DNA of 59,012 nucleotides from Candidatus Daviesbacteria bacterium (GTDB lineage: Bacteria > Patescibacteriota > Microgenomatia > Daviesbacterales > UBA10151), in the NCBI GenBank assembly GCA_016195715.1, contig JACPZA010000032.1, positions 1 through 59,012 of the forward strand, read 5' to 3'. Shown piece by piece: positions 1-59,012 of this stretch (within the stretch, counting starts at the first letter, position 1; the number at the start of each line of letters is the position of its first letter). Below the pieces are notes generated by a model. The model was not told where the DNA came from. It saw nothing but the letters and a program-made list of their open reading frames with translations, and made no database searches. The position numbers and the translations under genes are program-made.

Positions 1-114
1 AAGATCATCATTATTTCTGTGAACCCATTCAGTGTGTGTTTCATCCCTTCTATCTCTAGCAACAATAAACTGGTCTTTTGATAGTTCTGGTTGTGGACGC
101 TCTTTTGGTGGCAT
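1..114 (-). CDS. 5' part of a hypothetical protein, truncated by the window edge (MPPKERPQPELSKDQFIVARDRRDETHTEWVHRNNDDL...)
   Basis: Hand translation: ATG at 114 on the minus strand, open to base 1, divergent from the ligase. Confidence 0.6.
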   Translation of the reverse strand, partial: MPPKERPQPELSKDQFIVARDRRDETHTEWVHRNNDDL

Positions 115-149
115 AAATTTAGTTGTTAATTGTTTTAAATAATATCACA

Positions 150-179
150 TTGCTCAAAATGGTAAATTTAGTATAAAAT
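150..179 (+). promoter_or_regulatory. sigma70-type promoter of the ligase (TTGCTC-18-TAAAAT), 6 nt before the ATG
   Basis: Hexamers read directly; no Shine-Dalgarno possible in the 6-nt gap. Confidence 0.5.
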
Positions 180-185
180 CCAATC

Positions 186-2972
186 ATGACTTTTGGAAAA
201 CTTACAGAATATTTTGAAAAGCTAGAGGAAACTTCAAGTAGGCTCTCTTTGATTGAAATCCTCTCTCAACTTTTTAAAGAAGTTGATGAAAAAGATATTG
301 CTAAAGTAGCTTACTTAATTCAAGGCCGAGTTGCGCCGTTTTATGAACCAGTGGAAATTGGCATGGCAGAAAAGAGTGTAGCAGCTGCAATTGCTAAAGC
401 TTATGGACTTTCTCGGGAAGAAGTTTTAGCTGAATATGGTAGAGTTGGAGATTTGGGTAAAGTGGCTTTGGAATTAGCCAAGAAAGCTCATGTTAAAGAG
501 CAAAACCAAAGCATAGCAGAGGTCTTTAAAGTTTTAACAGAGATTGCACATATTTCTGGTGAGGGAACTGTTGAAAAGAGGTTGAATTTATTAGTAGATC
601 TACTTTCTAAAGTTGATCCAATCTCTGCCAAGCATTTAGTTAGAATTCCTTTGGGTACATCCAGGCTTGGGATTGGTGACCCAACTGTATTAGATGGGTT
701 TGCAACAGCTAAATTAGGGGATAAATCAAAGCGCAAGTTGCTTGAGGGAGCATATAATAAAGTTTCAGATTTAGGGTTAATTGGAGAGACTTTATGGAAA
801 TCTGGGCTTAAAGGCGTTGAAAAATTAGATGTTATGGTTGGAAGACCCTTGCGTTCTCAATTGGCAGAAAGATTACCCACTCCAGAGAAAGTGATAGAAA
901 AATTTGAAGGCAAAGCTCATGTTCAATATAAATATGATGGGTTTCGCTGTGTAGGAGGTTTTACTCCAATATATGTAAAAGATAAGGGAATCACATCAAT
1001 GCGAGATCTTAGAGTGGGTGATAAAGTTTTAACTAAAAGTGGATCTTTCAAAACAGTTTTAGCCAAAAATAAAAGAACTATTAAAAAGAATGAAAAATTA
1101 TTTAAATTTCAAACCTACTTAGGTGAGAGTATCAAAGTTTCAGAAGGTCATCCCATACTGACATTTAAAGATGGTCAAGAAAAATGGGTAAATATAGAAA
1201 ATATCACAGCAGGAGATGAAGTAATTTTCCCGATTCCTCAATTTCCGCCCAATAATCCTCACCCAGCCCCAGAAAAATTAGACTTACAAACAATATCTGG
1301 CTACAAAAAAACTTTTCAATTAAATGAGAGTTTCTATCGATTTCTAGGATTCTGGATTGGTGATGGTTTTACTAATGATTATCATAACACTGAAAGAGTG
1401 GGATTATTGTTTAATGGAAAAACTGAGGTTGGGCTGGCAAGTTTTTATAAAAAAATAGTCACAGAAACTTTATTTATCCCAAAAATCTCTATTTCAAAAA
1501 CCGCCGCTAAAGGATGTTTAACTCTATATTGGCGTGATGAACCATTAAAACACTGGCTTTCAACTTATTTTAGAAGAGAGTGGGTGGGTAAAATGTTACC
1601 TGAATGGTTTGTACACGTAAGTAAGAAAAATTTCCAACAATTTTTACAAGGATGGATTGAGTCTGATGGGTCAGTAGATAAAGATGGAGTAACCAAAATA
1701 ATTACAAAAGAAAGAGATTTAGCTGCACTAGCTCAATTAATAGCATTATCCCATGGTATAGTTATTGGTTTACATTATATTAGAATTAAAAAAGCTCTGA
1801 AAGGAGCAATAGATAAAACTTATTATCAGCTAGTAATCCCAAAAACCACTAGAAAAGCATATATAAAAGATAATAAATTATTGGTTAAAGTTCTAAGAAA
1901 TGAGGAGATAAAAAGACGCGACTCGCGAATTCAGCTTTACGATATTCAAGTGCAAGATGAAGAAAGTTTTTGTGCTCCAATGGTAACTTTGCATAATTGT
2001 CAAATTCATAAAATGGATAAAAAAGTCAGATTATTTTCTAGAAACTTAGAAGAAACTACTTTAATGTTTCCAGATTTAATTCAAGGAGTATTAAATCAAA
2101 TTAAAGCTAAATCAGTTATTTTAGACTCAGAAGCGCTAGCTTTTAATCCAGAATCCGAAGAATTTTTACCATTTCAAGAAACTACCAAAAGAAGAAGGAA
2201 ATATGATATAGCAGAGATGGCTAAAAAGCTACCACTGCGGGCATTTGTCTTTGACATTATGTATTTAAATGGTCGTTCTTTAGTAGATTTGCCGCTAGCT
2301 GAGCGAATCAAGCTTTTAAAAGAAACAATTAGAGGAGATGAAGTTTTAATCCCCCAACCAGGTGAAATAACTTCTGATGCTAAAAGAGTGGAAACATTAT
2401 TTGATGATGCACTGACCAAAGGGTTAGAGGGTTTAATTGTTAAGCGCCCTGATTCAAAATATGAAGCTGGAGCCAGAAATTTTAATTGGGTAAAATTAAA
2501 ACGCCATTCAAATGGTGAACTTAAAGATACTATAGATTGTGTGATTTTAGGCTATATTTTTGGTCGGGGGAAAAGAGCAGCGTTTGGAGCTGGAGCTCTA
2601 CTCGTTGGAGTTTATGATAAAGCTAAAGATGAGTTTGTAACTGTTTCAAAAATTGGCACTGGTTTAACTGATGATGAGTGGCGAGAGATTCATAAACGTG
2701 CTGATAAAATTAAAGTTGATAAAAAGCCAGCCAGAGTTAATTCTTTATTAGTTCCATCTGTTTGGATTAAACCAGAGATTGTGATAGAAGTTTTAGCTGA
2801 TGAGATAACTAAATCTCCAACTCACACAGCTGGTAAAGATGAATCTGGAGTGGGTTATGCATTAAGATTTCCCAGATTGGTCAAATTTAGAGAAAAGGAC
2901 AAAACTGCTGAGGATGCAACTACTGTAAAAGAATTAGTTGAGATGTATGAGCAACAGTATTCTAAAAAATAA
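186..2972 (+). CDS. lig: ATP-dependent DNA ligase (archaeal/eukaryotic LigI-like, with N-terminal DNA-binding domain), intein-containing precursor
   Basis: Motif I KYDGFR, motif III LDSE, FVFDIMY, EGLIVK, WVKLK and C-terminal OB-fold LRFPR. Confidence 0.95.
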   Translation: MTFGKLTEYFEKLEETSSRLSLIEILSQLFKEVDEKDIAKVAYLIQGRVAPFYEPVEIGMAEKSVAAAIAKAYGLSREEVLAEYGRVGDLGKVALELAKKAHVKEQNQSIAEVFKVLTEIAHISGEGTVEKRLNLLVDLLSKVDPISAKHLVRIPLGTSRLGIGDPTVLDGFATAKLGDKSKRKLLEGAYNKVSDLGLIGETLWKSGLKGVEKLDVMVGRPLRSQLAERLPTPEKVIEKFEGKAHVQYKYDGFRCVGGFTPIYVKDKGITSMRDLRVGDKVLTKSGSFKTVLAKNKRTIKKNEKLFKFQTYLGESIKVSEGHPILTFKDGQEKWVNIENITAGDEVIFPIPQFPPNNPHPAPEKLDLQTISGYKKTFQLNESFYRFLGFWIGDGFTNDYHNTERVGLLFNGKTEVGLASFYKKIVTETLFIPKISISKTAAKGCLTLYWRDEPLKHWLSTYFRREWVGKMLPEWFVHVSKKNFQQFLQGWIESDGSVDKDGVTKIITKERDLAALAQLIALSHGIVIGLHYIRIKKALKGAIDKTYYQLVIPKTTRKAYIKDNKLLVKVLRNEEIKRRDSRIQLYDIQVQDEESFCAPMVTLHNCQIHKMDKKVRLFSRNLEETTLMFPDLIQGVLNQIKAKSVILDSEALAFNPESEEFLPFQETTKRRRKYDIAEMAKKLPLRAFVFDIMYLNGRSLVDLPLAERIKLLKETIRGDEVLIPQPGEITSDAKRVETLFDDALTKGLEGLIVKRPDSKYEAGARNFNWVKLKRHSNGELKDTIDCVILGYIFGRGKRAAFGAGALLVGVYDKAKDEFVTVSKIGTGLTDDEWREIHKRADKIKVDKKPARVNSLLVPSVWIKPEIVIEVLADEITKSPTHTAGKDESGVGYALRFPRLVKFREKDKTAEDATTVKELVEMYEQQYSKK
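948..1997 (+). mobile_element. 350-aa intein with LAGLIDADG homing endonuclease domain
   Basis: Begins with Cys (TGT at 948) after KYDGFR, ends TLHN, +1 residue is Cys. Removal restores KYDGFR-CQIHK. EGHP block B; LGFWIGDG and GWIESDG endonuclease motifs. Confidence 0.93.
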
Positions 2973-3011
2973 TTCTCTTTCCTTGCTTTTAATAAATTTT
3001 ATTGTAAAATC

Positions 3012-3881
3012 GTGCTTAATAAAGCAAGCATTATGCGATTTCCTGAAAGTAGATTAAATTATTTTAAAGAAGCTGGAGCATTACCAGCTAAAGCCTTAAG
3101 AGGTTTGTCAAAATCTTTTCAGTTTAGAAATCCTCTAAATAATATAAGCAGAGAAACTGCAATTTTAGCTACTATAGCTATTCCACTAATTGCAGCTTGT
3201 GGTTCGGTAGTTCCAGGACAAGAATCTTCTCCCAGATTAGATCCTACTATGACCATACCTCCTTTACCAACAATTGTTGCTAAACCGACAATCACATTTG
3301 AGCCAGTAGCAACACCGCTACCTTTGACTAAGCAAGAACTTATTTTTGCTCAGAGATTAAATGCCCAAGAACAGATAATTATTAAAAGTCATATTAACCC
3401 AGATTATTTAGCAAGTTTTAACATCGGTCCTGATCCAAAAGAGGATGGGATAGCTTGGTTCTGGTTAGCTAAATATAGAAATGGTCACCTCCAAAACTCA
3501 GCTCAAATTGGTAATAACAATGATCCGCAAATGATTTCTGTTGATATCCGTTATAAAGAAGAAATTCCTATAGAAGCTCAATTAATTTTAAAACTTGATC
3601 CTTTAGCAAACGGTTCAACTAAATCTTTTAAAGATGGTCAAACTCGCTATACAAAAGATAATTTTAAAGCTAGAGCAGCTCAAATTTTTAGATTGGAAAA
3701 TATTGATTGGAATAATTCAAGAAATCTCCAAGCTGCTAGTTTATCAAATAGTTCTTTAGATCCAATAAAATATAGTGGTTTTGCTACTAGCTATAATGGA
3801 GAAAAGTTGAATGTTACTATCAGCGCAAATGGGGTAGTGACACTTAGAATTAATAATCTTTATATGAGTCCCTTTCAGTAA
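3012..3881 (+). CDS. Hypothetical lipoprotein-like protein (start may be ATG at 3033)
   Basis: Long ORF; hydrophobic stretch ending LIAAC followed by a Pro/Thr-rich linker. Confidence 0.65.
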   Translation: MLNKASIMRFPESRLNYFKEAGALPAKALRGLSKSFQFRNPLNNISRETAILATIAIPLIAACGSVVPGQESSPRLDPTMTIPPLPTIVAKPTITFEPVATPLPLTKQELIFAQRLNAQEQIIIKSHINPDYLASFNIGPDPKEDGIAWFWLAKYRNGHLQNSAQIGNNNDPQMISVDIRYKEEIPIEAQLILKLDPLANGSTKSFKDGQTRYTKDNFKARAAQIFRLENIDWNNSRNLQAASLSNSSLDPIKYSGFATSYNGEKLNVTISANGVVTLRINNLYMSPFQ

Positions 3882-4695
3882 GAAATCTCCTAAAAAAAAG
3901 CGCCTGACTGTTTTGAAAAGTTTGTTGCTTTAAGTCATTTGGATCAATTTTTAACAACTTAGCTAAAAACTCAGCAATAATATTTAAATTAGCTGGAGTG
4001 TTGGGAAATTTTAAGCCAGTTGGGAGTAAATAGGGGGAGTCAGTTTCTAAAACTAGTAAATTTAAAGGAATTTTTTTAACAAATTCTTGTTTGGCTTTGT
4101 CATATGTTATATCACCATCGATTCCTATAAAAATTTGATGGGCTTTGGCAAAAGCTAGCAGTTTTTGATCTGGTTCACAGCAATGAAAAACAGTTTTACC
4201 TTCTAAAGATTTATCCCAATTTTCTTCTAAAACTTCTAGTGTTTCTTCTACAGCTTCTCTATTGTGAATAATTAGGGATTTTTGGTGCTTTAGGGCTAAT
4301 TTAATTTGTGCTGCAAAAGCTTTTTTTTGTAAATTAATAAATTTTTCAGTGATCTGATAGTTTTTATGTTTAGTTTTTTGATAAACATGTCTATCCATTC
4401 CAACTTCTCCAATAGCAACAACTTTATTTTGAGTTATCAGCTCTTCAACTTTTTTTAAATGCTCATCTAAAACTTCTGGAGTGTCATGATGTTCAAAAAT
4501 ATGGTGAGGGTGAATCCCAACAGCAGCATATAAGCAGTCTATTTTTTGAGCTAACTCAACAGCTTTTTTGGAAGTCTTAACATTTGTCCCTACTACAATC
4601 ATTTTCTCAACTCCAGCTTTTAGCGCTTCTTTAATAACTTGATCTACACTATTTTCAAAAGCACGAAACTGCAAGTGAGTGTGGGTATCAATCAT
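3850..4695 (-). CDS. tatD: TatD-family DNase
   Basis: IDTHTHL, GIHPH, AIGEVGMD, IIHNRE, VFHC and ETDSPYL motifs. Confidence 0.93.
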   Translation of the reverse strand: MIDTHTHLQFRAFENSVDQVIKEALKAGVEKMIVVGTNVKTSKKAVELAQKIDCLYAAVGIHPHHIFEHHDTPEVLDEHLKKVEELITQNKVVAIGEVGMDRHVYQKTKHKNYQITEKFINLQKKAFAAQIKLALKHQKSLIIHNREAVEETLEVLEENWDKSLEGKTVFHCCEPDQKLLAFAKAHQIFIGIDGDITYDKAKQEFVKKIPLNLLVLETDSPYLLPTGLKFPNTPANLNIIAEFLAKLLKIDPNDLKQQTFQNSQALFFRRFLTERDSYKDY

Positions 4696-6043
4696 TTTTT
4701 AGTTTGGAAAGTTTAGGATAAATGGCGGAAATTAAATAGAGAGAACCAGTTATTACAACTTTTTTTTGTGAATCATTTATTATACTTTTTAAAGCTTGAT
4801 TTGGGTTTTTAATTACTTGGTAATTATTAAAATTTAACTGATCTAACTGTTGTGTTAAAAAGTCAGCACTCTCAGAATTATGTTGACCATGCTGAACAAC
4901 TGCAAACTCAGTTATTATAATTTTTGCTGCTAAGGGTGTAATAGTTTTTAACATTTTAGTAGAATCTTTACCTTTAACAAAGTTGGTTAAAAACTCAAAT
5001 TTAGTGTTGGGAAAAATCTTTTTTAGGCTTGAAACTAGACTTTCCATTTTTTGAGGATTATGTGCTCCATCAACAATTAAAATCTTATTTTTCAGTTTGT
5101 ATATCTCAAATCGTCCGATAAATAAGGCTGAATTAAGAGCCTGGCGTATTTTATTTTCATGGAATAAAAACTTGTCTCTGTTGCTTAAAATAATTACTGC
5201 AACCAGAGCTAAACTAGCATTTTCTATTTGATAATCACCAATCATAGATAAAGATAGATTATTTAATTGCTGATCTAGAAAATTGAAGTTAAAGAGGGTG
5301 TGTTCGAGGTTACTCTCAATTATTTTGTAATTTTTGAGAGGTTCAATTGTATATAAATGAGCTGATTTTAAAGTAACTGTATTTTGAATTATTTTTTGAG
5401 CTTTCGGTTGTTGTAAAACCGTAATGACTAAGTTTTTTTGTTGAATAATTCCAGCTTTTTGAACTGCTATTTTATCAATTGTATCTCCTAAAATATCGGT
5501 ATGATCTAATCCAATTCTGGTTATCACTGAGAGTTTGTTTGGATTATTAACTGCGTTTGTTGCATCAAATAGACCTCCTAAACCAGTCTCTATAACTGCA
5601 TAATCTAGTTTGTCTTGATAAAAAATATCAAATGCTAAAGCAGTGGTAATTTCAAAGAAACTTAGTTCCCCAAAATCAGATTTTTCTGTTTTCTCTATTA
5701 TTGGGATTAATTTATTTAAGTAATTTATAAATTTTTGTTCTGAGACTAGTTTGTTATTAATTTGGAAACGCTCTCTTAAATTAACGATATGTGGTGATTG
5801 GTATAAGCCAGTTGTTTTTCCTAGAGAAATTAATAAATGACTAATCAAATAAGAGGTTGAACCTTTACCAGATGTTCCAGCTATATGAATAACTTTTATT
5901 TTTTCTTGGGGATTATCCAGTAACTTAAGAAAATATTTTAATCTGTCTAAACCCCAGTTTCCTTGGTATTTTGAATTATAATTTTGAGGAATTTTGGAAA
6001 TTAAATAATTTTCTGCCTCCAAAAAAGTTTTAAATTGATTCAT
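4688..6043 (-). CDS. folC: Folylpolyglutamate synthase/dihydrofolate synthase
   Basis: HIAGTSGKGS, SPH..ERF, ETGLGG.DATN, DHTDILG, DGAHNP and TGSLY motifs. Confidence 0.93.
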   Translation of the reverse strand: MNQFKTFLEAENYLISKIPQNYNSKYQGNWGLDRLKYFLKLLDNPQEKIKVIHIAGTSGKGSTSYLISHLLISLGKTTGLYQSPHIVNLRERFQINNKLVSEQKFINYLNKLIPIIEKTEKSDFGELSFFEITTALAFDIFYQDKLDYAVIETGLGGLFDATNAVNNPNKLSVITRIGLDHTDILGDTIDKIAVQKAGIIQQKNLVITVLQQPKAQKIIQNTVTLKSAHLYTIEPLKNYKIIESNLEHTLFNFNFLDQQLNNLSLSMIGDYQIENASLALVAVIILSNRDKFLFHENKIRQALNSALFIGRFEIYKLKNKILIVDGAHNPQKMESLVSSLKKIFPNTKFEFLTNFVKGKDSTKMLKTITPLAAKIIITEFAVVQHGQHNSESADFLTQQLDQLNFNNYQVIKNPNQALKSIINDSQKKVVITGSLYLISAIYPKLSKLKND

Positions 6044-6568
6044 TTATATAATTTGGTATTTTAATAATAATGTTCCTTGTTGATTTAATTTTTCCAGACT
6101 TTTTAATTTTAAATGAATATCAAAATTTTCCTCTGTTACTAAACCATTGCCCTCTCCAAAAACTAATGGTTCTATAGTTAGCCAAAGTTCATTAATTAAT
6201 TTGTCTTTAAAAAATTGGCTATTTAGATCTGCTCCACCAAGCAAGAGCAGTTGTTTATAGCCTAATCCAGTTAATCTTTGTATTAACTTTTTTGGTAGTT
6301 CTTCGCTAAACTCAAGTTGATTTTTGACTGCCAACTTTTGATAAATTTTTGGAGATTTTGTTAAAACTATTCTTAAAATATTAGGTTTTAATTGAATAAT
6401 AGATTTAGCAGCTTCGTAAGTTTTTCTTCCCATGACAATTAAGTTTTGAGAATTAATTAGTTTATGTAAATATTCCTTATCTTCTTTAGAATTCCACTGT
6501 CCAGGAGGTAAACTACCCTTTGTAGATTTACCATTAACTGATGTCACCATTGCTAAAATTATTTTCAT
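6044..6568 (-). CDS. Dihydrofolate reductase / RibD C-terminal family protein
   Basis: SVNGK, MGRKTYE, LLGGA and INELWLTIEPLVFGEG motifs; abuts folC. Confidence 0.8.
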   Translation of the reverse strand: MKIILAMVTSVNGKSTKGSLPPGQWNSKEDKEYLHKLINSQNLIVMGRKTYEAAKSIIQLKPNILRIVLTKSPKIYQKLAVKNQLEFSEELPKKLIQRLTGLGYKQLLLLGGADLNSQFFKDKLINELWLTIEPLVFGEGNGLVTEENFDIHLKLKSLEKLNQQGTLLLKYQII

Positions 6569-6593
6569 AGTAGCTATTGTAACAGGATTAAAT

Positions 6594-7250
6594 TTAGGCA
6601 GGAAGAAAACTTTTGGGAAGAAGGTTTTTGTGAGTTAAAAAGTTTAGTAGTTGTTTCATTACTAAATATGATCCAGCTATGCCTAAAGCAAACAGAGTTC
6701 TTTCTTCAATTACTACTGGAATTAATCCTTGCCAGATGGAAGCTGGCAAATTAAATGCCCAAATCCAAGCTGCACCACCAACTGAGTGAGCTGTAAATGT
6801 TGATCCCAAGCTTTTAATTAATAAATTATTTCTTTTAAAGTAAGCAATCAAAGGAATTGTCCAAAATAGTGCAAAATACCAAACTTGTTTGCCAACCGGG
6901 TTTGCCCAAAAAGCTAGGATAGCTAAGATTGGTACAAGTAAAATTAGCTTGGAATAATTATTTTTCTTTTGGATAAGGGAAAAATATAACAGCGCAAACA
7001 GCACTGGAAATAATCTAATTAACACTCCAGTTGTTAGGGATGTGTGTTTAATGAGTAAATTTATAATTTCAATTCCTAAAACTGAAAGCACCCCAAAAGC
7101 TGATCCTAAAAAAGCCCCAGAGATTGGTCCAAAGAAATCAAATAAAGTAAATGAAACATTTGATCCAGCTAGTTTGGTAAAAGGAATTTGCAAAGTTATA
7201 AAGCCTAGAACACTAAATATTGCAAAAAAGATCAGCTGTTTAGTTTTCAT
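6594..7250 (-). CDS. Multi-pass membrane protein, possible ECF S-component-like vitamin transporter
   Basis: About 6 hydrophobic segments in about 218 aa; first gene of the DHFR-folC-tatD run. The function is inference. Confidence 0.55.
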   Translation of the reverse strand: MKTKQLIFFAIFSVLGFITLQIPFTKLAGSNVSFTLFDFFGPISGAFLGSAFGVLSVLGIEIINLLIKHTSLTTGVLIRLFPVLFALLYFSLIQKKNNYSKLILLVPILAILAFWANPVGKQVWYFALFWTIPLIAYFKRNNLLIKSLGSTFTAHSVGGAAWIWAFNLPASIWQGLIPVVIEERTLFALGIAGSYLVMKQLLNFLTHKNLLPKSFLPA

Positions 7251-7313
7251 TGCAGCCAAAGATTAATATATAAGGTTTAGATTGTCAAGATTGATGAGGT
7301 ATAATCAAAACCC

Positions 7314-8582
7314 ATGGCTTATGTTGCTGATTTACACATTCACTCCAGGTTTTCCAGAGCTTGTTCCAGTCAACTAAATATTCCAAATTTAGCAAAATGG
7401 AGTCAGTTTAAAGGGATTGATTTAATGGGCACAGGAGATTGCTTGCATCCCTTGTGGCAAACAGAGCTAAAGTCAGTTTTAAAAGATGTAGGTGATGGAA
7501 CTTATCTTTATGGTGGAACCAAGTTCATTTTAACTACTGAAGTAGCTTGTATTTACTCTGAGGGAGGCAGCGTCCATCGGATCCATATCTTAATTTTTTT
7601 ACCAAGTTTAGATTCTACCTTTAAACTTTCTGAAGTTTTAACTAAAAAAGGAATTAATTTAGTTTCAGATGGCAGACCAATTATGGGGATGAGCACTAAA
7701 GCTTTGTGTGAAATAGTTTTTAGCGTTGAACCAAAAGCATTGATTATTCCAGCCCATATTTGGACACCTTGGTTTTCACTTTTTGGGTCAGAGTCTGGAT
7801 ATGATAAATTTTCAGATTGCTTTGGTGATTTTTCAGATCAAATTTATGGAATTGAAACTGGCTTATCAAGTGAGCCAGCCATGAACTGGCGGGTTTCACA
7901 ACTAGATCAAAAATCCATTTTATCTTTTTCAGATGCCCATTCTTTGCCTAGATTGGGTAGGGAAGTCACTATCTTTGGTGGGCAACCCTCATTTTTGGAT
8001 TTGAGTAAAGATTTAAAACTTAAAAATATCATTGGCACAATTGAATTTTTTCCAGAAGAGGGTAAGTATCATTATTCAGGACACAGAAATTGTAATGTAG
8101 TTTATTCCCCTGAAGAGTTAAAGCAAAAAGGCGAGGTCTGCCCAGTTTGTAAAAAAAGATTAACTGTTGGGGTAATGGCGCGAGTTGAGGATTTGGCAAC
8201 TAGGACAAATGAGCAGTTAGAAATTATCAATGATAGTGGAGTTATTAAATCAAAAGCTTATCCCAAAAGAGCTGGTTTTAGAATGTTAGTTCAACTAGAA
8301 GAAATTTTAGCAGAGAGTTTAAATTCTAGTGTTTCATCACAAAAGGTCAAAGATTTATATCAAAGATTAGTCACAACTCTTGATCCAGAATTAAAAATTT
8401 TAACTAAAACTAAAATAGAATTAATTGCTATGTCTGCTGGAGAAAAAATAGCTGAGGGTGTGAAAAGAGTAAGAGAAGGGAAGTTAACTATTGAACCAGG
8501 CTATGACAATACCTACGGCAAGGTCAAAATTTTTAATGAGGAAGAAGAGAGTAAAAAACAAGAACAAATCAGTTTATTCTGA
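7314..8582 (+). CDS. Endonuclease Q family (PHP domain plus Zn ribbon) protein
   Basis: DLHIHSRFS, PAHIWTPW, ETGLSS, FSDAHS, GKYHYSGHRNC and CPVC motifs. Confidence 0.85.
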   Translation: MAYVADLHIHSRFSRACSSQLNIPNLAKWSQFKGIDLMGTGDCLHPLWQTELKSVLKDVGDGTYLYGGTKFILTTEVACIYSEGGSVHRIHILIFLPSLDSTFKLSEVLTKKGINLVSDGRPIMGMSTKALCEIVFSVEPKALIIPAHIWTPWFSLFGSESGYDKFSDCFGDFSDQIYGIETGLSSEPAMNWRVSQLDQKSILSFSDAHSLPRLGREVTIFGGQPSFLDLSKDLKLKNIIGTIEFFPEEGKYHYSGHRNCNVVYSPEELKQKGEVCPVCKKRLTVGVMARVEDLATRTNEQLEIINDSGVIKSKAYPKRAGFRMLVQLEEILAESLNSSVSSQKVKDLYQRLVTTLDPELKILTKTKIELIAMSAGEKIAEGVKRVREGKLTIEPGYDNTYGKVKIFNEEEESKKQEQISLF

Positions 8583-8607
8583 AAGAAGAGCCTCGTTCAT
8601 TCTGATA

Positions 8608-10494
8608 TCAGCCTCTTGTTGTTACGCTCTTAAAAGCATCTACCGCTTCACTACCTAACTCGTGAGCTAAAACTGTTGCTTTTCCCGCTGCTGCTCCAAC
8701 TCCTTGAGCTGCAAGATGAGCAGCTGGGGGACCGGCCACAAGTGTAACTCCCAACGCTCCAAAAACCCACATTAATATCTTTAAAATATCACTATTGGTT
8801 TTCTTGCTTAACCATTCTTTAACTGTTCCCTTCATCCCTTGGGCAGCTTTAAGTTCTTTAATTTTACCCCCTATAGTGCTATTTGTAGTAATTGCACCAG
8901 TTATTACATTTTCTCCCCATGGACTTTCGACAATCATTCTCGCTTCTGCTTCTGATAACTTACTAGTAGCAATACGTTTTCTAACTAAACTTTCAACAAC
9001 TTTAGATTGAACACTTTCTTTAAACCCCTCTTCTGCCAATTTTTTATCAGCTTCATCAGCGCTCATACTCAAAGGGGGGGACATAAGCATAGCTTTAATA
9101 ACTCTATCTGGGCCATTTATTACAAGCTTGTTAAAATCAGCATTGATTTGAGGCTCTCTAAACTTAGTAACCTCTCTAGTTCCAAACAAATTTCTCTGTT
9201 TAATAACCTGCTCCCAACGATTAGTTAAACCATTAAGGATTGTCTTCTTAGCTTTGTCAGTTGTTTCTTCAGCCTCCTTTTTTAAAGCTTCTCTTTGAGC
9301 AGTTTCTAAGTTCTCAATCTTTTTCTCTAATTGCTCAAGCACCGCTTTAGGAATAACTGTATTTAACCCCTCCACAAACTGTTCCTGAGACCTACCAGCC
9401 TTATTTTGTGCATCTAAAAGCTCAATTTGAGTTAGGTGTAAATCATAATTTGCATCCTCCAAATCTTTGTCAACCTTATCTTTTTGTTCATCCAAATTCT
9501 TTTTATTAGTTTCAGCTTCTTTTTTAGCAGCATCTAGTTTAGCTAGTTCATTCATTCTTTGCTCAGCCTCATCTTTTTGAGCTTGGAGCGTTCTAACTTT
9601 CTCTTCATACTGAGGAATAACTACATCCCTGAAATGATCTGCCCTATCTAGATCTGGAGGGATAGTAATACCACCACTTGCAATACCACCGTGACGGTAA
9701 ATTTCCTCTTGATCGCGAACACTATCGAGTTGATGGTTCGTTTTTTCTAAATCGCGACCAGCTTGCAAAATCTTTTGTTCATCTCTCGTTCGGGAGCTTG
9801 TAAGCTGAGCCCAAATTTCTCCTTCGGAACCCGTTGAAATTCTAAATCTTCCTAACGTTCTATTAGCGTTTGCCAATTCTGTTTGGACTCTATCATTCTC
9901 AGCTTTGACTCGATCTCTTTTAGCTTTCTCCCTATCGTATTTTGCTCTTATTTTTGGATCTATTTGCTCTAGAGCCTGTTGAGGCTTGATAGCTTGTTCA
10001 AACATCTGACGAACCAGGGGTTTTAGGGTAGGATCATTAAGTAAATTTTGGATAACGGTTCTTTTATTTAAAGCACCACTTGCAAAATTAGCTTGAGCCT
10101 CAGGTAAACCTTGTAAGATTTGATCCACCATCCCTTCAATTTGAGTTTTTTGTGGACCAGAAAGCCTAATGTAACCTATGCTTATAAAATCTCCAACAAG
10201 TTCAGAGGAAGCAGTAGCTTCACTAGCTCTTGTTGCTTCTTCAGCAGATCTAGCTCTTGACCCATCAGGATTAATAACAGATCCAGGAATAGCTTGTTTT
10301 ACACCCTCATTTATTGCTCTATCTGTGATAGGGGGGAGACCTGTTTGTTTTAATTGGTCTAAAATATGTCTTGCATCCTCTCCAGTGCCCCGAGCCTTTT
10401 CTTTAGATGACTCCAAAATTTTTCTCTCCCTAGCATCTCTAGGAGTAGCATCTAGCGCAAGTCTTGTTGAAAGTTCTGGAGAAGTAACAGGCAT
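8608..10494 (-). CDS. Large coiled-coil protein with C-terminal hydrophobic, Gly/Ala-rich tail (paralog A)
   Basis: Long charged helical segment; C-terminal ILMWVFGALGVTLVAG; homologous to paralog B. Confidence 0.75.
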   Translation of the reverse strand: MPVTSPELSTRLALDATPRDARERKILESSKEKARGTGEDARHILDQLKQTGLPPITDRAINEGVKQAIPGSVINPDGSRARSAEEATRASEATASSELVGDFISIGYIRLSGPQKTQIEGMVDQILQGLPEAQANFASGALNKRTVIQNLLNDPTLKPLVRQMFEQAIKPQQALEQIDPKIRAKYDREKAKRDRVKAENDRVQTELANANRTLGRFRISTGSEGEIWAQLTSSRTRDEQKILQAGRDLEKTNHQLDSVRDQEEIYRHGGIASGGITIPPDLDRADHFRDVVIPQYEEKVRTLQAQKDEAEQRMNELAKLDAAKKEAETNKKNLDEQKDKVDKDLEDANYDLHLTQIELLDAQNKAGRSQEQFVEGLNTVIPKAVLEQLEKKIENLETAQREALKKEAEETTDKAKKTILNGLTNRWEQVIKQRNLFGTREVTKFREPQINADFNKLVINGPDRVIKAMLMSPPLSMSADEADKKLAEEGFKESVQSKVVESLVRKRIATSKLSEAEARMIVESPWGENVITGAITTNSTIGGKIKELKAAQGMKGTVKEWLSKKTNSDILKILMWVFGALGVTLVAGPPAAHLAAQGVGAAAGKATVLAHELGSEAVDAFKSVTTRG

Positions 10495-10561
10495 AAAAAT
10501 TCCCTAATCTATCATTGTCATTTTTAGAGAATAAAGTCAAATATAGAAAGTTTTTTGTTCT

Positions 10562-12548
10562 TTAAGATTCAGAAAATGATTTAGCTATGGATCCGCCCAC
10601 AAAAGCAGCCCCCCCAGCTAACGCAGCTTGACCCACAGAACTACTAATTGCTGTCTTAGCTGTCGCCATTACCGCTAGTGGAGCTAAGCTGGTTATACCT
10701 CCAGTCAGCAGCATTGTAATAATTGCTAGAAGTGTCAACTTTCCTTTATTCTCACCAATCACTCTAAGCAGGTCATTTTTGGTAAACTCAGAACTAATCA
10801 TTTTTGCGTCTTTAGCTTGTTGTAATAAGGCATCAACTTGACCATCATCAGTTATCAATTTTTTAGCTAATTCCATACCCCAAGGAGTAGATGCCATAAA
10901 TCTGACATCTCCTTCCTCCATTCTTTTACCTGATAATCTACGTTGTTTAAGCAAGTTTAATGCTAAATCCTGACCTTTATCTTTCATAAAGTCATCATTT
11001 TTTAACATATCAGGAATTAAAGCACCTAGCTCTGTATCAGTGTAAGTAGGGGGAGGACCAGGGTTAAATCCAGCAGCATCCTCTAAAACTTTTCTCATTA
11101 GCTCTCTTGGTCCATTTTCCATCAAAATTTTATAATCTCTAGCTAAATCAGCATCTTTATAAACTGTCGTTTGTCTTTCTCGCCCAAGTCCCAAAAATCT
11201 ACCCTTTTTCGTACCAATCTCTCTCCATCTTCCGTGGATAGCATCATAAACTTTTTGAGAAGGCTTATCTTTAGCTTCTTTACGCTTACGTTCTAACAAA
11301 GCTTCTTCATACCTTGCAGCATCCTCAAGTTCTTGAGCTAAATGACCCCTGACTGTTTCAGCAGTCACTGTAGTTAACTTATCTTGGAACTCTTTTTCTA
11401 AAGCTTTTCTTTTATCAGTAGCACCAGCAAGCTCAATGTCAGCTGCAGTTTTTTGATTACCTAATGTAATCCCTTCTGCATTTATATCTGCTAGTTGAAT
11501 ATTAAGATCTGTAAGACGCTGATCTTCAGCTCTCCTATTCTTATTAAAATTATCAACCTCTGCTTGCAAACGGTCTCTTTTTGTTACAGCTTCGTTATAG
11601 TCATCTAGTTTTTTTTGAGCTGTTTCTAGGTTAGCCCTTGCTGTAGCTATAGCTGCATCTGCTGGCGCAATTCCCGGATCACCAGCAGCTAGGGCTTCTC
11701 TTGCTTTAATAGCATCACCTAAAATACCTTGTCTAGTTCGTACCTCGGGTTCATAAAGATTTTTTTGTGATTCTAATTTAGCGGCAGTATCTCGAGCGTT
11801 TTCAAGATCGGTGATCTTGCTACCTTTAGGATTTCCAGTTGATCCATCATCAAAACTTTTTATTCTAGCATCTTGATTATTCCTATCCGTTGTAACATTA
11901 GTTTTTTTCTCGCCATTTGCCGTAATCTTTGCAGCTAATTCATCTGATTTAGCTTTAGCTTGGGCAATAATATCCGGCATTGATTGCTCCATTAACTTAC
12001 CAAAATTACCTCTAAAATTAGCTGCAAAATTAGGACTCCTCAATATGCTCTCAGCAGCTTCTTTCATTACAGCTGCCTTTAATCCTGCATTAGGTATTGA
12101 GTCGAAAAAGTCGTTATATTCTTTCCAGTTTTTTATCTCTGTGACAACCCAGTTTCTAAGAACTTGTTGGACTTCTGGTCTTGGTGGGGGACTGGCTAGA
12201 CCATCATAGCCTCTTTTTGAGTATTCATTTAAAGCACCTGATACTTTTTGAGTAACATCTTTTGCATTCTCTGGAGTACCTGTTAAGGGGTTAATAGCTG
12301 GTTCAGTAGATGTAACTTCAGTAAAGCTCTTAACTGTATTATTTATAGTTTCCTGAGCAAGGGGGTTCACCCATTCGGCGCATTGCCGTAATAGAGGATC
12401 TATCACCTTCCTTGGCTCTTTGTTCAGATATTCCTTTTAAAGTGTCTGCTGAAGCGACACCTGCTATTTCAAGTGCTGTTCTGGTTGTAGTTGATAAATC
12501 AAGAGAAGCGCCTGCCCTTGCTTCAGCGGATGGTGTTGCTACTGGCAT
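10562..12548 (-). pseudogene. Paralog B of the coiled-coil membrane protein, split by a frameshift at 12361-12365 (69-aa and 614-aa ORFs; about 662 aa if rejoined)
   Basis: The 69-aa ORF begins MPVATP like paralog A (MPVTSP). GEPP+LAQETIN aligns without gaps to GLPPITDRAIN of paralog A if 2 nt are restored. Confidence 0.7.
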
Positions 12549-12550
12549 AT

Positions 12551-12877
12551 TTAATTTGTTACTTGTGTTGTTAAATTAGCTGCTTCATGAAATTTACCAC
12601 TTTTAATTAAATTTAGTGCTTGTTTAGCTATTTCTGCTTCCTCAGTTTTTTTGATCATACTTCTTTCGATCTCTCTAATATTTTCAAAAATTGGCCAGCG
12701 CAAAGATATCTCATCCACAAATTTAATCATCTGTTCTTGATTTTGAATATTATCAATATTTGCTAAAACATAATCAGCTACTCTAGAAAGATCTTTTTCT
12801 TGAATTTGTTGTTTTTCCAGTCCTAAAATTATGGCATCAACAATCATTTTTTCAACTTCTTTTCTGTGTTGATCCAT
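12551..12877 (-). CDS. Hypothetical helical protein
   Basis: 108-aa ORF with an upstream TTGACA-18-CACAAT promoter-like element. Confidence 0.7.
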   Translation of the reverse strand: MDQHRKEVEKMIVDAIILGLEKQQIQEKDLSRVADYVLANIDNIQNQEQMIKFVDEISLRWPIFENIREIERSMIKKTEEAEIAKQALNLIKSGKFHEAANLTTQVTN

Positions 12878-12918
12878 AACCTATTGTGATCACTTTTAAA
12901 TCTAAATGTCAATCTTAC

Positions 12919-14013
12919 TTATGAAGTTTTTTCTTGTAAGAAGGGGATTATTGAAGACCAACTCTGAATCCAAGCTTTATCCCCAGGCATTTCTTGATAT
13001 GATTGCATTGATCCACTTAGGCTGTGATCACCAAATTCCTTCTTAAATAAAATACCTATTCCTAACTTTTTTAAAACCATATCCCAATTTGAAGGTTCTA
13101 TATAAATTTGCAACTCTCTCAAGGCTGGAAAATCAGTTTCTAATCTACCGTCTATAATAATTTCAGCGATTGCAACAGCCACTGCCTGGGCTCCTTTTGC
13201 GCGTTCTGTCGGATCTAGAGTTGAACTTTCATTACCTAATTCTTCCAAAGTAAAAGGATACCCCTTTGCTTTGGAAACCGGCTTTATTGTTTGAATCATT
13301 TCTTGTAAATCCTCAATAGCAACCTGTCTAGGACTCTTTAATTGCCCAAAGTCCATTGGTCGAACAAGAATAGGTTCATTTGTTAATTCGTGCGGAGCTC
13401 CTGTTTGTGTAGGTTCCGAAGAAGTACTTGAACGACCTGCATCTAGCGCTCGACCAAAACTACCCCAGCTATCATCAAGCATCTCATCAACAAGAGGAGA
13501 TGCTCTCTCTTCAGCTCCTGGTACTGGTAATTCACCTGCGTTAGGATGAGAATCTGCAGGGCTTGGGGGATACATAGGAGGAGTTACTGCTTCGGTAGCA
13601 GGAATAATTGGTTCCCTAACTGTAATATCCGGTCCAGCTGTAGGAGCAGCTTGTGCAGCACTAAAGTCTACACCTAAACTAGCTTCGTAAACTGGATCGC
13701 GTGGAATCCATCCATTAGCAACTGCTTCTTTATAAGCTGCCACCTCACTTGAACCTAATAAGTTTCTTAATTCTGCAGCTTTTTCATCCTCATCTGATGG
13801 TCTTGCAGTCTGAGCCGGTGCTTCTGAGAATGAGGTTGGAGAGGCTGCTCTAGCAGAGCGTTCTCTCATCGCTCTCATCGTCTGTTCATAGCCGCTGTAG
13901 TCAACATCGGGTCTTGGTTTACCCCAAGAAGGAAGACTAATAGGGCCTATTTTTCTACCTCCAGGCCTTCCTTGATTATTTCCTTCAGGGGGAGGGGGTG
14001 TTTCGTTTGCCAT
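12919..14013 (-). CDS. Hypothetical protein with Pro/Ala-rich disordered N-half (start probably ATG at 14013, MANETPPPP)
   Basis: Long ORF; the 5' extension in the track is AT-rich promoter-like sequence. Confidence 0.65.
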   Translation of the reverse strand: MANETPPPPEGNNQGRPGGRKIGPISLPSWGKPRPDVDYSGYEQTMRAMRERSARAASPTSFSEAPAQTARPSDEDEKAAELRNLLGSSEVAAYKEAVANGWIPRDPVYEASLGVDFSAAQAAPTAGPDITVREPIIPATEAVTPPMYPPSPADSHPNAGELPVPGAEERASPLVDEMLDDSWGSFGRALDAGRSSTSSEPTQTGAPHELTNEPILVRPMDFGQLKSPRQVAIEDLQEMIQTIKPVSKAKGYPFTLEELGNESSTLDPTERAKGAQAVAVAIAEIIIDGRLETDFPALRELQIYIEPSNWDMVLKKLGIGILFKKEFGDHSLSGSMQSYQEMPGDKAWIQSWSSIIPFLQEKTS

Positions 14014-14102
14014 AGACAGTAACAATAGGATTTCATATATATAAAAGAAAGTCAAGCAAGCTGAGGCTATACACTTAGCTAACTCAATGGTAAAATCGTA
14101 GC

Positions 14103-14705
14103 ATGTTTTTAATTGTAGGTTTAGGAAACCCTGGGGAAAAATACAGTAAAACTAGGCATAATTTGGGGTTTGAGGTAGTGGATGAATTTGCTAGAAAGCA
14201 CGTAGGGGGTAGCGCGTGGCAAATGGAAGAAAAATTTAGATCGGAAGTTATCAAAGCAATCTACCCTCAATACGCCACGAGCCATAACCTAATCCTAGCT
14301 AAGCCACAAACATATATGAATAACTCTGGCATGGCTATTTCCAAGCTAGTCAGCTTTTTCAAAATTGCTCCAGCAGATTTAGTAGTTATTCATGATGAGC
14401 TAGATTTACCACTTGGACATATTAAACTAAGGTTGGGTGGAGCAGCTGCTGGGCATCATGGAGTTGAATCAGTAATTAAAGCTTTGGGTAGTGATAAATT
14501 TGTTAGAATCAGACTGGGAATTGGTAATCTAGCTTCAGTTTCTGGTGAGCATAAGCATCGAGCATTTAATGCAGAACATTTTGTATTAGAAAGTTTTCTG
14601 CCACAAGAATCTTCAACTGTTAAACGGATGATCAGAATGTCTTTAAAAGCTTTGGATATTTTTTTAAACAAGGGTTTAGATAAAGCTCAAAATCAGTTTA
14701 ACTAA
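14103..14705 (+). CDS. pth: Peptidyl-tRNA hydrolase
   Basis: LIVGLGNPG..Y..TRHNLGF, KPQTYMNNSG, HDELDL, GHHG and RIRLGIG motifs. Confidence 0.96.
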   Translation: MFLIVGLGNPGEKYSKTRHNLGFEVVDEFARKHVGGSAWQMEEKFRSEVIKAIYPQYATSHNLILAKPQTYMNNSGMAISKLVSFFKIAPADLVVIHDELDLPLGHIKLRLGGAAAGHHGVESVIKALGSDKFVRIRLGIGNLASVSGEHKHRAFNAEHFVLESFLPQESSTVKRMIRMSLKALDIFLNKGLDKAQNQFN

Positions 14706-14710
14706 ATTTT

Positions 14711-15361
14711 ATGAATAAAAAATTTATAATTATTGGATTTTTTGCTTTACTTTTAATAATTGGTTTAGGTTGGGCTTATTGGGAATCAACCAAACCGCTG
14801 CCAGGTAAGCAAGATTTATGGAATGATCGCACTCACAAGATCCAAGGAACTAAAATTGAGTATAAATCTAACCCACCAACTTCTGGTCCACACTATTTTG
14901 ATTGGACCAGGCCAGGCGTTTATGACAGCCCACCTATGGATGGTAATTTAGTCCACTCACTTGAGCATGGTTATGTAATTATCTGGTATAACTGTGACCA
15001 GAAAGCAACCAGTGACAAGTTAACAAATGACAAGCTGGCTTTTGTTGCTTCAGTTTTTGCTCATGAGGCTAGCGATAGCGGTTTAGTTGAAGCAAGTGAT
15101 TCTGCCCAAGCTACTCCAGTTGCCTCACTTTCTGCTAATTTTAAAACTGAATCTTGTCAAAAATTAGTAGGAGAGTTCAAGCAAGTTTTTGAAAAAGAAG
15201 GCAAGAGAAAGCTAATTGTTACTCCAAGAGCCAATATGGAAACTAGAATTGCATTAACTGCTTGGGGCAGACTTGATCAATTTAATAATTTTGATGAAGC
15301 AAGAATTGAAAATTTTATCAACAAGCTTCGCGATCAGGGTCCAGAGCAGACTATGGAGTAG
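14711..15361 (+). CDS. DUF3105-family membrane-anchored protein
   Basis: N-terminal TM; YKSNPPTSGPH, LVHSLEHG and IALTAWG motifs. Confidence 0.85.
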   Translation: MNKKFIIIGFFALLLIIGLGWAYWESTKPLPGKQDLWNDRTHKIQGTKIEYKSNPPTSGPHYFDWTRPGVYDSPPMDGNLVHSLEHGYVIIWYNCDQKATSDKLTNDKLAFVASVFAHEASDSGLVEASDSAQATPVASLSANFKTESCQKLVGEFKQVFEKEGKRKLIVTPRANMETRIALTAWGRLDQFNNFDEARIENFINKLRDQGPEQTME

Positions 15362-15370
15362 GGAGTCTAT

Positions 15371-15910
15371 ATGAAAGATCAAGTTATACTGGGAGTGGAT
15401 GAACAGGGTAATTTTAGTGGGGAGTATTTTTCAAAAGAAGCTGGCCACAGCGGCAACGGTAAAAAACACTTAGCGATTACTGTTTTGCTTCAAAATAACA
15501 ATAGCGAAGTGCTGTTACAAAAAAGAAAACACCAAGTGTTTGATAATATTTGGGATATGACAGCCTCAACTCACCCTTTGCATAAAGAAGATGGATCAGA
15601 TGAAACAAATACTGAAGCGACAGTTAGAGCACTAAAAGATGAATATGGAATTGAAAAAGTTGAAGACTTAAAAGAGGTTGGAAGCATTGATTACTTTACC
15701 AAATATGGTAAGTTTTGTGAGAATGAGCATGATATTATTTTAACTGCCAAATATGCTGGAGAGATAAACTTAAATTTAGAAACTGCATATGAGTTTAAGT
15801 GGGTGAATAAACAAGACTTTTTAGAAGATATTGAAAATAATTCAGAAAAATTTTCGCCTTGGGCTATAGAAGGAGCTAAACTATTAAAAAAGAGTAATTT
15901 TTTTGTCTAA
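15371..15910 (+). CDS. idi: Type 1 isopentenyl-diphosphate isomerase (Nudix fold)
   Basis: H..G.KHLA, LLQKR, WD...STHP, RALKDEYG, CENEHD and FSPW motifs. Confidence 0.82.
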   Translation: MKDQVILGVDEQGNFSGEYFSKEAGHSGNGKKHLAITVLLQNNNSEVLLQKRKHQVFDNIWDMTASTHPLHKEDGSDETNTEATVRALKDEYGIEKVEDLKEVGSIDYFTKYGKFCENEHDIILTAKYAGEINLNLETAYEFKWVNKQDFLEDIENNSEKFSPWAIEGAKLLKKSNFFV

Positions 15911-15912
15911 AT

Positions 15913-16011
15913 ATGCATGATATGCGGCTGGAGATTATTGGCTCAAGGCTAGTTGATGTTTTTATTGTTAACTCTAAAGATCAAATTTTTTACTCAAAAA
16001 CAAATGATTGA
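15913..16011 (+). pseudogene. Possible fragment of a second Nudix gene (MHDMRLEIIGSRLVDVFIVNSKDQIFYSKTND)
   Basis: VDVFIVNSKDQI resembles the Nudix/IDI strand V.VFI.N..G.ILLQ; short and weak. Confidence 0.25.
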
Positions 16012-16045
16012 GCTTTTACAACAAAAAAAGTAAAATTAAACTCAA

Positions 16046-16747
16046 ATGAAACTTGATTTAAATAACATCCCAACCCATATTGCAATTATCATGGATGGCA
16101 ATCGCCGCTGGGCTAAAAAAAATAATTTAGATACTTTTGCTGGACACAAACAAGGCATTAATAAAATTGAAGAGGTTGTGGAGGCCGCTTCCAAGCTTGG
16201 GGTTAAATTTGTAACAATTTGGGCATTATCTAGTGAAAATATCAAAGAACGCCCAAAAAAAGAGGTTTTTGGGCTATTTAAATTACTTCAAGAAAGCTAT
16301 AAAAATCAGTTTAAGAAAATGATCCAAAAAGGAGTTAGAATTAAAGTGATTGGGGAGCGATCTGGTTTACCTTTAAGTATTAAAAAAATTGTCAACAGCT
16401 TAAATTCAAATTTAGTTAAAAATCCAGTGATTAATTTAAATATTGCTTTTAATTATGGTGGTAAAAAAGAGTTAATTAATGCAATTAAAAAGATGCTCGA
16501 GGAAGGTATTAAACCTAAAGATATTAGCGAAAAACAAATTGATAAGCATCTTTATACTTACCCCCACCCCAGTCCAGATTTAGTGATTAGAACTGGTGGA
16601 AAAGTTAGGATGTCTAATTTTTTAATGTGGCAAACTGCATATTCAGAGTGGTATTTTACAGATAAATTATGGCCAGAATTCTCTGCAAATGACCTAAAAA
16701 AGGCCATTTTATGGTACCAAAATCAAGCTAGAAATTTTGGGAAATGA
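16046..16747 (+). CDS. uppS: Undecaprenyl/polyprenyl diphosphate synthase
   Basis: HIAIIMDGNRRWA, SSEN..R, NYGG, PDLVIRTGG..RMSNF and W..AYSE motifs. Confidence 0.96.
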   Translation: MKLDLNNIPTHIAIIMDGNRRWAKKNNLDTFAGHKQGINKIEEVVEAASKLGVKFVTIWALSSENIKERPKKEVFGLFKLLQESYKNQFKKMIQKGVRIKVIGERSGLPLSIKKIVNSLNSNLVKNPVINLNIAFNYGGKKELINAIKKMLEEGIKPKDISEKQIDKHLYTYPHPSPDLVIRTGGKVRMSNFLMWQTAYSEWYFTDKLWPEFSANDLKKAILWYQNQARNFGK

Positions 16748-16749
16748 CA

Positions 16750-17640
16750 CTATTTATTTTGGACAGGGATTAAAAGGCTTTCAGACATTAAACCAGTGGT
16801 GTTTCCAAGAACAGTTACAGCAAGCAAACTTAAATATTTAGGTTGGGCAGTAATTTGCTCAGCAGCTGTAGAGTTATCAGTTAAAGTTCGTCTTAACCTA
16901 ATTGGACTAGGATTTTGGCTACCAAGAGAAATTAAACTGCCATTAATTTTTAAAGCTTGGGTGGGTAAGATCGGAAAAGCTGGATAGGGCGGGCAACTAA
17001 TTGCCCCAAATGCATCAAGTTCATAAGAGCTGCAAATTGAATAGGGATTAACAGATGGGGTGGGATTGTTAGCTGGATCAACCCCTTGAGCTATTAAAAC
17101 CGCATCAATCTCTGTGACTGAAGCATCATTAATACTAACATTGCCCTTAACAACAAAAACCAAACCTCCAGTTTTTCCTGAAGTTGTTGGATAAACGATA
17201 TTTTTATCAATAGTTAAATTATTATCTATGAAAATTACTTCTGTTCCATAACCAGTAAAAGGATAGTTGCTAGTTGAAACGGTTAAACTACCAATACTAT
17301 ATAAACCATCAGTAGTAAAACTCCCTGGTAGTGCGCCAAGAAATTTATTTGGATATTTGGATTTAGTATAAAAAATTGATTTTAAATCATCATAAGTGTC
17401 TGCTTGAATGATTTTAGCTTGGTCAAGTTGGACACCAGCAGCTTGATCATTGACCACACAAGCTCCAGTGGTAGTGGAGATATCATTGGTTAAATTTGGT
17501 GTAGAAACTAGACCATCAATTTTAGCTTGACCAGAAATAGAACAACTAGTGGTAGCACTTATTACTTTGCCTGAAAATCCTAAGCTGATAAAGGGTAAGA
17601 TGATTAAAATTAGCAATAATAGAAATAGTCTTAACTTCAT
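16750..17640 (-). CDS. Secreted beta-rich hypothetical protein
   Basis: Signal peptide; IFIDNNLTI and VVKGNVSI repeats; overlaps the upstream gene stop by 1 nt (coupled). Confidence 0.7.
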   Translation of the reverse strand: MKLRLFLLLLILIILPFISLGFSGKVISATTSCSISGQAKIDGLVSTPNLTNDISTTTGACVVNDQAAGVQLDQAKIIQADTYDDLKSIFYTKSKYPNKFLGALPGSFTTDGLYSIGSLTVSTSNYPFTGYGTEVIFIDNNLTIDKNIVYPTTSGKTGGLVFVVKGNVSINDASVTEIDAVLIAQGVDPANNPTPSVNPYSICSSYELDAFGAISCPPYPAFPILPTQALKINGSLISLGSQNPSPIRLRRTLTDNSTAAEQITAQPKYLSLLAVTVLGNTTGLMSESLLIPVQNK

Positions 17641-20600
17641 TAGCTTGGGGTTGTCACTGTAATTGAGTTAGATTGGCCAGATTTAAGATTACACTTAACT
17701 GATTTAGCTATATAATCATATTTGGTGCTAGGAGCTACGGAAGTATCAGTAAAACTAGTGACATTAGCTCCTAGAGTTCCAGAAACAGGAAAGTATGGAT
17801 CTGATGGGTTAGTGGAATGTGGTCTTCTATTAACTATATAACCTGTTTCATCTGTTGCGTTATCAGTCCAGGATAAAGCCACAGAAGTTCTTTTAACTGT
17901 ACCAGCAGCTAAATTAGTTGGAGTAATTGGAGATGTTGGAGCAGAAACAGTGTTGGTAGAAGCTGAGTTGCCAACTCCATTGGTAGCAATTACTTGATAA
18001 TCATAAGTATTAGTATCATTGATGCTGTTATCTGTATAAGTGGTAATGTTAGCACCTAAGGTAGTAATAGTAGCAAATGAACCAACTACAGAAACCTGGC
18101 GTTGGACTAAAAAGTTATCTTCATTATTGGAATTATCTGTCCAAGATAAAATTACTTTATTTGCGCCGTTACCATTACAAGTTAGAGATGATCCAGCTGT
18201 TAAATTTGAGGGTGCATTAGGAATAGTAGGAATTGGGGTAGGGGTTGGGGTAGGGGCAAAAGCAATTGAATCATTGGAGTGGATATCACCGCTAGTTTGA
18301 ATAAAGGACTTGGTACAAGTAGCTTCAATATTAAAATATTTTGGTACAGAAACAGCTTGAGTTCCAGTAGCTGGATCAGTAGCGGTAGCTGTAACTTTAT
18401 AGACATCATTAGGTGGAGTGGGGTTGGGAGAGGGGAAAGCAGTATAGGCAAAATTACCAGTATAAGTAGGTGGAGTGGCAATCGTACTTAAATCAGTATT
18501 AGCTAAACCACAAGCTTTATCAAATTGGTTAAACTGTGAATCAAAACAGCTACCATTATTATTTGGATTTTGTTGCATTTCATAAGTAACTGTAGTACCT
18601 GATGGGGCAGGGTTAACAGTTATGATTATTTTTCCTGGCCAACTGTCTGGGCTACTTCCAGCTGGAGTCCTGGTGTAACACTGGCTAAATTGCGCATTGC
18701 CAATATCAACAATTGGTGTACCAATTGTTGAACCAGGATCATATTCCAGGTCATAACCTGAATCTACATTACGGTCATTTTTAGCTGCGCATTGTACACC
18801 TGGATTGCAATTTCCACCAATTGCATTGTTATTACAGGTGACTTGATCACCTACTACACCTTTACAGTTATAGCCAGCGATTTGCCATAAATATTGGGTT
18901 TGGTTTGGGGGTGAACTAATATTACTCCCATTAACTGCTCCATCAACTGGTGCACCAGGATTTAAAGTCAATCCAGAAAGTGCTGGACCTTTGACACAAA
19001 ATGAACCTTTATAAGGAACTTGAGTGACAAAATGACCATTAATATCAACTGGGGCTGGAGACCTGGTTGGAGTAAGTGAACAATCTGTAATAACACCACT
19101 TGAACCAAACCCAACTGGAGTAGAAGAAGTAGTATTATATAAACTTCCAGAAACACAAGCTTTTAGGTTATTAATTGTACTTGATGCTGATCTTAAAACA
19201 CTGGTTCCCTTTTTAGCTGTAACTGTATAGCTATAGTCATTCCCAGCTGTTAGTGGAGTATCAGCATAGCTTGTACCATTGCTGTTGTTGACTAAAGTTG
19301 AGCCTCTTAACACATCATAATTATTAGCTCCAGCATAAGAAGACCAAGAAACAGTAATAGTTGGTTTAGCTGGAAAAGCAGTTCCGCATCCATCCACTAC
19401 ACTTACACACATGGGCACTGGATTAAGCTGAGGGGAAGTAGAGCTGGCTGGATAAGGGTAACCAAATTCATCATAAGTAATGATGATTTTTCTCTGAGCG
19501 TCAAGTGCGTCAACTTTGTAACTAATTACGTTTCCTGATGAAATAGCTGGAGCACCATTTGGCCAAGGAGGTTGGTCAGTAAAAGTAGTATTGGGTGTTA
19601 TACTAACGACGTAGGAGGGTCCACCGGAAGTTATTCGAGTTACTTTATAACTAACTGCACCAAAATAGGGTGACCAGCTAGTCTTTAATGTAGGTTGAAC
19701 TATTGGAGTGGTTTGACAAGTATTAGTTGGAGTACTCACACACATGGGAACAACATTAGAGATTGAATAACCAAAGTCGTGAGCTGCACCTCCATATTCA
19801 GGATAACCAATGACTTTATATTTATATTCCTTACCAGCAGTTACAGTCATATCTTGATATGGTTGAGGAGAATAGGGTAGACCAGTAGCAATGGTATCTG
19901 GGATAGTTTGCCCATCTGTAACATTTAAACGTTGAACTGTATACCCACTATTATCATTACTATGACTTGCAGATGACCAGTTGACGTTCATTAACGCAGT
20001 AGATCCGTTACATCCAGGAGCAATTGTCACTTCACAAGGCGCTTGGCTAGTACAGTTGATGACAATATCATTTTTTAGAGTAAAAGTTGCAGAATCAGTA
20101 TTTGGTCCGGCTACTATAGTTCCGCTTGGATCAGTAACCCTCTCCTGGACGTGCCAAGTGTAAACTCCGTTAATAGTTGGAGTAGCTGGAGCCCAGGCTG
20201 GCAGATCAGTATTAAATTGGTTAACTTTATTCCAGCCAGAGTTGCGCAAAGCATAGACTACTCCTTGGGCATCAGAATTGCCCTGAAGATCATATAAATA
20301 TTGAAAATTATAGTAACTATTAGATGGAGGGGGATTATTATCTTTTCCTAAAAGATCAAATGTATTGGCAGTGGCACATCTTGTTATTCCTGAATCTGGG
20401 TTACCATTAATTGTATAGTAAGCATTGCCATTTCCATCTCTGGTGGTTAGTGTTGCATTATTTTTAGGGGGGCAATTAATTGTTGGGGTGATTAAGGATG
20501 GAGGAGGTGGTACAACAGTAAATCCACCACCAAGAGTACTATTCCCTATAGTCCCTCTATCACTGCAATTATTCCCATTTCCCCGATCACCTTCAGTCCA

Positions 20601-21098
20601 GAGCCAATTAGGGCTGGAAAAAGTGCCACTTGTAGATAGGTTTATCGTATAGTCCATCTCACCATCAATTCCAGGTAAACCTTGAGACGATGGAGGAGAC
20701 CCTAAAGAAAAAGACACAGGATCATGGCTGACATTTGTAAAATCAGTAATGCTGATTTGGTTATAGCTGCCTGGTAACCCATTGAACATAGTAAGTTGAT
20801 GATGGCAACTGTCAACACTATCAGGCCAGTCATGAAACCAAACACACATATGGACTGATGCCCCGACTATTGATGAAAGGATAGCGCTAGCATCTATCTG
20901 ATCCTTGTTTACGATATAAGCGCCATTATCATTCCAATCAACTTGAATACAAGTAGAGTTGCTTATCCAGGTATAATAACCCCTATTTGCCGAAACTGGT
21001 TTCACAATATTTAATGTTTTAGAAAGAGGGTTAATTGGTGTTAAAAAGCTTAACAATATTATTAATGATAGCAGGGCTACTAAAATTTTAGAGATCAT
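17640..21098 (-). CDS. Giant secreted Cys/Ser/Thr-rich surface protein with fibronectin type III repeats
   Basis: Signal peptide; APSNL..LSWTDNS.NE..F..QR..Y.D..Y.YQV FN3 pattern twice at the C-terminus plus internal FN3-like units. Confidence 0.8.
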   Translation of the reverse strand: MISKILVALLSLIILLSFLTPINPLSKTLNIVKPVSANRGYYTWISNSTCIQVDWNDNGAYIVNKDQIDASAILSSIVGASVHMCVWFHDWPDSVDSCHHQLTMFNGLPGSYNQISITDFTNVSHDPVSFSLGSPPSSQGLPGIDGEMDYTINLSTSGTFSSPNWLWTEGDRGNGNNCSDRGTIGNSTLGGGFTVVPPPPSLITPTINCPPKNNATLTTRDGNGNAYYTINGNPDSGITRCATANTFDLLGKDNNPPPSNSYYNFQYLYDLQGNSDAQGVVYALRNSGWNKVNQFNTDLPAWAPATPTINGVYTWHVQERVTDPSGTIVAGPNTDSATFTLKNDIVINCTSQAPCEVTIAPGCNGSTALMNVNWSSASHSNDNSGYTVQRLNVTDGQTIPDTIATGLPYSPQPYQDMTVTAGKEYKYKVIGYPEYGGAAHDFGYSISNVVPMCVSTPTNTCQTTPIVQPTLKTSWSPYFGAVSYKVTRITSGGPSYVVSITPNTTFTDQPPWPNGAPAISSGNVISYKVDALDAQRKIIITYDEFGYPYPASSTSPQLNPVPMCVSVVDGCGTAFPAKPTITVSWSSYAGANNYDVLRGSTLVNNSNGTSYADTPLTAGNDYSYTVTAKKGTSVLRSASSTINNLKACVSGSLYNTTSSTPVGFGSSGVITDCSLTPTRSPAPVDINGHFVTQVPYKGSFCVKGPALSGLTLNPGAPVDGAVNGSNISSPPNQTQYLWQIAGYNCKGVVGDQVTCNNNAIGGNCNPGVQCAAKNDRNVDSGYDLEYDPGSTIGTPIVDIGNAQFSQCYTRTPAGSSPDSWPGKIIITVNPAPSGTTVTYEMQQNPNNNGSCFDSQFNQFDKACGLANTDLSTIATPPTYTGNFAYTAFPSPNPTPPNDVYKVTATATDPATGTQAVSVPKYFNIEATCTKSFIQTSGDIHSNDSIAFAPTPTPTPIPTIPNAPSNLTAGSSLTCNGNGANKVILSWTDNSNNEDNFLVQRQVSVVGSFATITTLGANITTYTDNSINDTNTYDYQVIATNGVGNSASTNTVSAPTSPITPTNLAAGTVKRTSVALSWTDNATDETGYIVNRRPHSTNPSDPYFPVSGTLGANVTSFTDTSVAPSTKYDYIAKSVKCNLKSGQSNSITVTTPS

Positions 21099-21180
21099 TA
21101 AAGTTTAGGTAAATAGGTGCTCCAGTATAAGCACCTTACTTAAAGATAGAATAATCATTATTTAAAATCAAGTTTTAGTG

Positions 21181-21657
21181 CTATTTTTTAGAAGTAGCAG
21201 AAGATGAAGCTGGGTTTAAATAAGTTATGGTAATAATTTTATATTGACCGTCTTCAACTTTTAGGTTCACTGCTGCAATTTTATTTAAAACAATATCTTT
21301 AACCTCATAAGAAGCTTTTAAGATATTTTTATTTTGAGCATCTTGGTTATAAACAGTAAAGTTTTTCGATAAAGGAAATGAACCTATTTGATTTTTATCA
21401 TCTTGAATAGAAACTGAGGAATTATTAACAGCAGTTATTTTTCCTTGGGCTAGGGCTGTTTGAATTTTAAATAATGGACTTACTTTAACCATTCCTTCTC
21501 CAGCTGGACCTGACTTAAAAATAGTAGGGGAATTAGTACTGCCAGTATATCTACCCAGAAAAAAGCCTATTCCAGCAGAAACTAAAATTAATACTACAAT
21601 AAATGCAATATAAGGCCAGTAAAAACCTAAATCAGAGCTATTTTTAGAATGGGACAT
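21181..21657 (-). CDS. Single-TM hypothetical protein
   Basis: N-terminal TM; TTGACA-17-CAGAAT upstream. Confidence 0.7.
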   Translation of the reverse strand: MSHSKNSSDLGFYWPYIAFIVVLILVSAGIGFFLGRYTGSTNSPTIFKSGPAGEGMVKVSPLFKIQTALAQGKITAVNNSSVSIQDDKNQIGSFPLSKNFTVYNQDAQNKNILKASYEVKDIVLNKIAAVNLKVEDGQYKIITITYLNPASSSATSKK

Positions 21658-21718
21658 TAATTCTATTCTGTCTTAGAATGAACTGATTGTCAAGAATTAG
21701 AGAAGAAAATAATAAAGC

Positions 21719-22894
21719 TTATTTAGTTCTTTTAAATGCAACTGAGTGTCCGCTTGTTGAATAATTGTCTGGAATTATTACGCCAATGCTTCCATCTGGG
21801 TTTGTAATATTCATATCAGTATAAGAGAGGGTAGCGGCTGCTTGTTGTGCAGAATACTGCTTGCCGTTTTTAGATAAGTCGCTAACTTCCTCAACTGTAT
21901 TACTAGTAAATTTAGCTAAGAAGCCATGTTGCCCGTTAACTTCTGGAACCTCAACACAAGCTTTAATTGAGTTACCTGTCTGGTCTGATAAATGCTCAGT
22001 ATCAGAATTTCCATTAACATCTATTGCAATATCTCCTCCATGAGATAATGTAATATCAACATTACCACCAGTACTATTATTATAAGTATGAATGAATTTT
22101 GAACCTGTCATTTTAGAAGTTTGAACAAAAGCTTTAGTTTCAACCACTGGAGTTCCACTAGTTAATGAATTAACTAATTGTTCAGGAGTTATTCTAGGAG
22201 TGTAAGTATTAAAAAATCCTGCTTGAACTTCGCCGCCTTTATCCCCTTTAACATCTAGCCATTGACTAAAAAAAGCTCCAATTGTGCTTGAAGTATCAAA
22301 ATTTATAGGTTCCCATTTTCCACTTACTTCATGAGCTGATTTTCCGCCATCGTCATTAACACAAGCTTTAAATGGTTCTCTGCTATGTCCGCCAGCAACA
22401 GCAGCTGCTGCAGGAGCTCCATATGTAGCTATTAAATGATTAGCAATTTCTCTGCCATTATGTCCATTTTGTCTTGCTTGTTTTACTCTATTTGTAAGTT
22501 TTGGATGTCCGGTAAGATTTGCTTTAACTTCTTTTTGTTTGTCATTCAATGAAGAATCATGAGATTTGTGTCCAGCTGTTTCAGCATGAGCAATACTTCT
22601 AGAGATTACATCATCTACTCCCGCTGCAGCTAAAAGAGTTAAACCTGCGGCAGCAACTTGTGGCATTCTAAATCTACTTAAAGCTCTTGCAGCTGTATCT
22701 ATAAAGTTTGATTTTAAAGTATCTTGGGAAGATGGTAGTAGTTTATTAGCTTCTATAATTGCTAATCTTTCTTTTGTAAAGGTTGTTGAAATTTGACTCC
22801 AATGACTTCTGTGATAATCTTCAGGAGATCTTCTATATTGATCTAAATATATTACTGGTGGATTAGTTATTTCTGCTCTTCCTGGTTGTGCCAT
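21719..22894 (-). CDS. Exported protein with a divergent glutamic peptidase G1-like C-terminal domain (start probably MAQPG at 22894)
   Basis: Ordered motifs VSGKW-P, SQWLDVKG, VQAG, CVEVP and LAKF resemble G1 peptidases; TTGACA-17-TAGAAT upstream. Confidence 0.45.
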   Translation of the reverse strand: MAQPGRAEITNPPVIYLDQYRRSPEDYHRSHWSQISTTFTKERLAIIEANKLLPSSQDTLKSNFIDTAARALSRFRMPQVAAAGLTLLAAAGVDDVISRSIAHAETAGHKSHDSSLNDKQKEVKANLTGHPKLTNRVKQARQNGHNGREIANHLIATYGAPAAAAVAGGHSREPFKACVNDDGGKSAHEVSGKWEPINFDTSSTIGAFFSQWLDVKGDKGGEVQAGFFNTYTPRITPEQLVNSLTSGTPVVETKAFVQTSKMTGSKFIHTYNNSTGGNVDITLSHGGDIAIDVNGNSDTEHLSDQTGNSIKACVEVPEVNGQHGFLAKFTSNTVEEVSDLSKNGKQYSAQQAAATLSYTDMNITNPDGSIGVIIPDNYSTSGHSVAFKRTK

Positions 22895-23059
22895 AAAATT
22901 TAAATGTAGAAAAATTCTACCCGATAGTCCAAACTTTGTCAAGTGGGCAATTTAGCTTCAATTTTTGAAAACAAGCATTAATTTCTTACAAATAAGTCTC
23001 ATAGAAAAAACTATCTACAGTTGAGTTATCAATAAATATATGGTTATAATATAAAGATT

Positions 23060-23605
23060 ATGAGTCTTAAATTAAATGCCAAGCAACTTAGAAAAGGGGA
23101 ATTTAAAGTTCAAAGCAAAAATTTAAAAATTAAAAAAAATGATATCTATATTATACTAGATAACGTCTTAGATACCTATAATATCGGATCTATTTTTAGA
23201 TTGTCTGATGCACTAGCTTGTAGATTGATATATTTATGTGGTGACACTGAAACTCCACCAAATCACAGAATTAAAAAAGCTTCTATTAATACCACTGAGT
23301 GGGTTGAGTGGAAATATGCCCCCGATGCAGTCGGGGTAATTAAAAATTTAAAATTTAAAATTAAAAATTTACAAGTTGTGGCGATAGAACAAACTAAAAA
23401 TTCAATACCCTTTGATAAATTTAACTATAAATTACCCATAGCTTTAGTGGTGGGTAATGAAACCACTGGAGTTTCTAAAGAGGCGCTAGAGCTAGTTGAT
23501 GAAGTAGTTGAGTTGCCAATGTATGGAGTAAATATATCTTTAAATGTAATGATTAGTTTAGGAATTGTATTATATAAAGTAATTGAAACTACTGAGCTTT
23601 CCTAA
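23060..23605 (+). CDS. SpoU/TrmH-family RNA methyltransferase
   Basis: ILDNV..YNIGSIFR, LVVGNE..GVS and LPMYG..SLNV motifs. Confidence 0.9.
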   Translation: MSLKLNAKQLRKGEFKVQSKNLKIKKNDIYIILDNVLDTYNIGSIFRLSDALACRLIYLCGDTETPPNHRIKKASINTTEWVEWKYAPDAVGVIKNLKFKIKNLQVVAIEQTKNSIPFDKFNYKLPIALVVGNETTGVSKEALELVDEVVELPMYGVNISLNVMISLGIVLYKVIETTELS

Positions 23606-25247
23606 CTAAGTAAAGTACAAATTCAACTTGAGATGGATTAGTGTGGGATTTAATTAAAATTGGGATATTTAAGTGGCTAGAAATAGTTTTTGCTATAAAC
23701 CCTTCTAAACCACTACCAAAGTTTAAGTTACTACTTTCAAAACTTTGTCCATAATATTCAGATAATAATAAATCTTGATCGTGTTGACTCTGAATGAGTG
23801 GGTAAGATGCGCTGATTGTTAAATTAATTAATAAATTGTTAGTGTGAGATAAATAAATTCTTGAGTAGGGATTTTTTTGATTTGAAGCAAGTAGTAAACA
23901 AATATCTAATAATTTATCAACCATTAAGCTAAACCATTTAACACTTAGGGGTACCAAAAAATCTGAGCTTGGTAAAAAGTTGTTGTTAGATAAAGTAGTT
24001 GGTTTTAAAGCCAGCAGCGATTTTTCTCTGGTTTCTTTTTCTGGCAGAAGTAACTTTAAATCCACCCCCAGGCTTTGAGCAAGCTTCAGTTTTTGGTTTT
24101 TTAAATCTCTTAACAAAGCTGCTACATCTATTAAAGTGATTTTTTCATCCATAGAGTGATCCTCAAGTTCTATGGCATTAAGCAGATCTTGTTCATTTTT
24201 CTCAAGCAGCAGGCCGATTATATTAGTGGTATGGGAAGAAGAGACGTTGCTAGTCAGTATTTTTTGCAGTGCTTGAAATCTTAAACTCTGTCTTTTTTTG
24301 GCTTCTTCAATATTCAAATGAGTTGAAAGGTCACCAATCCGATTACCCTCAGTGATGACAAAAGATAGCTGATCAACTTTTGCCTCAGCATCTTTAATAG
24401 GTCTAATTTGAACTGTAATATTAAAGGGAATTACTCGAGCCGGAGTATAGAGCAAAAAACCGCTGACAATTCTAGTATTGCCTTCGACTAAAACTTTATC
24501 GACAGACAAAGATTGTAAACTAGCATCTTTGCCAAAATTATCTTTAATTTTAACTATATCTAACATATTTTTATTAGCTACTTCTGCATCATTTAGATTA
24601 AACATCCTTTTAACTGCCTCGTTAACAGAGATAATTTGCAAGTTAGTATCTGTGACTATAACTAATTCATTTAAACTTTCTAATATTGATTCACCAACCT
24701 TAACTTGTTTAGAAAGGATTGAAGACAGCTGCTCTTTTAAGTGATATTTACTAGCAAGCAAGTTGGCTAGGGGAATAATTACCACCATTGATGCAAAATA
24801 GAGCAAAACTGTCCCTGGATCATCTTTAATTAATCTTAGTTGGTCAGGGTTAATCCAAAGATTAGTTATGAGTATTAGCAAAGAAAAAGTTAAAAAAGAG
24901 ACTGAGGATTTTAAACTAACTAAAAAACTTGTACCCAGTGTAAATAAATGCAACAAAATCAAAAATGGGCTGTAGATTCCACCAGTTGAAAAAACTAATA
25001 ATTGAACAATCAGTGCACTAATAAAAAGAATCAGGTAATTTAGAATAGAGGATAGTTGATTTTTTGAGCTAATTTTTGCAGATCCAGAAAGGATCCGACT
25101 GAATCCAATCAACAAAGCAATCATCAAAACTACAATAATTTGCTGATATGTAGTAACTGAGATTTTGAAATAAAGTAAAGATAGGGTTATTAAAGCTGCT
25201 AGAGATAATACAAATGGTTCAACTAAAGTTTTAAAAAACTTGGGCAT
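23589..25247 (-). CDS. Multi-TM PAS sensor with degenerate histidine-kinase domains (start probably MPKFF at 25247)
   Basis: About 6 TM segments; PAS motif ILESLNELVIVTDTNLQIISVNEA; HATPase remnants LLDIC and GSGLEGFIAK. Confidence 0.7.
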   Translation of the reverse strand: MPKFFKTLVEPFVLSLAALITLSLLYFKISVTTYQQIIVVLMIALLIGFSRILSGSAKISSKNQLSSILNYLILFISALIVQLLVFSTGGIYSPFLILLHLFTLGTSFLVSLKSSVSFLTFSLLILITNLWINPDQLRLIKDDPGTVLLYFASMVVIIPLANLLASKYHLKEQLSSILSKQVKVGESILESLNELVIVTDTNLQIISVNEAVKRMFNLNDAEVANKNMLDIVKIKDNFGKDASLQSLSVDKVLVEGNTRIVSGFLLYTPARVIPFNITVQIRPIKDAEAKVDQLSFVITEGNRIGDLSTHLNIEEAKKRQSLRFQALQKILTSNVSSSHTTNIIGLLLEKNEQDLLNAIELEDHSMDEKITLIDVAALLRDLKNQKLKLAQSLGVDLKLLLPEKETREKSLLALKPTTLSNNNFLPSSDFLVPLSVKWFSLMVDKLLDICLLLASNQKNPYSRIYLSHTNNLLINLTISASYPLIQSQHDQDLLLSEYYGQSFESSNLNFGSGLEGFIAKTISSHLNIPILIKSHTNPSQVEFVLYLVRKAQ

Positions 25248-25678
25248 ATCTTTATTGTATAGCTTAAGTTTTAAATAGCCAACTCTTATGGATGGTTGAC
25301 TTATAGATTCTAATAGTTTAAAATCTTTTTTGTTCCAAAATTTGGAGCAGACTGGAGCAAGTTCCAACTCAAGAAAGAATACTACTCATTCAGTTTAGAC
25401 CAGATAGGGTCTCTTCGAATTAATCGGAGTCATAGTTCTTTAACAACCGAAATAGTTTCCACTTTTTCGGTTTTTTTGTGCCCGAAGAAGTGGTGGGAAA
25501 TTTTTGATAAGTAAGTCAACTTGTCAATTCCGAGCAAGCTACAATCGTAACACTTTAAATAAGTGCTGCGAGGAAGAGCTTTGCTCATTCCAAAAAACAA
25601 CAATGAATTCTGTATTTTTTTAAATGCAGTGTTTTTCTGTTTCAGGAAATTTAAAAAGAAATCTTTTGATTTCTTTCT

Positions 25679-25721
<43 letters not shown>

Positions 25722-26688
25722 TAAGCATGCAAGTCGAATGGTCGCAAGACAATGGCGGACGGGTGAGTAACGCGTGGGAATCTACCTTGAAGTGGGGTAT
25801 AGCTTGCCGAAAGGCGAGGTAATACCGCATATGATCGTAAGATCAAAGTCGCAAGACGCTTTAAGATGAGCCTGCGTCCTATCAGCTAGTTGGTGGGGTA
25901 ATGGCCTACCAAGGCAACGACGGGTAGCTGGTCTGAGAGGATGGTCAGCCACAATGGAACTGAGACACGGTCCATACATCTACGGATGGCAGCAACTGGG
26001 AATATTGCGCAATGGGCGAAAGCCTGACGCAGCGACGCCGCGTGGAGGATTGAAGGCCCTCGGGTTGTAAACTCCTTTTATGTGGGAAGATTATGACGGT
26101 ACCACAAGAATAAGCACCTGCTAACTACGTGCCAGAAGCCTCGGTAATACGTAGGGTGCAAGCGTTATCCGGATTCATTGGGCGTAAAGAGTTGCGTAGG
26201 CTGTCCGATGCATTTTGTTTGAAAAGCTATAGCTTAACTATAGTTTCGGGCAAAATATGATCGGACTAGAAGGATTAAGAGGGTATTGGAACCGATTATG
26301 TAGCAGTGAAATGCGTTGATATGATCGGGAACACCAAAGGCGTAGGCAGATACCTGGTAATCCCTTGACGCTGAGGCACGAAAGCTTGGGGAGCGAAGCA
26401 GATTAGAGACCTGCGTAGTCCAAGCTGTAAACTATCTTCGCTAGATACCCGAAATTTTTTGGGTGTCGTAAGCTAACGCGTTAAGCGAAGCGCCTGGGGA
26501 GTACGATCGCAAGATTAAAACTCAAAGGAATTGACGGGGAGGCGCACAAGCAGTGGAGCGTGTGGTTTAATTCGAAACAAAGCGAAAAACCTCACCAGGG
26601 TTTGACATGCAAATGCTAATCCCATGAAAGTGGGACTCCTTCGAGGGTTTTGCACAGATGCTGCATGGCTGTCGTCAGCTCGTGGCGT

Positions 26689-27524
26689 GGGATCTGAAAT
26701 AAGATCAATCGCGCCCACCTACAGTAATGTAGGATGGAAAATTTGGCTCATATCGGTGAAGCAATTGACTTTCGGGTTATCTTAGGATAATCTAAAATCA
26801 TGTAATACCGAGGGAAGTCAGGAGTATGATATTTACAGCTCGTAAAAACCTAAAACTTGAAGTTTCTAATCGTCAAATAGAAATTCTTGTTGGTTGTTTG
26901 CTCGGTGATGCCTATCTAACTAAGTTAGGTAAAATTCAAATTGAGCAATCAGCGAAACAAAAAGAGTATATAGATTGGAAATATCAAGAACTTGCCTCTA
27001 TTAGCTATTCCCAACCTAAAATAGTTATCCGTTTTGAAAAAAACGAAAGTCGAGAAACTAAGTCATTAAGATTTTGGACTCGTCAATATTTTAGAAAATG
27101 GAGAAATAGTTTTTATCAAGGAAATCGCAAAGTTTTCCCAAAAGATTTGATTGAATGGATAACTCCTTTGGCCGTTGCCGTTTGGTATATGGATGATGGT
27201 TGTTATCAGAAATTTGATTGTACTTTATCTACAGAGTCATTTGATTTTGAAAGTAGGGAACAATTGATCAATAAATTTCAGTCTTTTGGAGTAGAGGCGA
27301 TTCCTAGAGGAAAAGGTAAGTTAAGGATTAAATCTAAAAGTTTAATCAAGTTTTTTGAGCTAATTAATCCTTATATGCATTCGAGTATGAGGTATAAACT
27401 TCCTTGACCCCGTAACGACTAATATGTGAGGTACTAGATAATCTAGAAGTAAACTTACATTATACGCCGAACATCCTTTATTAGGATGAAGGGATAGTCT
27501 AAATGTTGTCGTAAGACAATTTTG
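26689..27524 (+). mobile_element. 836-nt group I intron after the E. coli U1078 equivalent
   Basis: Exons rejoin as GCTCGTGGCGT|GAGCTGTACCGTTAAGTC. The 5' exon ends in U pairing with IGS GCGCC (26711-26715) through U.G. P7 is GACTA (about 27416) with TAGTC (about 27495); terminal G at 27524. Confidence 0.9.
26826..27407 (+). CDS. Intron-encoded LAGLIDADG homing endonuclease (LAGLIDADG_2 type)
   Basis: ILVGCLLGDA and LAVWYMDDG motifs; lies between the intron Q-like and R elements. Confidence 0.9.
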   Translation: MIFTARKNLKLEVSNRQIEILVGCLLGDAYLTKLGKIQIEQSAKQKEYIDWKYQELASISYSQPKIVIRFEKNESRETKSLRFWTRQYFRKWRNSFYQGNRKVFPKDLIEWITPLAVAVWYMDDGCYQKFDCTLSTESFDFESREQLINKFQSFGVEAIPRGKGKLRIKSKSLIKFFELINPYMHSSMRYKLP

Positions 27525-28148
27525 GAGCTGTACCGTTAAGTCGGGAAACGAGCGCAACCCGCACCGTATGTTAAATAGTTCATGCGGAACTGCCTCATTT
27601 TTTGAGGAGGAAGGCGCGGATGACGTCAAGTCAGCACGGCTCTTACACCCTGGGCTACACACACCCTACAATGGATAGTCACAACGAGTTGCAAACGGGT
27701 AACCGTAAGCTAACCTCTTAAAACTATCCTCAGTTCGGATTGAGGTCTGCAACCTGACCTCATGAAGTCGGAATTGCTAGTAATCGCGAATCAGCATGTC
27801 GCGGTGAATACGTTCTCGCCTCTTGTACACACCGCCCGTCAAGGCAGCAAAGTTGGGGGCACCCGAATCCCGGATTTATTCGGGAGAAGGTGAAACCAGC
27901 GATGAAGCTTAAGTCGTAACAAGGTATCCCTAGCCGAAGCTGGGGATGGATCACCTCCTTTCTGGAGTTTTGATTAAGCTGGAGGATTTCATAAAACCCC
28001 GCGGAGCTTTTAGCAAAGTGGGGAATGATAGCCATAGGCTTAGTCCATGATCACCTTCACGCTAGATCTAAGTAATTAGAGCTAAATGGTGATAGAAGTT
28101 TGAGAGTCTTCTTTAAAAAGCTCTCCCCACCACTTTTTTGGACACAAA

Positions 28149-28178
28149 AAAGCCTCCAAAAGGAGGCTTTAGTTTTTT
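28149..28178. terminator. Bidirectional intrinsic terminator after 16S
   Basis: AAAGCCTCC-AAAA-GGAGGCTTT flanked by A and T runs. Confidence 0.85.
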
Positions 28179-28200
28179 TATATTAAGACTTTAAAAAACT

Positions 28201-28470
28201 CTAAAGATTATTTGGATCTAAATTTTGATTAAAATCCTCAGGGCTAGCTTGATCCATCGATTGTTCCATTTTATTCAACTCAGCATTTACATCCTCGCTC
28301 ACCGGTCCATTTAGATCTTGAGATTGATTTGAATTTTGATATGAATTTTTTACTATTGGTTGTTGATAAGTTCCAGTTGTTGAATAGGGATTATTTTTGC
28401 TTTGCATTAAAAAATACCCAGCAACTAAAACTAAAGCAATAACAACTATTGTAACTGCTAATTTATTCAT
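28201..28470 (-). CDS. Small membrane-anchored protein (paralog pair, copy 2)
   Basis: N-terminal TM, Asn/Gln-rich linker, C-terminal ELNKMEQSMDQASPEDFN; SD AGGGGTGA. Confidence 0.75.
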   Translation of the reverse strand: MNKLAVTIVVIALVLVAGYFLMQSKNNPYSTTGTYQQPIVKNSYQNSNQSQDLNGPVSEDVNAELNKMEQSMDQASPEDFNQNLDPNNL

Positions 28471-28495
28471 AATATCACCCCTTTCTTTTATGGTA

Positions 28496-28747
28496 CTAAA
28501 TATTCCCGCTTGCTAAGTCTGGATCATTAAAATCATCAGGATTAGCTTGATTCATTAATTTATCTAGTCTTTGTAGCTCTGTACCTGGATCATTACTGGG
28601 TTGATTATTAATATCAGATTGACTGTTATAAGTTGGATTGTAGTTTGTGGTAGGGGAATATGAACTTTGGTTTTGTTTAATTACTAAAAAGTAAACAGCT
28701 AAAACGAGTACAATTATTAGAACTATAGGTAGAAGTAGTTTGCTCAT
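28496..28747 (-). CDS. Small membrane-anchored protein (paralog pair, copy 1)
   Basis: N-terminal TM; C-terminal ELQRLDKLMNQANPDDFN. Confidence 0.75.
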   Translation of the reverse strand: MSKLLLPIVLIIVLVLAVYFLVIKQNQSSYSPTTNYNPTYNSQSDINNQPSNDPGTELQRLDKLMNQANPDDFNDPDLASGNI

Positions 28748-28793
28748 TTATTTAATCTCCATATAAATTATACATATAAAAACAATTAACTTC

Positions 28794-28833
28794 AAGAAAA
28801 GTGGTTCCCATTTCTGGGAACCACTCTCTTTTT
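28794..28833. terminator. Intrinsic terminator hairpin
   Basis: GTGGTTCCCA-TTTC-TGGGAACCAC with A/T-rich flanks. Confidence 0.8.
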
Positions 28834-28845
28834 TAACCAGTCAAT

Positions 28846-29511
28846 TTACTGAGTGACTGGTGTAGCACTAGGTACTGGTTGGGCATTAGAACCAGAAACG
28901 CTGGCGCTAGTTTTTGGTTTGGAATCTCTGACTGCTTCCATGTCAGGTTTGATTGTACCTTTCCAATAAGCTTTAATAGCTTGGGCATCTGCAAAGACTT
29001 GCTTTAGAAGTTGTCCAGCTTCTTGGATTTTAGCTTTATATTCAGCTTTAGTACTATCGCTACATCCAATAGCTTGAGCTTCTTTCAACTTAGCAATCAC
29101 GCTGGCGTAATCTGTATTCATAGTTTGGATTTTAGTATCCATTACTTTTCCGTCTGCGCTGAGTGTGTTAAGTTTAGCTTGATCGTAACCTTTACCTTGT
29201 AATTTGTTGACTAAAGCTGTCAATCTGTCATTGACAGTTCTATAAATGCCAACTTGAAAGTTGTGTCGGTTGTCATAGTTTTTAATTCTAGCATCGACTC
29301 TTTTGGAAACATCGCAGGTAATTGAACCTGGAGTAGCATTTTTAGCATTTTCATAAAGGTTATGAGTGTTTTGAACAGCATCAATTCTTTTATCAAATTG
29401 ATTTTGGACTTGATTAAAAGTTACAGCAAAAGCTGGTGAGACAGCTGTTAGACCTAAAGATCCGATCATAGCTGCACTCAAAATAGCTGATCTAAGATTT
29501 ATATTTAACAT
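28846..29511 (-). CDS. Secreted helical protein
   Basis: Signal peptide ending AFA; strong SD AAGGAGGTGA. Confidence 0.75.
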   Translation of the reverse strand: MLNINLRSAILSAAMIGSLGLTAVSPAFAVTFNQVQNQFDKRIDAVQNTHNLYENAKNATPGSITCDVSKRVDARIKNYDNRHNFQVGIYRTVNDRLTALVNKLQGKGYDQAKLNTLSADGKVMDTKIQTMNTDYASVIAKLKEAQAIGCSDSTKAEYKAKIQEAGQLLKQVFADAQAIKAYWKGTIKPDMEAVRDSKPKTSASVSGSNAQPVPSATPVTQ

Positions 29512-29546
29512 AAATTTATCTCACCTCCTTTTAATTTCTGATAACA

Positions 29547-29580
29547 ATTTTAGCAAACAAACTTAAGAGTAACTTAAGAG
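29547..29580 (-). promoter_or_regulatory. OmpR-type tandem direct repeat (AACTTAAGAG twice, 11-bp period) upstream of a TAAAAT -10
   Basis: Repeats at 29560-29569 and 29571-29580; -10 at 29547-29552. Confidence 0.65.
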
Positions 29581-30572
29581 CTTACTGGCAACTCAATCAT
29601 GAACTTTGAGCCTTGATTAATCTTACTTTCAGCGCTTAAACTTCCGCCATGACTTTCAACAATCTTTTTAGCAATGCTTAAACCTAAGCCAGAACCCTTA
29701 TAAGATAAATTTACCTCACTGCGATAGAATCTGTCAAAGATATGATCTAGGTCTTTTTCTGGAATACCTATACCATAATCTTTGACTTCGATGATGGCAT
29801 TAGATTTTTTCTCAAAACAAGTAATAATAACTGATTTTTGAGCCGGAGTATATTTAATTGCATTATCCAGCAAAATTATAATGGCTTGTTTGATCTCATC
29901 CATATTACCTAACACGCTGATTTTTGAGTCTGGTTTAAATCTTAAATCTATCCCTTTTTGCAAAGCTAAACTTGCCATTTTAGCAACACTTAGTCTGGCT
30001 GCTTCAGTTAAATCAAATATTTGCCAGTGTTTTTTAGAAGTTGAAGTTTCTGATCTAAATGAAGCGAGTAATCCATCCACTAACTCAGCCATTTTTTTAA
30101 CTTCCTCTTCAATGCTTACAAGTGTAGTTTTAATTTTTTCTGGAATGTGTTTTTGAGTTCGCTGCAAAGCGATAATTTCCATACCTATCGTAGTGAGGGG
30201 AGTGCGTAGTTCATGAGATGCATCAGCCGCAAATTCTTGCTGTTTAATTAACATTTCTCTAATTGGACGCAGTGTCCTACCGCTTAAAAAAAAGCTTAAA
30301 ATGGCTGAGATTAAAAGCGAGATTGCATCAAAAGTTAGCAACCTTGCCCGATAATTATCTTCAAACTCATTAATTCTAATCTCAAGCAAACTAGTTAAGC
30401 GCGGTCTAGTAGTGGGATTACCTAAAACCGTTTGGATTCTTCTAAAAGCTCGCTGCTCCGCTTGAACTGCTGCAAAAGTAAATATTGCCAGCATAAAAAA
30501 ACTAATTAAAATATACCAAGCTGTTAATTTTAAGCGAGCCTTTGTAAATTCAGAAAGATTTATATCAAACAT
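29574..30572 (-). CDS. Sensor histidine kinase (2 TM, short loop)
   Basis: H-box ADASHELRTPL, N-box LLDNAIKY, G1 DYGIGI, FDRFYR and G2 GSGLGL. Confidence 0.95.
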   Translation of the reverse strand: MFDINLSEFTKARLKLTAWYILISFFMLAIFTFAAVQAEQRAFRRIQTVLGNPTTRPRLTSLLEIRINEFEDNYRARLLTFDAISLLISAILSFFLSGRTLRPIREMLIKQQEFAADASHELRTPLTTIGMEIIALQRTQKHIPEKIKTTLVSIEEEVKKMAELVDGLLASFRSETSTSKKHWQIFDLTEAARLSVAKMASLALQKGIDLRFKPDSKISVLGNMDEIKQAIIILLDNAIKYTPAQKSVIITCFEKKSNAIIEVKDYGIGIPEKDLDHIFDRFYRSEVNLSYKGSGLGLSIAKKIVESHGGSLSAESKINQGSKFMIELPVSS

Positions 30573-30580
30573 AACTTATT

Positions 30581-30638
30581 GTACTTCTCGACTATCGCTC
30601 GAAGAATAATTTATTGTTCGACCGAAGTGGAGAACTAC
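30581..30638. repeat. REP-like imperfect inverted repeat between response regulator and kinase
   Basis: TTCTCGACTATCGCTCGAA ... TTCGACCGAAGTGGAGAA arms. Confidence 0.6.
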
Positions 30639-30639
30639 T

Positions 30640-31314
30640 TTAAACTCCTATTTTATAGCCTAAACCTTTAATTGTTTTAATCAAAGGTTTGTCTTTTGGG
30701 AAAGCTTTGTCAACTTTAACCCGCAAATAGCCAATGTAGACATCAATTACATTGGAAAATGGATCTAAATCAATATCCCAAACATGATCAATAATTTGTT
30801 GTTTGGATAAAATTTGACCTTTATTACGCATTAAAAATTCAAGCAAAGCGTACTCTTTAGCAGATAAAGCCAGTTCTTTGCCAGCTCTTTTAACAATATG
30901 AGAACTTGGATCAAGAGATAAATTATCCACTGTAAAAACTAATTCTTTATCAGAAGTTTTGCGACGAAGTAGCGAGCGAATTCGAGCCAGTAACTCTTCA
31001 AAATCAAAAGGTTTAATCAAATAATCATCTGCACCAGCATCTAACCCTTCAACTTTATTAGATATGGCATCTTTGGCAGTTAACATTAAAATTGGAGTTT
31101 TAACTTTTTCAGCTCTTAAAGCTTTGGCAATTTCAACTCCATCCATACTAGGTAAACCTAAATCTAAAATAATCAGATCATACTCTTCACCAAAAGCCAG
31201 TTCATAGCCTTCCTTACCATCAAAACTAGCATCCACTGCATAACTTTCTGCCTCCAAAGCTTTTTTAATAGAATTAGCTAACTTTTCCTCATCTTCCACC
31301 AGTAAAATACGCAT
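30640..31314 (-). CDS. OmpR/PhoB-family response regulator
   Basis: LLVEDE, ILDLGLP (phospho-Asp), MLTA, GADDYLIKPF and a winged-helix C-terminus. Confidence 0.96.
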   Translation of the reverse strand: MRILLVEDEEKLANSIKKALEAESYAVDASFDGKEGYELAFGEEYDLIILDLGLPSMDGVEIAKALRAEKVKTPILMLTAKDAISNKVEGLDAGADDYLIKPFDFEELLARIRSLLRRKTSDKELVFTVDNLSLDPSSHIVKRAGKELALSAKEYALLEFLMRNKGQILSKQQIIDHVWDIDLDPFSNVIDVYIGYLRVKVDKAFPKDKPLIKTIKGLGYKIGV

Positions 31315-31320
31315 GATTTA

Positions 31321-31352
31321 ATTATACCGCTTCTCCTAAGAAGAAGCTAAGA
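31321..31352 (-). promoter_or_regulatory. Response regulator promoter: TATAAT plus TAAGA-N6-TAAGA repeat (autoregulation candidate)
   Basis: CTAAGA at 31336-31341 and 31347-31352; TATAAT at 31321-31326, 6 nt from the ATG. Confidence 0.55.
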
Positions 31353-31383
31353 GTTAAGCTTTGTGCTAAAATCGACTAACTAT

Positions 31384-31454
31384 GGCCTGGTGGCGGAGTG
31401 GTTACGCAGCGGTCTGCAAAACCGCGTACACCGGTTCAATTCCGGTCCAGGCCT
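31384..31454 (+). tRNA. tRNA-Cys(GCA), CCA not encoded
   Basis: Acceptor GGCCTGG/CCAGGCC, anticodon arm GCGGT-CTGCAAA-ACCGC, T-loop TTCAAT, U discriminator. Confidence 0.93.
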
Positions 31455-31509
31455 CAAACTTGAGGTTTTTGTTGCTTTTTCTCCCCTATAGTCTATATAA
31501 TCTCCTATT

Positions 31510-32505
31510 ATGATTGAACATAAACGTTTTGCTCTTCTTTTCCCTGGTCAGGGTGCACAGAAAAAAGGTATGGGTGAAAAGTTATATGAGATGAGCCCGT
31601 ATGCTAGAAAAGTTTTTGATGATGCTGATGCAATTTGTCGTAGGCTTAATCTTGGTTTTGATGTAACAGAAGTTTGTTTCAGAGATCCTAAAAATCAACT
31701 AACTGGCGATAATGCAGATACAGCAGTAATTCAGCCCACTTTACTTACCTATTGTGTTGCCACATACACTCATTTGAATAAAACAGGTATGTCTCAACCA
31801 GATATCTTGTTGGGTCAGAGTGCAGGCAAATATTCAGCTTTAGTTGCAAGTGATTCTTGGGATTTAGAACAAGGTCTTGAATATGTGAGTAAAAGGGGAG
31901 TTGTCATGAAAGAAGCTAAAGATGATCTTAAAGCTGCAGCGGTTTTAGTAGTAGGTTTAGAATATCAGAGAATACAAGAAGAATTAAAAAGATTACAAAC
32001 AGCTTGGGGAATCCCTGATTCAGGAATATTTTTTGAATTGACGGGTGTTAATACGAGGTTACAATCTATGATAGCCGGCCCAAGAGATAGGCTTCAAGAT
32101 GTAATAAAGGCGCTTAAAGCAGAAGGTGCAAGAATGGTTCAAGAATATAAAGAAGCACCTCCTTCTCATTGGCGTAAATTAGAACCAGCTCAAAATCAAT
32201 TAAACAGTTCTAGGCTAAGATATAGAAAACCGAGAATAAAATTATTAGATGATCTCACTACTACAGTAATGGATAGGGTAGAACAGCTTGAAATTTCAGT
32301 GAATACGCACTTGATAGGACCACAACTTTGGATTGCTAGTATGCATTATTTAAGAGACGAAGGGTTTGAAAGAGCGGTAGAAATTGGTCCAGGTAACTTA
32401 TTACAAAATATAGCCCAAAGAGAATATCCAGGACTCAAAGTTCATACTACAGATTCTTGGGAAAATATAGAAGCAACACATAGTTTTTTGACAGCAGAAA
32501 CTTAG
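31510..32505 (+). CDS. fabD: FabD-like acyltransferase (malonyl-CoA:ACP transacylase family), divergent
   Basis: FPGQGAQ, QP.L, GQSAG (catalytic Ser), KRG and EIGPG motifs. Confidence 0.75.
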   Translation: MIEHKRFALLFPGQGAQKKGMGEKLYEMSPYARKVFDDADAICRRLNLGFDVTEVCFRDPKNQLTGDNADTAVIQPTLLTYCVATYTHLNKTGMSQPDILLGQSAGKYSALVASDSWDLEQGLEYVSKRGVVMKEAKDDLKAAAVLVVGLEYQRIQEELKRLQTAWGIPDSGIFFELTGVNTRLQSMIAGPRDRLQDVIKALKAEGARMVQEYKEAPPSHWRKLEPAQNQLNSSRLRYRKPRIKLLDDLTTTVMDRVEQLEISVNTHLIGPQLWIASMHYLRDEGFERAVEIGPGNLLQNIAQREYPGLKVHTTDSWENIEATHSFLTAET

Positions 32506-32576
32506 CTTCCAAAACTTGATAAAAATATCTGCAAACCGTAAAATATCCTGAGTTCCTTTAAGCAATTAGCATATTT

Positions 32577-32651
32577 GGGCAGTTAGTTCAGCGGTAGAAC
32601 GCTTCTCTGATAAAGAAGAGGCGAATGGTTCGACTCCATTACTGCCCACCA
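32577..32651 (+). tRNA. tRNA-Ile(GAT)
   Basis: Acceptor GGGCAGT/ACTGCCC, anticodon arm CTTCT-CTGATAA-AGAAG, encoded ACCA. Confidence 0.95.
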
Positions 32652-32687
32652 AATATTTTAGCAATTTCTTTGAAATTGGAAAGACTA

Positions 32688-32718
32688 GGTCAATGGTTCG
32701 ATCCCATTTGCGCCCACA
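32688..32718 (+). pseudogene. Isolated tRNA 3' half (T arm plus acceptor strand)
   Basis: GGTC-AATGG-TTCGATC-CCATT-TGCGCCC-ACA with no matching 5' half upstream. Confidence 0.6.
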
Positions 32719-32779
32719 ATTTTTACTTGTTTTTATCTTCTAAATATCCTATAATATATGATATACTTAAATTTATCAT

Positions 32780-33778
32780 ATGATTGAAACAAAAAATGTA
32801 CTTCCAGGCAGAAATCCAGAATGGTATCCTGTCTATCGCTTAAAGTTACTTAAGCCCGATCAAATGGAACTTTTAGCTGAGGTAACAAAATACCCTGGTC
32901 TTTTAAAATCATCTTTTAGATTAACAAGGGCATTAGGAATGCCCAGAGTAGTTTTGACACGTAGTTTATCAGAGCTTTGTGGTGTTTTAGGAGCTGATAG
33001 GTGGGAAGCAACTGAACTTTACCAAAGATTTACTGATGTGCAAGTACCAACAGATTCTGCCACGGTAGAGCAAGTTATGACAATAGATTACTCATTAGCT
33101 CCTAAAGAAGAAAAGATATTAAAACTAGCAGCATTAGGTTTTAGCGTTCAAGAAACTGCCAATACTTTGAATACAGGTGTAGAGAATATTAAGAATGTGC
33201 GTACAAGAATTCTGAATAAAATGACAGCACCAACTATGGTTGAAGCAGTAATAAAAGGGATAGATACGGGTAAGATCGATCCAGAGGAGCTAGTTGAAGG
33301 TTATGATATCACTAGGTTTGATAATTTAACTATTTCGGAACTTGTTCTGCTTGCAACCTTGGTTGAACAAGCTAGAAGAGATTTAGCTGATAAAACAGTT
33401 AAAAACCGCATAGCAGATCTCTATAAAAAAATAGGAATTAATCCTAATAGAGCTAGATTAGCTGGGCTTTTTCGTAGTTATCAGATTTTTTTAGAGCAAG
33501 CAGATGTACCAAAAACCACAGAGACTAAACAACAACTTGCTTTTCTAACTTATGATCAATTACGCTTAATAGAAGCTTTAATCGCTGGCACCAGATTAGG
33601 AGATTCATCAAATCGATATATAGCAGATATCATGGGTTTACCAGTATCAACGATCAAACGTAGATTATATGACATCTTTGCTGTTTTAGGAGTTAATTCA
33701 AGGTATGAATTAGCTAGTAAATATTTGACTAATAGATTACCTACTCAAATAAATAACAACCAAAATGGTGTTTATTAA
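32780..33778 (+). CDS. Transcriptional regulator built from tandem LuxR-type HTH units
   Basis: LAPKEEKILKLAALG.S..E.A..L..G...IK....RI..KM and LT..QL..I..L..G..SNRYIA..MG...TIKRRL..IF..LGVNSR units. Confidence 0.75.
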   Translation: MIETKNVLPGRNPEWYPVYRLKLLKPDQMELLAEVTKYPGLLKSSFRLTRALGMPRVVLTRSLSELCGVLGADRWEATELYQRFTDVQVPTDSATVEQVMTIDYSLAPKEEKILKLAALGFSVQETANTLNTGVENIKNVRTRILNKMTAPTMVEAVIKGIDTGKIDPEELVEGYDITRFDNLTISELVLLATLVEQARRDLADKTVKNRIADLYKKIGINPNRARLAGLFRSYQIFLEQADVPKTTETKQQLAFLTYDQLRLIEALIAGTRLGDSSNRYIADIMGLPVSTIKRRLYDIFAVLGVNSRYELASKYLTNRLPTQINNNQNGVY

Positions 33779-34128
33779 TTTATTTAATTTGACAACCTCA
33801 TAATTCTAGATCTATAGTAGATTTGTAGGGGGTGAGAGCCATGTATTTTGGCAGTGATCCATAAATCCCTAGCTTCAGACTTTAATAGCCTTAATTTTAA
33901 GGCTTAACTCAAAGAAAAGAATTTTTTCGTCTGCACTCTTTTCTTAAAGCTAATATTCAAGCTTAAACTTACAAGCTTTAAAATTGAGGTTTAAAACTGC
34001 TTTAAATAGCAAATTTTCTATTAGCTTTAATTCTAGAAATAAAGCTACTTAGTTAAATTTAATTTTTTCCTTTAAATTAGGAAGGTATTTTTTTGATTAA
34101 ACAAAGTTGAAAAGTTTACTCAAAGAAA

Positions 34129-34639
34129 CTAGTCTAAATAATCTCTAAATTTTTGTAAAACTGCTAGATTTCTCAGCTTAAGCAGAGCTACTCTTTCAAT
34201 TTGATAAACTCTATCTCTGCCAATTGCTAATTCCTCACCAACTTCTCTTAAAGTCATTTCTGGTTTGCCATTTAAACCAAACCTCATTTTTATAACTTGT
34301 TGTTCTCTGGTTAGCTTGTAGATTAGGATCTACTAACTCTTTTTTAGCTGTCACTCCTCGTTCTAAATCTTGAGCTAATTTAATTTCTTCTCTAGCTGTT
34401 AGTAAAGGGATTCTAGAAATCTCATTCAAATAAAGAGCTAAAGGAGTTAGTAATTCATCATCATCTTCAGCTTGTCTTTGAACAGGCCTTTTTTGTACTA
34501 ATAATACAAGAGGTCTAGCAGCCTCAGTAATTGGATCACCTCCTTCAATATTTTGGTAGTGTCTAAAACCATTTACTAAAGCTGGAGCTGGTTCAACCTC
34601 AGTAAATAATAAGCCATTTGGTTCAAATTCTGCAGTCAT
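34129..34639 (-). pseudogene. Internally deleted sigma70 paralog: region 1.2 joined out of frame to region 4; regions 2-3 absent
   Basis: Frame 1 encodes LALYLNEISRIPLLTAREEIKLA. The +1 frame from about 34308 encodes REQQVIKMRFGLNGKPEMTLREVGEELAIGRDRVYQIERVALLKLR..RDYLD, stop at 34129. Confidence 0.85.
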
Positions 34640-34668
34640 AAGATGAATTTTTAAGTTATTAGGATAGC

Positions 34669-35658
34669 CTAAATTAGATATTTAGTCCACCTAGCAAAAA
34701 TTCCAGTGGATAATAATCTGTTGCCAGAACTCTCTTTTAAAGCCAGCTCTCCAGATTCAATTTGTCCCCCCAAAGAACCTACAAAATCCTTTAAAATATT
34801 TTCTAGCATTAAAGATGAAGAAGAAATAGCATAAGCATTAACTATTACAAATAGCGGGTTAGGAGAGAGAAGTTGGGTGCAAATATCTAAAAGCTCTGGG
34901 AAGTTTTTATTAAAATCCCACACTTCACCCTTTGGTCCATGCCCATAAATTGGTGGATCCATTAAAATTCCATCATATTTCACGCCTCTTTTTAACTCTC
35001 TTTGAACAAACTTTAAGCAATCATCTAGAATCCAGCGAATCGGTTTGCCTTCTAAGTTAGAAAGCTTTTGATTTTCCCTGGCCCAACCAATAGTGGGGTA
35101 AGAGCCGTCAACATGAGTGACTTTTGCTCCAGCTTTGGCTGCAACTAAAGAGGCAATACCAGTATAGCCAAAAAGATTTAGGATATTAGGTTGATCTAGA
35201 CGGGGTCCTGCCAGCTCGCAGCCCCATTCGACCTCCTCGGATGCACTGCGGGGGCTCAATGGGGCGCCCCGCTTGCTGTCACCCCTCTGCAGCCTTTTCT
35301 GAATTAATTCATTTATCCACTCCCAATGAACAGCTTGTTCTGGGAAAACACCAGTGTGTTTAAAAGGGGAAAGCTTAATTTGAAAAGATATATCCTGATA
35401 GTTTATAACCCATTTTTCAGGTATATTTTTTACTCGCTTCCAAATACCTCTTATGTTAGGGCTTTTAGGGCTGTTTGGAGATGAAGTACTATAAATTGCG
35501 TCAGCTTTTTGCCACTTTGACTTAGCTAATTTTGGTTTCCAAATAATTTGCGGATCTGGTCTAACTAAAACAAATTTGCCAAACCTCTCCAGCCTTTTTC
35601 CATCACCAGAATCTAGTAATTCATAGTCTGATAAGGAATTTGAGGCCAGTATTTTCAT
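34669..35658 (-). CDS. Class I SAM-dependent methyltransferase (RlmI/RlmK-related), start MKILAS at 35658, with an in-frame insertion
   Basis: YELLDSG..RLERFG, TGVFPEQ, LNLFGYTG and DPP..G motifs; TAATG coupling to the sigma factor stop. Confidence 0.85.
   Translation of the reverse strand: MKILASNSLSDYELLDSGDGKRLERFGKFVLVRPDPQIIWKPKLAKSKWQKADAIYSTSSPNSPKSPNIRGIWKRVKNIPEKWVINYQDISFQIKLSPFKHTGVFPEQAVHWEWINELIQKRLQRGDSKRGAPLSPRSASEEVEWGCELAGPRLDQPNILNLFGYTGIASLVAAKAGAKVTHVDGSYPTIGWARENQKLSNLEGKPIRWILDDCLKFVQRELKRGVKYDGILMDPPIYGHGPKGEVWDFNKNFPELLDICTQLLSPNPLFVIVNAYAISSSSLMLENILKDFVGSLGGQIESGELALKESSGNRLLSTGIFARWTKYLI
35200..35284. repeat. GC-rich structured intragenic element, copy 1 (antisense to the host CDS)
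   Basis: 74/82 nt identical to 51570-51651; read as GDSKRGAPLSPRSASEEVEWGCELAGPR inside the methyltransferase. Confidence 0.9.
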
Positions 35659-37208
35659 TAGTCTATGTATTCTCTTAATTTGCATGCTTGAGCTGGTAGG
35701 CGTAATGCAGTGAATGCCTCAGATTCAATTTGTCTAACTCTTTCTCTTGAAACACCTAATTCTTCTCCAACTTCGCCTAAAGTTCTTTCTCTGCCATCAA
35801 TTAAACCATATCTCAGGCGAATAACTGCTCTTTGTCTAGGAGTTAAAGAGTCTAGAACATCCGCTAACTCATCCCTTAGCCTTCTTTTCGTGACAAGCTC
35901 TACCACGGTGGGCGCATTGCGATCCGCAAGCAGATCAGCCCAAGTTAAATCATCTTGTTCTTTAATTGGAGCGTCTAAAGAAACTGTTTGTTTCTTTGCT
36001 GCCCTTATTTTAGTAATTTGCTCTAGAGTAGTGTCTAAAGCTTTGGCTAACTCCTGATTAGTTGGATTTCTGCCTAATGCTCCTCTAAGTTGACTTTCTG
36101 CACCACCTAGCTTACCAATGGCTTCTACCATATGGACTGGTATTCTAATAGTTCGGGATTTTTCCGCTATAGCTCTTGTAGCAGCTTGTCTGATCCACCA
36201 ATAGGCATAAGTTGAGAATCTATAACCTCGCCTCCAGTCGTATTTTTCAACTGCCCGTCTTAAACCAATATTTCCTTCTTGAACTAGATCTAAAAACTCA
36301 AAACCTCGTCCTAAATATTTTCTAGCTACTGATATAACAAGTCTTAAGTTACTTTCAGTTAATCTCCTTCTGGCCTCATCAGATAAGTTTACATATTCTG
36401 CTAATTGCATATTCTGAGATTGATCTAGACCTGCTCCAGCTAATTGAATTCTAGCTGTTTCACCAATTTCAATAGTCTTAGCTAAAGCAACCTCTTGTTC
36501 AGCTGTTAAAAGCGGAGCTTGTGATGCATCTCTTAAATATAAAGCCGCAATATCACCTGGGTCATCTTCTGGAAGGTTACTTAAGCTAAATTCGCGCTCT
36601 AGTGCTTGTAATTCTTCAGAGTTTGGTTCATCCTCTGCTAGTTCTAAATCATCATTTTCTTGATCAAAACCATTTAAAGATTGACTATGTAACTCTTCAG
36701 CAGGTATTTTTCTTAATAGAGAGGTCAGGGTTAGTTTTTCTATACCATTTTTATGATCAACATGATCTCCTAAAAACCAAGCTCGTAATAAAGCGACATC
36801 TTCAGGCAGGTCTGAAGGATTTAGATCATCTAATTTTAATTTCTCATAACCATCCATAATGCCTTTTAAAATATTAGATCCATTTGTGGTTCTGCTGGAT
36901 CTAACTAAACGTTGGTTATTATAAGTTTCTATTAGAGAACCATGGAAATCCCGGACGATGTCATCAATTGTTGGATAGTAATAGTCGCCTTCATCATTAC
37001 TAGATGCTGCAGCGACAAAGCTCAAAAGTCCGTATGGTGTATAGCCTCTTCTTTTTCTGGCTAGTAAGATAGTATTTTTTAGTTCAGGCGCCTTTATATC
37101 AAAAATTGTCGGTAAAATCCTAAGCGGACTAAGCTTAGTTGAACTTACAGCATCAGCTATATAAGCTGCTAGTCTTGGTGGATATAGCCTCTCATGCACT
37201 AGTGACAT
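35658..37208 (-). CDS. RpoD-like sigma70 factor with atypical N-terminal extension
   Basis: Region 1.2 LYLRD..PLLT, NLRLVISVA, DLVQEGNIGL, FSTYAYWWIRQA, RTIRIPVH and region 4 TLGEVG..VSRERVRQIE. Confidence 0.93.
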   Translation of the reverse strand: MSLVHERLYPPRLAAYIADAVSSTKLSPLRILPTIFDIKAPELKNTILLARKRRGYTPYGLLSFVAAASSNDEGDYYYPTIDDIVRDFHGSLIETYNNQRLVRSSRTTNGSNILKGIMDGYEKLKLDDLNPSDLPEDVALLRAWFLGDHVDHKNGIEKLTLTSLLRKIPAEELHSQSLNGFDQENDDLELAEDEPNSEELQALEREFSLSNLPEDDPGDIAALYLRDASQAPLLTAEQEVALAKTIEIGETARIQLAGAGLDQSQNMQLAEYVNLSDEARRRLTESNLRLVISVARKYLGRGFEFLDLVQEGNIGLRRAVEKYDWRRGYRFSTYAYWWIRQAATRAIAEKSRTIRIPVHMVEAIGKLGGAESQLRGALGRNPTNQELAKALDTTLEQITKIRAAKKQTVSLDAPIKEQDDLTWADLLADRNAPTVVELVTKRRLRDELADVLDSLTPRQRAVIRLRYGLIDGRERTLGEVGEELGVSRERVRQIESEAFTALRLPAQACKLREYID

Positions 37209-37217
37209 CAGTCCTAA

Positions 37218-37246
37218 ATTATAGGGTATTATTTGCCCGCAGTCAA
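37218..37246 (-). promoter_or_regulatory. Promoter of the sigma factor gene, TTGACT-17-TATAAT
   Basis: Near-consensus hexamers, 9 nt upstream of the ATG. Confidence 0.7.
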
Positions 37247-37272
37247 AATTTTTAATGATATGTTAATATTAT

Positions 37273-38247
37273 TTGGTGCAAGTTGTATCTGGCGAATTTG
37301 TTAAAAACAAACGGGTTCTCCTTAGAATGGATCTAGATGTTCCCATTCAAAATGGGGTAATCCAAGAAGAATATCGCCTTATGGCAGGTTTGCCGACTTT
37401 AGAACTTTGCTTGCAAAATGCAGCATCAGTGGTAGTTTGTGGTCATATTGGAAGGCCCTTAGGTAAAGAAGTTAAAGAGTTATCAGTTGCTCCAATTGTT
37501 AATTTTTTTGAAGATTGGTACTGTGATTTAGAGTTACCTCAAGGTAGATTTCATGTTTTAGAAAACTTGCGCTTTGAAGCAGGAGAAGATAGCGGCGATT
37601 TAAATTTTGCTAAAGAATTAGCTGCTTACGGCGATGTTTATGTTTATGAGGCTTTTGCTACTCATAGAAGCGCTGCCTCCACTACAATTGTTCCAACCTT
37701 AATTCCTTCAGCTGCAGGCTTGCGCTTTGCTAAAGAAGTTGAAGTTTTACTGTCTTTAAAAAACAATCCCAAAAAACCCTTGGTGGCAATTATTGGTGGT
37801 GCTAAAGTAGAGGATAAATATCCAGCAGTCGTAGCTTTGTCTAAGTTTTGTGATGCAGTCATGGTTGGGGGATTGCTGGCTAAGCAAGTTAAAGAGCAGG
37901 ATTTGCAAATTTCTAAAAATGTTTTACTGGGAAAAATAGCAGAAAATGGGATTGATATTGATCAATCAACCATTGAAGCTTTTGCAGGAGTTATAAAGCA
38001 TGCTAAACAAGTCATTTGGGCAGGTCCAGTTGGTAAATATGAAGATCCGCAAGGTAATAAAGGAAATATAGGTTTAGCTCAAGCTGTCATAGATTCAGGG
38101 GCAGAGTCAATTATTGGTGGCGGAGATAGTATTGCCGCATTAGAGCAGTTTCTAGATAAATTTAGCTTTGTTTCAACTGGTGGAGGAGCAATGTTAAAGC
38201 TATTAATTGATGGCACACTACCAACCATCGAAGCTCTAAATCGTTGA
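37273..38247 (+). CDS. pgk: Phosphoglycerate kinase, unusually short (324 aa)
   Basis: GHIGRP, LENLRF, IIGGAKVEDK, WAGPVG, GGGDS and VSTGGGA motifs. Confidence 0.9.
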   Translation: MVQVVSGEFVKNKRVLLRMDLDVPIQNGVIQEEYRLMAGLPTLELCLQNAASVVVCGHIGRPLGKEVKELSVAPIVNFFEDWYCDLELPQGRFHVLENLRFEAGEDSGDLNFAKELAAYGDVYVYEAFATHRSAASTTIVPTLIPSAAGLRFAKEVEVLLSLKNNPKKPLVAIIGGAKVEDKYPAVVALSKFCDAVMVGGLLAKQVKEQDLQISKNVLLGKIAENGIDIDQSTIEAFAGVIKHAKQVIWAGPVGKYEDPQGNKGNIGLAQAVIDSGAESIIGGGDSIAALEQFLDKFSFVSTGGGAMLKLLIDGTLPTIEALNR

Positions 38248-38279
38248 CAGCAATTCTTTTAAAGTAGTTTACTTATATT

Positions 38280-40685
38280 ATGCCCAGAACTTCAGAGCGA
38301 GGCATTGCTCATCTAATTATCTTATTAATAGTTCTAGTCGGAATTGTTATTGGGGTTTATTTAAGTTTACATCCAACTTTTTTTCTACCTAAAGCCACCC
38401 AACCCAACTTAGCTGAGTCTACTAAATATGGAGTAAACGCTGGTGGAGTAGCCCAATCAGATCCGAAACTAAATGAAGCCTTAAGCTTAGCTTCAAGTGC
38501 TGGCATTGGTTGGATTAGAACTGGAGGCTGTAGCTGGGGTGATGTTTTAAGTAAGGATCCAGGACTTAGCTCTCCAACGCCAACCTCTCCTTGGCCAGCG
38601 GATATTTATCATTTTAGTGGTTGTGATTCTTTTATTAATAATATTGTTAACAATAACCACTTATCACTTTTAACTAACTTTTTTTATTCAACCCCTTGGT
38701 GCACCGCCTCACCTAAAGAAGGAGAATTGAATATCTTAACCAATAAACCAATTGAGGGAGCTGAGGTAGTTAAAGCTGAGCCTTGTGATTACAACAAATT
38801 CTATGATTTTGTCTATAAATTAGTAGCTAGATATGGTTCAACTGCTCACCCAGAACTAGGTTCTGATTATGGCAAAGGTTGGATTAAATATTTTGAAATT
38901 GGTAATGAGCCTGATGGGTCAAGCGGTATGTTGTATTACACTTTTGGTTCACCATCAGCAACAGTCGCACCCTCAGATACGGAAAGAAAAGTAAATATCT
39001 CCTCCCATTATGCTCATATTGTCCAAGTTGCTCATGATGCTATTAAAGCAGCAGATCCTAGCTCTCAAGTTGTATTAGGTGGGTTAATTCAAACTGTAAT
39101 TGGCGGTTCTGATCAACAGTCCACTCACCCAGATGATAATCTGCTTGATCAAATCTTAAACAACCCACCTTACAACAGCGCTCCTTACGACAATCCATAT
39201 CCTGCTGCAAATAACTTTGATATTATGAACTTTCATTGTTATTGCCCAACTTCAACTGCTTCTACAAAACTTACTCAAATTTATGATTCTTTAAAGCAAG
39301 CTGGGGTAGCTAACAAACCAATCTGGGTAACTGAAGTAGGGAGTGGGACAATAGCTGGTCAAACAGTCAGTAGTTTTCCCTGCACTGGCCAACCCGATTC
39401 TAGCGAATGTCAGCAGTCTCAAGCTAATTATTTAAAAGAGATTCTTCCGTACTTTTTAAATGGTACAACTGCCTCTGATGGAACAAAAGTCTCGGCAGAT
39501 AAAGTTTTTTGGTATTCTTTGCTTGATTCTCCAAAAGATGATAGCTCATTTTGTAGCTATGGACTAACTTGGTATGGTTCAACTGATTTTCAATGTGGTG
39601 CGCCGTCAAATCCAAGCAGTTTACCAAATCTGGTTAGCAAACTGGCCTATGCTACTTATCAGAGTTTAATTTTAGGAATTTCACCTCCACCAACTCCTAG
39701 CCCAAAGCCTAGCCTGACTCCAACCCCAGCCCCTAATAATCAAACTAGCTTTAGTCTACAACCTAACGTAGGAACTTATGCTTTAGCTAATCAACTACCA
39801 GTCTCATTACTTGCTAGAGCAGATCAATATAACTCTAATTTATTTGTAGCTAAGATGCATTTTTCTACTAGCACACTTCAAGTTAGTAGTATTAGTTTTA
39901 ATGGTACATTTATTAGACAACAAATTGAGAAAAGCTTTGATAATGTGGCTGGCACAATCTCAATTATTGGTGGGTTTGCAAATCCTGGTTTTAAAACCAG
40001 TGGTGCTCCAGCTTTAATGGCTACAATTAATTTTACCCCTAAAACTACTGGTTCTGGTTCAATTAGTTTTGATCCAAGCTCAAGCATTTTTAGGAATTCT
40101 GATAATGTAAATATTTTAAATTTATCTTTAACAACTGGAGGAAACTATACTTTCAGCTCCGGTGTTCAGCCAACTTCCACACCAACACCCACTCCAAGTC
40201 CTAGCTCTCTTCCAAGATCTACCCCAACTCCTACCCCAACCTCAGCTTCTTCCTTGTTCTCAACTTCCACTCCAACACCCACCCCGACTCAATTTAACTT
40301 TTTTCAAGGAGGAGATCAGACTTCAACTTCAACTCCAACTCCAACCGATGCATCTTTCATAGTTAATAATTTTACTCCAACACCCACACCAACTACTTCG
40401 GATAATTTCTTTATCCCTCCAACACCTACACCAACTTCTACTGCTAATTTCTTAGCCCCCACATCCACCCCAACCAGCGTTAAAGTTTCTTTAAAACCAT
40501 CTTCTTCTCCTAAAGCTCCTGTTTCTTTATCACCATTTGTTTTTAAACCATTACAAACTCCAGCTCCTTTAGTTAGACCAACACCTACTCCTAAACCACA
40601 ACTTAATCCTATTCAAGAAATCTTAGTAGGTATTGAATCATTCTTTTCTTCAATACTAAATATCTTTACCTCACCTTTTAAATAA
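38280..40685 (+). CDS. Clan GH-A glycoside hydrolase (GH39/GH5-like) with cohesin-like domain and Pro/Thr repeats
   Basis: IGNEPD (acid/base), MNFHCY, WVTEVG (nucleophile); N-terminal ERG|IAHL plus hydrophobic helix. Confidence 0.75.
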   Translation: MPRTSERGIAHLIILLIVLVGIVIGVYLSLHPTFFLPKATQPNLAESTKYGVNAGGVAQSDPKLNEALSLASSAGIGWIRTGGCSWGDVLSKDPGLSSPTPTSPWPADIYHFSGCDSFINNIVNNNHLSLLTNFFYSTPWCTASPKEGELNILTNKPIEGAEVVKAEPCDYNKFYDFVYKLVARYGSTAHPELGSDYGKGWIKYFEIGNEPDGSSGMLYYTFGSPSATVAPSDTERKVNISSHYAHIVQVAHDAIKAADPSSQVVLGGLIQTVIGGSDQQSTHPDDNLLDQILNNPPYNSAPYDNPYPAANNFDIMNFHCYCPTSTASTKLTQIYDSLKQAGVANKPIWVTEVGSGTIAGQTVSSFPCTGQPDSSECQQSQANYLKEILPYFLNGTTASDGTKVSADKVFWYSLLDSPKDDSSFCSYGLTWYGSTDFQCGAPSNPSSLPNLVSKLAYATYQSLILGISPPPTPSPKPSLTPTPAPNNQTSFSLQPNVGTYALANQLPVSLLARADQYNSNLFVAKMHFSTSTLQVSSISFNGTFIRQQIEKSFDNVAGTISIIGGFANPGFKTSGAPALMATINFTPKTTGSGSISFDPSSSIFRNSDNVNILNLSLTTGGNYTFSSGVQPTSTPTPTPSPSSLPRSTPTPTPTSASSLFSTSTPTPTPTQFNFFQGGDQTSTSTPTPTDASFIVNNFTPTPTPTTSDNFFIPPTPTPTSTANFLAPTSTPTSVKVSLKPSSSPKAPVSLSPFVFKPLQTPAPLVRPTPTPKPQLNPIQEILVGIESFFSSILNIFTSPFK

Positions 40686-40721
40686 TTGACATAACTTTTT
40701 TGAAGTGTTCTACTTGAGTTA

Positions 40722-42524
40722 ATGCCTAAATTAAATCAAGCTGGGGGAATGCCACTTTTAGTTCTACTTTCTGTAGTTGGAATAATTATTTTTTTAGTAG
40801 TCTCATCAACTGCTTCTTTTAAAGATAAATTGTTTGGTAATTTATATCAAAAACCTCAATCATTAGGTGCAACCAGTGGAGATAAATATGGAGTTAATGC
40901 TGGTGGAGTAGTCCAAAATGATCCTCAATATAATAGTGCCCTAGCTTTAGCATCAACTGCTGGTATTGGTTGGTTAAGAACTGGGGGTTGCGCTTGGGGT
41001 ACAGTTTTAGCCAGTGACCCTGGCGGATCTCCACCTTATCCAGCCAGTAAGTACAACTGGAATAACTGTGATTCTTTTATTAATAATATTGTTAACAATA
41101 ACCACCTATCACTTTTAACTAACTTCTTTTATTCCACCCCTTGGTGTACTGCTTCACCTCCTCAGGATTCAACTAATATTATTACTGGTCAAGCTATTGA
41201 TGGAGCAGCTGTGGTTAAAGCCGAACCATGTGATTATGAAAAATTTAAAGATTTTGTGACTAAACTGGTGGCTAGATATGGCTATACCGCCCACCCGGAA
41301 TATGGATCTGATTATGGTAAGGGCTGGGTTAAATATTGGGAGATAGGCAATGAACCAGATGGTTCTGGAGCAATGCTTTACTATACAGCTGGTTCACCCC
41401 CGCCAACAGTAGCTCCAACTGATACAGAAAGAGAAGTAAATATCTCCTCACATTATGCTCATATTGTCCAAGTTGCTCATGATGCTATTAAAGCAGCAGA
41501 TCCTAGCTCTCAAGTTGTATTAGGAGGGATGATTCTACCGGTTAGTGGTGGTTCAGATCAACAAACTAATCATCCTGACAATAATTTATTAGATCAGATC
41601 TTAAAAAATCCACCATATAATGTTCCCCCATATGATCAATCCAATCCGGCTGCAAATAACTTTGATATTATGAACTTTCATTGTTATTGCCCAACTTCAA
41701 CTGCTTCTACAAAACTTACTCAAATTTATAACTCTCTTAAAACAGCTGGGGTAGGGAGTAAACCTATCTGGATAACTGAGGTGGGTAGTGGTACTAAAAA
41801 TGGTCAAACTACCTCAGGTTATTCTTGCCCATCCGGTCAAGATAATTCAACTACTTGTCAGCAGTCTCAAGCTAATTATCTAACCACGATTGTTCCTTAT
41901 TTTTTAAATGGTGTAACAGCTTCAGATGGAACTTTAGTTAAAGCGGATAAAGTTTTTTGGTACTCTTTATTTGATTCTCCCGCTGATAGTAGTGGGTTTT
42001 GTAGTTATGGATTAGTTTGGTATGGAGCATCAAATTTTCAATGTGGGGTTTATCCAAATCCTACTCCTAATCCACTGCCAACTTTGGCTACTAAATTATC
42101 CTTTGCTAGTTATCAAAGCTTAATTGGTCCAAGTGTTACTTCAACTCCCACCCCAACTCCAACTAGCTCTTTACTTGCAACTCCAACCCCAGATACTGGT
42201 TTAATTGCTAGCCCAACACCCACGCCCACAGCTGGTAATTTATCTGGTTTTGTAAGTGATTCGACAAATCCTAATTCAACAACTAATCCTAATGCTCCTG
42301 CAGATAGTCAAACTAACTCAGCTTCAGCTACTGCTACACCTGTTCCATCTCCTACCCCAGCCTCGTTTATTTTCTTACCAAATTTAGGAAATTTGTCTTT
42401 TACCAGATCTGGTGACTCGAGTGATTCAGGTTTACCTAAAGCCTCAATTACTGATTTGATACCAGCAGTAGGTCAATTCTTTAAAACCTTAAGTAGTTTT
42501 GTTAACTCTATTATCAAAAGATAA
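40722..42524 (+). CDS. Tandem paralog GH-A glycoside hydrolase with Ser/Thr/Pro tail
   Basis: WEIGNEPD and WITEVG; clear homology to 38280..40685. Confidence 0.75.
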   Translation: MPKLNQAGGMPLLVLLSVVGIIIFLVVSSTASFKDKLFGNLYQKPQSLGATSGDKYGVNAGGVVQNDPQYNSALALASTAGIGWLRTGGCAWGTVLASDPGGSPPYPASKYNWNNCDSFINNIVNNNHLSLLTNFFYSTPWCTASPPQDSTNIITGQAIDGAAVVKAEPCDYEKFKDFVTKLVARYGYTAHPEYGSDYGKGWVKYWEIGNEPDGSGAMLYYTAGSPPPTVAPTDTEREVNISSHYAHIVQVAHDAIKAADPSSQVVLGGMILPVSGGSDQQTNHPDNNLLDQILKNPPYNVPPYDQSNPAANNFDIMNFHCYCPTSTASTKLTQIYNSLKTAGVGSKPIWITEVGSGTKNGQTTSGYSCPSGQDNSTTCQQSQANYLTTIVPYFLNGVTASDGTLVKADKVFWYSLFDSPADSSGFCSYGLVWYGASNFQCGVYPNPTPNPLPTLATKLSFASYQSLIGPSVTSTPTPTPTSSLLATPTPDTGLIASPTPTPTAGNLSGFVSDSTNPNSTTNPNAPADSQTNSASATATPVPSPTPASFIFLPNLGNLSFTRSGDSSDSGLPKASITDLIPAVGQFFKTLSSFVNSIIKR

Positions 42525-42567
42525 TTTGGGGTATTTATTTTTTAATTAATTTGGTAATATCTTATTT

Positions 42568-43587
42568 ATGCTTCGTGTTGCTATAAATGGGTTTGGTAGA
42601 ATAGGGAGAAACGCTTTTAAAGTAGCTTTAGATAAACATTCAGAAAATTTAGAAATTGTTGCCATCAATGATCTAACTTCCCCCCAAGTTTTAGCGCATC
42701 TTTTAAAATATGACAGTGCTTATCGAACTTGGGATAAAGAAGTTAGCAGTGATGAACAAAATATCATTGTTGATGGTAAAAAGTACCCAATATTAAAAGA
42801 ATTAGATCCTGCAAAGCTCCCATGGACTCAATATAATGTTGATGTAGTCATTGAATCTACTGGCCGGTTTGCCAAACAAGAAGATATGAATTTACATTTG
42901 CAAGCTGGAGCTAAAAAAGTGGTTTTGTCTGCACCAGCCAAGGGTGGTGGAGTTGGAACTTTTTTAGTGGGAGTAAATGCAGATAAATACAATGGAGAAA
43001 ATTTAGTTAATAATGCATCTTGTACCACAAACTGTATTGCTCCAGTTGCAGCTGTCATGCATTCTAAATTTGGGGTAGCTAAAGCTTTAATGACTACAGT
43101 TCACTCTGTTACAGCTGAACAAAACTTAGTTGATGGACCACCACCTGGTGGAAAGTCCAATGATTTGCGTCGAGCCAGAGCCGCTTATGCTAACATTATT
43201 CCCACCACTACCGGTGCAGCTATTTCTACAACTGAGGTTATTCCAGAACTAAAGGGGTTATTTGATGGAGTTGCTTTAAGAGTACCAACAATCGTTGGAT
43301 CTTTATCTGATTTTACATTTTTACTTAAGAAAAAAACTAGCATTGAAGAGATTAATCAAGCAATTAAAGAGGCTTGCAATGATCCTCGCTGGCAAGGGAT
43401 TTTGGCTTGGAGCGAAGAACCTTTAGTCTCATCTGATATTATAGGTAGGTCAGAATCAGCCATAGTTGATCTATCTTTAACTCAAGTAGTGGATGGGGAT
43501 TTAGTTAAAATTTTTGCTTGGTATGATAATGAATGGGGCTATTCTAATAGGCTAATTGAGATGGTGATTAATATATCTAAAAAGTAA
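42568..43587 (+). CDS. gap: Type I glyceraldehyde-3-phosphate dehydrogenase
   Basis: INGFGRIGR, NASCTTNC, RRAR, PTTTGAA and WYDNEWGYS motifs. Confidence 0.97.
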   Translation: MLRVAINGFGRIGRNAFKVALDKHSENLEIVAINDLTSPQVLAHLLKYDSAYRTWDKEVSSDEQNIIVDGKKYPILKELDPAKLPWTQYNVDVVIESTGRFAKQEDMNLHLQAGAKKVVLSAPAKGGGVGTFLVGVNADKYNGENLVNNASCTTNCIAPVAAVMHSKFGVAKALMTTVHSVTAEQNLVDGPPPGGKSNDLRRARAAYANIIPTTTGAAISTTEVIPELKGLFDGVALRVPTIVGSLSDFTFLLKKKTSIEEINQAIKEACNDPRWQGILAWSEEPLVSSDIIGRSESAIVDLSLTQVVDGDLVKIFAWYDNEWGYSNRLIEMVINISKK

Positions 43588-43750
43588 CTCTAGCGCTTGA
43601 CTCCTATCTTTAAGTTTGGTATATTTCAAAAAGTGATTAAACTAGCGAGAAACAACGCCACTTTAAATTAACTTTCCGTGCTTGGGTCTTCCATGCGGAA
43701 GGCTTTCAAGCGTTGCATCCCTCAGATTAAAAAAAATAATAGTTCGGACC

Positions 43751-43823
43751 GGGCCCATGGCTCAGTTGGTAGAGCGCTTCATTTGCAATGAAGAGGTCAG
43801 GAGTTCGAATCTCCTTGGGTCCA
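43751..43823 (+). tRNA. tRNA-Ala(TGC), CCA not encoded
   Basis: Acceptor GGGCCCA/TGGGTCC, anticodon arm CTTCA-TTTGCAA-TGAAG, T-loop TTCGAAT. Confidence 0.94.
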
Positions 43824-43825
43824 CA

Positions 43826-43896
43826 CTTCGCTAAAGCTACGTGTGGCAGGCCACAACGGAGAAGCAAGAAGTGTGCTCCATGTAGTTTTAACGAAG
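43826..43896. repeat. REP-like inverted repeat directly after tRNA-Ala
   Basis: CTTCGCTAAAGCTACG pairs with TGTAGTTTTAACGAAG. Confidence 0.65.
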
Positions 43897-44104
43897 CGGA
43901 GCTATCTATTGGTAAAGAGATAAAGATTTTTAATTTCTTGAAAGTCTCTATCTAGGTACCAAAATCCTATTCTGAACCGGAAGGTTGAGAGCAAAGATCG
44001 GTAAAAAGATTTTTGGAGTTTGTACTTTAAAATGTGAATACGACAATATGAAGGCCAAATTAGTTCACTACTTTTCAAGTAGTAGTGAACAAAAAAAGCC
44101 AAAA

Positions 44105-47053
<2,949 letters not shown>

Positions 47054-47124
47054 GACTTTGGTCATGGTTTTTCTATGACATAGTTGGCTTTCTGAAGTCG
47101 TATTCACATTTTTTTGTACAAACT

Positions 47125-47153
47125 TTGCATTTTGACTTCTAACTTTGTATAAT
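47125..47153 (+). promoter_or_regulatory. Candidate dedicated 5S promoter, TTGCAT-17-TATAAT
   Basis: Predicted start falls at about 47160, the 5S 5' end. Confidence 0.5.
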
Positions 47154-47158
47154 ATGTT

Positions 47159-47274
47159 TCTGGTGGTTTTTGCGAGATGGCCCGACCTGATCCCATCCCG
47201 AACTCAGTAGTCAAACGTCTCAGCGGGGACGATAATGCAGCCTCACGGCTGTGTGAAAATACCTCACTGCCAGA
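47159..47274 (+). rRNA. rrf: 5S rRNA
   Basis: TCTGGTGG/CTGCCAGA terminal stem; CCTGATCCCATCCCGAACTCAG loop C motif. Confidence 0.93.
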
Positions 47275-47282
47275 TTTGAATT

Positions 47283-47312
47283 AAAGGCGAGCCTAAAGCT
47301 CGCCTTTTTCTT
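47283..47312 (+). terminator. rRNA locus terminator
   Basis: AAAGGCGAGC-CTAAA-GCTCGCCTTT followed by T run. Confidence 0.88.
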
Positions 47313-47362
47313 TAATTACCACTTGACAAGAATTTTCTGGGCAAATACTATAAATTAAGAAT

Positions 47363-49003
47363 ATGTATCTGCTCAAAAGAGTTTATGATCAAAAAGGATC
47401 AGCCCCGGTTTTGGTTTTAATCGCAGTTTTAGGTCTAATTAGTTTTCTAGCTATCTCTTCAACTTTTAACTTTAAAAATAAACTTTTTGGATCTTTGTAT
47501 CCTAAACCTGCTTCTCATGCTGCCACTGCTAGTGCCCAACCTAATATTATAGTTTTAATGTCTGATGATCAAACTTTAGCTCAACAAGCATTTTTACCTA
47601 AGATTAATTCTTTAATTCGCGATCAAGGCACTAACTTTACTAATTTTTTTACTACCAACTCTTTATGTTGTCCATCAAGAGCTACTTTTTTATCTGGACA
47701 ATATTCTCATAATAATAATGTCTGGGATGATCAAGGAACTTTTGCCTATCCAGCTTTTGATAACTCTAAATCTCTACCTTTGTGGTTACAGTCTGTAGGT
47801 TATACTACAGCTCATTTTGGAAAATATTTAAACGGTTATACCCCAACAACTAGCAATCCCTTTGTTCCAGCTGGGTGGAATGAGTTTTATGGTGGAGTAG
47901 GGACTACTATTTATAAATATTGGGGTTATACTTTAAATGAGATGAATGCTACTCAATCAGCTCATCTTGTCCAATATCCTAATGACAATTCAGCAGATCC
48001 AGTTGGCTCTGATAAATACCATCAAGTTAATTTAGTTGCCTCAAAAGCAGTAGATTTTATTAATAGACATGCTAGTGATACTAAACCTTACTTTATGTGG
48101 GTAGCGATGTTTGCTCCACATGAAGGAGGACCAGGAACTAATGGTGCAACCCCCTCTCATGCCCACGCTCATGACTTTGACACTGCAATATTACCAAAAA
48201 ATCCCAACTTTAATGAAGCTGATGTCTCAGATAAACCTAGTATGATCTCAAGCCAGCCGTTAATGACCACTAAGGCGATTAACCAAGCCCAAGCCAGGTG
48301 GAGAAATGCACTTGATGCTATCCAATCAGAAGATGATGCTGCCAACAACATAATTAATGCGCTAAATTCAACTGGAAAGTTAAACAATACCATTATCATC
48401 TTTACTACAGATAATGGTTACTTTTACGGTGAACATAGATGGCCAAAAGGTAAGATTTTAAATTATGAGGAGTCAATTCACTTACCCTTTATGATTAGAG
48501 GTCCTGGTATTCCAGTTCAGTCAATTAATGCTTTAACAGCTACCATTGATTGGGCCCCAACCATAGCTGATTATGGCCAAGTACCAGGTGCTAACACTAC
48601 TAGAGTATTAGACGGGATGTCAGTTAAACCTTTAATCGCTACTCCCTCTACGGCTTGGAGAAATACTTTATTAGTTGAAGCCACAACTAAAGAATATTTT
48701 GGAGTTATAGCTCAAACCTTTAGTGGTGGAAACATTACTGGTAACTGGATGTATACAGAACATGCTACTTCAACTACTAACCCCAAAGAGCTATATGACA
48801 AAATTGCTGATCCTTGGGAGTTGAATAACTTAATGTATTCTGACCCACCAAAGCTAGATCCAAACTTAGTAACTACTCTCAGTCAACTTAAAACTTGTAA
48901 CCAAACAGGTGGTGTCAGCTGTGCAAGTATTAGCTATGCTACTGCAAGTGCTACACTAATGCCAACCCCGACAGCCAGTTCTTCCGCTGCGCCTACACCT
49001 TAA
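47363..49003 (+). CDS. Cys-type sulfatase (N-acetylglucosamine-6-sulfatase-like) with pilin-like N-terminus
   Basis: PNIIVLMSDDQ, CCPSR (formylglycine motif), GKYLNGY, DNG...GEH and ELYD..DPWEL.NL; TTGACA-17-TACTAT promoter. Confidence 0.85.
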   Translation: MYLLKRVYDQKGSAPVLVLIAVLGLISFLAISSTFNFKNKLFGSLYPKPASHAATASAQPNIIVLMSDDQTLAQQAFLPKINSLIRDQGTNFTNFFTTNSLCCPSRATFLSGQYSHNNNVWDDQGTFAYPAFDNSKSLPLWLQSVGYTTAHFGKYLNGYTPTTSNPFVPAGWNEFYGGVGTTIYKYWGYTLNEMNATQSAHLVQYPNDNSADPVGSDKYHQVNLVASKAVDFINRHASDTKPYFMWVAMFAPHEGGPGTNGATPSHAHAHDFDTAILPKNPNFNEADVSDKPSMISSQPLMTTKAINQAQARWRNALDAIQSEDDAANNIINALNSTGKLNNTIIIFTTDNGYFYGEHRWPKGKILNYEESIHLPFMIRGPGIPVQSINALTATIDWAPTIADYGQVPGANTTRVLDGMSVKPLIATPSTAWRNTLLVEATTKEYFGVIAQTFSGGNITGNWMYTEHATSTTNPKELYDKIADPWELNNLMYSDPPKLDPNLVTTLSQLKTCNQTGGVSCASISYATASATLMPTPTASSSAAPTP

Positions 49004-49076
49004 ATTTTAAGTTGCTCTTTTGTTAATCTTTTGTTAAAATAGCTTTCATCAATAAAAGAAAGTAAGGTGAAAATGT

Positions 49077-50138
49077 TTGAGCAGTGCTATGTCAATGGCG
49101 GATCTGCTGGCCAAGCAAGATCTTAAAAAACTATCTATTTCTCGTGGTCAGGAATTAACTGGTGAAGTTGTAGGGATTACTGAATCTGAAGTTGTTTTTG
49201 ATTTAGGTACCAAATCTGAAGGTATATTACCCAAAAAAGATTTTTTAGATGAGCAACTTAAATCACTAAAAGTAGGTGATAAGCTTCCAGTTTTTGTGAC
49301 TTTAGTAGAAAATGAAGCTGGTCAAGTTCTCCTTTCTTTAAGAAAAGCTACTCCTAAAGGCATGCAAAATCCAAAATGGGATAAGTTCCAAGCTGCTTTT
49401 AAAGAGGGTAAAACATTTTCTGGCAAAGGAGTTGAGGTTAATAAAGGTGGATTAATTGTTGAAGTTGGAGAGGTTAGAGGGTTTTTACCAGCTTCACAAG
49501 TTTCACTTTCTCAAGCTTCAGCTCTAGATGATTTAGTTGGTAAAGATGTGACGGTAACAGTCATTGAAATAGATCCATCTCAAAATAGACTAATTTTTTC
49601 CCAAAAAGCTAATGTTTCAGAGGAAGTTAAAGAAAAATTAGGCAAAATAAAATTAGGAGATAAAGTTACAGGTAAAGTAGCAGCTGTTTTACCTTTTGGT
49701 ATTTTTGTAACTTTGTCTGATGGAGTAGAGGGTTTAGTTCATGTTTCAGAGATCTCTTGGGAAAAAGTTGAAGATCCAGCTAAATTATTTAAAGTTGGAG
49801 ACGAGGTCTCTGGTCAAGTTATCTCAGTTGATTCAAATACTAATCGAGTTAATTTATCGATTAAGCAAACCAAAGATGATCCATTTTTGGCAGTTGCAAA
49901 CAAATATAAAAAAGATGATATAGTCAAAGGAGTTGTATCAAAAGTTTCTAGTATAGGGGTGTTTATTACACTTGATGATAGCTTAGAAGGGTTGATCCAT
50001 TCATCTAAAATTGAACAAGGTACAATTTATGAGGTTGGTCAAAAAATTACAGCTTTAGTTGATAATATAGATAGCTTAAAAAGAAGAATAGCATTAGTAC
50101 CATTTATAACTACTACTAAAGGTTTAATTTACAAATAA
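49077..50138 (+). CDS. rpsA: Ribosomal protein S1 (4 S1 domains); start may be a downstream ATG
   Basis: Repeated S1 motifs: DLGTKSEG, GFLPASQ and GLVHVSEISW. Confidence 0.85.
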   Translation: MSSAMSMADLLAKQDLKKLSISRGQELTGEVVGITESEVVFDLGTKSEGILPKKDFLDEQLKSLKVGDKLPVFVTLVENEAGQVLLSLRKATPKGMQNPKWDKFQAAFKEGKTFSGKGVEVNKGGLIVEVGEVRGFLPASQVSLSQASALDDLVGKDVTVTVIEIDPSQNRLIFSQKANVSEEVKEKLGKIKLGDKVTGKVAAVLPFGIFVTLSDGVEGLVHVSEISWEKVEDPAKLFKVGDEVSGQVISVDSNTNRVNLSIKQTKDDPFLAVANKYKKDDIVKGVVSKVSSIGVFITLDDSLEGLIHSSKIEQGTIYEVGQKITALVDNIDSLKRRIALVPFITTTKGLIYK

Positions 50139-50176
50139 TCTAACAAGCAATATTATAAATCTGCCCAAAAACACTT

Positions 50177-51157
50177 ATGGCAGCAGAATCTTTAAAATTT
50201 CATGATTATCCCAAGCTAAGAGTAATTGAGCCCATTCAACCGACTACAAGCTTAAACGGAGCTTTGAGACAAAAAACTTTGGGAACTAGACAAAGAGTCG
50301 TTAGTTTGCTTGCAGAAAACATCCCTTATTTTTCTGGAGCACAAGGAGCAAATAGGCTTTCGGACGCATGCGGTTGGGGAACTTTGGCGGCAACAGCACT
50401 TAGTACAAGTTTAAACTTAACTCAAGGTAAAATACCTCATCTTGCTAAAACAGGCCTTATTTTTAGTACTCTTGGTCCGGCTCTAGCTATTGACGCTTTA
50501 GATGGAGAGTTAGCTAGAAAATTTAGAAATAAATATCGAGAAGAAAAACTTTCAGCAAATGGAGAGTTAAAACCGCACGATGAAGAATTTCTTAAGCAGC
50601 ACGAAATTGCTGGAGCAATTCGCGATAATGGATGGGATAGGGAACTGGAAGCTGCTATGGCTGGAGCCAGGCTTTGGGTTGCATTAGATAAGATGTCAAA
50701 AGCTAAAGGCGCTTTGAAGATTTATTATGGTTTTGGGGCTGCAGCTGCAGCAATCTCCATGATTGTTAGACCCAAGACAAGTTTAGCCAGAGCAGAAGCA
50801 GAGAAAGTATATAAAATTGTTCCAGAAACAGAAGCAGGAGCTGCCAGATTAGGCAATCGTGAAGGAGCAGCGATGGTTGCAATAATTGCTCATGCCCTGC
50901 CGGAAGTTCAACCTTTATTAGATGCAGTTTGTGCTGGTTCAAGCCTTATTAGTTCTAAGCATAGAATGGAAATAGTCAGGGTTGGTCAGGCAGTTGATTT
51001 AGAGCGTTTAACTCCAGCCGAAAGAAGGAAAATGGAGATAAAACGCCAGATTGCCCCAACTAAAATTGCTGATGCTAGGTTTTATCAATCATTAGGTTTA
51101 TTAGGTGCAGTGGGAGTTCCAGCAACTTATTTTATTATTTCAAGATTTAGAAGATAA
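50177..51157 (+). CDS. Divergent CDP-alcohol phosphatidyltransferase-like membrane protein
   Basis: DALDGELAR and GAIRDNGWD match DxxDGxxAR...GxxxDxxxD with a long spacer. Confidence 0.55.
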   Translation: MAAESLKFHDYPKLRVIEPIQPTTSLNGALRQKTLGTRQRVVSLLAENIPYFSGAQGANRLSDACGWGTLAATALSTSLNLTQGKIPHLAKTGLIFSTLGPALAIDALDGELARKFRNKYREEKLSANGELKPHDEEFLKQHEIAGAIRDNGWDRELEAAMAGARLWVALDKMSKAKGALKIYYGFGAAAAAISMIVRPKTSLARAEAEKVYKIVPETEAGAARLGNREGAAMVAIIAHALPEVQPLLDAVCAGSSLISSKHRMEIVRVGQAVDLERLTPAERRKMEIKRQIAPTKIADARFYQSLGLLGAVGVPATYFIISRFRR

Positions 51158-51177
51158 ATTAATGGTAAAATACGCTT

Positions 51178-52638
51178 ATGCCAAAGGTATCTTCTATTTT
51201 TGTTTGTCAGCAATGTGGCTACCAATCACCAACATATTTAGGTAGATGTCCTGAGTGTCAAAGTTGGAACTCATTTGTTGAGCAAATCTCTCAAATTAGT
51301 ATTTCTCATTCTAAATCCACTAAACTCAAAGAGTTAAAAAATGCCGAAGTTATTCAGCTAAAAGATTTAAATCAAGATCACTATGATAGATTAAGTTCTA
51401 GTATCTTAGAGTTTGATAGGGTTTTAGGGGGAGGAATTGTTAGGGGATCTTTGGTGTTACTGGCTGGTGATCCAGGCATTGGAAAGTCTACTTTGCTATC
51501 ACAATTGGCGATCAATCTGGCCGCTCCTGGTGCAACTGAGCAACGGGGTCCTGTCACCTCTATCAAAGCGGGTCCTGCCGACTCACAGCCCCATTCGACC
51601 TCCTCGGATGCACTGCGGGGGCTCAATGGGACGCCCCGTTCGTCGTCACCCGCTACTTCTGTGTTAATCTCAAAGCAAGTTCTTTATATTGCTGGGGAAG
51701 AGTCAGCCCAGCAAATTAAATTAAGGATCGACAGGATCAAAAAAGGCGCCAGTTTCGCTATTTTAAATGAAGTCGATGTTGATATTATAACTGGAGTGAT
51801 TGAACAACTTAAACCAGCTTTAGTAATTGTGGACTCAATTCAAACACTTAAAACTTCAGATTTAGAATCAGCACCTGGTTCAGTAGGGCAAGTTAGAGAG
51901 TCTGCTCAAAGATTGCAAACCATTGCCAAAAAACTACACATTCCAATTTTTTTAGTTGGTCATGTAACTAAAGAAGGTACAGTAGCTGGACCAAAAACCC
52001 TAGAACACTTAGTTGATGTAGTTTTATCACTAGAGGGTGAAGAGACTAGTCAGTTTCGAGTTTTAAGAGCTAATAAAAATCGTTTTGGTCCAACTGATGA
52101 GGTGGGAATATTTGAGATGGATGAAACTGGGATGGTTGAGGTTAAAAACCCCTCTAAAATCTTTTTAGAACAAAAAGTTAATGCACCAGGTTCAGCTGTG
52201 GTAGCAATCTTAACAGGTCTTAGGCCAATTTTGCTGGAGATTCAGGCTTTGGTGACCAAAACTAACTTAGCTTTCCCTAGAAGGGTGGGAAATGGGATAG
52301 ATAATAATAGGTTGCAACTTTTAGTAGCTGTTTTGAGCAAGCGTTTAAATTTAAATTTATTTGATAAAGATGTATTTATAAATGTCACAGGTGGGATGAA
52401 AATTTTTGAACCAGCTGTAGATTTAGCAATTTGCATGGCGATTGTCTCTTCATTTAAAGACAAAGCGATTAATCCTAAGTTAGTATTTATTGGAGAAGTA
52501 GGACTTTTGGGTGAACTTAGAGCAGTTCGGCAAATGAGTAAACGAACTCAAGAAGCCAAAGCATTGGGATTTAGTAAAGTTATTTCCAGTGATAATGCTA
52601 AGTCGCTAACTGAAGCTTTGAGGCTATCTTTGAGTTAA
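51178..52638 (+). CDS. radA: DNA repair protein RadA/Sms with an approximately 45-aa in-frame insertion
   Basis: CQQC/CPEC Zn finger, GDPGIGKST, VDSIQT, KNRFG and Lon-like C-terminus GEVGLLGE. Confidence 0.96.
   Translation: MPKVSSIFVCQQCGYQSPTYLGRCPECQSWNSFVEQISQISISHSKSTKLKELKNAEVIQLKDLNQDHYDRLSSSILEFDRVLGGGIVRGSLVLLAGDPGIGKSTLLSQLAINLAAPGATEQRGPVTSIKAGPADSQPHSTSSDALRGLNGTPRSSSPATSVLISKQVLYIAGEESAQQIKLRIDRIKKGASFAILNEVDVDIITGVIEQLKPALVIVDSIQTLKTSDLESAPGSVGQVRESAQRLQTIAKKLHIPIFLVGHVTKEGTVAGPKTLEHLVDVVLSLEGEETSQFRVLRANKNRFGPTDEVGIFEMDETGMVEVKNPSKIFLEQKVNAPGSAVVAILTGLRPILLEIQALVTKTNLAFPRRVGNGIDNNRLQLLVAVLSKRLNLNLFDKDVFINVTGGMKIFEPAVDLAICMAIVSSFKDKAINPKLVFIGEVGLLGELRAVRQMSKRTQEAKALGFSKVISSDNAKSLTEALRLSLS
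51570..51651. repeat. GC-rich structured intragenic element, copy 2 (sense to the host CDS), preceded by a deletion derivative at 51543-51558
   Basis: 45-nt perfectly identical core with copy 1; read as GPADSQPHSTSSDALRGLNGTPRSSSP. Confidence 0.9.
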
Positions 52639-52690
52639 GACTTGAAAGAAACTTTACAAAGTAGTTAAAATAGAAGGTGTTTACAAAACA

Positions 52691-53467
52691 ATGGAAACTG
52701 CTAAACCAAAAAAAGAAACAATTAAAGAAGATGACTCAAAAGAACAGGATTTAGAAGAAAAGGATCTAAAACCTAAGCCAACTTTTGTTTCAGAAGAAAA
52801 AGCCACAGATGATAAAGAAAACATAACTGATGATCAAGATAATTCATCTGAGCATGATTTTGATGATTTAACAAAGGAAAAAAATATGGAGGATCTAAAA
52901 TCAGAAAATCAAGAATCAGGTGGACATAATATTCCTCATTTAAGCTCGTTAAACTCACGTATGCCAAGTTCTGGGGTTTATTCCAGCCTAGGAACCAGAC
53001 CCACTGGTTCAAACAAGCTGCATATCTTAATTTTAATCGCCATTGGAATTGTGGTAATTGGGGCAACGGTTTATCTATTGCGTGGTACATTTAAGTTAGG
53101 CTCATCTGAGTCAACAGCTACTCCTCAATCTTCATCCAGTCCTACACCAACCCCATCTCCGACTCCAACCCCAATTGCGATTGACAGATCCAAGTTTAAG
53201 ATTAGAATTTTAAATGGTAGTGGTAAATCTGGTTTAGCTGCATCTGTGTCAGCTAAGCTTAAAGGCTTGGGTTACCAGATTGAGCGGACTGGTAATGCTA
53301 CAAATTCAGCTTTTGAGGTTACTCAAGTTCGCGGCAAAGATTCAAGCGTGGATTTAATCGCTCAATTAATTTTAGATTTAGCTCCTGATTTCAAAGCAGC
53401 TAGCAGTAGCTCAGCATTAAAATCTTCCGACACCTCAGATGGGGAAGTTATTTTAGGTCTTCAATAG
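52691..53467 (+). CDS. Single-TM protein with LytR C-terminal domain
   Basis: Acidic N-terminus, TM, PT linker, IRILNGSGKSGLA..LKGLGY...GNA and EVILG. Confidence 0.8.
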   Translation: METAKPKKETIKEDDSKEQDLEEKDLKPKPTFVSEEKATDDKENITDDQDNSSEHDFDDLTKEKNMEDLKSENQESGGHNIPHLSSLNSRMPSSGVYSSLGTRPTGSNKLHILILIAIGIVVIGATVYLLRGTFKLGSSESTATPQSSSSPTPTPSPTPTPIAIDRSKFKIRILNGSGKSGLAASVSAKLKGLGYQIERTGNATNSAFEVTQVRGKDSSVDLIAQLILDLAPDFKAASSSSALKSSDTSDGEVILGLQ

Positions 53468-53545
53468 TTTTTCTCTTGCCTTATTTGCTATTAGTGTGTC
53501 ATACTTAAATTTAGTAAGACTTTTATTGGATTTATTGTAAAGCTT

Positions 53546-53589
53546 GAGCTTTGCTCATTGTGGCATTCTACAAGAGCTTTGCTCATTGT
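53546..53589. repeat. 16-nt direct repeat GAGCTTTGCTCATTGT (two copies, 12-nt spacer)
   Basis: Copies at 53546-53561 and 53574-53589; same motif at 25575-25589. Confidence 0.75.
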
Positions 53590-54529
53590 CTTACTAAAGG
53601 AATTATCTTTTGTGAACTTAAAGCTGGTTTTAAGGCTAGTTTTAGCCGTCATTTTTGCATTAATTGCTTTCATCTTTTCGGAGGTCGTACCGGACCTTCC
53701 CCCATTTAGTCATATTTTTTTGCGAATTATTATTACATTTTGGTTTGGTTTAATGGGGTTTGGTCTATTTCCTGAAGTCGCTCAAAGGTTTAGACAGCTA
53801 ACTTTGTCCACAATTAATTTATTAACTACTAGAGTAAGCAGCGAGGTGATGAGTCAAATTATGAGACTTCCTCAACAATCTTCAGTTCATGTCCCAATGC
53901 GCCACCACGCACCGCTTGGTGGAGTAGCAGCTAATCAACCTTTAATTTTAGATACTAGTGCGATTATTGATGGAAGAATTTTAGATATCGCTAAAACTGG
54001 CTTTATTTCTGGAATTTTGCTTTTACCTAGCTTTGTCTTAGCTGAGCTTCAACAGGTGGCTGATTCATCGGATTACCTAAAAAGAAGCCGAGCCAGGCGA
54101 GGTTTTGAGATTATTGAGGATTTAAAAAAAATCAAGGGATTTAGAATAGAGATTTGGGATAAAGAACCAGTTGCTAAAACAGTTGATGATAAATTATTAA
54201 AATTAGCTAAAAGCTTAAATGGCAAAATTATTACTACTGATTTTAACTTAAATCGTGTAGCTTCAGTTTCAGGGATTAATGTCTTAAATATTAATGATCT
54301 TGCCAATGCAGTCAAAACTTTAGCTATTCCTGGAGAGAATTTAACCATTAAGGTTATTCATATTGGTAAAGATGCCAAACAGGGTGTAGGTTATTTAGCT
54401 GATGGAACCATGGTAGTTGTAGAAAATGGTGCCGAACTGGTTGGAAAAGAGATTAAAACTGAGGTTACCAGAATGCTTCAAGTTCCAGCTGGAAGAATGA
54501 TTTTTGCTAAAAGAAATAGCTCTAAATAG
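53558..54529 (+). CDS. PIN/TRAM domain membrane protein (YacL-like); true start possibly slightly downstream
   Basis: ILDTSAIIDGRI, ELQQVADS, RRG, TTDFNLN and GVGYL.DGTMVVVE motifs. Confidence 0.9.
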   Translation: MWHSTRALLIVLLKELSFVNLKLVLRLVLAVIFALIAFIFSEVVPDLPPFSHIFLRIIITFWFGLMGFGLFPEVAQRFRQLTLSTINLLTTRVSSEVMSQIMRLPQQSSVHVPMRHHAPLGGVAANQPLILDTSAIIDGRILDIAKTGFISGILLLPSFVLAELQQVADSSDYLKRSRARRGFEIIEDLKKIKGFRIEIWDKEPVAKTVDDKLLKLAKSLNGKIITTDFNLNRVASVSGINVLNINDLANAVKTLAIPGENLTIKVIHIGKDAKQGVGYLADGTMVVVENGAELVGKEIKTEVTRMLQVPAGRMIFAKRNSSK

Positions 54530-54626
54530 ATCAAACTATCTGCTTAGTTGACAACTTAGCGATTTCTTATATAATTTCAATCCCTGCAATACTACCCATC
54601 AAATCTGCCTAAGTAAATTTTAGGCT

Positions 54627-54713
54627 ATGCTATATTTTGGTATATTTACAGTTGGATTTTATCTTGGAATAATGTTTCTTTTGTTGATTTCCAAAGATAA
54701 AGAGAAAAATTAA
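54627..54713 (+). CDS. 28-aa single-TM microprotein MLYFGIFTVGFYLGIMFLLLISKDKEKN
   Basis: Hand translation; TTGACA-16-TATAAT at 54548-54575 upstream; below the ORF track size cut-off. Confidence 0.45.
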   Translation: MLYFGIFTVGFYLGIMFLLLISKDKEKN

Positions 54714-55662
54714 ATTAAATTTTCCAGTTTAACTTCTGGGAAAACTGTTCTGTATCCTGTATATTTTTTAACGGAAGGACCCTTTTAATCTTACTTTCAA
54801 CTGGTAATAAAAAAAGGCCTTAGAGACTATTAAAGTTAATTATCTTTAATTTTAAGATAGCCTATTGTGATTTAGATTGTTAAGACAGGCTCTTTTTAGG
54901 TTATGTAGGTTTTATTACGTAAGACTTATCAGTATATTTGATACTGTTGATATAAAAGACTAATTTTCAACTATAAGTCTAATTTTATCAATTTTAAGGT
55001 TATAGCTATTAAGTAGGTATTAATGATTAGTAGGATAAATATTTTTTATTAAGTTGCTATTTAGTTTTAACTTATTTTAAATACAGATAAATAATATAGA
55101 TATATAGGTAGTTATATGTATAACAATAGAATATCTTTTTTCTCTATATGTAGAATATAATTTTACTTATCAAACTTATATAATTATTTATATTCTTTAA
55201 GTAAGTATTTATTATATATAAAAAATATATCCAATAATTTTTTAATAGCATTCTTTTTTTAGTTAAGAAAATAGACATAAATATATCATTAAATCTTTAC
55301 TAGTTTTAATTTATAACTCAAATATATTGTTATATCAGTCTAATAATGAATCAAATAATTACTCAATGAAATAAAGATATTCATTCATTATTATTTTTAC
55401 CTGAGGATTTATTTTAGATGATATTATCTTATAATATTTTCTTTAAAAATCTAATTATTAATCTATATAAAATCACATAAAACTTATCTTTTGGCCAAAA
55501 AGAGGCTAATTTTGCGGCTTTTAGGGGCATTTTTGTGACCTATTTAAGTATCATTTTTATAATTTGTAAACATTTAAAATAATAACTCTAAAAAAAATTA
55601 TAATAATTTGAATCCATAAAGATTATATTGACACCAGTTATCATTAATGTTAACAATTTATT

Positions 55663-58600
55663 GTGTACAAAAGACTGAAAGCTGCTGAAAAAATTAATCT
55701 TATTCAAAGAGTTAAGCTAGGAGAGAAGATTTCCAAGGTATGTAAAGAGGTAGGTATATCTAGAACTATTTTTTACTCTTGGCAAAACCAATATCAAAAT
55801 TCTTCTAGTAAAAATCGAGTTTTCAGTTCAGAAGACACTAAGCAATATAGTCACCCTAGAAAAATTTCCAGGAAAATCGAAAACCAGGTTATCAAATTTG
55901 CTATCAATAACCCGGATCTTTCTATAAATAAAAATAGTCTTCAAACAAAGGTGAGTGTTTTTACTATTTGGAAGATTCTTAAAAAATATAACCTAGATAC
56001 CAAATCAAAAAGACAAGCTTACAGAGAGCGGAATGGTAGCAAACTTATCCAGGAAGTGGATTTCAACACTAGAGTTATGCTTGTTCGCCGTTATCTTGCC
56101 GGAGAGAATGTGACTAAAATCTGCACAGACTCACATATTTCCAGAACTCTTTTTTATCGTTTACTAAAAAGGTATCAACTGGCAGGTGATCAGGATCAAA
56201 ATAAGGCCTTAAAAAGCCTAAGACCAAAAGGAGTAAAACACTGGCGTTATAATCCTGAAGTTGAAAATTTAGTCCTAAGAGAAGTTATAAATAAACCAGA
56301 GTTGTCAGTCCATAAAATAAGCCAGAAAGTAAATGAGCAGGCAGGCAAAAGAGTTGTCAGCAGCTTTGGAGTATATAACATTCTAAAAAGACACAACTTG
56401 AATACTTATGAATATAGGCTACGCTTTGCAAATCAAACTATTGAGGCTAAAGCTCTGCCAAGAGCAGAACAACCAGCGACGATGACAGATTCAGCTTATC
56501 GATCACAATCAATCTCGACCATTCCTCCTCCTAATAAAATCTCACAATTCACAAGAGTCAGTTTAGCTCAAGCTACCCTAGGGATCTTTTCGGGTTTGTT
56601 GGTGGGAATTGTAGGATTTGGTTTTTATTCATTAATCATTTTAATTATTCATGGGCCAACTCTAGCTCATTCAATTGGGATTTTTTTAGCCTCTATCTCA
56701 TTGATCATTGGCTTATTTTTCTTAATTTATTCCTTAAAATACTATTTTACTATTGCAGTTATTCTATCTTACTCACGTCAACTGATAGATTCAGAAAAGC
56801 CTAACAACTTAGAAACTAATATATCAAACTATTACAACAAAGGAGTTGGATTGATACCAGATTTATCAGCAATTGATTTATCTAGAAAGCCATTTATCTC
56901 TATCCATCTAGCTACATATAATGAAACAAAAGTCATTGATAGACTACTTACTGCAGCTACCTCCATGGAGTATGAAAACTATGAAGTAATATTAGCTGAT
57001 GATTCTACAGATGAAACATTAGAGATATTAAAGAAATGGACAAATCACCCCAGAGTCAAGATAGTCCATAGACCAAACAGAGAAGGCTACAAAGGTGGAG
57101 CATTAGGTTATGCCCTAAAACAAACTAATCCCAAAGCTGAGTTTGTAATTATCTTTGATGCAGATTTCATTCCCTATCCTGATACCATCATCCAGTTTCT
57201 AAAGTACTTCCAATCAGTAGCTGGTGGTTTAGATCCAAAACAAATTCATCAAACTAACATTGCAGCTATCCAAGGTTATCAATGGCATGTACTAAACAAA
57301 TCAGAAAACTGGATCACCAGAGGTGTTAGATCTGAATATGCTGGTAGCTATGTTATTGAAAGATCAGGTATTGAGATCTACTCAGGGCTAAAACAGATAG
57401 CAGGATCTGTTTATATGATCCGAGCTGATGTATTAAAAAAGATTGGCTGGGGTAGATCAATTACTGAGGACTTTGAGCTAACTTTAAAGATGTATCAAGC
57501 TGGTTACAAGGTAGTCTTTACTCCATATATCCAAGCTCCAGCTGAAGCTGTCTCTACCATTAAAAGATTAATTAGGCAAAGAATGAGATGGGCAGAGGGT
57601 CATTCCCATAATATTAGGAAAATGTTTTGGCAACTAGTTAAAAGCTCTAATTTAACAGTTCCAGAAAAGCTAGAATTTGCTTATCTTTCTCCATATTATT
57701 TGCAATCTTTTTTCTTTATTGTAGGAACTCTATCTTGGTTTTTAGCTGAGGTAGTTTTTCAAGCTGGTCTGCCTTTTTGGACAGCTATTTGGGGATGGAG
57801 CTTGGTTTTTACTAACTTGCTGGCTCTGCCTTTGATGAATATAGTTGGATTGTTTCTAGAAGAGTCAAATGAAAAAGATTATTTAGGAATCTTTTCCTTT
57901 GTAGTCTTATCTTATGTGGTAGCTCCTTTTCAAGGCTATGCTGCGGTTAAAGGATTTTTAGAGAAAGAGGAAGGAACCTGGTTTAGGACACCAAAAACTG
58001 GTCGAATCACAGATATCTATACCAAGGGAAGGTTTTATCGATATATCTTTGGAATTTTTGGTAAATCAGTTTTTTCTAAAGGTAATTTAAAAGCTTCTCA
58101 AACTCTATCTTATGCAAATCAATTAGCTACAAATCAGCTTCCAGCTGGCAATACTTATGTCAACTTAAAAACTTCAGCCAATAGTTTTAGTTCTTTTACT
58201 ATTAAAAAATCTAAAAAATTCTGGTGGATAGGAAAAGTAGCTTTGTCAACTTTGCTGATTGTCTCAACAACTCTACTTTATTTATCTCGCAACGTTAAAT
58301 TAGTTTATGCTACTAACTGGTCTAGTCCCCTTAAACTAGATACTGGTGCCGGAGAAGGCACTTTTCCTTCATTTGGCAATTATTTATCAAACAGTACTAC
58401 TTATGGTGCCGGAGATATTTACGTTGGTCGGAGAAATCAATTTAACTCTGGAACTAATAACTATGTTTGGTACACTAACCTTTGGCCAACTGGCACAATT
58501 AATGCCAATATCCCAGGCGGAAATTACTATATTCAGCTGGTTAAAAGTGGAAACAGTGCTACTACCAATACTGCAAATCTTTTTATGCAGCTTTTATTAT

Positions 58601-59012
58601 CAAACAATGACGGAACTGATCGGGCTCAACTATTAAGCAATTCCTTTCAGCTAGCTACTACTAATGCAGATAATACAGTATTTCAATTTCTATTAGGCAA
58701 TGCCGCTGGTAATAATATTGTCTCAACAGCTCAAAATCGTTTGAGTTATAGATTTGGACTATCCAATGGTTTTAGTACCTCAAATACGCCTTTTATTAAT
58801 TTTTTAATTAATAATAGTGGTGCAGAATCTACTTTAATTACTCCAGCTAATATTACAGTTCCAGAGATACCTAAAAAGGTTATCTTTTTTGCCATGATTA
58901 TTATACTGCCAATTGCTCCAGCTTTAGTTTCAGGTAGGTTTAGAAGACCCAAACGGGGTATCTTTGAAGAGGCGAGTCTGGCTTGGCTTGATCTAATAAG
59001 AAGACTAACAGG
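55663..59012 (+). CDS. More than 1116-aa fusion, 3'-truncated by the window: two IS481-like HTH modules, TMs, processive GT2 glycosyltransferase, extracellular domain, VPE-TM
   Basis: Hand translation from GTG at 55663 shows no stop to the window end. Motifs: ADDS, FDAD (DAD 57157-57165), TED (57463-57471), QRMRW (57577-57591), WFRTPKTG. Confidence 0.88.
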   Translation, partial: MYKRLKAAEKINLIQRVKLGEKISKVCKEVGISRTIFYSWQNQYQNSSSKNRVFSSEDTKQYSHPRKISRKIENQVIKFAINNPDLSINKNSLQTKVSVFTIWKILKKYNLDTKSKRQAYRERNGSKLIQEVDFNTRVMLVRRYLAGENVTKICTDSHISRTLFYRLLKRYQLAGDQDQNKALKSLRPKGVKHWRYNPEVENLVLREVINKPELSVHKISQKVNEQAGKRVVSSFGVYNILKRHNLNTYEYRLRFANQTIEAKALPRAEQPATMTDSAYRSQSISTIPPPNKISQFTRVSLAQATLGIFSGLLVGIVGFGFYSLIILIIHGPTLAHSIGIFLASISLIIGLFFLIYSLKYYFTIAVILSYSRQLIDSEKPNNLETNISNYYNKGVGLIPDLSAIDLSRKPFISIHLATYNETKVIDRLLTAATSMEYENYEVILADDSTDETLEILKKWTNHPRVKIVHRPNREGYKGGALGYALKQTNPKAEFVIIFDADFIPYPDTIIQFLKYFQSVAGGLDPKQIHQTNIAAIQGYQWHVLNKSENWITRGVRSEYAGSYVIERSGIEIYSGLKQIAGSVYMIRADVLKKIGWGRSITEDFELTLKMYQAGYKVVFTPYIQAPAEAVSTIKRLIRQRMRWAEGHSHNIRKMFWQLVKSSNLTVPEKLEFAYLSPYYLQSFFFIVGTLSWFLAEVVFQAGLPFWTAIWGWSLVFTNLLALPLMNIVGLFLEESNEKDYLGIFSFVVLSYVVAPFQGYAAVKGFLEKEEGTWFRTPKTGRITDIYTKGRFYRYIFGIFGKSVFSKGNLKASQTLSYANQLATNQLPAGNTYVNLKTSANSFSSFTIKKSKKFWWIGKVALSTLLIVSTTLLYLSRNVKLVYATNWSSPLKLDTGAGEGTFPSFGNYLSNSTTYGAGDIYVGRRNQFNSGTNNYVWYTNLWPTGTINANIPGGNYYIQLVKSGNSATTNTANLFMQLLLSNNDGTDRAQLLSNSFQLATTNADNTVFQFLLGNAAGNNIVSTAQNRLSYRFGLSNGFSTSNTPFINFLINNSGAESTLITPANITVPEIPKKVIFFAMIIILPIAPALVSGRFRRPKRGIFEEASLAWLDLIRRLT

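Follow-up and report, generated by a model that had tools for sequence, protein, structure and literature searches.

A probable pseudogene remnant of a primary-like sigma-70 paralogue in a Candidatus Daviesbacteria genome

A short locus on the minus strand (34129..34639) of a contig from a Candidatus Daviesbacteria bacterium is probably a pseudogene remnant of a primary-like sigma paralogue, which would have arisen most simply by one out-of-frame internal deletion. The locus lies in the window analysed here, a stretch of 59,012 nucleotides, and its host is a tiny groundwater bacterium of the CPR, with a genome of 1.15 Mb, 36 contigs and 34% G+C. Compared with full-length relatives, about 190 codons are missing at the scar, from region 2.1 to the start of region 4.1, and the frame break and the domain-loss junction coincide to within about seven codons. 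We infer that one event lies behind both lesions, that this event was recent, and that the products of the locus have no function.

Results

Table 1. Positions in the window of the parts of the sigma locus and of the genes beside it
Feature	Position	Strand	Evidence and remarks
Region 4 (4.1, 4.2 HTH and primary-sigma C-terminal tail)	34129..34308	minus	+1 frame; TAG stop 34131..34129 included
Out-of-frame tail of the 134-aa ORF	34235..34318	minus	QANQRTTSYKNEVWFKWQTRNDFKRSW and TGA; region-4 DNA in the wrong frame
Deletion scar and frame-change window	34309..34330	minus	GATCCTAATCTACAAGCTAACC; three-frame translation and alignments
Authentic 5' part of the former sigma gene	34319..34639	minus	Residues 1-107, ending …DLERGVTAKKELVDPNL; translation and alignment
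TAG in the region-4 frame	34330..34332	minus	Frame 2 translation, …KKS, two stops, ILIYKLT…
A6 run (GCT AAA AAA GAG)	34340..34345	minus	Sole homopolymer nearby
Sigma70_r1_2 (PF00140)	34444..34352	minus	Six-frame genome search, 45.9 bits
134-aa ORF	34639..34235	minus	ATG 34639, TGA 34237..34235; ORF listing and translation
SAM-dependent methyltransferase gene	34669..35685	minus	Pfam Methyltrans_SAM; directly upstream of the remnant
Intact 516-aa primary-like sigma	35658..37208	minus	Pfam regions 1.2, 2, 3 and 4 all present; divergent from pgk

From its ATG, the 134-aa ORF consists of an orphan N-terminal stretch of 65 aa, region 1.2 and then a helix. In a protein-level Pfam search, residues 66-96 matched Sigma70_r1_2 with 43.9 bits (E = 2e-11), a score on par with those of intact sigmas, and the G-x-x-A-[KR]-x-x-L helix after region 1.2 stands at the same spacing in the remnant as in the aligned family sigmas. 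Beyond ...AKKELVDPNL the ORF reads QANQRTTSYKNEVWFKWQTRNDFKRSW up to its stop, and translation and alignment to the family sigmas revealed no sigma similarity in this tail. The original prediction, that the ORF carries region 1.2 and then runs into nonsense, was thus borne out. No relatives of the N-terminal 65 aa were detectable by a length-padded protein search or by HMMER against 1.84e9 representatives.

A region 4 free of stops was likewise predicted from about 34308 in the +1 frame, with RDYLD before the stop, and it was found as described. The +1 frame has 66 open codons (34329..34132 on the minus strand) before its stop at 34131..34129, and its translation is ILIYKLTREQQVIKMRFGLNGKPEMTLREVGEELAIGRDRVYQIERVALLKLRNLAVLQKFRDYLD. 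This frame matches Sigma70_r4 of Pfam over HMM positions 8-50, with 47.9 bits and an E-value of 1e-12, and both Pfam matches at the locus (region 1.2 and region 4) are far above chance. The C-terminal tail, …LRNLAVLQKFRDYLD and stop, that is, ...FRDYLD and stop, resembles the ...LREYID and stop of the intact sigma at 35658..37208. The recognition helix of region 4.2 reads RDRVYQIE in the remnant and RERIRQIE in at least 95% of the family. Apart from an internal ATG at 34287, the region-4 frame lacks a start codon and a ribosome-binding site; this ATG has no Shine-Dalgarno sequence, and the ORF that begins there encodes 52 aa (Pfam, 35.6 bits) with helix 4.1 cut off. A 22-nt inverted repeat (33971-33992 and 34279-34300, 86% complementary, 286 nt apart) joins the AT-rich spacer downstream of the remnant to the region-4.1 coding DNA, and probably reflects chance in AT-rich sequence.

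The place of the frame change can be bounded on both sides. On the upstream side, the region-4 frame ends at the TAG at 34332..34330, so that the change must lie 3' of it; the first clearly homologous region-4 residue is the R of REQQ (HMM position 8), at 34308, and the change therefore falls within 34329..34309, where the two frames overlap as ATC CTA ATC TAC AAG CTA ACC and GAT CCT AAT CTA CAA GCT AAC. In the scar window, frame 1 reads D-P-N-L-Q-A-N and frame 2 reads I-L-I-Y-K-L-T. When 75 full-length family sigmas were aligned, the frame-1 peptide proved homologous through the post-1.2 helix, and the frame-2 peptide from R-E-Q-Q onward. The two pieces joined amount to 170 aa, compared with 381 aa in the closest relative, and the string GCTAACCAGAGAACAA is present at the junction. 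Six-frame searches of the whole genome matched PF04542 (region 2, which serves core binding, -10 recognition and melting) at three places, none of them within 34129..34639, and PF04539 (region 3, which sigmas of groups 1 to 3 are expected to have) had no match at the locus in any frame. The LT-REQ of the remnant is one residue shorter than the L[ST]PRE of the aligned relatives. The two losses first noticed at this locus, that of regions 2 and 3 and that of a residue of the usual LTPRE at the junction, are consequently both upheld. The reading frame is disrupted at the deletion junction (34329..34309), and region 4 is present out of frame with the rest, unlike in a functional sigma-70.

Signals that might join the halves were sought in and around the junction. 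In the 21 nt of the frame-change window (34329..34309), homopolymers do not exceed two nucleotides, and neither a zero-frame stop nor a known slippery or +1 heptamer motif is present. At the A6 run, stops follow in both alternative frames (…KKS and two stops in the region-4 frame), so neither ribosomal or transcriptional slippage nor a miscall there can join the halves, and frame rescue at this run was ruled out. With no slippery or stop-codon motif in the 21 nt and no rescue at the A6 run, the suggestion that a frameshifted product serves as a decoy found no backing. The collections searched contained no relatives of the locus in which a frameshift site might be conserved. Consensus scans of 33600..34800 revealed no promoter or terminator of note, and Rfam and repeat scans of the same interval yielded nothing informative. 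No remnants of other genes were found in the 350-nt AT-rich spacer at 33779..34128.

The ATG of the remnant lies 29 nt behind the stop of the methyltransferase gene, on the same strand; the remnant ORF is probably still transcribed, and the 134-aa product may still be made from it. The pgk-sigma arrangement recurs on contig G001:C33 (pgk 71% identical, sigma 381 aa) and on the metagenome contig L105 (OBEQ011615059.1), where a pgk with 70% identity and a sigma of 513 aa are followed by a methyltransferase 71% identical to that of the window; the sigmas of both contigs are positional orthologues of the 516-aa sigma. L105 has no sigma remnant, and a short spacer and convergent unrelated genes follow its methyltransferase. 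Either the remnant is thus confined to this lineage, or the other lineage has lost it. The methyltransferase of the window is 26 aa longer than its counterpart at L105:3977-4915, exactly around 35200-35284, where the counterpart has no insert. Convergent with the remnant is a gene for a 332-aa protein (32780-33778, plus strand), a singleton at 90% identity, with Pfam matches to GerE/LuxR in two stretches and to Sigma70_r4_2, and with three LuxR/region-4-like repeats recognizable by eye. In a few relatives, rpoD is followed by genes for a response regulator and a kinase; synteny with these was considered and rejected: the arrangement is not conserved, and the regulator of the window is not the best match.

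Over the 88 alignable columns of regions 1.2 and 4, the remnant is 58% identical to the sigma of G001:C33, 50% to its own neighbour, the 516-aa sigma, and about 47% to the standard RpoD. The agreement with the G001:C33 sigma comprises 21 of 29 positions in region 1.2 and 30 of 59 in region 4. In a tree the remnant adjoins G001:C33 with weak support, the next enclosing splits having values of 59 and 52. These comparisons point to a diverged paralogue of the fast-evolving pgk-linked primary-like type. Like the remnant, the G001:C33 sigma and the 516-aa sigma possess a …LR(D/E)Y(L/I)(D/E) tail before the stop and the G-x-x-A-[KR]-x-x-L helix after region 1.2; unlike them, the remnant lacks regions 2.1-3.2 and the start of 4.1, and has its region 4 in another frame. 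Two other origins were rejected. The remnant is not a recent tandem copy of the neighbouring sigma: the two are only 45-48% identical at the protein level in regions 1.2 and 4 (BLASTP) and share one DNA match, of 95 nt and 74%. Nor is it the housekeeping RpoD of the family, displaced by the paralogue, since the paralogue type is closer (58% versus 47%) and the missing rpoD is best explained by an assembly gap.

The pgk-linked sigma evolves very fast. Its representatives (35658-37208; L105:2414-3955; L101:7496-8641) are 34-50% identical between genomes, and the flanking pgk and methyltransferase about 70%. Some of these sigmas have long non-homologous N-terminal extensions (total lengths of 516 and 513 aa, versus 381 aa), and in the L105 sigma Pfam detects no region 1.2 and only a weak region 4 (27.9 bits). 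Elsewhere in the genome, contig C2 (5456-6976, plus strand) encodes a divergent sigma-like ORF of 506 aa, in which a long insert separates a region 2 of 46.5 bits from a weak region 3, and a region-4 HTH stands at the end. A 1.2-like segment in this ORF (LQLYLEEVELYPRLN) is similar to the one in the L105 sigma (LALYLRSLDFYPRVD), and directly before the ORF stands a response-regulator gene with 70% identity to a counterpart in the relative G005. In the family as a whole, tandem sigma paralogue matches were found on G004:C2 (five, at 2700-7500, L083) and on G047:C16 (three, at 24100-27700, L082), and six sigma matches contain in-frame stops, including G014:C19, G044:C2 and G090:C40. From the tandem arrays and the stop-bearing matches, a high base rate of birth and death of sigma paralogues follows for this family.

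The highly conserved standard rpoD of the family (about 365 aa) is absent from the assembly, which was scored 99.5% complete. In all 12 of the 12 relatives' loci examined, rpoD lies directly behind a gene of about 600 aa, which we take to be dnaG; neither this dnaG-like gene nor a Pfam DnaG_N domain is present in the assembly. Primase is essential, and the dnaG-rpoD operon therefore most likely lies in an assembly gap. The sigma inventory of this genome is thus incomplete.

No protein with the architecture of the remnant was recovered. When the fused 170-aa sequence was compared with 5.8e9 clustered proteins, ordinary full sigmas with four regions were the only matches; a length-padded protein search with residues 1-108 gave nothing; and HMMER with the ORF against the 1.84e9 representatives returned the ORF itself and region 1.2 of ordinary RpoD genes or fragments. 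The short region-1.2 proteins among the HMMER matches proved to be contig-end or frameshifted fragments of ordinary RpoD genes. A metagenome contig scan with the orphan N-terminus also gave nothing. The 40 relatives and about 96 family genomes contain full-length sigmas only, with no truncated sigma among them; two region-3/4-only ORFs (G001:C73 and G020:C27) that might have passed for mini-sigmas are both cut by contig ends. Only one contig in the protein collection has the 134-aa ORF, and at 90% identity among 15 billion proteins the ORF is a singleton, as are the intact sigma, the LuxR-like neighbour and the FabD-like acyltransferase gene. A search of the literature for truncated sigmas or sigma paralogues of CPR bacteria gave nothing specific.

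Both halves have remained open. Coding periodicity is intact in each half in its own frame, with G+C contents at the three codon positions of.58/.35/.11 (5' part) and.51/.29/.17 (region-4 part). When neutral substitutions were simulated, both halves stayed free of stops with a probability of 0.79 for a divergence of 1%, 0.29 for 5% and 0.09 for 10%. By this simulation, the intact frames mean only that less than roughly 10-15% neutral divergence has accumulated since the deletion. Stop-free halves and periodicity would also fit selection. The undecayed state of the halves had been put forward as a sign of a functional decoy; with a probability of 0.29 at 5% neutral divergence, it says little for that idea. 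The recognition helix departs from the family at three of the 12 columns conserved in at least 95% (E to D, R to Y among the changes), and is the third most deviant of 75; these changes fit relaxed constraint, the numbers being small.

Discussion

The history that we prefer would begin with a second primary-like (group 1/2-type) sigma-70 gene, once situated downstream of the pgk-linked sigma and the methyltransferase gene. Some 0.57 kb of its interior would then have been deleted, between a point just after region 1.2 (the start of 2.1) and the start of 4.1, a length that was not a multiple of three. Translation from ATG 34639 would now yield 107-111 authentic residues and 23-27 out-of-frame residues before a stop, and region 4 would be left untranslated in the +1 frame. 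A single deletion of this kind explains the loss of regions 2 and 3, the frameshift and the one-residue-short LT-REQ together. Because clamp-helix binding and -10 recognition both require region 2, no product of the locus can act as a sigma. A deletion pseudogene was also the simplest reading in the original prediction, and it is strengthened by the frame break at the domain-loss junction, by the lack of conserved truncated relatives in the collections searched, which contain no genome of the same genus, and by the absence of the element from the closest syntenic contig.

A longer history with the same end is possible, though we regard it as unlikely: an in-frame deletion would first have produced a mini-sigma of about 170 aa joining regions 1.2 and 4 (…AKKEL-VDPNLxKLT-REQQ…), which was later broken by an indel of 1 or 2 nt, placed between CTA (34321..34319) and AAG (34317..34315), so that the locus would still be a pseudogene. 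Aligned with the helix before region 4.1 (eleevLdsLsp), VDPNLQKLT adds 2.6 to 3.1 bits under the family HMM, compared with 0.9 to 1.4 bits for VDPNL as the continuation after region 1.2, and BLASTP of the artificial fusion carries the region-4 alignment back to KKELVDPNLQKLT. However, these increments differ by a few bits, which is not significant, and do not allow a finer placing of the junction. The G-x-x-A-K-x-x-L-x-D-P that follows region 1.2 matches paralogue L053 (EGRVAKDQLYDP) at equal spacing, and VDP may therefore be native post-1.2 sequence equally well. This history moreover needs two or three independent lesions within eight codons, not one, and its in-frame intermediate was found in no database searched.

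The fragments themselves might still be of use to the cell, the 134-aa protein or a region-4 peptide (arising through a +1 frameshift or from ATG 34287) binding RNA polymerase at the beta-flap or -35 DNA as a decoy, in an anti-sigma-like manner. A sigma region 4 on its own is able to bind the beta flap, and the two halves are open, score well in Pfam and keep their coding periodicity, in an operon-like position behind the sigma and methyltransferase genes. Nevertheless we judge such a role improbable. Open frames are expected of a young pseudogene; the ORF stood alone however deep the search; the 21-nt window offers neither a frameshift motif nor a stimulator, and TAG TAG lies in the way at the A6 run; a peptide from ATG 34287 would have no Shine-Dalgarno sequence to start it and would have lost helix 4.1; and residues that contact the -35 element are changed (RERIRQIE to RDRVYQIE). 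An assembly or consensus artefact, or a minority allele, in an organism that really has a full-length or in-frame gene, we consider very improbable. Such an error is conceivable in a metagenome-style assembly of 36 contigs that misses even the dnaG-rpoD operon. Yet the skipping of about 570 nt needs a repeat in the gene, and the only match elsewhere in the genome is the one of 95 nt and 74%; no internal direct repeat flanks the junction; and the contig runs on normally for more than 24 kb on both sides, so that assembly collapse appears unlikely from the sequence. An indel error in the consensus is also unlikely, because the frame-change window has no homopolymer longer than two. Least probable of all, and hardly to be expected, is a working mini-sigma, either as a fusion of regions 1.2 and 4 (through an unconventional +1 shift within 34329..34309, or in frame in the real genome) or as two fragments. 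If it existed, it would bind RNA polymerase or -35 elements but open no promoters, and would thereby compete, as a sigma derivative, with the neighbouring primary-like sigma.

On the preferred reading, the lesion is of an ordinary kind, in a family of genes with rapid turnover in this lineage. Mycobacterium leprae has many sigma pseudogenes, and with these and with G014:C19, G044:C2 and G090:C40 of the family the remnant shares a redundant paralogue, a simple lesion and other sigmas left intact; its lesion differs in being a large internal out-of-frame deletion instead of point nonsense, and both of its pieces are still clean. Programmed +1 frameshift genes of the prfB type (CUU-UGA-C) are similar in that a +1 change is needed to join the halves, but the remnant lacks a slippery codon with a stop or rare-codon motif and an upstream SD-like stimulator, and no relatives that conserve it were found in the collections searched. 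In Bacillus subtilis, SigO-RsoA is a split sigma of two subunits, and the remnant likewise has its sigma domains on separate small reading frames; in contrast to SigO-RsoA, no partner with region 2 is present at or beside the locus, apart from the complete 516-aa sigma. A region-4 HTH could in principle stand alone, as in the stand-alone HTH proteins of the GerE/LuxR type. In comparison with these and with SigO-RsoA, however, the region-4 frame of the remnant has no credible start, and there is no conserved family.

Conclusion

On the pseudogene reading, annotation should treat the deposited 134-aa "protein" as a fragment of a pseudogene and leave it out of any count of sigma or regulatory genes. 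If an in-frame or conserved version were to appear in close relatives or in reads, it would represent a natural sigma-derived decoy of RNA polymerase. As a pseudogene, the remnant would add another decaying paralogue to a CPR family in which extra primary-like sigma genes are gained and lost time and again.

What the first reader, a model, noticed from the sequence alone, without database searches (positions are those of the whole stretch)
35200..35284. Structured 82-nt element inserted in-frame in two unrelated proteins, in opposite orientations, with compensatory base changes
Seen: 35203-35284 and 51570-51651 share 74/82 nt, including a 45-nt identical core, and are strongly GC-rich in an AT-rich genome. 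All 8 differences are transitions. Six form three compensatory pairs in one stem: A35213-T35277 becomes G-C, G35214-C35276 becomes A-T, and G35218-C35272 becomes A-T. An inner GCCCCATT/AATGGGGC stem encloses an imperfect CCTCGG-ATGCA-CTGCGG hairpin. One copy is read antisense in a loop of the methyltransferase just before LNLFGYTG; the other is read sense in RadA between the Walker A helix and VLYIAGEES. Both keep the frame open. Established: Rickettsia palindromic elements insert in-frame in CDSs, and HUH/Y1 (RAYT, IS200/IS605 TnpA) enzymes recognise imperfect hairpins. Inference: an undescribed non-autonomous mobile structured element family in CPR, selected on structure rather than peptide and tolerated as a protein loop.
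Basis: partly seen in the sequence, partly recalled or inferred. Interest (0 to 1): 0.87.

Follow-up and report, generated by a model that had tools for sequence, protein, structure and literature searches.

The report
Translated hairpin repeat in CPR genes
Two housekeeping genes of a tiny groundwater bacterium (Candidatus Daviesbacteria) each carry, in frame, a copy of a ~90-base GC-rich hairpin-forming selfish DNA repeat; the family has almost invariant ends and occurs in hundreds of places in at least eight bacterial phyla, so it is a new family of a known kind of element (like the Rickettsia palindromic elements and REPINs), not a new kind.

Summary
35203-35284 and 51570-51651 are direct copies (74/82 identical, 45-nt identical core, 68% GC in a 36.5% GC window). 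Both are in frame: antisense in an RlmI-like rRNA methyltransferase, sense in RadA. The three compensated pairs are correct, and there is a fourth (35202/35285 against 51569/51652).

The copies belong to a large family with conserved ends, (T)CGGGGTCCTGCC ... GTCACCCCTC(G). Members occur in Patescibacteria, Omnitrophota, Elusimicrobiota, Planctomycetota, Legionella-like Gammaproteobacteria, Rokubacteria, Nitrospirota and Bacillota.

- About two thirds of copies are intergenic. In low-GC CPR contigs many sit in frame in unrelated housekeeping genes.
- The stems covary strongly and almost only through Watson-Crick pairs.
- Most orthologues have empty sites, and both sites are insertion hotspots.
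- Copies within a genome are far more alike than copies between genomes.
- Orientation follows GC skew, not transcription.
- A copy in another organism's glycosyltransferase shows that window copy 2 is a mosaic.

I found no transposase. It is most likely a non-autonomous, REPIN/RPE-like hairpin element. It is absent from Rfam and from the papers I searched, but earlier notes of this scan report a similar ~93-base repeat in this genome.

The parts
35198..35290 (+). Copy 1 of the hairpin element (conserved core 35201-35287: CGGGGTCCTGCC...GTCACCCCTC), read antisense inside the methyltransferase gene as RGDSKRGAPLSPRSASEEVEWGCELAGPR
   Evidence: Direct repeat D7. nhmmer match to the family profile at 35198-35290, E 6e-11. 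Folds as one long hairpin.
51565..51657 (+). Copy 2 of the element (core 51568-51654, variant ends GCGGGTCCTGCC...GTCACCCGCT), read in sense inside radA as AGPADSQPHSTSSDALRGLNGTPRSSSPA
   Evidence: E 1.4e-7. The outer 26 + 25 nt are identical to the copy in locus L246, and the centre is identical to copy 1.
51543..51558 (+). Collapsed copy: left end ACGGGGTCCTG joined directly to right end TCACC(-)TCT, 10-15 nt upstream of copy 2
   Evidence: Sequence and an 11-nt blastn match to the left end of copy 1. Collapsed copies of the same kind occur at the same RadA site in L247 and L248.
35202..35206 (+). 5' strand of the conserved terminal helix GGGGT, pairing with ACCCC at 35281-35285. In copy 2 the outermost pair is changed on both sides (C51569-G51652).
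   Evidence: The helix is invariant in the sample by ascertainment.
35207..35211 (+). Conserved asymmetric internal loop CCTGC, opposite TC at 35279-35280
   Evidence: Family alignment and anchor-register analysis.
35212..35219 (+). Stem 1, 5' arm, pairing with 35271-35278.
   Evidence: Across the family the stem-1 pairs are 59-93% paired against 37-65% expected, using four Watson-Crick types. Covariation score is 0.409 against 0.133 when shuffled, 0 of 500 shuffles reaching it.
35219..35263 (+). The 45-nt core identical in both window copies (= 51586-51630). Contains stem 2 (GCCCCATT 35221-35228 with AATGGGGC 35258-35265) and the apical imperfect hairpin 35230-35256 with the conserved YCUC/GCGR duplex.
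   Evidence: In run X1 the core is a separate 45-nt unitig at depth 10 against about 5 for the flanks, which fits about two genomic copies of this exact core.
34669..35685 (-). Host gene 1: RlmI-like class I SAM-dependent rRNA methyltransferase (338-aa ORF, called as 329 aa)
   Evidence: Homologues are named 23S rRNA (cytosine1962-C5)-methyltransferase and carry PF10672. Most orthologues have no insert at this site. The AlphaFold2 model has mean pLDDT 88.7, and the insert is coil with pLDDT 42-53.
51178..52638 (+). Host gene 2: radA/sms (486 aa, against 431-440 aa in most orthologues)
   Evidence: In 73 of 120 orthologues the site between the Walker A helix and LYVAGEES holds only two residues.

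Best explanation
The two 82-nt segments are copies of a non-autonomous, hairpin-forming mobile DNA repeat of about 87-105 nt.

**Anatomy (shown).**
- A 2-3 bp basal stem.
- A UC/UC internal loop.
- An invariant GGGGT/ACCCC helix.
- A conserved asymmetric loop (CCTGC opposite TC).
- A covarying 7-bp stem.
- A second asymmetric loop carrying a C-run on the 3' arm.
- A second stem.
- An apical hairpin holding a conserved duplex with a T.G and a T.C pair.

**Behaviour (shown).**
- The family is multi-copy within genomes and present in many phyla.
- It is usually intergenic. In gene-dense CPR genomes it also survives inside genes.
- It is GC-rich and five of its six frames have no stop in the conserved parts.
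- Copies that add a multiple of three bases in a permissive surface loop are simply translated. Here that is the loop before motif I of the methyltransferase and the loop after the Walker A helix of RadA.

**Mechanism (inferred).**
- The element is moved in trans by an enzyme that recognises one folded single strand at the replication fork, in the manner of IS200/IS605 TnpA or of RAYT acting on REPINs.
- The conserved sub-terminal loop would be the recognition or cleavage site.

**Fate of copies (after insertion).**
- They exchange segments by gene conversion or recombination (inferred). Window copy 2 is a mosaic (shown).
- They may keep their arms complementary partly through template-switch correction (inferred).
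- They decay by internal deletion of the hairpin, which leaves only the two ends as collapsed copies (seen).
For: **Family and fold.**
209 of 243 matches fold as one long hairpin.
- Positions not fixed by the pattern are still at least 90% conserved: the T before, the GT before CACCCC, and the G after.

**Covariation.**
- 82.7% of cells are paired against 65.4 +/- 0.7 in shuffles. There are 466 cells changed on both sides against 192. The covariation score is 0.409 against 0.133 (0 of 500 shuffles), and slid controls reach at most 0.150.
- One-sided (wobble) changes number 1-4 per pair, against 28-68 two-sided changes.

**Mobility.**
- RadA: 73 of 120 orthologues have an empty site. Family-type inserts sit in at least four separate clades whose sisters are empty.
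- Methyltransferase: most orthologues are empty, and one (L244) carries a different subfamily at the same site.
- Interior identity within an assembly has median 0.86, against 0.57 between assemblies.
- The copy-2 subtype, with its unusual ends, also lies in a GT4 glycosyltransferase of another organism.

**Hosts of in-frame copies.** UvrD, ribosomal protein L1, DinB, DnaX, PolA, TopA, TsaD, an aminoacyl-tRNA synthetase, the CCA-adding enzyme, carbamoyl-phosphate synthase, IleRS and GT4.

**Frame filter.**
- The core length is a multiple of three in 24 of 35 coding copies, against 24 of 59 non-coding copies.
- The antisense-0 frame is closed by a TGA and is never used.

**Not tied to transcription.** 23 copies lie in sense and 27 in antisense inside genes. 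Between co-directional genes the counts are 23 and 19.

**Tied to strand composition.**
- The strand carrying the element in sense has G>C in 78 of 113 loci (p = 6e-5).
- After regressing on gene-strand bias the intercept is +0.033 +/- 0.007 (t = 4.6).
- All three window copies lie on the G-rich + strand.
- IS200/IS605 elements show such a bias towards the lagging-strand template (PMC5027513).

**Loop tolerance.** See the AlphaFold2 model.

**Collapsed copies.** Window 51543-51558, L247 and L248.
Against: **No mover found.**
- None in 30 window ORFs.
- None among gene families recurring near about 200 copies.
- None between paired copies.
- No small nuclease ORF beside copies.

**No direct sign of movement.**
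- No target-site duplication could be defined.
- No empty allele or excision product was seen. Only low-depth contigs were available, not reads.

**Limits of the sample.**
- Conservation of the ends is partly forced by the search pattern.
- Phylum labels come from MAG record titles.
- Gene calls in the loci are crude ORF calls.
- GC skew of 5-14 kb pieces is only a proxy for replication direction, and loci from one genome are not independent.
- The RadA tree has no support values.

**Points that do not fit simply.**
- The complement of the strand that I call sense is the more stable fold in 132 of 134 copies. Which strand is active is therefore open.
- Orthologues 61-67% identical in protein carry family copies at the same two sites. 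Part of the pattern could therefore be old insertion plus concerted evolution, not fresh transposition.
Confidence: 0.75

Rival explanations
1. It is a classical cut-and-paste MITE: a deletion derivative of an insertion sequence. A DDE transposase would recognise its double-stranded terminal inverted repeats (GGGGT.../...ACCCC), and the TC dinucleotides on both sides would be a 2-bp target duplication.
For: - The ends are imperfect inverted repeats beginning with GGGGT.
- TC flanks the terminal helix on both sides in most copies.
- The element is small, non-coding and multi-copy within genomes.
Against: - The right TC and the left C were fixed by my search pattern, so a duplication cannot be judged.
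- 2-3 bases outside the TC still covary as pairs (81%, 74% and 54% paired against 62%, 39% and 39% expected). Random target DNA would not do this.
- Conserved asymmetric loops and conserved non-Watson-Crick pairs point to recognition of one folded strand.
- Orientation is biased with respect to GC skew.
- No parent IS with these ends and no cargo-bearing version occurs in 1.75 Mb of loci.
Confidence: 0.12
2. The copies do not transpose at all. Certain protein loops and intergenic gaps hold old resident hairpins, and these are rewritten by gene conversion or cassette exchange from other copies in the same genome. Similarity within a genome would then reflect concerted evolution only.
For: - Window copy 2 is a mosaic. 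Its ends match L246 and its centre matches copy 1.
- Family copies of different subfamilies occupy the same RadA and methyltransferase sites in orthologues 61-67% identical.
- Copies are more alike within assemblies than between them.
Against: - Conversion needs a resident copy, so it cannot explain how unrelated genes acquired one.
- Most orthologues have clean empty sites, and sisters of filled RadA genes are empty.
- The copy-2 subtype lies in different genes in two organisms.
- Conversion and transposition are not exclusive. I take conversion as an added process.
Confidence: 0.1
3. It is a functional structured RNA: a cis-regulatory or processing element, or a small RNA gene. Its structure would be kept by selection at the RNA level, and the copies inside genes would be accidental.
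For: - There is strong structural covariation, with conserved internal loops and a conserved apical duplex holding a U.G and a U.C pair.
- Many copies abut gene ends within 5-50 nt.
- The + strand RNA folds of the two window copies score better than shuffles (z = -2.9 and -2.4).
Against: - Orientation relative to flanking or host genes is symmetric: 23 against 27 inside genes, 23 against 19 between co-directional genes. Half the copies would therefore be transcribed as the complement.
- G.U intermediates are almost absent among covarying pairs, which is unusual for RNA.
- No Rfam family matches, even at E up to 10 for the window copy and up to 1 for 17 loci.
- Several copies per genome sit in unrelated contexts, and collapsed, decaying copies exist.
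- No RNA run holding the organism could be found, so this rival was not tested directly.
Confidence: 0.08
4. The inserts are lineage-specific protein loops kept for a protein function, and the nucleotide similarity is a by-product. Alternatively, they are assembly chimeras.
For: Both inserts keep the frame open and lie in surface loops.
Against: - The two copies are read on opposite strands and give unrelated peptides.
- Family copies are read in four different frames.
- About two thirds of copies are not inside long ORFs.
- Both junctions of both copies are seen in four independent runs.
Confidence: 0.02

Closest known systems
REPINs (REP doublets forming hairpins) with their RAYT transposases (Bertels & Rainey 2011, PMC3116915)
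   Same: - Unit of about 80-100 nt.
- Two highly conserved end regions in inverted orientation.
- A less conserved spacer whose key properties are its length and its ability to form a hairpin, with common compensatory changes.
- Non-autonomous and multi-copy.
- Singlets or remnants arise by decay.
- Proposed single-strand mechanism related to IS200/IS605.
   Different: - REPs are themselves small palindromes and are extragenic. Here the ends are not palindromes and a third of the sampled copies lie inside genes.
- No RAYT was found near any copy.
- REPIN-RAYT systems are described within proteobacterial and cyanobacterial genomes. These ends recur in at least eight phyla.
- A conserved 3-5 nt bulge and a conserved apical duplex are extra features.
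Rickettsia palindromic elements, RPE-1 to RPE-10 (Ogata et al. 2000, as summarised in PMC10969869 and PMC2229807)
   Same: - Palindromic repeats that form one long stem-loop.
- Found both between genes and in frame inside many unrelated conserved genes, where they are translated as extra peptide segments.
- Mover unknown and target duplication uncertain.
- Occur in reduced genomes.
   Different: - RPEs are 105-146 bp and specific to Rickettsia. This family is 87-105 nt.
- It has a different sequence as far as I can tell; no RPE consensus was at hand for a direct comparison.
- It is GC-rich in AT-rich hosts.
- It is spread over many phyla.
IS200/IS605-family ends and their single-strand 'peel and paste' transposition (PMC5027513, PMC6006769)
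   Same: - Imperfect sub-terminal hairpins with unpaired bases are what the enzyme recognises.
- Insertion orientation is biased with respect to the replication fork.
- No terminal inverted repeats of the classical type.
   Different: - Those hairpins are about 20-25 nt at each end of an element that carries tnpA and tnpB. Here the whole element is one hairpin with no gene.
- No TnpA was found.
- No conserved target tetranucleotide was identified.
Bacterial MITEs such as Correia/NEMIS, ERIC, RUP (PMC2229807, PMC10969869)
   Same: Small, non-autonomous, long stem-loop when single-stranded, sometimes fused in frame to ORFs.
   Different: - Those have defined terminal inverted repeats and, where known, TA or other target duplications and a parent IS.
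- None of these could be shown here.
Integron attC sites
   Same: - Imperfect palindromes of similar size.
- Conserved ends and a variable centre.
- Conserved extrahelical bases that mark one folded strand.
   Different: - The R''/R' core sites (RYYYAAC / GTTRRRY) are absent.
- Copies are dispersed singly, not in cassette arrays beside an integrase.

Membership tests
Rickettsia palindromic elements (RPE) | Long palindromic repeat forming one stem-loop, 105-146 bp (PMC2229807) | tested here: inconclusive
   The fold is one long hairpin. The length is 87-105 nt, shorter than the RPE range.
Rickettsia palindromic elements (RPE) | Inserted in frame in many unrelated conserved protein genes as well as between genes | tested here: met
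   33 in-frame copies in low-GC loci, in at least 15 kinds of housekeeping gene, plus intergenic copies.
Rickettsia palindromic elements (RPE) | Rickettsia-specific sequence families RPE-1 to RPE-10 | tested here: not met
   The host is a Daviesbacteria-like CPR bacterium, going by homologue names. The family was found in other phyla. Sequence similarity to RPE consensus sequences was not tested because none was at hand.
REPIN / REP-RAYT | Two conserved inverted end sequences around a variable hairpin spacer with compensatory changes (PMC3116915) | tested here: met
   Conserved 13-nt and 11-nt ends, with a covarying interior.
REPIN / REP-RAYT | A RAYT (Y1 HUH) gene in the genome, flanked by copies | tested here: inconclusive
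   None in 30 window ORFs, none among the recurrent neighbours of about 200 copies, and none between paired copies.
REPIN / REP-RAYT | Extragenic location | tested here: not met
   50 of 158 copies in loci below 56% GC lie inside long ORFs. Both window copies are intragenic.
Classical MITE | Terminal inverted repeats plus target-site duplication, and a related autonomous IS | tested here: inconclusive
   Imperfect inverted ends (GGGGT) are present. No duplication can be defined, and the flanking TC is partly fixed by the search pattern. No IS and no cargo-bearing version occurs in 1.75 Mb of loci.
IS200/IS605-like single-strand transposition (how it works, not membership) | Orientation bias towards one replication strand | tested here: met
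   78 of 113 loci have G>C on the element's sense strand (p = 6e-5). The intercept after correcting for gene strand is +0.033 +/- 0.007. GC skew of short pieces is only a proxy.
IS200/IS605-like single-strand transposition (how it works, not membership) | Y1 HUH transposase acting on the hairpin | not testable with these tools
   No candidate was found in the DNA held. This needs a whole-genome and phylogenetic-profile search, and then biochemistry.
Integron attC | R''/R' core sites (RYYYAAC ... GTTRRRY) and cassette arrays next to intI | tested here: not met
   The ends are CGGGGTCC ... CACCCCTC. Copies are dispersed, mostly one per 8-kb locus.
Any Rfam RNA family | Match to a curated covariance model | tested here: not met
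   No relevant match at E up to 10 for the window copy, or at E up to 1 for 17 loci with canonical copies.

The most novel reading that the evidence does not exclude
The family may be the footprint of an unrecognised, horizontally spreading single-strand DNA transposition system.
- The substrate would be a whole ~90-nt hairpin recognised through a conserved bulged helix.
- It would act at the replication fork.
- Its enzyme is still unidentified and is shared by Patescibacteria, Omnitrophota, Elusimicrobiota, Planctomycetota and others.
- In CPR bacteria, which have almost no intergenic space, it and its sister families would be a main source of new surface loops in essential proteins.
- Resident copies would be rewritten module by module through gene conversion.
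Probability: 0.3. Interest if true: 0.7.

Novelty: new member of a known kind. Interest (0 to 1): 0.5.

Why it matters
- It shows that the 'selfish DNA inside working proteins' pattern known from Rickettsia is common in CPR bacteria. RadA, an rRNA methyltransferase, polymerases, topoisomerase I and tRNA enzymes all carry translated repeat copies.
- This matters for annotating and modelling CPR proteins. The odd GC-rich, Arg/Gly/Pro/Ser-rich loops are repeat-derived, not functional motifs.
- It warns against reading compensatory changes in DNA hairpins as proof of RNA structure.
- The same 12-nt and 10-nt ends recur in many phyla, and orientation follows the replication strand. Both point to a widespread enzyme that acts on folded single-stranded DNA and has not been linked to these repeats.
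- The family gives a precise sequence handle with which to search for that enzyme.

Tried and rejected

**Searches that found nothing or too little.**
- Exact 22-mer from the identical core in genome contigs and metagenome contigs: 0 hits. This subfamily's core is rare and the window's genome is not in those collections.
- Rfam: nothing.
- Paper search for the end sequences as text strings: only chance matches in unrelated papers.
- Papers linking MITE/REP terms with these phyla: none.
- Viral contigs: a single match, so no sign of a phage vector.
- RNA runs: none listed.
- Reads: only low-depth (about 5x) Logan contigs. No empty alleles or joints appear, and such contigs cannot show absence.
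- Profile of the antisense-frame peptide against 1.84 billion proteins: 5 hits. A 35-position profile has too little power.
- RadA insert region against the 5.8-billion-protein set: one other protein, P0241. This turned out to be informative.

**Methods that failed.**
- RNAalifold on the plain MAFFT alignment recovered only the terminal helix, because the interiors are misaligned. I replaced it with an anchor-register alignment.

**Ideas rejected or left open.**
- Cargo-bearing versions (ends 150-3000 nt apart): none convincing.
- K-turn reading of the conserved loop on the complementary strand: the tandem G.A pairs do not line up. This was by inspection only.
- Tn3-type ends: both start with GGGGT, but there is no 38-bp inverted repeat and no 5-bp duplication. 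By inspection, and from memory of Tn3 ends.
Full report
**1. The observation**

The two segments are real.
- The repeat finder lists 35203-35284 and 51570-51651 as an 82-nt direct repeat at 90% identity (family D7).
- A base-by-base comparison gives 8 differences. There is an uninterrupted identical stretch of 45 nt, 35219-35263 = 51586-51630.
- The segment is 68% GC, against 36.5% for the whole window.
- Both copies are on the + strand of the window.
- Copy 1 lies inside the minus-strand ORF 34669-35685 and is read antisense as RGDSKRGAPLSPRSASEEVEWGCELAGPR.
- Copy 2 lies inside the plus-strand ORF 51178-52638 and is read in sense as AGPADSQPHSTSSDALRGLNGTPRSSSPA.
- The organism is present at about 5x in four groundwater metagenome runs. 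Contigs from these runs cover both junctions of both copies, so the inserts are not an artefact of this assembly.
- The 45-nt core forms its own unitig at twice the depth of the flanks. This fits two genomic copies of that exact core.

**2. Corrections to the anatomy**

G35202-C35285 in copy 1 is C51569-G51652 in copy 2, a fourth compensated pair.
- A collapsed third copy lies just upstream of copy 2. At 51543-51558 the left end ACGGGGTCCTG is joined directly to the right end TCACC-TCT.
- Four double-hit pairs among ten changes has a chance probability of about 3e-5.

**3. The host genes and the insertion sites**

*RadA.*
- The plus-strand ORF is RadA/Sms.
- Among its 120 best homologues, nearly all Daviesbacteria-like, most are 431-440 aa against 486 here.
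- In 73 of them the site between the Walker A helix and LYVAGEES holds only two residues.
- About a third carry inserts of many unrelated kinds at exactly this site.
- Five carry inserts beginning RGPA(G), which is the translation of CGGGGTCCTGCC.
- DNA of three of these (L001, L002, L003) shows elements with the same ends but very different interiors that still fold as hairpins.

*Methyltransferase.*
- The minus-strand ORF is an RlmI-like class I SAM-dependent rRNA methyltransferase (PF10672).
- Again most orthologues have no insert at the site, many have unrelated inserts, and one (P0125, locus L244) has a family copy of another subfamily in the same orientation.
- An AlphaFold2 model has mean pLDDT 88.7. 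It places the insert as coil with pLDDT 42-53, between helix 106-125 and strand 158-162 that leads into the LNLFGYTG motif.

Both sites are therefore permissive loops and insertion hotspots.

*RadA tree.* On a tree built with the insert masked, the family-type inserts fall in at least four separate clades whose sisters are empty. This tree was made with FastTree and has no support values.

**4. The family**

*Distribution.*
- The shared ends gave a search pattern, CGGGGTCCTGCC-N55-85-CACCCCTC.
It gave one match in viral contigs.
- Of 243 matches, 209 fold as a single long hairpin. The rest are mostly chance matches in high-GC genomes.
- By record title, the real copies come from Daviesbacteria, Levybacteria, Saccharibacteria, Doudnabacteria, Parcubacteria, Omnitrophota, Elusimicrobiota, Planctomycetota, Legionella-like and other Gammaproteobacteria, Rokubacteria, Nitrospirota and a Bacillota MAG.

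*Conservation beyond the pattern.*
- Positions that the pattern did not fix are still at least 90% conserved: the T before the left end, the GT before CACCCC and the G after.
- An apical duplex of the type GUSCUC/GCGSGC, with a U.G and a U.C pair, recurs.
- In an 84-nt subfamily frequent in MAGs labelled Omnitrophota, that duplex is present with its two strands swapped between the arms.

*No prior description found.* No Rfam family matches. I found no paper describing it.

**5. Structure and covariation**

MAFFT misaligns the variable interiors, so I counted pairs by distance from the two conserved ends.
- Positions +1 to +7 after the left end pair with positions -1 to -7 before the right end in 59-93% of 134 non-redundant copies. 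The expectation is 37-65%. All four Watson-Crick types occur.
- Two to three bases outside a UC/UC loop also pair above expectation.
- On an alignment built in this register, the count of structure pairs gave the following:

| Measure | Observed | Control |
|---|---|---|
| Cells paired | 82.7% | 65.4 +/- 0.7% (shuffled) |
| Cells changed on both sides | 466 | 192 (shuffled) |
| Covariation score | 0.409 | 0.133 (shuffled, 0 of 500 reach it) |
| Covariation score, slid partners | - | at most 0.150 |

- One-sided (wobble) changes are nearly absent: 1-4 per pair, against 28-68 two-sided changes.
- The complement of the strand that I call sense is the more stable fold in 132 of 134 copies with DNA parameters, because the unpaired bases are pyrimidines on the sense strand.

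Near-exclusive Watson-Crick covariation fits a DNA palindrome better than an RNA. It could arise without selection if mismatches in quasi-palindromes are corrected by template switching. That mechanism is established for E. coli quasi-palindromes; I cite it from my own knowledge. The loops and mismatches that stay conserved despite this are the parts most likely under constraint.

**6. Genomic behaviour**

*Location.* In loci below 56% GC, 50 of 158 copies lie inside long ORFs. The rest lie in short intergenic gaps, often 5-50 nt from a gene end.

*Orientation to transcription.* It is symmetric:
- 23 sense and 27 antisense inside genes.
- 23 against 19 between co-directional genes.

*In-frame copies in low-GC contigs.*
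- 33 copies use four of the six frames.
- The antisense-0 frame is closed by the TGA in GAGGGGTGAC.
- The core length is a multiple of three in 24 of 35 coding copies, against 24 of 59 non-coding copies. This is as expected if only frame-preserving insertions survive.
- Hosts include UvrD, L1, DinB, DnaX, PolA, TopA, TsaD, a class I aminoacyl-tRNA synthetase, the CCA-adding enzyme, carbamoyl-phosphate synthase, IleRS and GT4 transferases.

*Similarity within genomes.* Interiors of copies from one assembly have median identity 0.86, against 0.57 between assemblies.

**7. A mosaic copy**

The RadA insert peptide found one other protein, a GT4 glycosyltransferase from a different organism (P0241, locus L246, 44% GC).
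- Its element shares the outer 26 nt and 25 nt with window copy 2 exactly. This includes the unusual ends GCGGGT.../...ACCCGC and the copy-2 version of stem 1.
- It differs at about nine positions in the centre.
- Window copies 1 and 2 have identical centres and different outer stems.

Copy 2 is therefore a mosaic. Two conclusions follow:
- The identical core is best explained by recent conversion or recombination between the two copies in this genome.

It also shows that the ends and stem 1 travel with the element and are not rebuilt from the target.

**8. Decay**

Collapsed copies keep both ends but lack the interior.
- In the window: 51543-51558.
- At the same RadA site in L247: TCTCCTGGTCCTGC-AAAAAAAACT-TCACCCCTCGAGACAGG. 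Its flanks match those of the full copy in L002.
- In L248, in a rearranged form.

Internal deletion of the hairpin is thus a common fate.

**9. Looking for the mover**

- None of 30 further window ORFs has a transposase, HUH or integrase domain.
- Clustering all ORFs of about 200 loci gave no recurrent neighbour other than housekeeping genes, several of which are hosts.
- ORFs between paired copies are ordinary genes: ORF6N, L11, ApbE, ParE and thioredoxin reductase.
- No cargo-bearing versions and no small nuclease ORFs lie beside copies.

**10. Orientation and replication**

- With the element itself removed, the strand that carries it in sense has G>C in 78 of 113 loci (p = 6e-5).
- GC skew in these pieces depends strongly on gene strand (r = 0.66). 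After regression on gene-strand bias the intercept is still +0.033 +/- 0.007 (t = 4.6). In loci with mixed gene orientation the count is 21 against 5.
- The window's + strand, which carries all three copies, has a skew of +0.035.
- If the G-rich strand is the leading strand, as in most bacteria (established knowledge), the sense strand lies on the lagging-strand template.
- IS200/IS605 elements, which transpose as single strands at the fork, show such a bias (PMC5027513).
- Caveats: short pieces make this only a proxy, and loci from one genome are not independent.

**11. Interpretation**

The best reading is a non-autonomous hairpin repeat.
- Its anatomy is closest to REPINs: two conserved inverted ends, a variable hairpin spacer and common compensatory changes (PMC3116915).
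- Its behaviour in CPR genomes is that of the Rickettsia palindromic elements: in-frame, translated insertions in many conserved genes (PMC10969869, PMC2229807).
- Shown: family membership, structural conservation, empty sites, hotspots, similarity within genomes, the mosaic, the collapse and the strand bias.
- Inferred: transposition through a folded single strand by an enzyme acting in trans.
- It is not a member of the RPE families (different host, size and distribution). REPIN membership fails on extragenic location and is undecided on RAYT.

**12. Earlier notes of this scan**

- A follow-up on another window of the same genome (e1-801306) described an in-frame ~93-base GC-rich hairpin repeat in nfo and called it RPE-like. 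My results agree and extend it.
- A first-reader note on gyrA (e1-801307) mentions the shared GGGGTCCTG string. I could not check it.
- A first-reader note on the compound RadA insert (e1-5218936) is confirmed.
- Other notes (e1-1105951, e1-693978) report hairpin families with cross-phylum ends. The GIY-YIG idea of the latter found no support here.

**13. Verdict**

It is a new family of a known kind of element. The cross-phylum ends and the replication-strand bias are the most interesting open leads.

Noticed in passing
window 26826-27407 (+), within the ORF-poor stretch about 25400-28800: An ORF of 193 aa matches LAGLIDADG_2 homing endonuclease (PF03161, E 1e-33). The region otherwise lacks long ORFs. 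It may be an intron-encoded endonuclease in an rRNA gene, as is common in CPR bacteria.
   Followed up: no
RadA site (window 51520-51680) and methyltransferase site (window 35190-35300), compared with orthologues: Both loops are hotspots for several other, unrelated insert families. One recurs as ...VIARSEATKQSK.EIA.LPSVARNDG... in RadA of P0035, P0051 and P0085 and in methyltransferases P0178, P0217 and P0232.
   Followed up: partly
run X3, contig record 10 laid on window 35016-35284 and 51570-51950: One 568-nt Logan contig joins the left flank of the methyltransferase copy, through the element, to the right flank of the RadA copy. It is most likely an assembly cross-over through the 45-nt identical core at 4x depth. 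Recombination between the two direct copies, which would delete 16.4 kb, would look the same.
   Followed up: no
window 50177-51157 (+): A 326-aa ORF with no Pfam match sits between the S1-domain gene and radA. In relatives L001, L002, L003 and L247 the S1 gene is followed directly by radA. It looks like an inserted gene.
   Followed up: no
window about 35458-35475 (-), methyltransferase residues 62-67 of the 329-aa form: There is a second low-confidence segment in the AlphaFold2 model (pLDDT below 50), with sequence STSSPNSPKSPN. It may be another short lineage-specific insert.
   Followed up: no
window 38280-40685 and 40722-42524 (+): Two tandem paralogous genes (801 and 600 aa) share 75-83% identical DNA blocks at a spacing of about 2445 nt. 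Both carry Pro/Thr-rich linker repeats (families D1-D6).
   Followed up: no
window 34235-34639 (-) and 35658-37208 (-): A 134-aa ORF with only sigma-70 region 1.2 (PF00140) lies downstream of the methyltransferase gene. A 516-aa RpoD-like ORF lies upstream of it and overlaps it by 28 nt. The small ORF may be a fragment or a separate small sigma-related protein.
   Followed up: no
loci L029, L049, L103, L157, L227 and others (84-nt subfamily): In this subfamily, frequent in MAGs labelled Omnitrophota (L157 and L227 are metagenome loci without a taxon label), the conserved apical duplex (CUGCGGGC ... GUCCUCGG) has its two strands swapped between the 5' and 3' arms compared with the CPR copies (GUCCUCG ... 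CUGCGGGC). The duplex seems to work in either polarity within the hairpin.
   Followed up: partly
loci L014, L022, L107 (Legionella-like MAG and relatives): Here the element is embedded in a larger repeat. Copies about 400 nt apart have identical flanks (acttttgcgcgt ... cattgccattg).
   Followed up: no

Follow-up and report, generated by a model that had tools for sequence, protein, structure and literature searches.

Introduction

Three enzyme genes in the window, by which we mean the whole 59,012-nucleotide stretch of DNA analysed here, raise the question of how their products leave the cell and what becomes of their unusual N-termini. An earlier note had read these N-termini as class III (prepilin-type) signals, by which the enzymes would be displayed on or anchored by pilus-like structures. 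The three ORFs, for two glycoside hydrolases (GH1 and GH2) and a sulfatase, lie between positions 38280 and 49003 as described there, together with genes unrelated to the enzymes (Table 1). Their translations bear out the Gly-then-hydrophobic-helix starts, the lack of Glu at +5 after the Gly and, as the postulated stalks, a Pro/Thr-rich tail in each protein. The host is a tiny groundwater bacterium of the CPR, Daviesbacteria-like in affinity.

Table 1. Features of the interval 38280-49003 (positions in the window)
Feature	Position	Strand	Basis or remark
GH1	38280-40685	+	ORF, 801 aa; N-terminus MPRTSERG-IAHLIILLIVLVG
GH1 leader, type B, aa 1-39	38280-38396	+	MPRTSERG-IAHLIILLIVLVGIVIGVYLSLHPTFFLPKA
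GH1 catalytic (beta/alpha)8 domain, about aa 48-470	38421-39689	+	Alignment with GH2 and five other paralogs; Pfam
GH1 cohesin-like beta domain, aa 488-627	39741-40160	+	Recurring domain family
GH1 Pro/Thr-rich tail and C-terminal amphipathic segment (...ILVGIESFFSSILNIFTSPFK)	40161-40685	+	Read from translation
GH2	40722-42524	+	ORF, 600 aa; N-terminus MPKLNQAG-GMPLLVLLSVVG
GH2 leader, type A, aa 1-49/50	40722-40871	+	MPKLNQAG-GMPLLVLLSVVGIIIFLVVSSTASFKDKLFGNLYQKPQSLG(A); predicted cut after G49 or A50
GH2 Glu211 of N-E-P motif, putative acid/base	41352-41354	+	N210 and E211 invariant, 7 paralogs/relatives
GH2 Glu353 of T-E motif, putative nucleophile	41778-41780	+	T352 and E353 invariant
GH2 C-terminal amphipathic helix, aa 579-599	42456-42518	+	Predicted helix, low pLDDT
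gap gene	42568-43587		Unrelated to the enzymes
tRNA-Ala	43751-43824		Unrelated to the enzymes
23S rRNA	44106-47051		Unrelated to the enzymes
5S rRNA	47159-47275		Unrelated to the enzymes
Sulfatase	47363-49003	+	ORF, 546 aa; N-terminus MYLLKRVYDQKG-SAPVLVLIAVLG
Sulfatase leader, type A, aa 1-53	47363-47521	+	MYLLKRVYDQKG-SAPVLVLIAVLGLISFLAISSTFNFKNKLFGSLYPKPASHA; predicted cut between A53 and A54
Sulfatase catalytic domain, aa 60-493	47540-48841	+	Pfam coordinates
Formylglycine motif C-C-P-S-R, Cys102 to Arg106	47666-47680	+	Regex on translation

Two paralogous glycoside hydrolases and a sulfatase

Judged by their sequences, all three enzymes are exported proteins, and GH1 and GH2 are secreted clan GH-A glycoside hydrolases and paralogs of each other (65% identity). 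Both give weak Pfam matches to GH5 (Cellulase) and Glyco_hydro_cc (E about 1e-5), and the paralog alignment that includes them shows no variation in the catalytic motifs NEP and TE; the roles assigned to the two Glu residues of GH2 in Table 1 are putative, by analogy with clan GH-A enzymes. GH2 has no match in the PDB by sequence. Its AF2 model, of modest confidence as a whole (pLDDT 59.5) with a core barrel at pLDDT 80-94, superposes best in Foldseek on PslG, the Psl exopolysaccharide hydrolase of P. aeruginosa (5bx9, E 1.8e-10), with NEP/TE present, and next on GH5 mannanases and GH53 galactanases, at identities of only 12-16%.

In GH1, the leader and catalytic barrel are followed by a cohesin-like domain, a Pro/Thr-rich tail and a C-terminal helix, and the C-terminus of GH2 resembles that of GH1 in sequence. 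The cohesin-like domain is a genuine repeated family, recurring in two further proteins (C35_123595 and C28_34816) and in 10 proteins from elsewhere that bear a leader. A kinship with cohesins is marginal: the top two PDB matches of its profile are cohesins, in full-length alignments, at E 0.048-0.052, and residues 488-627 of GH1 alone give no Pfam Cohesin match.

The third enzyme is, by its matches, a Cys-type S1 sulfatase related to GlcNAc-6-sulfatases (Pfam Sulfatase 5.8e-37, SGSH_C 7e-12). Its nearest PDB entries by sequence are the N-acetylglucosamine-6-O-sulfatase 5g2v (1.9e-30) and a mucin-desulfating sulfatase, and SLCCPSR recurs in each of the genome's five sulfatase paralogs.

A portable leader on unrelated cargos

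GH2 and the sulfatase share a leader of about 53 residues, which we name type A. The common motif SST..FK.KLFG.LY.KP.S.A that had been pointed out in them is real and far above chance, as a profile built from the two N-termini retrieves seven further ORFs of the same genome (E 5e-21 to 2e-7); type A copies in the genome number 10 in all, these two included. GH2 matches the type A profile at E 1.1e-24, and the sulfatase is the best match of the family profile (4.5e-30). At E <= 0.001 a wider search with the profile finds 618 protein clusters; the match is N-terminal in every case and starts within the first ~25 residues, ahead of cargo from at least 44 different Pfam families. The idea of a portable targeting module in front of unrelated catalytic domains thus holds well beyond the locus. 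The module is patchily distributed (8/25 genera of the family; 4/201 genomes of the class), and its genes are dispersed among housekeeping genes, in this genome as in two relatives. Pfam and NCBIfam contain no model that matches the leader, even at E <= 10.

The leader of GH1 belongs to a related flavour, type B, with a basic start, a single membrane helix and the motif G-V-Y-L...F-x-P-K-A. It has only the start R-G-I-A-H-L in common with type A, after which it reads G-V-Y-L..P-T-F-F-L-P-K-A; the account in the earlier note is corrected to this extent, the module of GH2 and the sulfatase being a different one from that of GH1. Type B is also carried by C9_18976 and C35_66710 of the same genome and was seen in 25/25 sampled genera of the family, every one of the relatives' copies ending in K-A. 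At least two leader flavours thus coexist.

Conservation points to a probable signal peptidase I site

Conservation in type A is strongest outside the membrane, in F-K-D-K-L-F-x-x-L-F-P-K-P-x-S-x-A, with F37, K48, S51 and A53 invariant. Equally conserved is the N-Q-K-G at the inner end, whose Gly is present in 147/151 of the best 150 matches. We tabulated the site in the top 150 family members, a list biased to complete leaders, of which 144 show the site recognisably. Ala occupies -1 in 143/144 (99%) and Ser occupies -3 in 141/144 (98%), with a variable, bulky residue between them (H, F, Q, K, Y or R) and Pro at -5 and -7. Pro occurs in 0/144 at +1, in 1/144 at +2 and in 9-16% from +3 to +10, and information content drops sharply right after A53. 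The genome encodes a catalytically intact LepB (C8:14118-14702; SGSSMFPTL, KRIIGVPGD, GDNRLASSDSR); general signal peptidase I and PilD each occur once per genome, and the sole other S26 match here is a nickel-SOD maturation protease adjoining sodN.

The GH2 model has helices at 10-29 and 31-41, a disordered linker and the barrel from 56, and the predicted cut lies in the unstructured linker between the second helix and the barrel. In an alignment of the five sulfatase paralogs the boundary reads A↓AT.S..PN(I/V)(I/V)V, and C12_77279, one of the five, carries an ordinary 31-residue signal peptide (...KTQA↓ATTSSKPNIIV) whose predicted cut after T-Q-A coincides with the type A site in the alignment. 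Subtilases are the commonest type A cargo (19/82), with a Fervidolysin-type pro-domain after the leader in 17/19; in C5_14636 this begins about 10 residues past the predicted cut. Because the pro-domain follows it, the leader takes the 'pre' place in a pre-pro enzyme.

We infer from these sequence patterns all that we say of leader processing: the leaders are probably lineage-specific, unusually long (about 40-55 aa) Sec leaders cut by signal peptidase I. A type A leader is made up of a basic start ending in N-Q-K-G; a single membrane helix, one face of which is conserved (L17, A21, G24, F28, S32); a short amphipathic helix, F-K-D-K-L-F-x-x-L-F, probably on the outer membrane surface; and a P-K-P turn before S-x-A. 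The Sec translocon would insert it with the N-terminus inside the cell, the surface helix would keep S-x-A at the membrane surface, and LepB, as the genome's single general signal peptidase I, would cut after the Ala and release the enzyme. The sister leader of GH1 ends in F-x-P-K-A instead.

Several points count against this reading, among them the tolerance of PilD and the NQKG start of C35_98081 that are taken up below. The predicted cut lies ~18-20 residues past the hydrophobic core, compared with about 3-7 in usual signal peptidase I substrates; plain Sec export does not explain the conservation of N-Q-K-G; and in type B leaders, that of GH1 among them, Pro frequently occupies -3, an unusual residue there for a signal peptidase I substrate.

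Alternative readings of the leader

Conservation of the helix face, of F37, K48, S51 and A53 and of Q-K-G goes well past the needs of Sec. Together with the patchy spread, the side-by-side flavours and the lack of a Pfam or NCBIfam model, it would suit a tag of a dedicated N-terminal sorting system, in which a putative membrane partner other than LepB, a specialised protease or sorting factor, cuts at S-x-A or directs the enzymes to a surface site. We regard this as unlikely: our search turned up no candidate partner, the leader genes are scattered, each genome has a single general signal peptidase I and a single PilD, and the site obeys the general signal peptidase I rule, so that a special enzyme is not needed.

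Still less likely is an uncleaved signal-anchor, with F-K-D-K-L-F..L-F-P-K-P-x-S-x-A as a conserved juxtamembrane stalk, which would leave the -3/-1 pattern, the avoidance of Pro at +1 and the sudden stop in conservation as coincidences. The boundary shared with the cleavable signal peptide of C12_77279 speaks against it, as do the subtilases: their pro-domain would be lost on maturation, and therefore the N-terminal leader cannot be a lasting anchor. This is despite a hydrophobic segment of membrane-span length (20-23 residues), the long gap from helix to putative cut site, and the advantage that surface-held enzymes would give to CPR bacteria, which are established to be monoderm-like (PMC6744442).

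The class III model of the earlier note, with PilD cutting after the Gly and the enzymes displayed on or by a pilus-like assembly, would recall the archaeal sugar-binding proteins with class III signals. It had correctly foreseen the machinery: the genome encodes PilD together with a complete type IV pilus locus, its canonical pilins (G↓FTLIE) number about 15, and PilD occurs in 15/15 relatives tested. In its favour are also the Gly after a short polar/basic stretch, followed at +1 by A, V, I or F, and two proteins of the pilus locus that lack Glu5, the PilX_N protein C35_96182 and the large C35_98081, whose ..NQKG and helix give a borderline leader-profile match (E 0.05). What PilD mainly requires is the Gly at -1; it can do without Glu+5. 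Saccharibacterial PilX1 and PilX2, moreover, have non-canonical signals (PMC12206443).

The enzyme leaders are nevertheless unlike the pilin leaders of the same genome. PF07963 (N_methyl) matched 15 pilins and none of the leader enzymes even at E <= 1; a profile from 14 of the genome's pilins gives 38-58 bits for pilins and -1 or lower for the enzymes; and pilin patterns of the PROSITE and FlaFind type do not match the enzymes. PilX_N (PF14341) does not match them either, nor does the N-terminal half of the leader, as a profile, match PilX-like proteins. Residue +3 is Pro or His, and the Gly itself is absent from 2/10 in-genome and 3/9 relatives' copies that keep the rest of the leader, outer motif included. 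Glu is at +5 in 0/150 aligned type A members, and incorporation into the filament body is therefore unlikely on established knowledge. Pfam finds no pilin domain among the type A cargos, no pilin head follows the helix, and the enzyme genes sit outside the pilus loci. PilD is present in 7/7 tested genomes without type A and so does not track the leader. Selection is strongest on the outer rather than the cytoplasmic side, where the conserved stretch closes with a textbook site for signal peptidase I, and the pre-pro subtilases tell against pilus-like display as they do against an anchor. We thus regard a prepilin-type leader as unsupported and very improbable; trimming by PilD after the conserved Q-K-G may nonetheless take place.

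Comparison with known systems

Type A resembles ordinary type I (Sec) signal peptides, which LepB/SipS cleaves in monoderm bacteria, in its basic start, hydrophobic core, helix-breaking prolines, small -3/-1 residues with a variable -2 and avoidance of Pro at +1. It differs in length (about 53 against about 25-35 aa), in the extra amphipathic helix between core and cut, and in a domain-like conservation of sequence over hundreds of unrelated proteins.

A lineage-restricted motif in a Sec-type leader on many surface or secreted cargos recalls specialised signal-peptide motifs such as YSIRK-G/S (PF04650), the autotransporter ESPR (PF13018), KxYKxGKxW (TIGR03715) and SipW-cognate (TIGR04088), none of which matches the leader even at E <= 10. 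Unlike these, type A is confined to one CPR family, and conservation in it covers the membrane helix and both its flanks, the longest motif lying outside.

Class III signals can serve non-pilin cargo, as in the Sulfolobus 'bindosome' of archaeal sugar-binding proteins; the likeness extends to the polar/basic leader, the Gly before the helix and the encoded PilD, and is outweighed by the differences above, including a stronger second conserved site outside the membrane. The PilX-type minor pilins of Saccharibacteria (PMC12206443), likewise from CPR, start with Gly and a helix, lack Glu5 and carry big C-terminal domains; their counterparts here are the two pilus-locus proteins, not the leader enzymes.

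Implications for the enzymes and their export

The conservation of the Q-K-G start and the helix face leads us to propose a specific binding partner: it suggests that the leader, beyond serving Sec export and cleavage by signal peptidase I, may also bind such a partner for targeting or timing. This would parallel the YSIRK/ESPR-type motifs, which are credited with setting the site or the pace of export. Once released, the enzymes may be retained through their C-terminal parts, namely cohesin-like/dockerin domains, Ig-like domains or the amphipathic helix. As to what they degrade, the proposed targets fit the kinship of the sulfatase with GlcNAc-6-sulfatases and the best fold match of GH2 to PslG; glycans that are sulfated or belong to exopolysaccharides are plausible substrates.

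The enzymes and their genomic setting

The ORF listing bears out the three enzymes whose N-termini prompted the earlier note, the glycosidases GH1 and GH2 and a sulfatase, with their N-termini exactly as quoted there. Their host genome, in which the window is contig C36, is 1.15 Mb in size and 99.5% complete. GH1 and GH2 show weak Pfam matches, just over the cut-offs, to GH5 (Cellulase) and Glyco_hydro_cc; with GH2 as the query, a PDB sequence search gave no meaningful match, and a word-indexed homolog search returned only GH2 itself, GH1 and one leader-only match. An alignment of both with five further homologs (four paralogs from the same genome and P0010 from a relative) contains an invariant N-E-P (N210-E211) and T-E (T352-E353). 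The AlphaFold model of GH2 has a pLDDT of 59.5 overall and of 80-94 in the barrel blocks, and its best Foldseek match is the Psl exopolysaccharide hydrolase PslG, followed by GH5 mannanases and GH53 galactanases (E 1e-10 to 1e-7). On this modeled fold and the aligned residues, GH1 and GH2 belong to clan GH-A (GH5/GH39/GH53-like), with a predicted (beta/alpha)8 barrel, a putative Glu acid/base and a putative Glu nucleophile. The sulfatase matches Pfam PF00884 strongly (5.8e-37), is nearest to GlcNAc-6-sulfatase and mucin-desulfating sulfatases, and has a Cys-type formylglycine motif, C102-C-P-S-R106. It is one of five Cys-type sulfatases in the genome, every one with SLCCPSR. The earlier note had suggested looking for a maturase of the FGE (PF03781) or anSME (TIGR03942) type, and neither has a match at E <= 0.1 anywhere in the 99.5%-complete genome.

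The location of GH1 and GH2 between the glycolytic genes pgk and gap, on one strand and with gaps of 32-43 bp, suggests that they are co-transcribed with these genes of central carbon metabolism. Both glycosidases end, behind Pro/Thr-rich stalks, in similar amphipathic segments (..GIESFFSSILNIFTSPFK in GH1 and ..VGQFFKTLSSFVNSIIKR in GH2), which may be surface- or membrane-binding tails. The 16S rRNA gene of the window extends over about 2.28 kb and contains an insertion encoding a LAGLIDADG homing endonuclease (PF03161, 1e-33), with about 16 kb of genes for proteins and tRNAs between it and the 23S and 5S genes. In the related assembly L038, whose 23S rRNA has LAGLIDADG introns, the slot between the 23S rRNA and the S1-domain gene is occupied by a leader-bearing Glyco_hydro_cc enzyme in place of the sulfatase, so that the syntenic slot retains the leader with a different cargo.

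Features in the window and elsewhere in the same genome (C-number, contig and position in that genome; L038, related assembly; positions without a prefix are in the window)
Feature	Location	Remarks
GH1	38280-40685	head to tail with GH2, both between pgk and gap
GH2	40722-42524	head to tail with GH1, between pgk and gap
pgk-GH1-GH2-gap	37273-43587
C-terminal segment of GH1	40620-40682
C-terminal segment of GH2	42456-42518
Sulfatase	47363-49003	after tRNA-Ala, 23S rRNA and 5S rRNA; before S1-domain gene
Formylglycine motif of the sulfatase	47666-47680
Other Cys-type sulfatases	C30:21405-23120; C17:11273-12736; C12:77279-78778; C35:66710-69352	SLCCPSR motif
16S rRNA gene	25678-27959
LAGLIDADG homing endonuclease ORF	26826-27407
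23S/5S rRNA genes	44106-47275
Leader-bearing Glyco_hydro_cc enzyme	L038:7001-9175
Cohesin-like/dockerin loci	39741-40160; C35:123595-124458; C28:34816-38715; C35:124500-125732
Type IV pilus locus, complete	C35:86131-99910	PilB, PilT, PilC, PilD, at least 10 pilins, a PilX_N protein, a 609-aa protein without Glu5
PilD	C35:90794-91702	A24_N_bact 5.7e-25, Peptidase_A24; PilB, PilT and PilC adjoin
Two smaller pilin clusters	C35:1812-7401; C28:16906-18039
Exported proteins with [QKR]-G-F start	C8:6671-8140; C20:8965-9492; C30:26695-28641; C3:39896-40723; C12:63992-64963; C11:22109-22639
LepB	C8:14118-14702	Peptidase_S26 8e-49; Ser and Lys catalytic motifs
NiSOD gene, then S26-family maturation protease	C9:15323-16131	protease at C9:15775-16131

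A portable leader on diverse exported proteins

GH2 and the sulfatase share an N-terminus of about 53 residues, the type A leader. A profile of their first 62 residues retrieved seven further ORFs from the genome (E 5e-21 to 2e-7), and a tenth copy lies on a glycosidase split by a contig end. The cargo behind these leaders includes GH-A hydrolases with Ig-like repeats, two sulfatases, a subtilase with its own pro-domain, an HExxH protein with fn3 domains, a 1299-aa protein combining a cohesin-like domain with a dockerin, and a small cohesin-like/dockerin protein. Searched exhaustively with HMMER, 1.84 billion representative proteins yielded 618 clusters at E <= 0.001 (224 at 1e-10), with the match N-terminal in every one. 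Across 82 members scanned, 44 different Pfam families accompany the leader, among them Big_7 (25), Peptidase_S8 (19), dockerin (9), purple acid phosphatase (7) and cohesin PF00963 (4), besides CBM60, GH5, M11 and others. Within the genome, the seven glycosidase paralogs and five sulfatase paralogs variously bear type A, type B (the sister leader of GH1), degenerate or ordinary leaders; leaders have therefore been exchanged among paralogs, and the proposal of the earlier note that the N-terminus is a shuffled targeting module not only holds but extends far beyond the proteins for which it was made.

The module is lineage-restricted and patchy: within the family it occurs in 8 of 25 sampled genera, and a sample of 201 genomes from across the class contains it in 4. 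Five leader sequences searched against Pfam and NCBIfam at E <= 10 yielded only noise and no model for the leader, including none of the YSIRK, ESPR, KxYKxGKxW or SipW-cognate models; a word-indexed search with the subtilase leader region found only itself, and a literature search found no paper on the leader. The type A leader would work like the specialized signal peptides YSIRK and ESPR, yet the likeness is one of kind only, and it belongs to no described family.

A predicted signal peptidase I site

Numbered by the sulfatase leader, the information content of the best 150 family members peaks on the inner side at Q10, G12 and P/H15, continues along one face of the membrane helix (L17, A21, G24, F28 and S32), and has its strongest peak on the outer side, at F37-K-D-x-L-F42-x-x-L45-F-P-K48-P-x-S51-x-A53, after which it collapses. 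The n-region is rich in Lys and Arg and is followed by a hydrophobic helix of 20-23 residues; farther out, F37, L41, F42, L45 and F46 make up the hydrophobic face of a short amphipathic helix. Of 144 members, 143 have Ala at -1 and 141 have Ser at -3; various bulky residues fill -2, and Pro stands at -5 and -7, whereas downstream Pro occurs in none at +1 and in a single member at +2, against 9-16% at +3 to +10. Judged by sequence, the residues around A53 follow the signal peptidase I pattern, with GH2 offering S-L-G|A (or L-G-A|T) as its candidate cut. In the GH2 model, helices at 10-29 and 31-41 are followed by a disordered linker that holds this site and then by the TIM barrel.

Three independent observations fit a cut at A53. 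First, the five sulfatase paralogs share an aligned boundary, A|A-T-x-S-x-x-P-N-I-I-V, and it is exactly here that the T-Q-A| site is predicted in the paralog whose signal peptide is an ordinary one of 31 aa. Second, in 17 of 19 subtilase cargos the pro-domain directly follows the leader, in the classic pre-pro order; since pro-domains are removed on maturation, the leader can be no lasting anchor for the subtilases, the largest cargo class. Third, the genome encodes one intact general signal peptidase I, LepB. The predicted cut lies about 18-20 residues from the hydrophobic core, amphipathic helix included, a spacing much longer than the c-region of about 3-7 residues usual for signal peptidase I substrates; an amphipathic helix lying on the membrane surface would return the site to the peptidase. 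Altogether, we consider it reasonably probable that the leader is a long, conserved, lineage-specific Sec leader that is cut at S-x-A by signal peptidase I.

The GH1 leader shares only its start (R-G-I-A-H-L...) with type A and then follows the pattern G-I-x-I-G-V-Y-L...P-T-F-F-L-P-K-A, which recurs in two more proteins of the genome and in all 25 sampled genera of the family. In relatives, type B leaders always finish in ...K-A, beyond which the sequences diverge. Their -1 residue is always Ala, but Pro is often at -3, so that the case for signal peptidase I is less strong for type B, GH1 included.

Prepilin peptidase and other alternatives

In the top matches, the N-Q-K-G start is as strongly conserved as the outer motif, a conservation for which simple Sec export leaves no account, and Gly precedes the hydrophobic helix in all three enzymes and in 147 of the 151 top family members. 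The earlier note held that a genome without PilD, the prepilin peptidase, would speak against its pilus-based reading; PilD is in fact encoded, together with PilB, PilT, PilC and about 15 pilins with the canonical K-G-F-T-L-I-E. Since PilD cleavage mainly requires Gly at -1 and does not depend on Glu5, PilD may trim the leaders after the Gly. A further protein of the pilus locus (C35_98081, 609 aa), which lacks Glu5, starts with MKKLLNQKG, so likewise with N-Q-K-G before a helix, and the saccharibacterial PilX1 and PilX2 show that non-canonical signals do occur on CPR pilus proteins (PMC12206443). The phyletic pattern of PilD is uninformative in this regard, as it is present in single copy in all 15 relatives tested, with or without the type A leader. 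About ten more exported proteins of the genome, one of them a phosphoesterase-family enzyme, start with [QKR]-G-F and a helix that lacks Glu5; G-x-G-G-Y-Y often comes next. More generally, of 175 N-terminal single-helix ORFs, 29 have Gly directly after the last polar residue, and 10 of these 29 are canonical pilins.

The domain-like conservation of the whole leader hints that there is room for a dedicated partner. The neighborhoods of two leader genes in other assemblies contain only housekeeping genes and no conserved partner gene; between these two neighborhoods and the distribution of PilD in 15 relatives, no candidate emerged. On a bolder proposal, to which we give little credence, the type A and type B leaders and the related Q-K-G-F starts would be tags of an undescribed N-terminal sorting route of Daviesbacteria. 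On this view, the conserved Q-K-G end would be removed by PilD or a different membrane enzyme, a partner in the membrane would bind the conserved helix face, and the S-x-A cut would then occur only at a defined place or time, passing dozens of hydrolases to a surface assembly of cohesin-like and dockerin parts. If true, the archaeal class III 'bindosome' route would have its counterpart here in a bacterium.

The claim that the enzymes carry type IV pilin-like signals and are displayed on pili is unsupported. The Gly is missing, with helix and outer motif kept, in 2 of 10 copies in the genome and in 3 of 9 in relatives, and at +5 the three enzymes have I, L and L, while 131 of 151 family members have Leu and none has Glu. 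PF07963 at E <= 1 found 15-16 pilins and no enzyme among them; an HMM built from 14 pilin leaders of the genome set the pilins, at 38-58 bits, apart from everything else, and scored the leader-bearing enzymes at -1 bit or lower or did not report them. Patterns resembling PROSITE PS00409 and FlaFind likewise missed all three enzymes. What follows the leader is an enzyme, Ig-like domain, cohesin/dockerin or CBM, with no pilin fold, and a profile of the N-terminal half of the leader had no matches at E < 10 among PilX-like pilus-locus proteins lacking Glu5.

A second, dedicated signal peptidase was also considered but set aside, since the other S26 match in the genome is a small NiSOD maturation protease beside sodN, the nickel superoxide dismutase gene (product N-terminus ..HCDVPCGIYDP). 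A mirror image of sortase-type sorting fails in that an LPXTG-like motif is lacking and that such chemistry would attach the leader rather than the cargo.

Cohesin-like parts

Residues 488-627 of GH1 have no match to the Pfam cohesin model PF00963 at E <= 1; with a 14-copy profile of this domain, the two best PDB matches are cohesins, full length at a marginal E of 0.048-0.052, and sister proteins contain dockerins. Several leader-bearing proteins of the genome carry this cohesin-like domain of 135 aa or dockerins of type I (E about 1e-7), with both in one small protein. These parts hint at a cellulosome-like enzyme assembly in a CPR bacterium.

Implications for the biology of the lineage

Current thinking has CPR/Patescibacteria living attached to other cells and relying on what they strip from their surroundings. 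Our observations correct an attractive but unsupported idea, in that the enzymes do not resemble pilins, and show instead that a conserved, portable leader of 50 residues marks the exported hydrolase set of one CPR family, which includes glycosidases, sulfatases, subtilases, phosphatases and cohesin/dockerin proteins. The exoproteome of the lineage can thus be listed with the leader as a sequence handle. The leader may also serve as an export tag in the expression of CPR enzymes, and its domain-like conservation hints at a specific partner worth seeking.

Follow-up and report, generated by a model that had tools for sequence, protein, structure and literature searches.

ToxR and CadC are membrane-tethered one-component transcription regulators, and IS transposases repress their own promoter, which lies in the IS terminal repeat. 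CPR/Patescibacteria represent a large share of bacterial diversity, and their episymbiotic life depends on a little-known cell surface. For processive synthases, previous work described a minimal core of two TM helices, a GT domain, two TM helices, an interface helix (IF), a gating loop and two further TM helices, and a role in the gating loop for the motif FxVTxK (PMC8892547). Exosortases are often found in EPS loci in which the synthase is not their target, and the Haft criterion for a dedicated sorting system is an enzyme adjacent to its target. Here we compare with these systems a synthase gene in a window of 59,012 nt (the whole stretch of DNA analysed). The gene is real and conserved among CPR/Patescibacteria, ultra-small bacteria of groundwater; what is known of it so far comes from sequence, from which we infer its function.

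Results

The synthase gene, the element before it and the parts of its product are as follows.

55628..55657, + strand: promoter-like element, made of TTGACA, a 17-nt spacer with the near-palindrome GTTATCATTAATGTTAAC, and TAACAA(T) (promoter scan, palindrome I15)
55663..59010, + strand: synthase gene, 1116 codons, GTG start, running off the contig end
55663..56037, + strand: HTH module 1, aa 1-125, three-helix bundles H7-46 and H70-108 (Pfam HTH_23/28/29)
56038..56448, + strand: HTH module 2, aa 126-262, three-helix bundles H134-173 and H198-243 (Pfam HTH_28, HTH_32; IS481 profile)
56578..56772, + strand: TM1-TM2 hairpin, aa 306-370, from hydropathy, returning the chain to the cytoplasm, with a conserved LYSLKYY after it
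56878..57642, + strand: GT2 catalytic domain, aa 406-660 (span also given as aa 413-716), with DDS446, DAD499, TED601 and QRMRW639
57709..57945, + strand: TM3, TM4 and an amphipathic interface-type helix, aa 683-761, from hydropathy
57973..58002, + strand: gating-loop-like motif GTWFRTPKTG, aa 771-780, BcsA-like (WFRTPK773)
58228..58284, + strand: TM5, aa 856-874, from hydropathy, leading outward, with the basic cluster KKSKK before it
58294..58857, + strand: ectodomain, aa 878-1065, a single jelly-roll beta-sandwich of about 190 aa
58858..58956, + strand: tripartite tail, made of VPE (1066-1068; 1065-1068 as TVPE), a TM helix (1073-1091) VIFFAMIIILPIAPALVSG, and RFRRPKR (1092-1098)
58957..59010, + strand: start of the subfamily's cytosolic tail, GIFEEASLAWLDLIRRLT..., with 18 residues in the window, ending ...LDELPV in relatives

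The window is the entire contig (59,012 nt), the end of which truncates the synthase gene; about 12-15 codons of its 3' part are missing as judged from full-length relatives. AT-rich non-coding DNA (1.1 kb) precedes the gene at this contig end. No in-frame stop codon was present over the 1116 codons, the GTG start at 55663 is backed by homologs opening with MYKKL..., and Logan contigs of four metagenome runs tile the gene with 0 differences. An earlier note on this DNA had described the ORF as missing from the ORF track; it is not wholly uncalled, a 979-aa protein that starts at Met139 (P0002) being recorded, and module 1 is the part that this call leaves out. The overall architecture of HTH, TM, GT2, beta domain and TVPE tail proposed in that note was confirmed, with the TM segments, the N/T/G-rich beta domain and the tail at the positions claimed.

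A homolog search gave 661 matches, and 475 representative clusters reached E<=1e-30. Of the best 120 of the 661, which are 36-55% identical to the synthase, nearly all possess both HTH and GT2 Pfam domains. The GTDB species representatives contain 343 relatives, often several paralogs per genome. The HTH-GT2 fusion is old and under constraint: HTH is still joined to GT2 in over 100 relatives of 36-55% identity, and 67/78 N-complete family genes from GTDB representative genomes keep the HTH head. The family is large and specific to Patescibacteria, apart from a few members labelled Chloroflexota, and no paper describing it was found in the literature. In the window's subfamily a 620-aa membrane/TPR protein co-occurs with the synthase.

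The full processive set D, DxD, TED, QxxRW that had been noticed earlier is present as DDS446, DAD499, TED601 and QRMRW639, these motifs and GTWFRTPKTG are invariant in alignment A3, and Pfam GT2 models score above their cutoffs. The TM layout obtained from hydropathy matches the minimal core of PMC8892547, with two TM helices after the gating-loop motif as required of a BcsA-type synthase, and conservation across the family is highest in the TM3-TM4-interface region (column conservation 0.79). The gating motif is located 134 aa past QxxRW, versus 124 aa in BcsA, and GTWFRTPKTG shares T, K and both G with GKFNVTAKGG of E. coli BcsA, with W for F and R for V, a match of motif and position, not of structure; PgaC has no gating-loop motif. 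Identity to E. coli PgaC and BcsA is 24-25%, the NCBIfam equivalogs scored below cutoff (CelA, 62.9 vs 699.1; PRK11498, 49 vs 992; PgaC_IcaA, 94.9 vs 422.3), and PilZ had no Pfam or NCBIfam match in the synthase protein.

Two tandem modules of the IS481-transposase bipartite HTH type, without DDE, had been read from the letters, and the profile searches agree with this. Pfam detected HTH_23, HTH_28 and HTH_29 each twice, plus HTH_32, and the NCBIfam profile of IS481 transposases (NF033577) matched in two stretches at 89 bits, below its cutoff of 224, and at profile positions 2-109 of 284 only. Positions 110-284, which would hold the DDE (rve) domain, were unmatched in the synthase protein, no rve Pfam match was obtained, and no terminal or flanking inverted repeats were found around the gene. 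The 33% identity of the modules to each other (E 3e-18) shows a tandem duplication, and module 2 is 41% identical to the N-terminus of the IS481-like protein P0233. Occupancy among relatives is about 70-80% for module 1 and 0.96-0.98 for module 2, and column conservation is 0.52-0.56 in the HTH parts versus 0.34-0.39 in the linkers. The AF2 model of aa 1-262 (pLDDT 90.7) has four three-helix bundles, and a fold search ranked Pax paired domains highest, along with DNA-binding domains of transposases (Tc3, Mos1, SETMAR, CENP-B, TnsB, MuA), with weak E-values of 0.06 or worse. Moreover, the HTH region has a net charge of +31 and a pI of 10.2, and across the family the head is strongly basic in all 26 members tested (+14 to +40). 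From fold, charge and ancestry only, we infer that the head binds DNA.

Directly upstream of the gene lies the family-specific element, the consensus of which, TTGACA-N15-17-GTTAAC, falls at 55628-55654 here. The pattern TTGAC-N14-22-GTTAAC has a single match in the window (1 versus 0.20 expected, with >=1 in 16% of shuffles, not significant alone), and the element also precedes family genes in loci L001-L003 and L005-L007. Over 1.21 Mb of loci, 28/32 copies are located at HTH-bearing genes, and the strict element is upstream of 22/67 HTH-positive family genes and 0/11 HTH-negative ones. The synthase mRNA may be leaderless, because about 6 nt separate the end of the element from the GTG start, and the element may simply be the promoter, because it overlaps the -10 region as well as the -35. 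We consider it a candidate target of the HTH head; given the basic head and the upstream element, a putative role at the promoter of its own gene is favoured over the chromosome anchoring that the earlier note had also entertained.

The ectodomain is all-beta in the AF2 model (pLDDT 86.3, pTM 0.84), and Foldseek matches it best to beta domains at the C-terminus of CocE/NonD hydrolases (E about 2e-6, TM 0.55-0.60). The TVPE-TM-basic element after it is not the protein end: the chain goes on for 18 residues in the window and for about 40 in full-length relatives of the LDELPV type, with 30-33 counted after the basic cluster. In most other family members the median there is 8 residues, with the tail in C-terminal location. 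Of 64 C-complete family genes, 51 by the strict pattern and up to about 57 keep the VPE-TM-basic build, with a [T/I][V/I]PE motif where the helix meets the outer face of the membrane. The tails of the window protein and of nine relatives, ten in all, matched no NCBIfam sorting-signal model including PEP-CTERM at E<=10. The likeness to PEP-CTERM claimed earlier was borne out only in part, by the tripartite build and by an exosortase gene beside relatives, and not by the HMM search or by the place of the tail, which is not C-terminal here.

The exosortase gene to be looked for was found just downstream of the synthase gene in relatives, on the same strand, at <=1 kb in 32/60 loci and <=6 kb in 27/35, and anywhere in the locus in 48/60, including the LDELPV-type loci L002 and L006. 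The 59-kb window, where the contig ends inside the synthase gene, holds no exosortase, MerR or TPR-partner gene. Four of these mini-exosortases scored 33.8, 26.7, 34.2 and 27.9 bits with TIGR04178 (cutoff 23) and stayed below cutoff for the named subfamilies (XrtG, 15.7 vs 102.75; XrtM, 27.2 vs 125; XrtH, 19.7 vs 86). The mini-exosortases are 179-225 aa long, with C120, R164 and H184 invariant (alignment A5).

Discussion

As a whole, the gene is probably best explained as encoding a BcsA-type processive membrane GT2 synthase with a candidate DNA-binding HTH head, a jelly-roll and a candidate exosortase tail. We give practically no credence to the HTH-GT2 fusion being an artefact, that is, a chimeric assembly, a recent IS481 insertion before a GT2 gene or a decaying pseudogene. 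The start of the gene call at Met139, omitting module 1, and the position at the contig end behind AT-rich non-coding DNA are what such an origin has in its favour, but the ORF is open for all its codons, the domain order is identical in >100 independent assemblies at 36-55% identity, DDE domain and terminal repeats are absent, and Logan unitigs or contigs of three runs cross the HTH-TM-GT2 junction (56213-57179) with 0 differences or joints. Neither a chimeric join nor a stop between HTH and GT2, both considered in the earlier note, was found in these three runs, and a recent, decaying, unconserved IS insertion is ruled out by the retention of both parts in >100 relatives. Chimera, recent insertion and pseudogene are effectively refuted by the conserved fusion and the junction-spanning reads-derived contigs. 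The head could have ceased to be a sequence-specific binder at its own promoter and instead serve in the cytosol for regulation, scaffolding or oligomerisation, in the place that PilZ has in BcsA, or act as a non-specific nucleoid tether, with the element a specialised promoter for MerR or a sigma factor; we regard this as unlikely, though not negligibly so. MerR instead of the HTH head could bind the element: a divergent small MerR gene lies upstream in 24/78 N-complete loci, elements with a 19-bp spacer (a MerR hallmark) have an adjacent MerR gene in 11/15 cases versus 2/7 for 17-18 bp spacers (p=0.07), one element copy is upstream of a MerR gene, and the features of a MerR promoter (19-20 bp spacer, adjacent MerR gene) are seen in L001, L005, L006, L007 and others. 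The overlap with -35 and -10, the absence of PilZ or another known regulatory domain from the family, and the GISRTxFYxW motif, which is generic to HTH_28 and no proof of a common target, also speak for this alternative role of the head. However, in the window itself the spacer is 17 bp long and MerR ORFs are absent, the element is likewise kept without a nearby MerR gene in L002 and L003, a free-standing HTH-HTH-TM gene of L002 (P0228) has it upstream as well, it is missing from 11/11 HTH-negative family genes, and strong basicity in 26/26 members is not required of a pure protein-protein module.

The tail is a candidate exosortase signal and, by its position, also a candidate for the final TM helix in the core of a BcsA-type synthase. 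Cleavage there would cost the BcsA-type core a helix that it needs, as the gating loop has no more than two TM helices after it. A reading which we doubt but have to weigh is that VPE-TM-basic is only this last structural helix (the BcsA TM8 equivalent, under the positive-inside rule), uncleaved, with the exosortase acting on other proteins or with the glycan pathway, the usual association of exosortases in EPS loci. It fits with the exact count of two TM helices past the gating loop that the minimal core of cellulose synthases also has, with helix prolines (APFIP) that are conserved while the ectodomain varies, as expected of co-evolution with the conserved core, with the lack of any sorting-signal HMM match, with the about 40 residues beyond the element in the window's subfamily, and with the common presence of exosortases in EPS loci without the synthase as target. 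Yet the [T/I][V/I]PE signature persists across unrelated ectodomains, an exosortase gene is adjoining and co-oriented in half of the loci, and no other ORF in about 180 kb of the window and the loci carries a VPE-TM-basic tail.

For the candidate binder and candidate signal that we prefer, we predict the following topology: a cytoplasmic head with four HTH bundles, forming two IS481-derived paired-domain-like modules, then TM1-2, the cytoplasmic GT2 domain, TM3-4, the interface helix, a UDP-binding gating loop, TM5, the extracellular jelly-roll, the last TM helix and a short cytosolic tail. The synthase would polymerise a UDP-sugar and extrude the chain via its own TM channel, and the jelly-roll would sit over the channel exit and handle the nascent glycan like the BcsB jelly-roll domains. 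The head would bind DNA, most likely the element in its own promoter, which would make the synthase a membrane-tethered autoregulator, on the model of IS transposases that repress the promoter in their terminal repeat. The VPE-TM-basic tail would be recognised by a dedicated mini-exosortase, the gene of which in the window's subfamily would be located about 5.6 kb downstream, past the contig end. A fuller joint reading is speculative and, with all its parts together, improbable: the head would bind a co-domesticated operator (TTGACA..GTTAAC, left over from the IS terminal repeat and now the promoter of the gene) for transcriptional feedback by membrane-bound synthase, the core would extrude the glycan, the mini-exosortase would cut at VPE and transfer the new C-terminus of the ectodomain to an envelope acceptor, possibly the nascent glycan, and in the window's subfamily this processing would gain a docking or control step from the LDELPV tail and the 620-aa membrane/TPR protein.

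To our knowledge, no earlier description combines a BcsA-like synthase without the usual c-di-GMP switch, a domesticated transposase head and a tail of exosortase type that has its private mini-exosortase, and with 343 relatives among GTDB species representatives the synthase family is common in CPR/Patescibacteria. Should the head bind the element, we would have a bacterial co-domestication of a transposase DNA-binding domain and its site, and an enzyme that controls its own gene while in the membrane. Should the tail be processed, a glycan synthase would for the first time be an exosortase substrate, which would open the long-standing question of what exosortases join their targets to directly to experiment.

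Comparison with known systems

BcsA-BcsB, including fused AcsAB, possesses the same D, DxD, TED, QxxRW, interface helix and 2 + 2 + 2 TM helices, and the BcsA gating loop (G-x-[FW]-x-x-T-x-K-x-G) has a counterpart at a similar distance after QxxRW in the synthase. Like BcsB, the synthase has an extracytoplasmic jelly-roll joined by a C-terminal TM helix, but here the jelly-roll is inserted between the last two core helices and is not a separate subunit. In contrast to BcsA, with which it shares only 25% identity, the synthase scores far under the CelA/BcsA HMM cutoffs and has no PilZ and no sign of c-di-GMP control, and an N-terminal HTH head is not known in BcsA.

The N-terminal region of IS481 transposases and its domesticated relatives (Pax paired domain, CENP-B, SETMAR) likewise consist of bipartite HTH bundle pairs; paired domains and transposase DNA-binding domains are the best fold matches of the head, the HTH modules are 32-41% identical to the IS481-like protein, and each matches profile positions 2-109. 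Unlike IS481 transposases, the synthase has neither DDE domain nor terminal inverted repeats, and its module is tandem-duplicated and tethered to a membrane enzyme. Transposase autoregulation inside the IS terminal repeat also involves a conserved DNA element overlapping the own promoter, binding here being putative. ToxR and CadC differ in their winged-helix OmpR-type domains and in a periplasmic sensor instead of an enzyme, whereas the synthase head is a candidate binder; like the synthase, they have a cytoplasmic DNA-binding head (here predicted) on a membrane-spanning body.

With regard to known exosortase systems, the tail gives no match to PEP-CTERM or any other catalogued signal, the mini partner lies outside the named subfamilies, the presumed target is a polytopic enzyme and not a secreted protein, and the signal is internal in the window's subfamily. 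Nevertheless, the XrtA/PEP-CTERM, ArtA/PGF-CTERM and XrtG systems have a tail of the same tripartite build (signature motif, TM helix, basic cluster), and exosortase/archaeosortase systems have the same Cys/Arg/His TIGR04178 partner beside the presumed target in a glycan locus.

Gene structure and integrity

The synthase gene lies in frame +1 and is open for 1116 codons from GTG 55663 up to the window end. The window is the complete 59,012-nt contig, so the gene lacks its 3' end; by comparison with relatives, only the final 12-15 codons are missing. The earlier note had described this ORF as absent from the ORF track, which does not hold, since a 979-aa call from Met139 is on record (protein record P0002); the start at GTG 55663 stands and is supported by homologs beginning MYKKL.... 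All of the motifs named for the protein were found (DDS446, DAD499, TED601, QRMRW639, WFRTPK773, and TVPE1065-1068 with a TM helix and RFRRPKR after it).

We looked in the reads for a chimeric join or a stop between the HTH and GT2 parts and found none. In four groundwater metagenome runs, all from a single study, Logan contigs tiled 55400-59012 without differences, and the HTH-TM-GT2 junction was spanned by single contigs in three runs (56221-56987, 56213-57016, and 56457-57179). One 3,090-nt contig (run X1), whose first 1,140 bases are 57873-59012, goes on about 1.95 kb beyond the window end, and a 993-nt contig of run X3 extends 374 nt past it; public reads can therefore supply both the absent C-terminus and the following gene. 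An exact-match scan of JGI metagenomes gave no match for the window extension. In run X3, one contig meets the window sequence at 56953 after 107 unlike bases, and it probably comes from a paralog or a related strain with the conserved GT2 start in common.

Conservation of the family

A whole-protein search returned 661 matches, the best 120 of which were 36-55% identical and 700-1937 aa long, came from Roizman-, Curtiss-, Gottesman-, and Nomurabacteria and Microgenomates, and nearly all carried both HTH and GT2 domains. An exhaustive search gave 475 representative clusters at E<=1e-30, and a scan of GTDB species representatives gave 343 relatives, with the best 74 loci from Woese-, Curtiss-, Gottesman-, Davies-, Chisholmbacteria, and other Patescibacteria and a few labelled Chloroflexota. 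Among these loci (L010-L083), the titles of many MAG records with this Patescibacteria-type gene read "uncultured Gammaproteobacteria bacterium", Bathyarchaeia, or Nevskiaceae, which are probably placeholder or wrong labels and not the true hosts.

The HTH head was present in 67 of the 78 5'-complete genes of the best 74 GTDB loci. Module 2 occurs in almost all relatives, and module 1 in some 70-80% of them. Constraint was judged by protein-level conservation, the synonymous sites being saturated because the nearest relative is only 55% identical; column conservation was 0.52-0.56 in the HTH modules versus 0.34-0.39 in the linkers. A recent, decaying IS insertion, which the earlier note had considered, is contradicted by this retention and by the higher conservation of the HTH columns, and we rejected both it and an assembly artefact, since relatives keep both parts and contigs cross the junction without differences. 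We are highly confident of the architecture and the family as described here. A description of this family was not found in the literature on Patescibacteria/CPR glycosyltransferases, HTH, transposases, and exosortases, and the single publication match for CPR with cellulose synthase proved unrelated.

The HTH head

Pfam matched HTH_23, HTH_28, and HTH_29 twice each and HTH_32 once in the window protein, and the NCBIfam IS481 transposase profile matched twice, each time limited to the first 109 of its 284 positions, in agreement with a transposase-type HTH without a DDE domain. The two modules share 33% identity (E 3e-18) and therefore originated by tandem duplication, and each of them shows 32-41% identity to the N-terminal part of an IS481-like protein of 328 aa. 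Prediction by AlphaFold2 from an alignment of 26 sequences gave four three-helix bundles, two per module (head pLDDT 90.7), whose top PDB fold matches were the paired domains of Pax5, Pax6, and Prd and the DNA-binding domains of Tc3, Mos1, SETMAR, CENP-B, TnsB, MuA, and IstA, all of them bipartite DNA binders. The E-values of these matches were weak (0.06 or worse), as expected for small, flexibly linked bundles, and a sequence search with the HTH region gave no match among solved structures. The head is strongly basic (53 K/R versus 22 D/E, net +31, pI 10.2; net +14 to +40 among 26 relatives). Taken together, the fold matches, the IS481 identity, and the charge make the IS481 ancestry clear and would make nucleic-acid binding by this putative DNA-binding head plausible. 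One relative locus (L002) also has, 0.5 kb upstream of the full synthase, a gene (8468-9496) for a stand-alone 342-aa protein, P0228, with both HTH modules and a TM segment, without GT2 and with its own TTGACA..GTTAAC copy.

Synthase core and ectodomain

Features of the window protein downstream of the HTH head and first two TM helices
aa 413-716: GT2 models (Pfam)
aa 683-701 and 714-732: TM helices after the GT domain (hydropathy)
aa 740-761: weaker amphipathic helix
after aa 740-761: GTWFRTPKTG, invariant, aligned with the E. coli BcsA gating loop GKFNVTAKGG

The claim of a processive synthase was borne out, as the catalytic motif set is intact, and the region that follows the GT domain resembles BcsA. 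The gating-loop motif lies 134 aa past QxxRW in the window protein versus 124 aa in BcsA, and no such motif was found in PgaC. The FxVTxK loop of BcsA is a binding site for substrate UDP (PMC8892547), and the minimal cellulose-synthase core consists of 2 TM, GT, 2 TM, an interface helix, the gating loop, and 2 TM (PMC8892547). The same arrangement is present in full in the window protein, the sole difference being a 190-aa domain that separates the final two helices; that the tail helix maps onto this minimal core is a new point of this copy. A profile search of solved structures with the synthase core aligned the GT domain only, not the TM and gating part. Neither equivalog HMMs nor alignment with the two E. 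coli enzymes singles out a polymer: the GT domain is about equidistant from E. coli PgaC (24%, 74 bits) and BcsA (25%, 65 bits) and far under every equivalog HMM cutoff.

AlphaFold2 modelled aa 878-1072 as one all-beta jelly roll (pLDDT 86, pTM 0.84). Among its fold matches, CocE/NonD-family hydrolases came first, through their C-terminal beta domains (TM 0.55-0.60, E about 2e-6), and capsid and TNF-type jelly rolls came next. This small CocE-like ectodomain is a further new point of the window copy; larger relatives have other ectodomains, up to about 2,500 aa long, in its place. By position and fold, the simplest reading is that the jelly roll would handle the emerging glycan like the BcsB jelly-roll domains.

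Tail and candidate exosortase partner

Regardless of ectodomain, nearly all complete family members carry [T/I][V/I]PE, a TM helix (often ..APFIP..), and a K/R cluster, with the strict pattern in 51 of 64 complete genes of the GTDB loci and VPD or YPE variants in about six more. Of the PEP-CTERM-like tail proposed earlier, the tripartite build stood; the NCBIfam sorting-signal models matched none of ten tails, and the element is not the end of the window protein, as residues continue past the basic cluster. In the LDELPV-type subfamily, which includes the window gene, 30-33 residues follow this cluster and end in ...LDELPV or ...ELDV. Neither a VPE-TM-basic nor another shared tripartite tail was found on any other ORF of the window and seven loci of relatives (L001-L007).

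Genes near the synthase in loci of relatives
L003: exosortase-family gene, 87 nt downstream of the synthase, 225-aa polytopic protein, passes TIGR04178
L007: exosortase-family gene, 189 aa, passes TIGR04178
L006 and L002 (LDELPV-type): exosortase-family genes, 179 and 192 aa, about 5.6 kb downstream, pass TIGR04178
L001 13496-15346, L002 14376-16250, L006 9372-11225, L005 13297-14220: TPR-partner gene, after the synthase
L001 9412-9750(-), L007 5238-5561(-), L005 9105-9410(-), L006 5283-5594(-): MerR gene, divergent, upstream of the synthase

Exosortase ORFs at complete synthase genes with enough flank, all loci
Downstream flank at least 1 kb: 60 loci, 32 with an ORF in that distance
Downstream flank at least 6 kb: 35 loci, 27 with an ORF in that distance
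Anywhere in the locus: 60 loci, 48 with an ORF

A search for exosortase genes, which the earlier note had suggested, was thus positive in relatives (32/60 within 1 kb) and negative in the window. Every counted ORF is on the synthase strand, and a Cys, an Arg, and a His are invariant in all four mini-exosortases (L002, L003, L006, and L007). We infer that a private mini-exosortase recognises the VPE tail, and put the predicted processing of the tail at an even chance. As the tail helix doubles as helix six of the synthase core, cleavage would cut into the core: were the tail cut, either the cut helix would stay bound or processing would end activity; alternatively, the exosortase does not cut there.

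Neighbouring genes

Recurrent neighbours in relatives are YfhO or PMT_2 GT-C enzymes, small GT2 enzymes, a methyltransferase, and an epimerase; none of these, nor an exosortase, MerR, or TPR-partner gene, is present in the window. A conserved polytopic protein of 617-624 aa (44-58% identical), with TPR repeats at its C-terminus, was found in 4/4 LDELPV-type loci and not in the short-tail loci examined; its TM count is ambiguous with respect to the membrane side of the TPR repeats. This LDELPV-tail subfamily with a membrane/TPR partner is a new point, and one idea is that the acidic C-terminal synthase peptide might dock into the TPR domain. A small divergent MerR gene lies upstream in 24 of 78 loci. 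The MerR proteins of L001 and L007 end in a TM helix and are thus membrane-anchored; those of L005 and L006 look soluble.

Promoter element and upstream DNA

Features upstream of the synthase gene
53558-54529: upstream neighbour, membrane-anchored PIN and TRAM domain protein (PIN 26.5 bits, above cutoff; TRAM weak), no evident link to the synthase
54548-54575: perfect sigma-70 consensus promoter, TTGACA-16-TATAAT
ATG 54628 to TAA 54714: 28-codon hydrophobic mini-ORF, MLYFGIFTVGFYLGIMFLLLISKDKEKN, no Pfam match
54720-54743: terminator-like hairpin following the mini-ORF
54750-55620: about 870 bp, very AT-rich (GC about 0.2-0.26), without ORF, RNA family, or tRNA
55628-55657: promoter element directly 5' of the synthase gene, TTGACAccagttatcattaatGTTAACaat

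In L001, L002, L003, L005, L006, and L007, too, the family gene is preceded by the element TTGACA-N15-17-GTTAAC(A/T), which in many loci occurs together with a second conserved block, (G/A)T(T/A)ACCCAC. The pattern occurred 32 times in 1.21 Mb of loci, 28 of them at HTH-bearing genes, and the element was present at 22/67 HTH-positive versus 0/11 HTH-negative family genes. The single occurrence in the window (0.20 expected; at least one in 16% of shuffles) is not significant alone, and the weight of the element rests on position and recurrence. It overlaps the -35 and -10 boxes and ends about 6 nt before the GTG in the window; therefore the mRNA may be leaderless. A 19-bp spacer is typical of MerR promoters, and loci with this spacer had a MerR neighbour in 11 of 15 cases versus 2 of 7 at shorter spacers (p=0.07, trend only), which is a new point; the window element has a 17-bp spacer and is without a MerR gene.

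No tRNA, credible Rfam match, ORF >50 aa, or convincing repeats were found in 54530-55662, and 54548-54743 may be a small membrane-peptide gene. Relatives are also preceded by long gene-free stretches; that of L003, about 2 kb, contains 2.2 copies of a 243-bp tandem repeat, each with an extra GTACCCAC..TGTTAACA site.

Proposed mechanism and comparison with known systems

Drawing on the observed architecture, motifs, folds, conservation, exosortase pairing in relatives, and promoter element, we propose that the synthase would make a glycan and export it through its own channel, with the jelly-roll domain at the channel exit, and that the VPE tail would be recognised by the private mini-exosortase; we lean towards this overall picture of synthase, head, and tail. 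The basic, transposase-derived head may bind DNA, with the element of its own promoter as the most economical target. IS transposases bind the promoter inside their terminal repeat. Binding at its own promoter, for and against which we see the balance as equal, would amount to membrane-tethered autoregulation.

The head shares its origin with IS481 transposases, yet the window protein itself is no transposase. The family tail has the same tripartite build as sortase- and exosortase-type signals, and tail and partner resemble dedicated exosortase systems, although no named signal or subfamily fits. The window protein can further be likened to BcsA-BcsB in its working, falling outside the BcsA and PgaC equivalogs.
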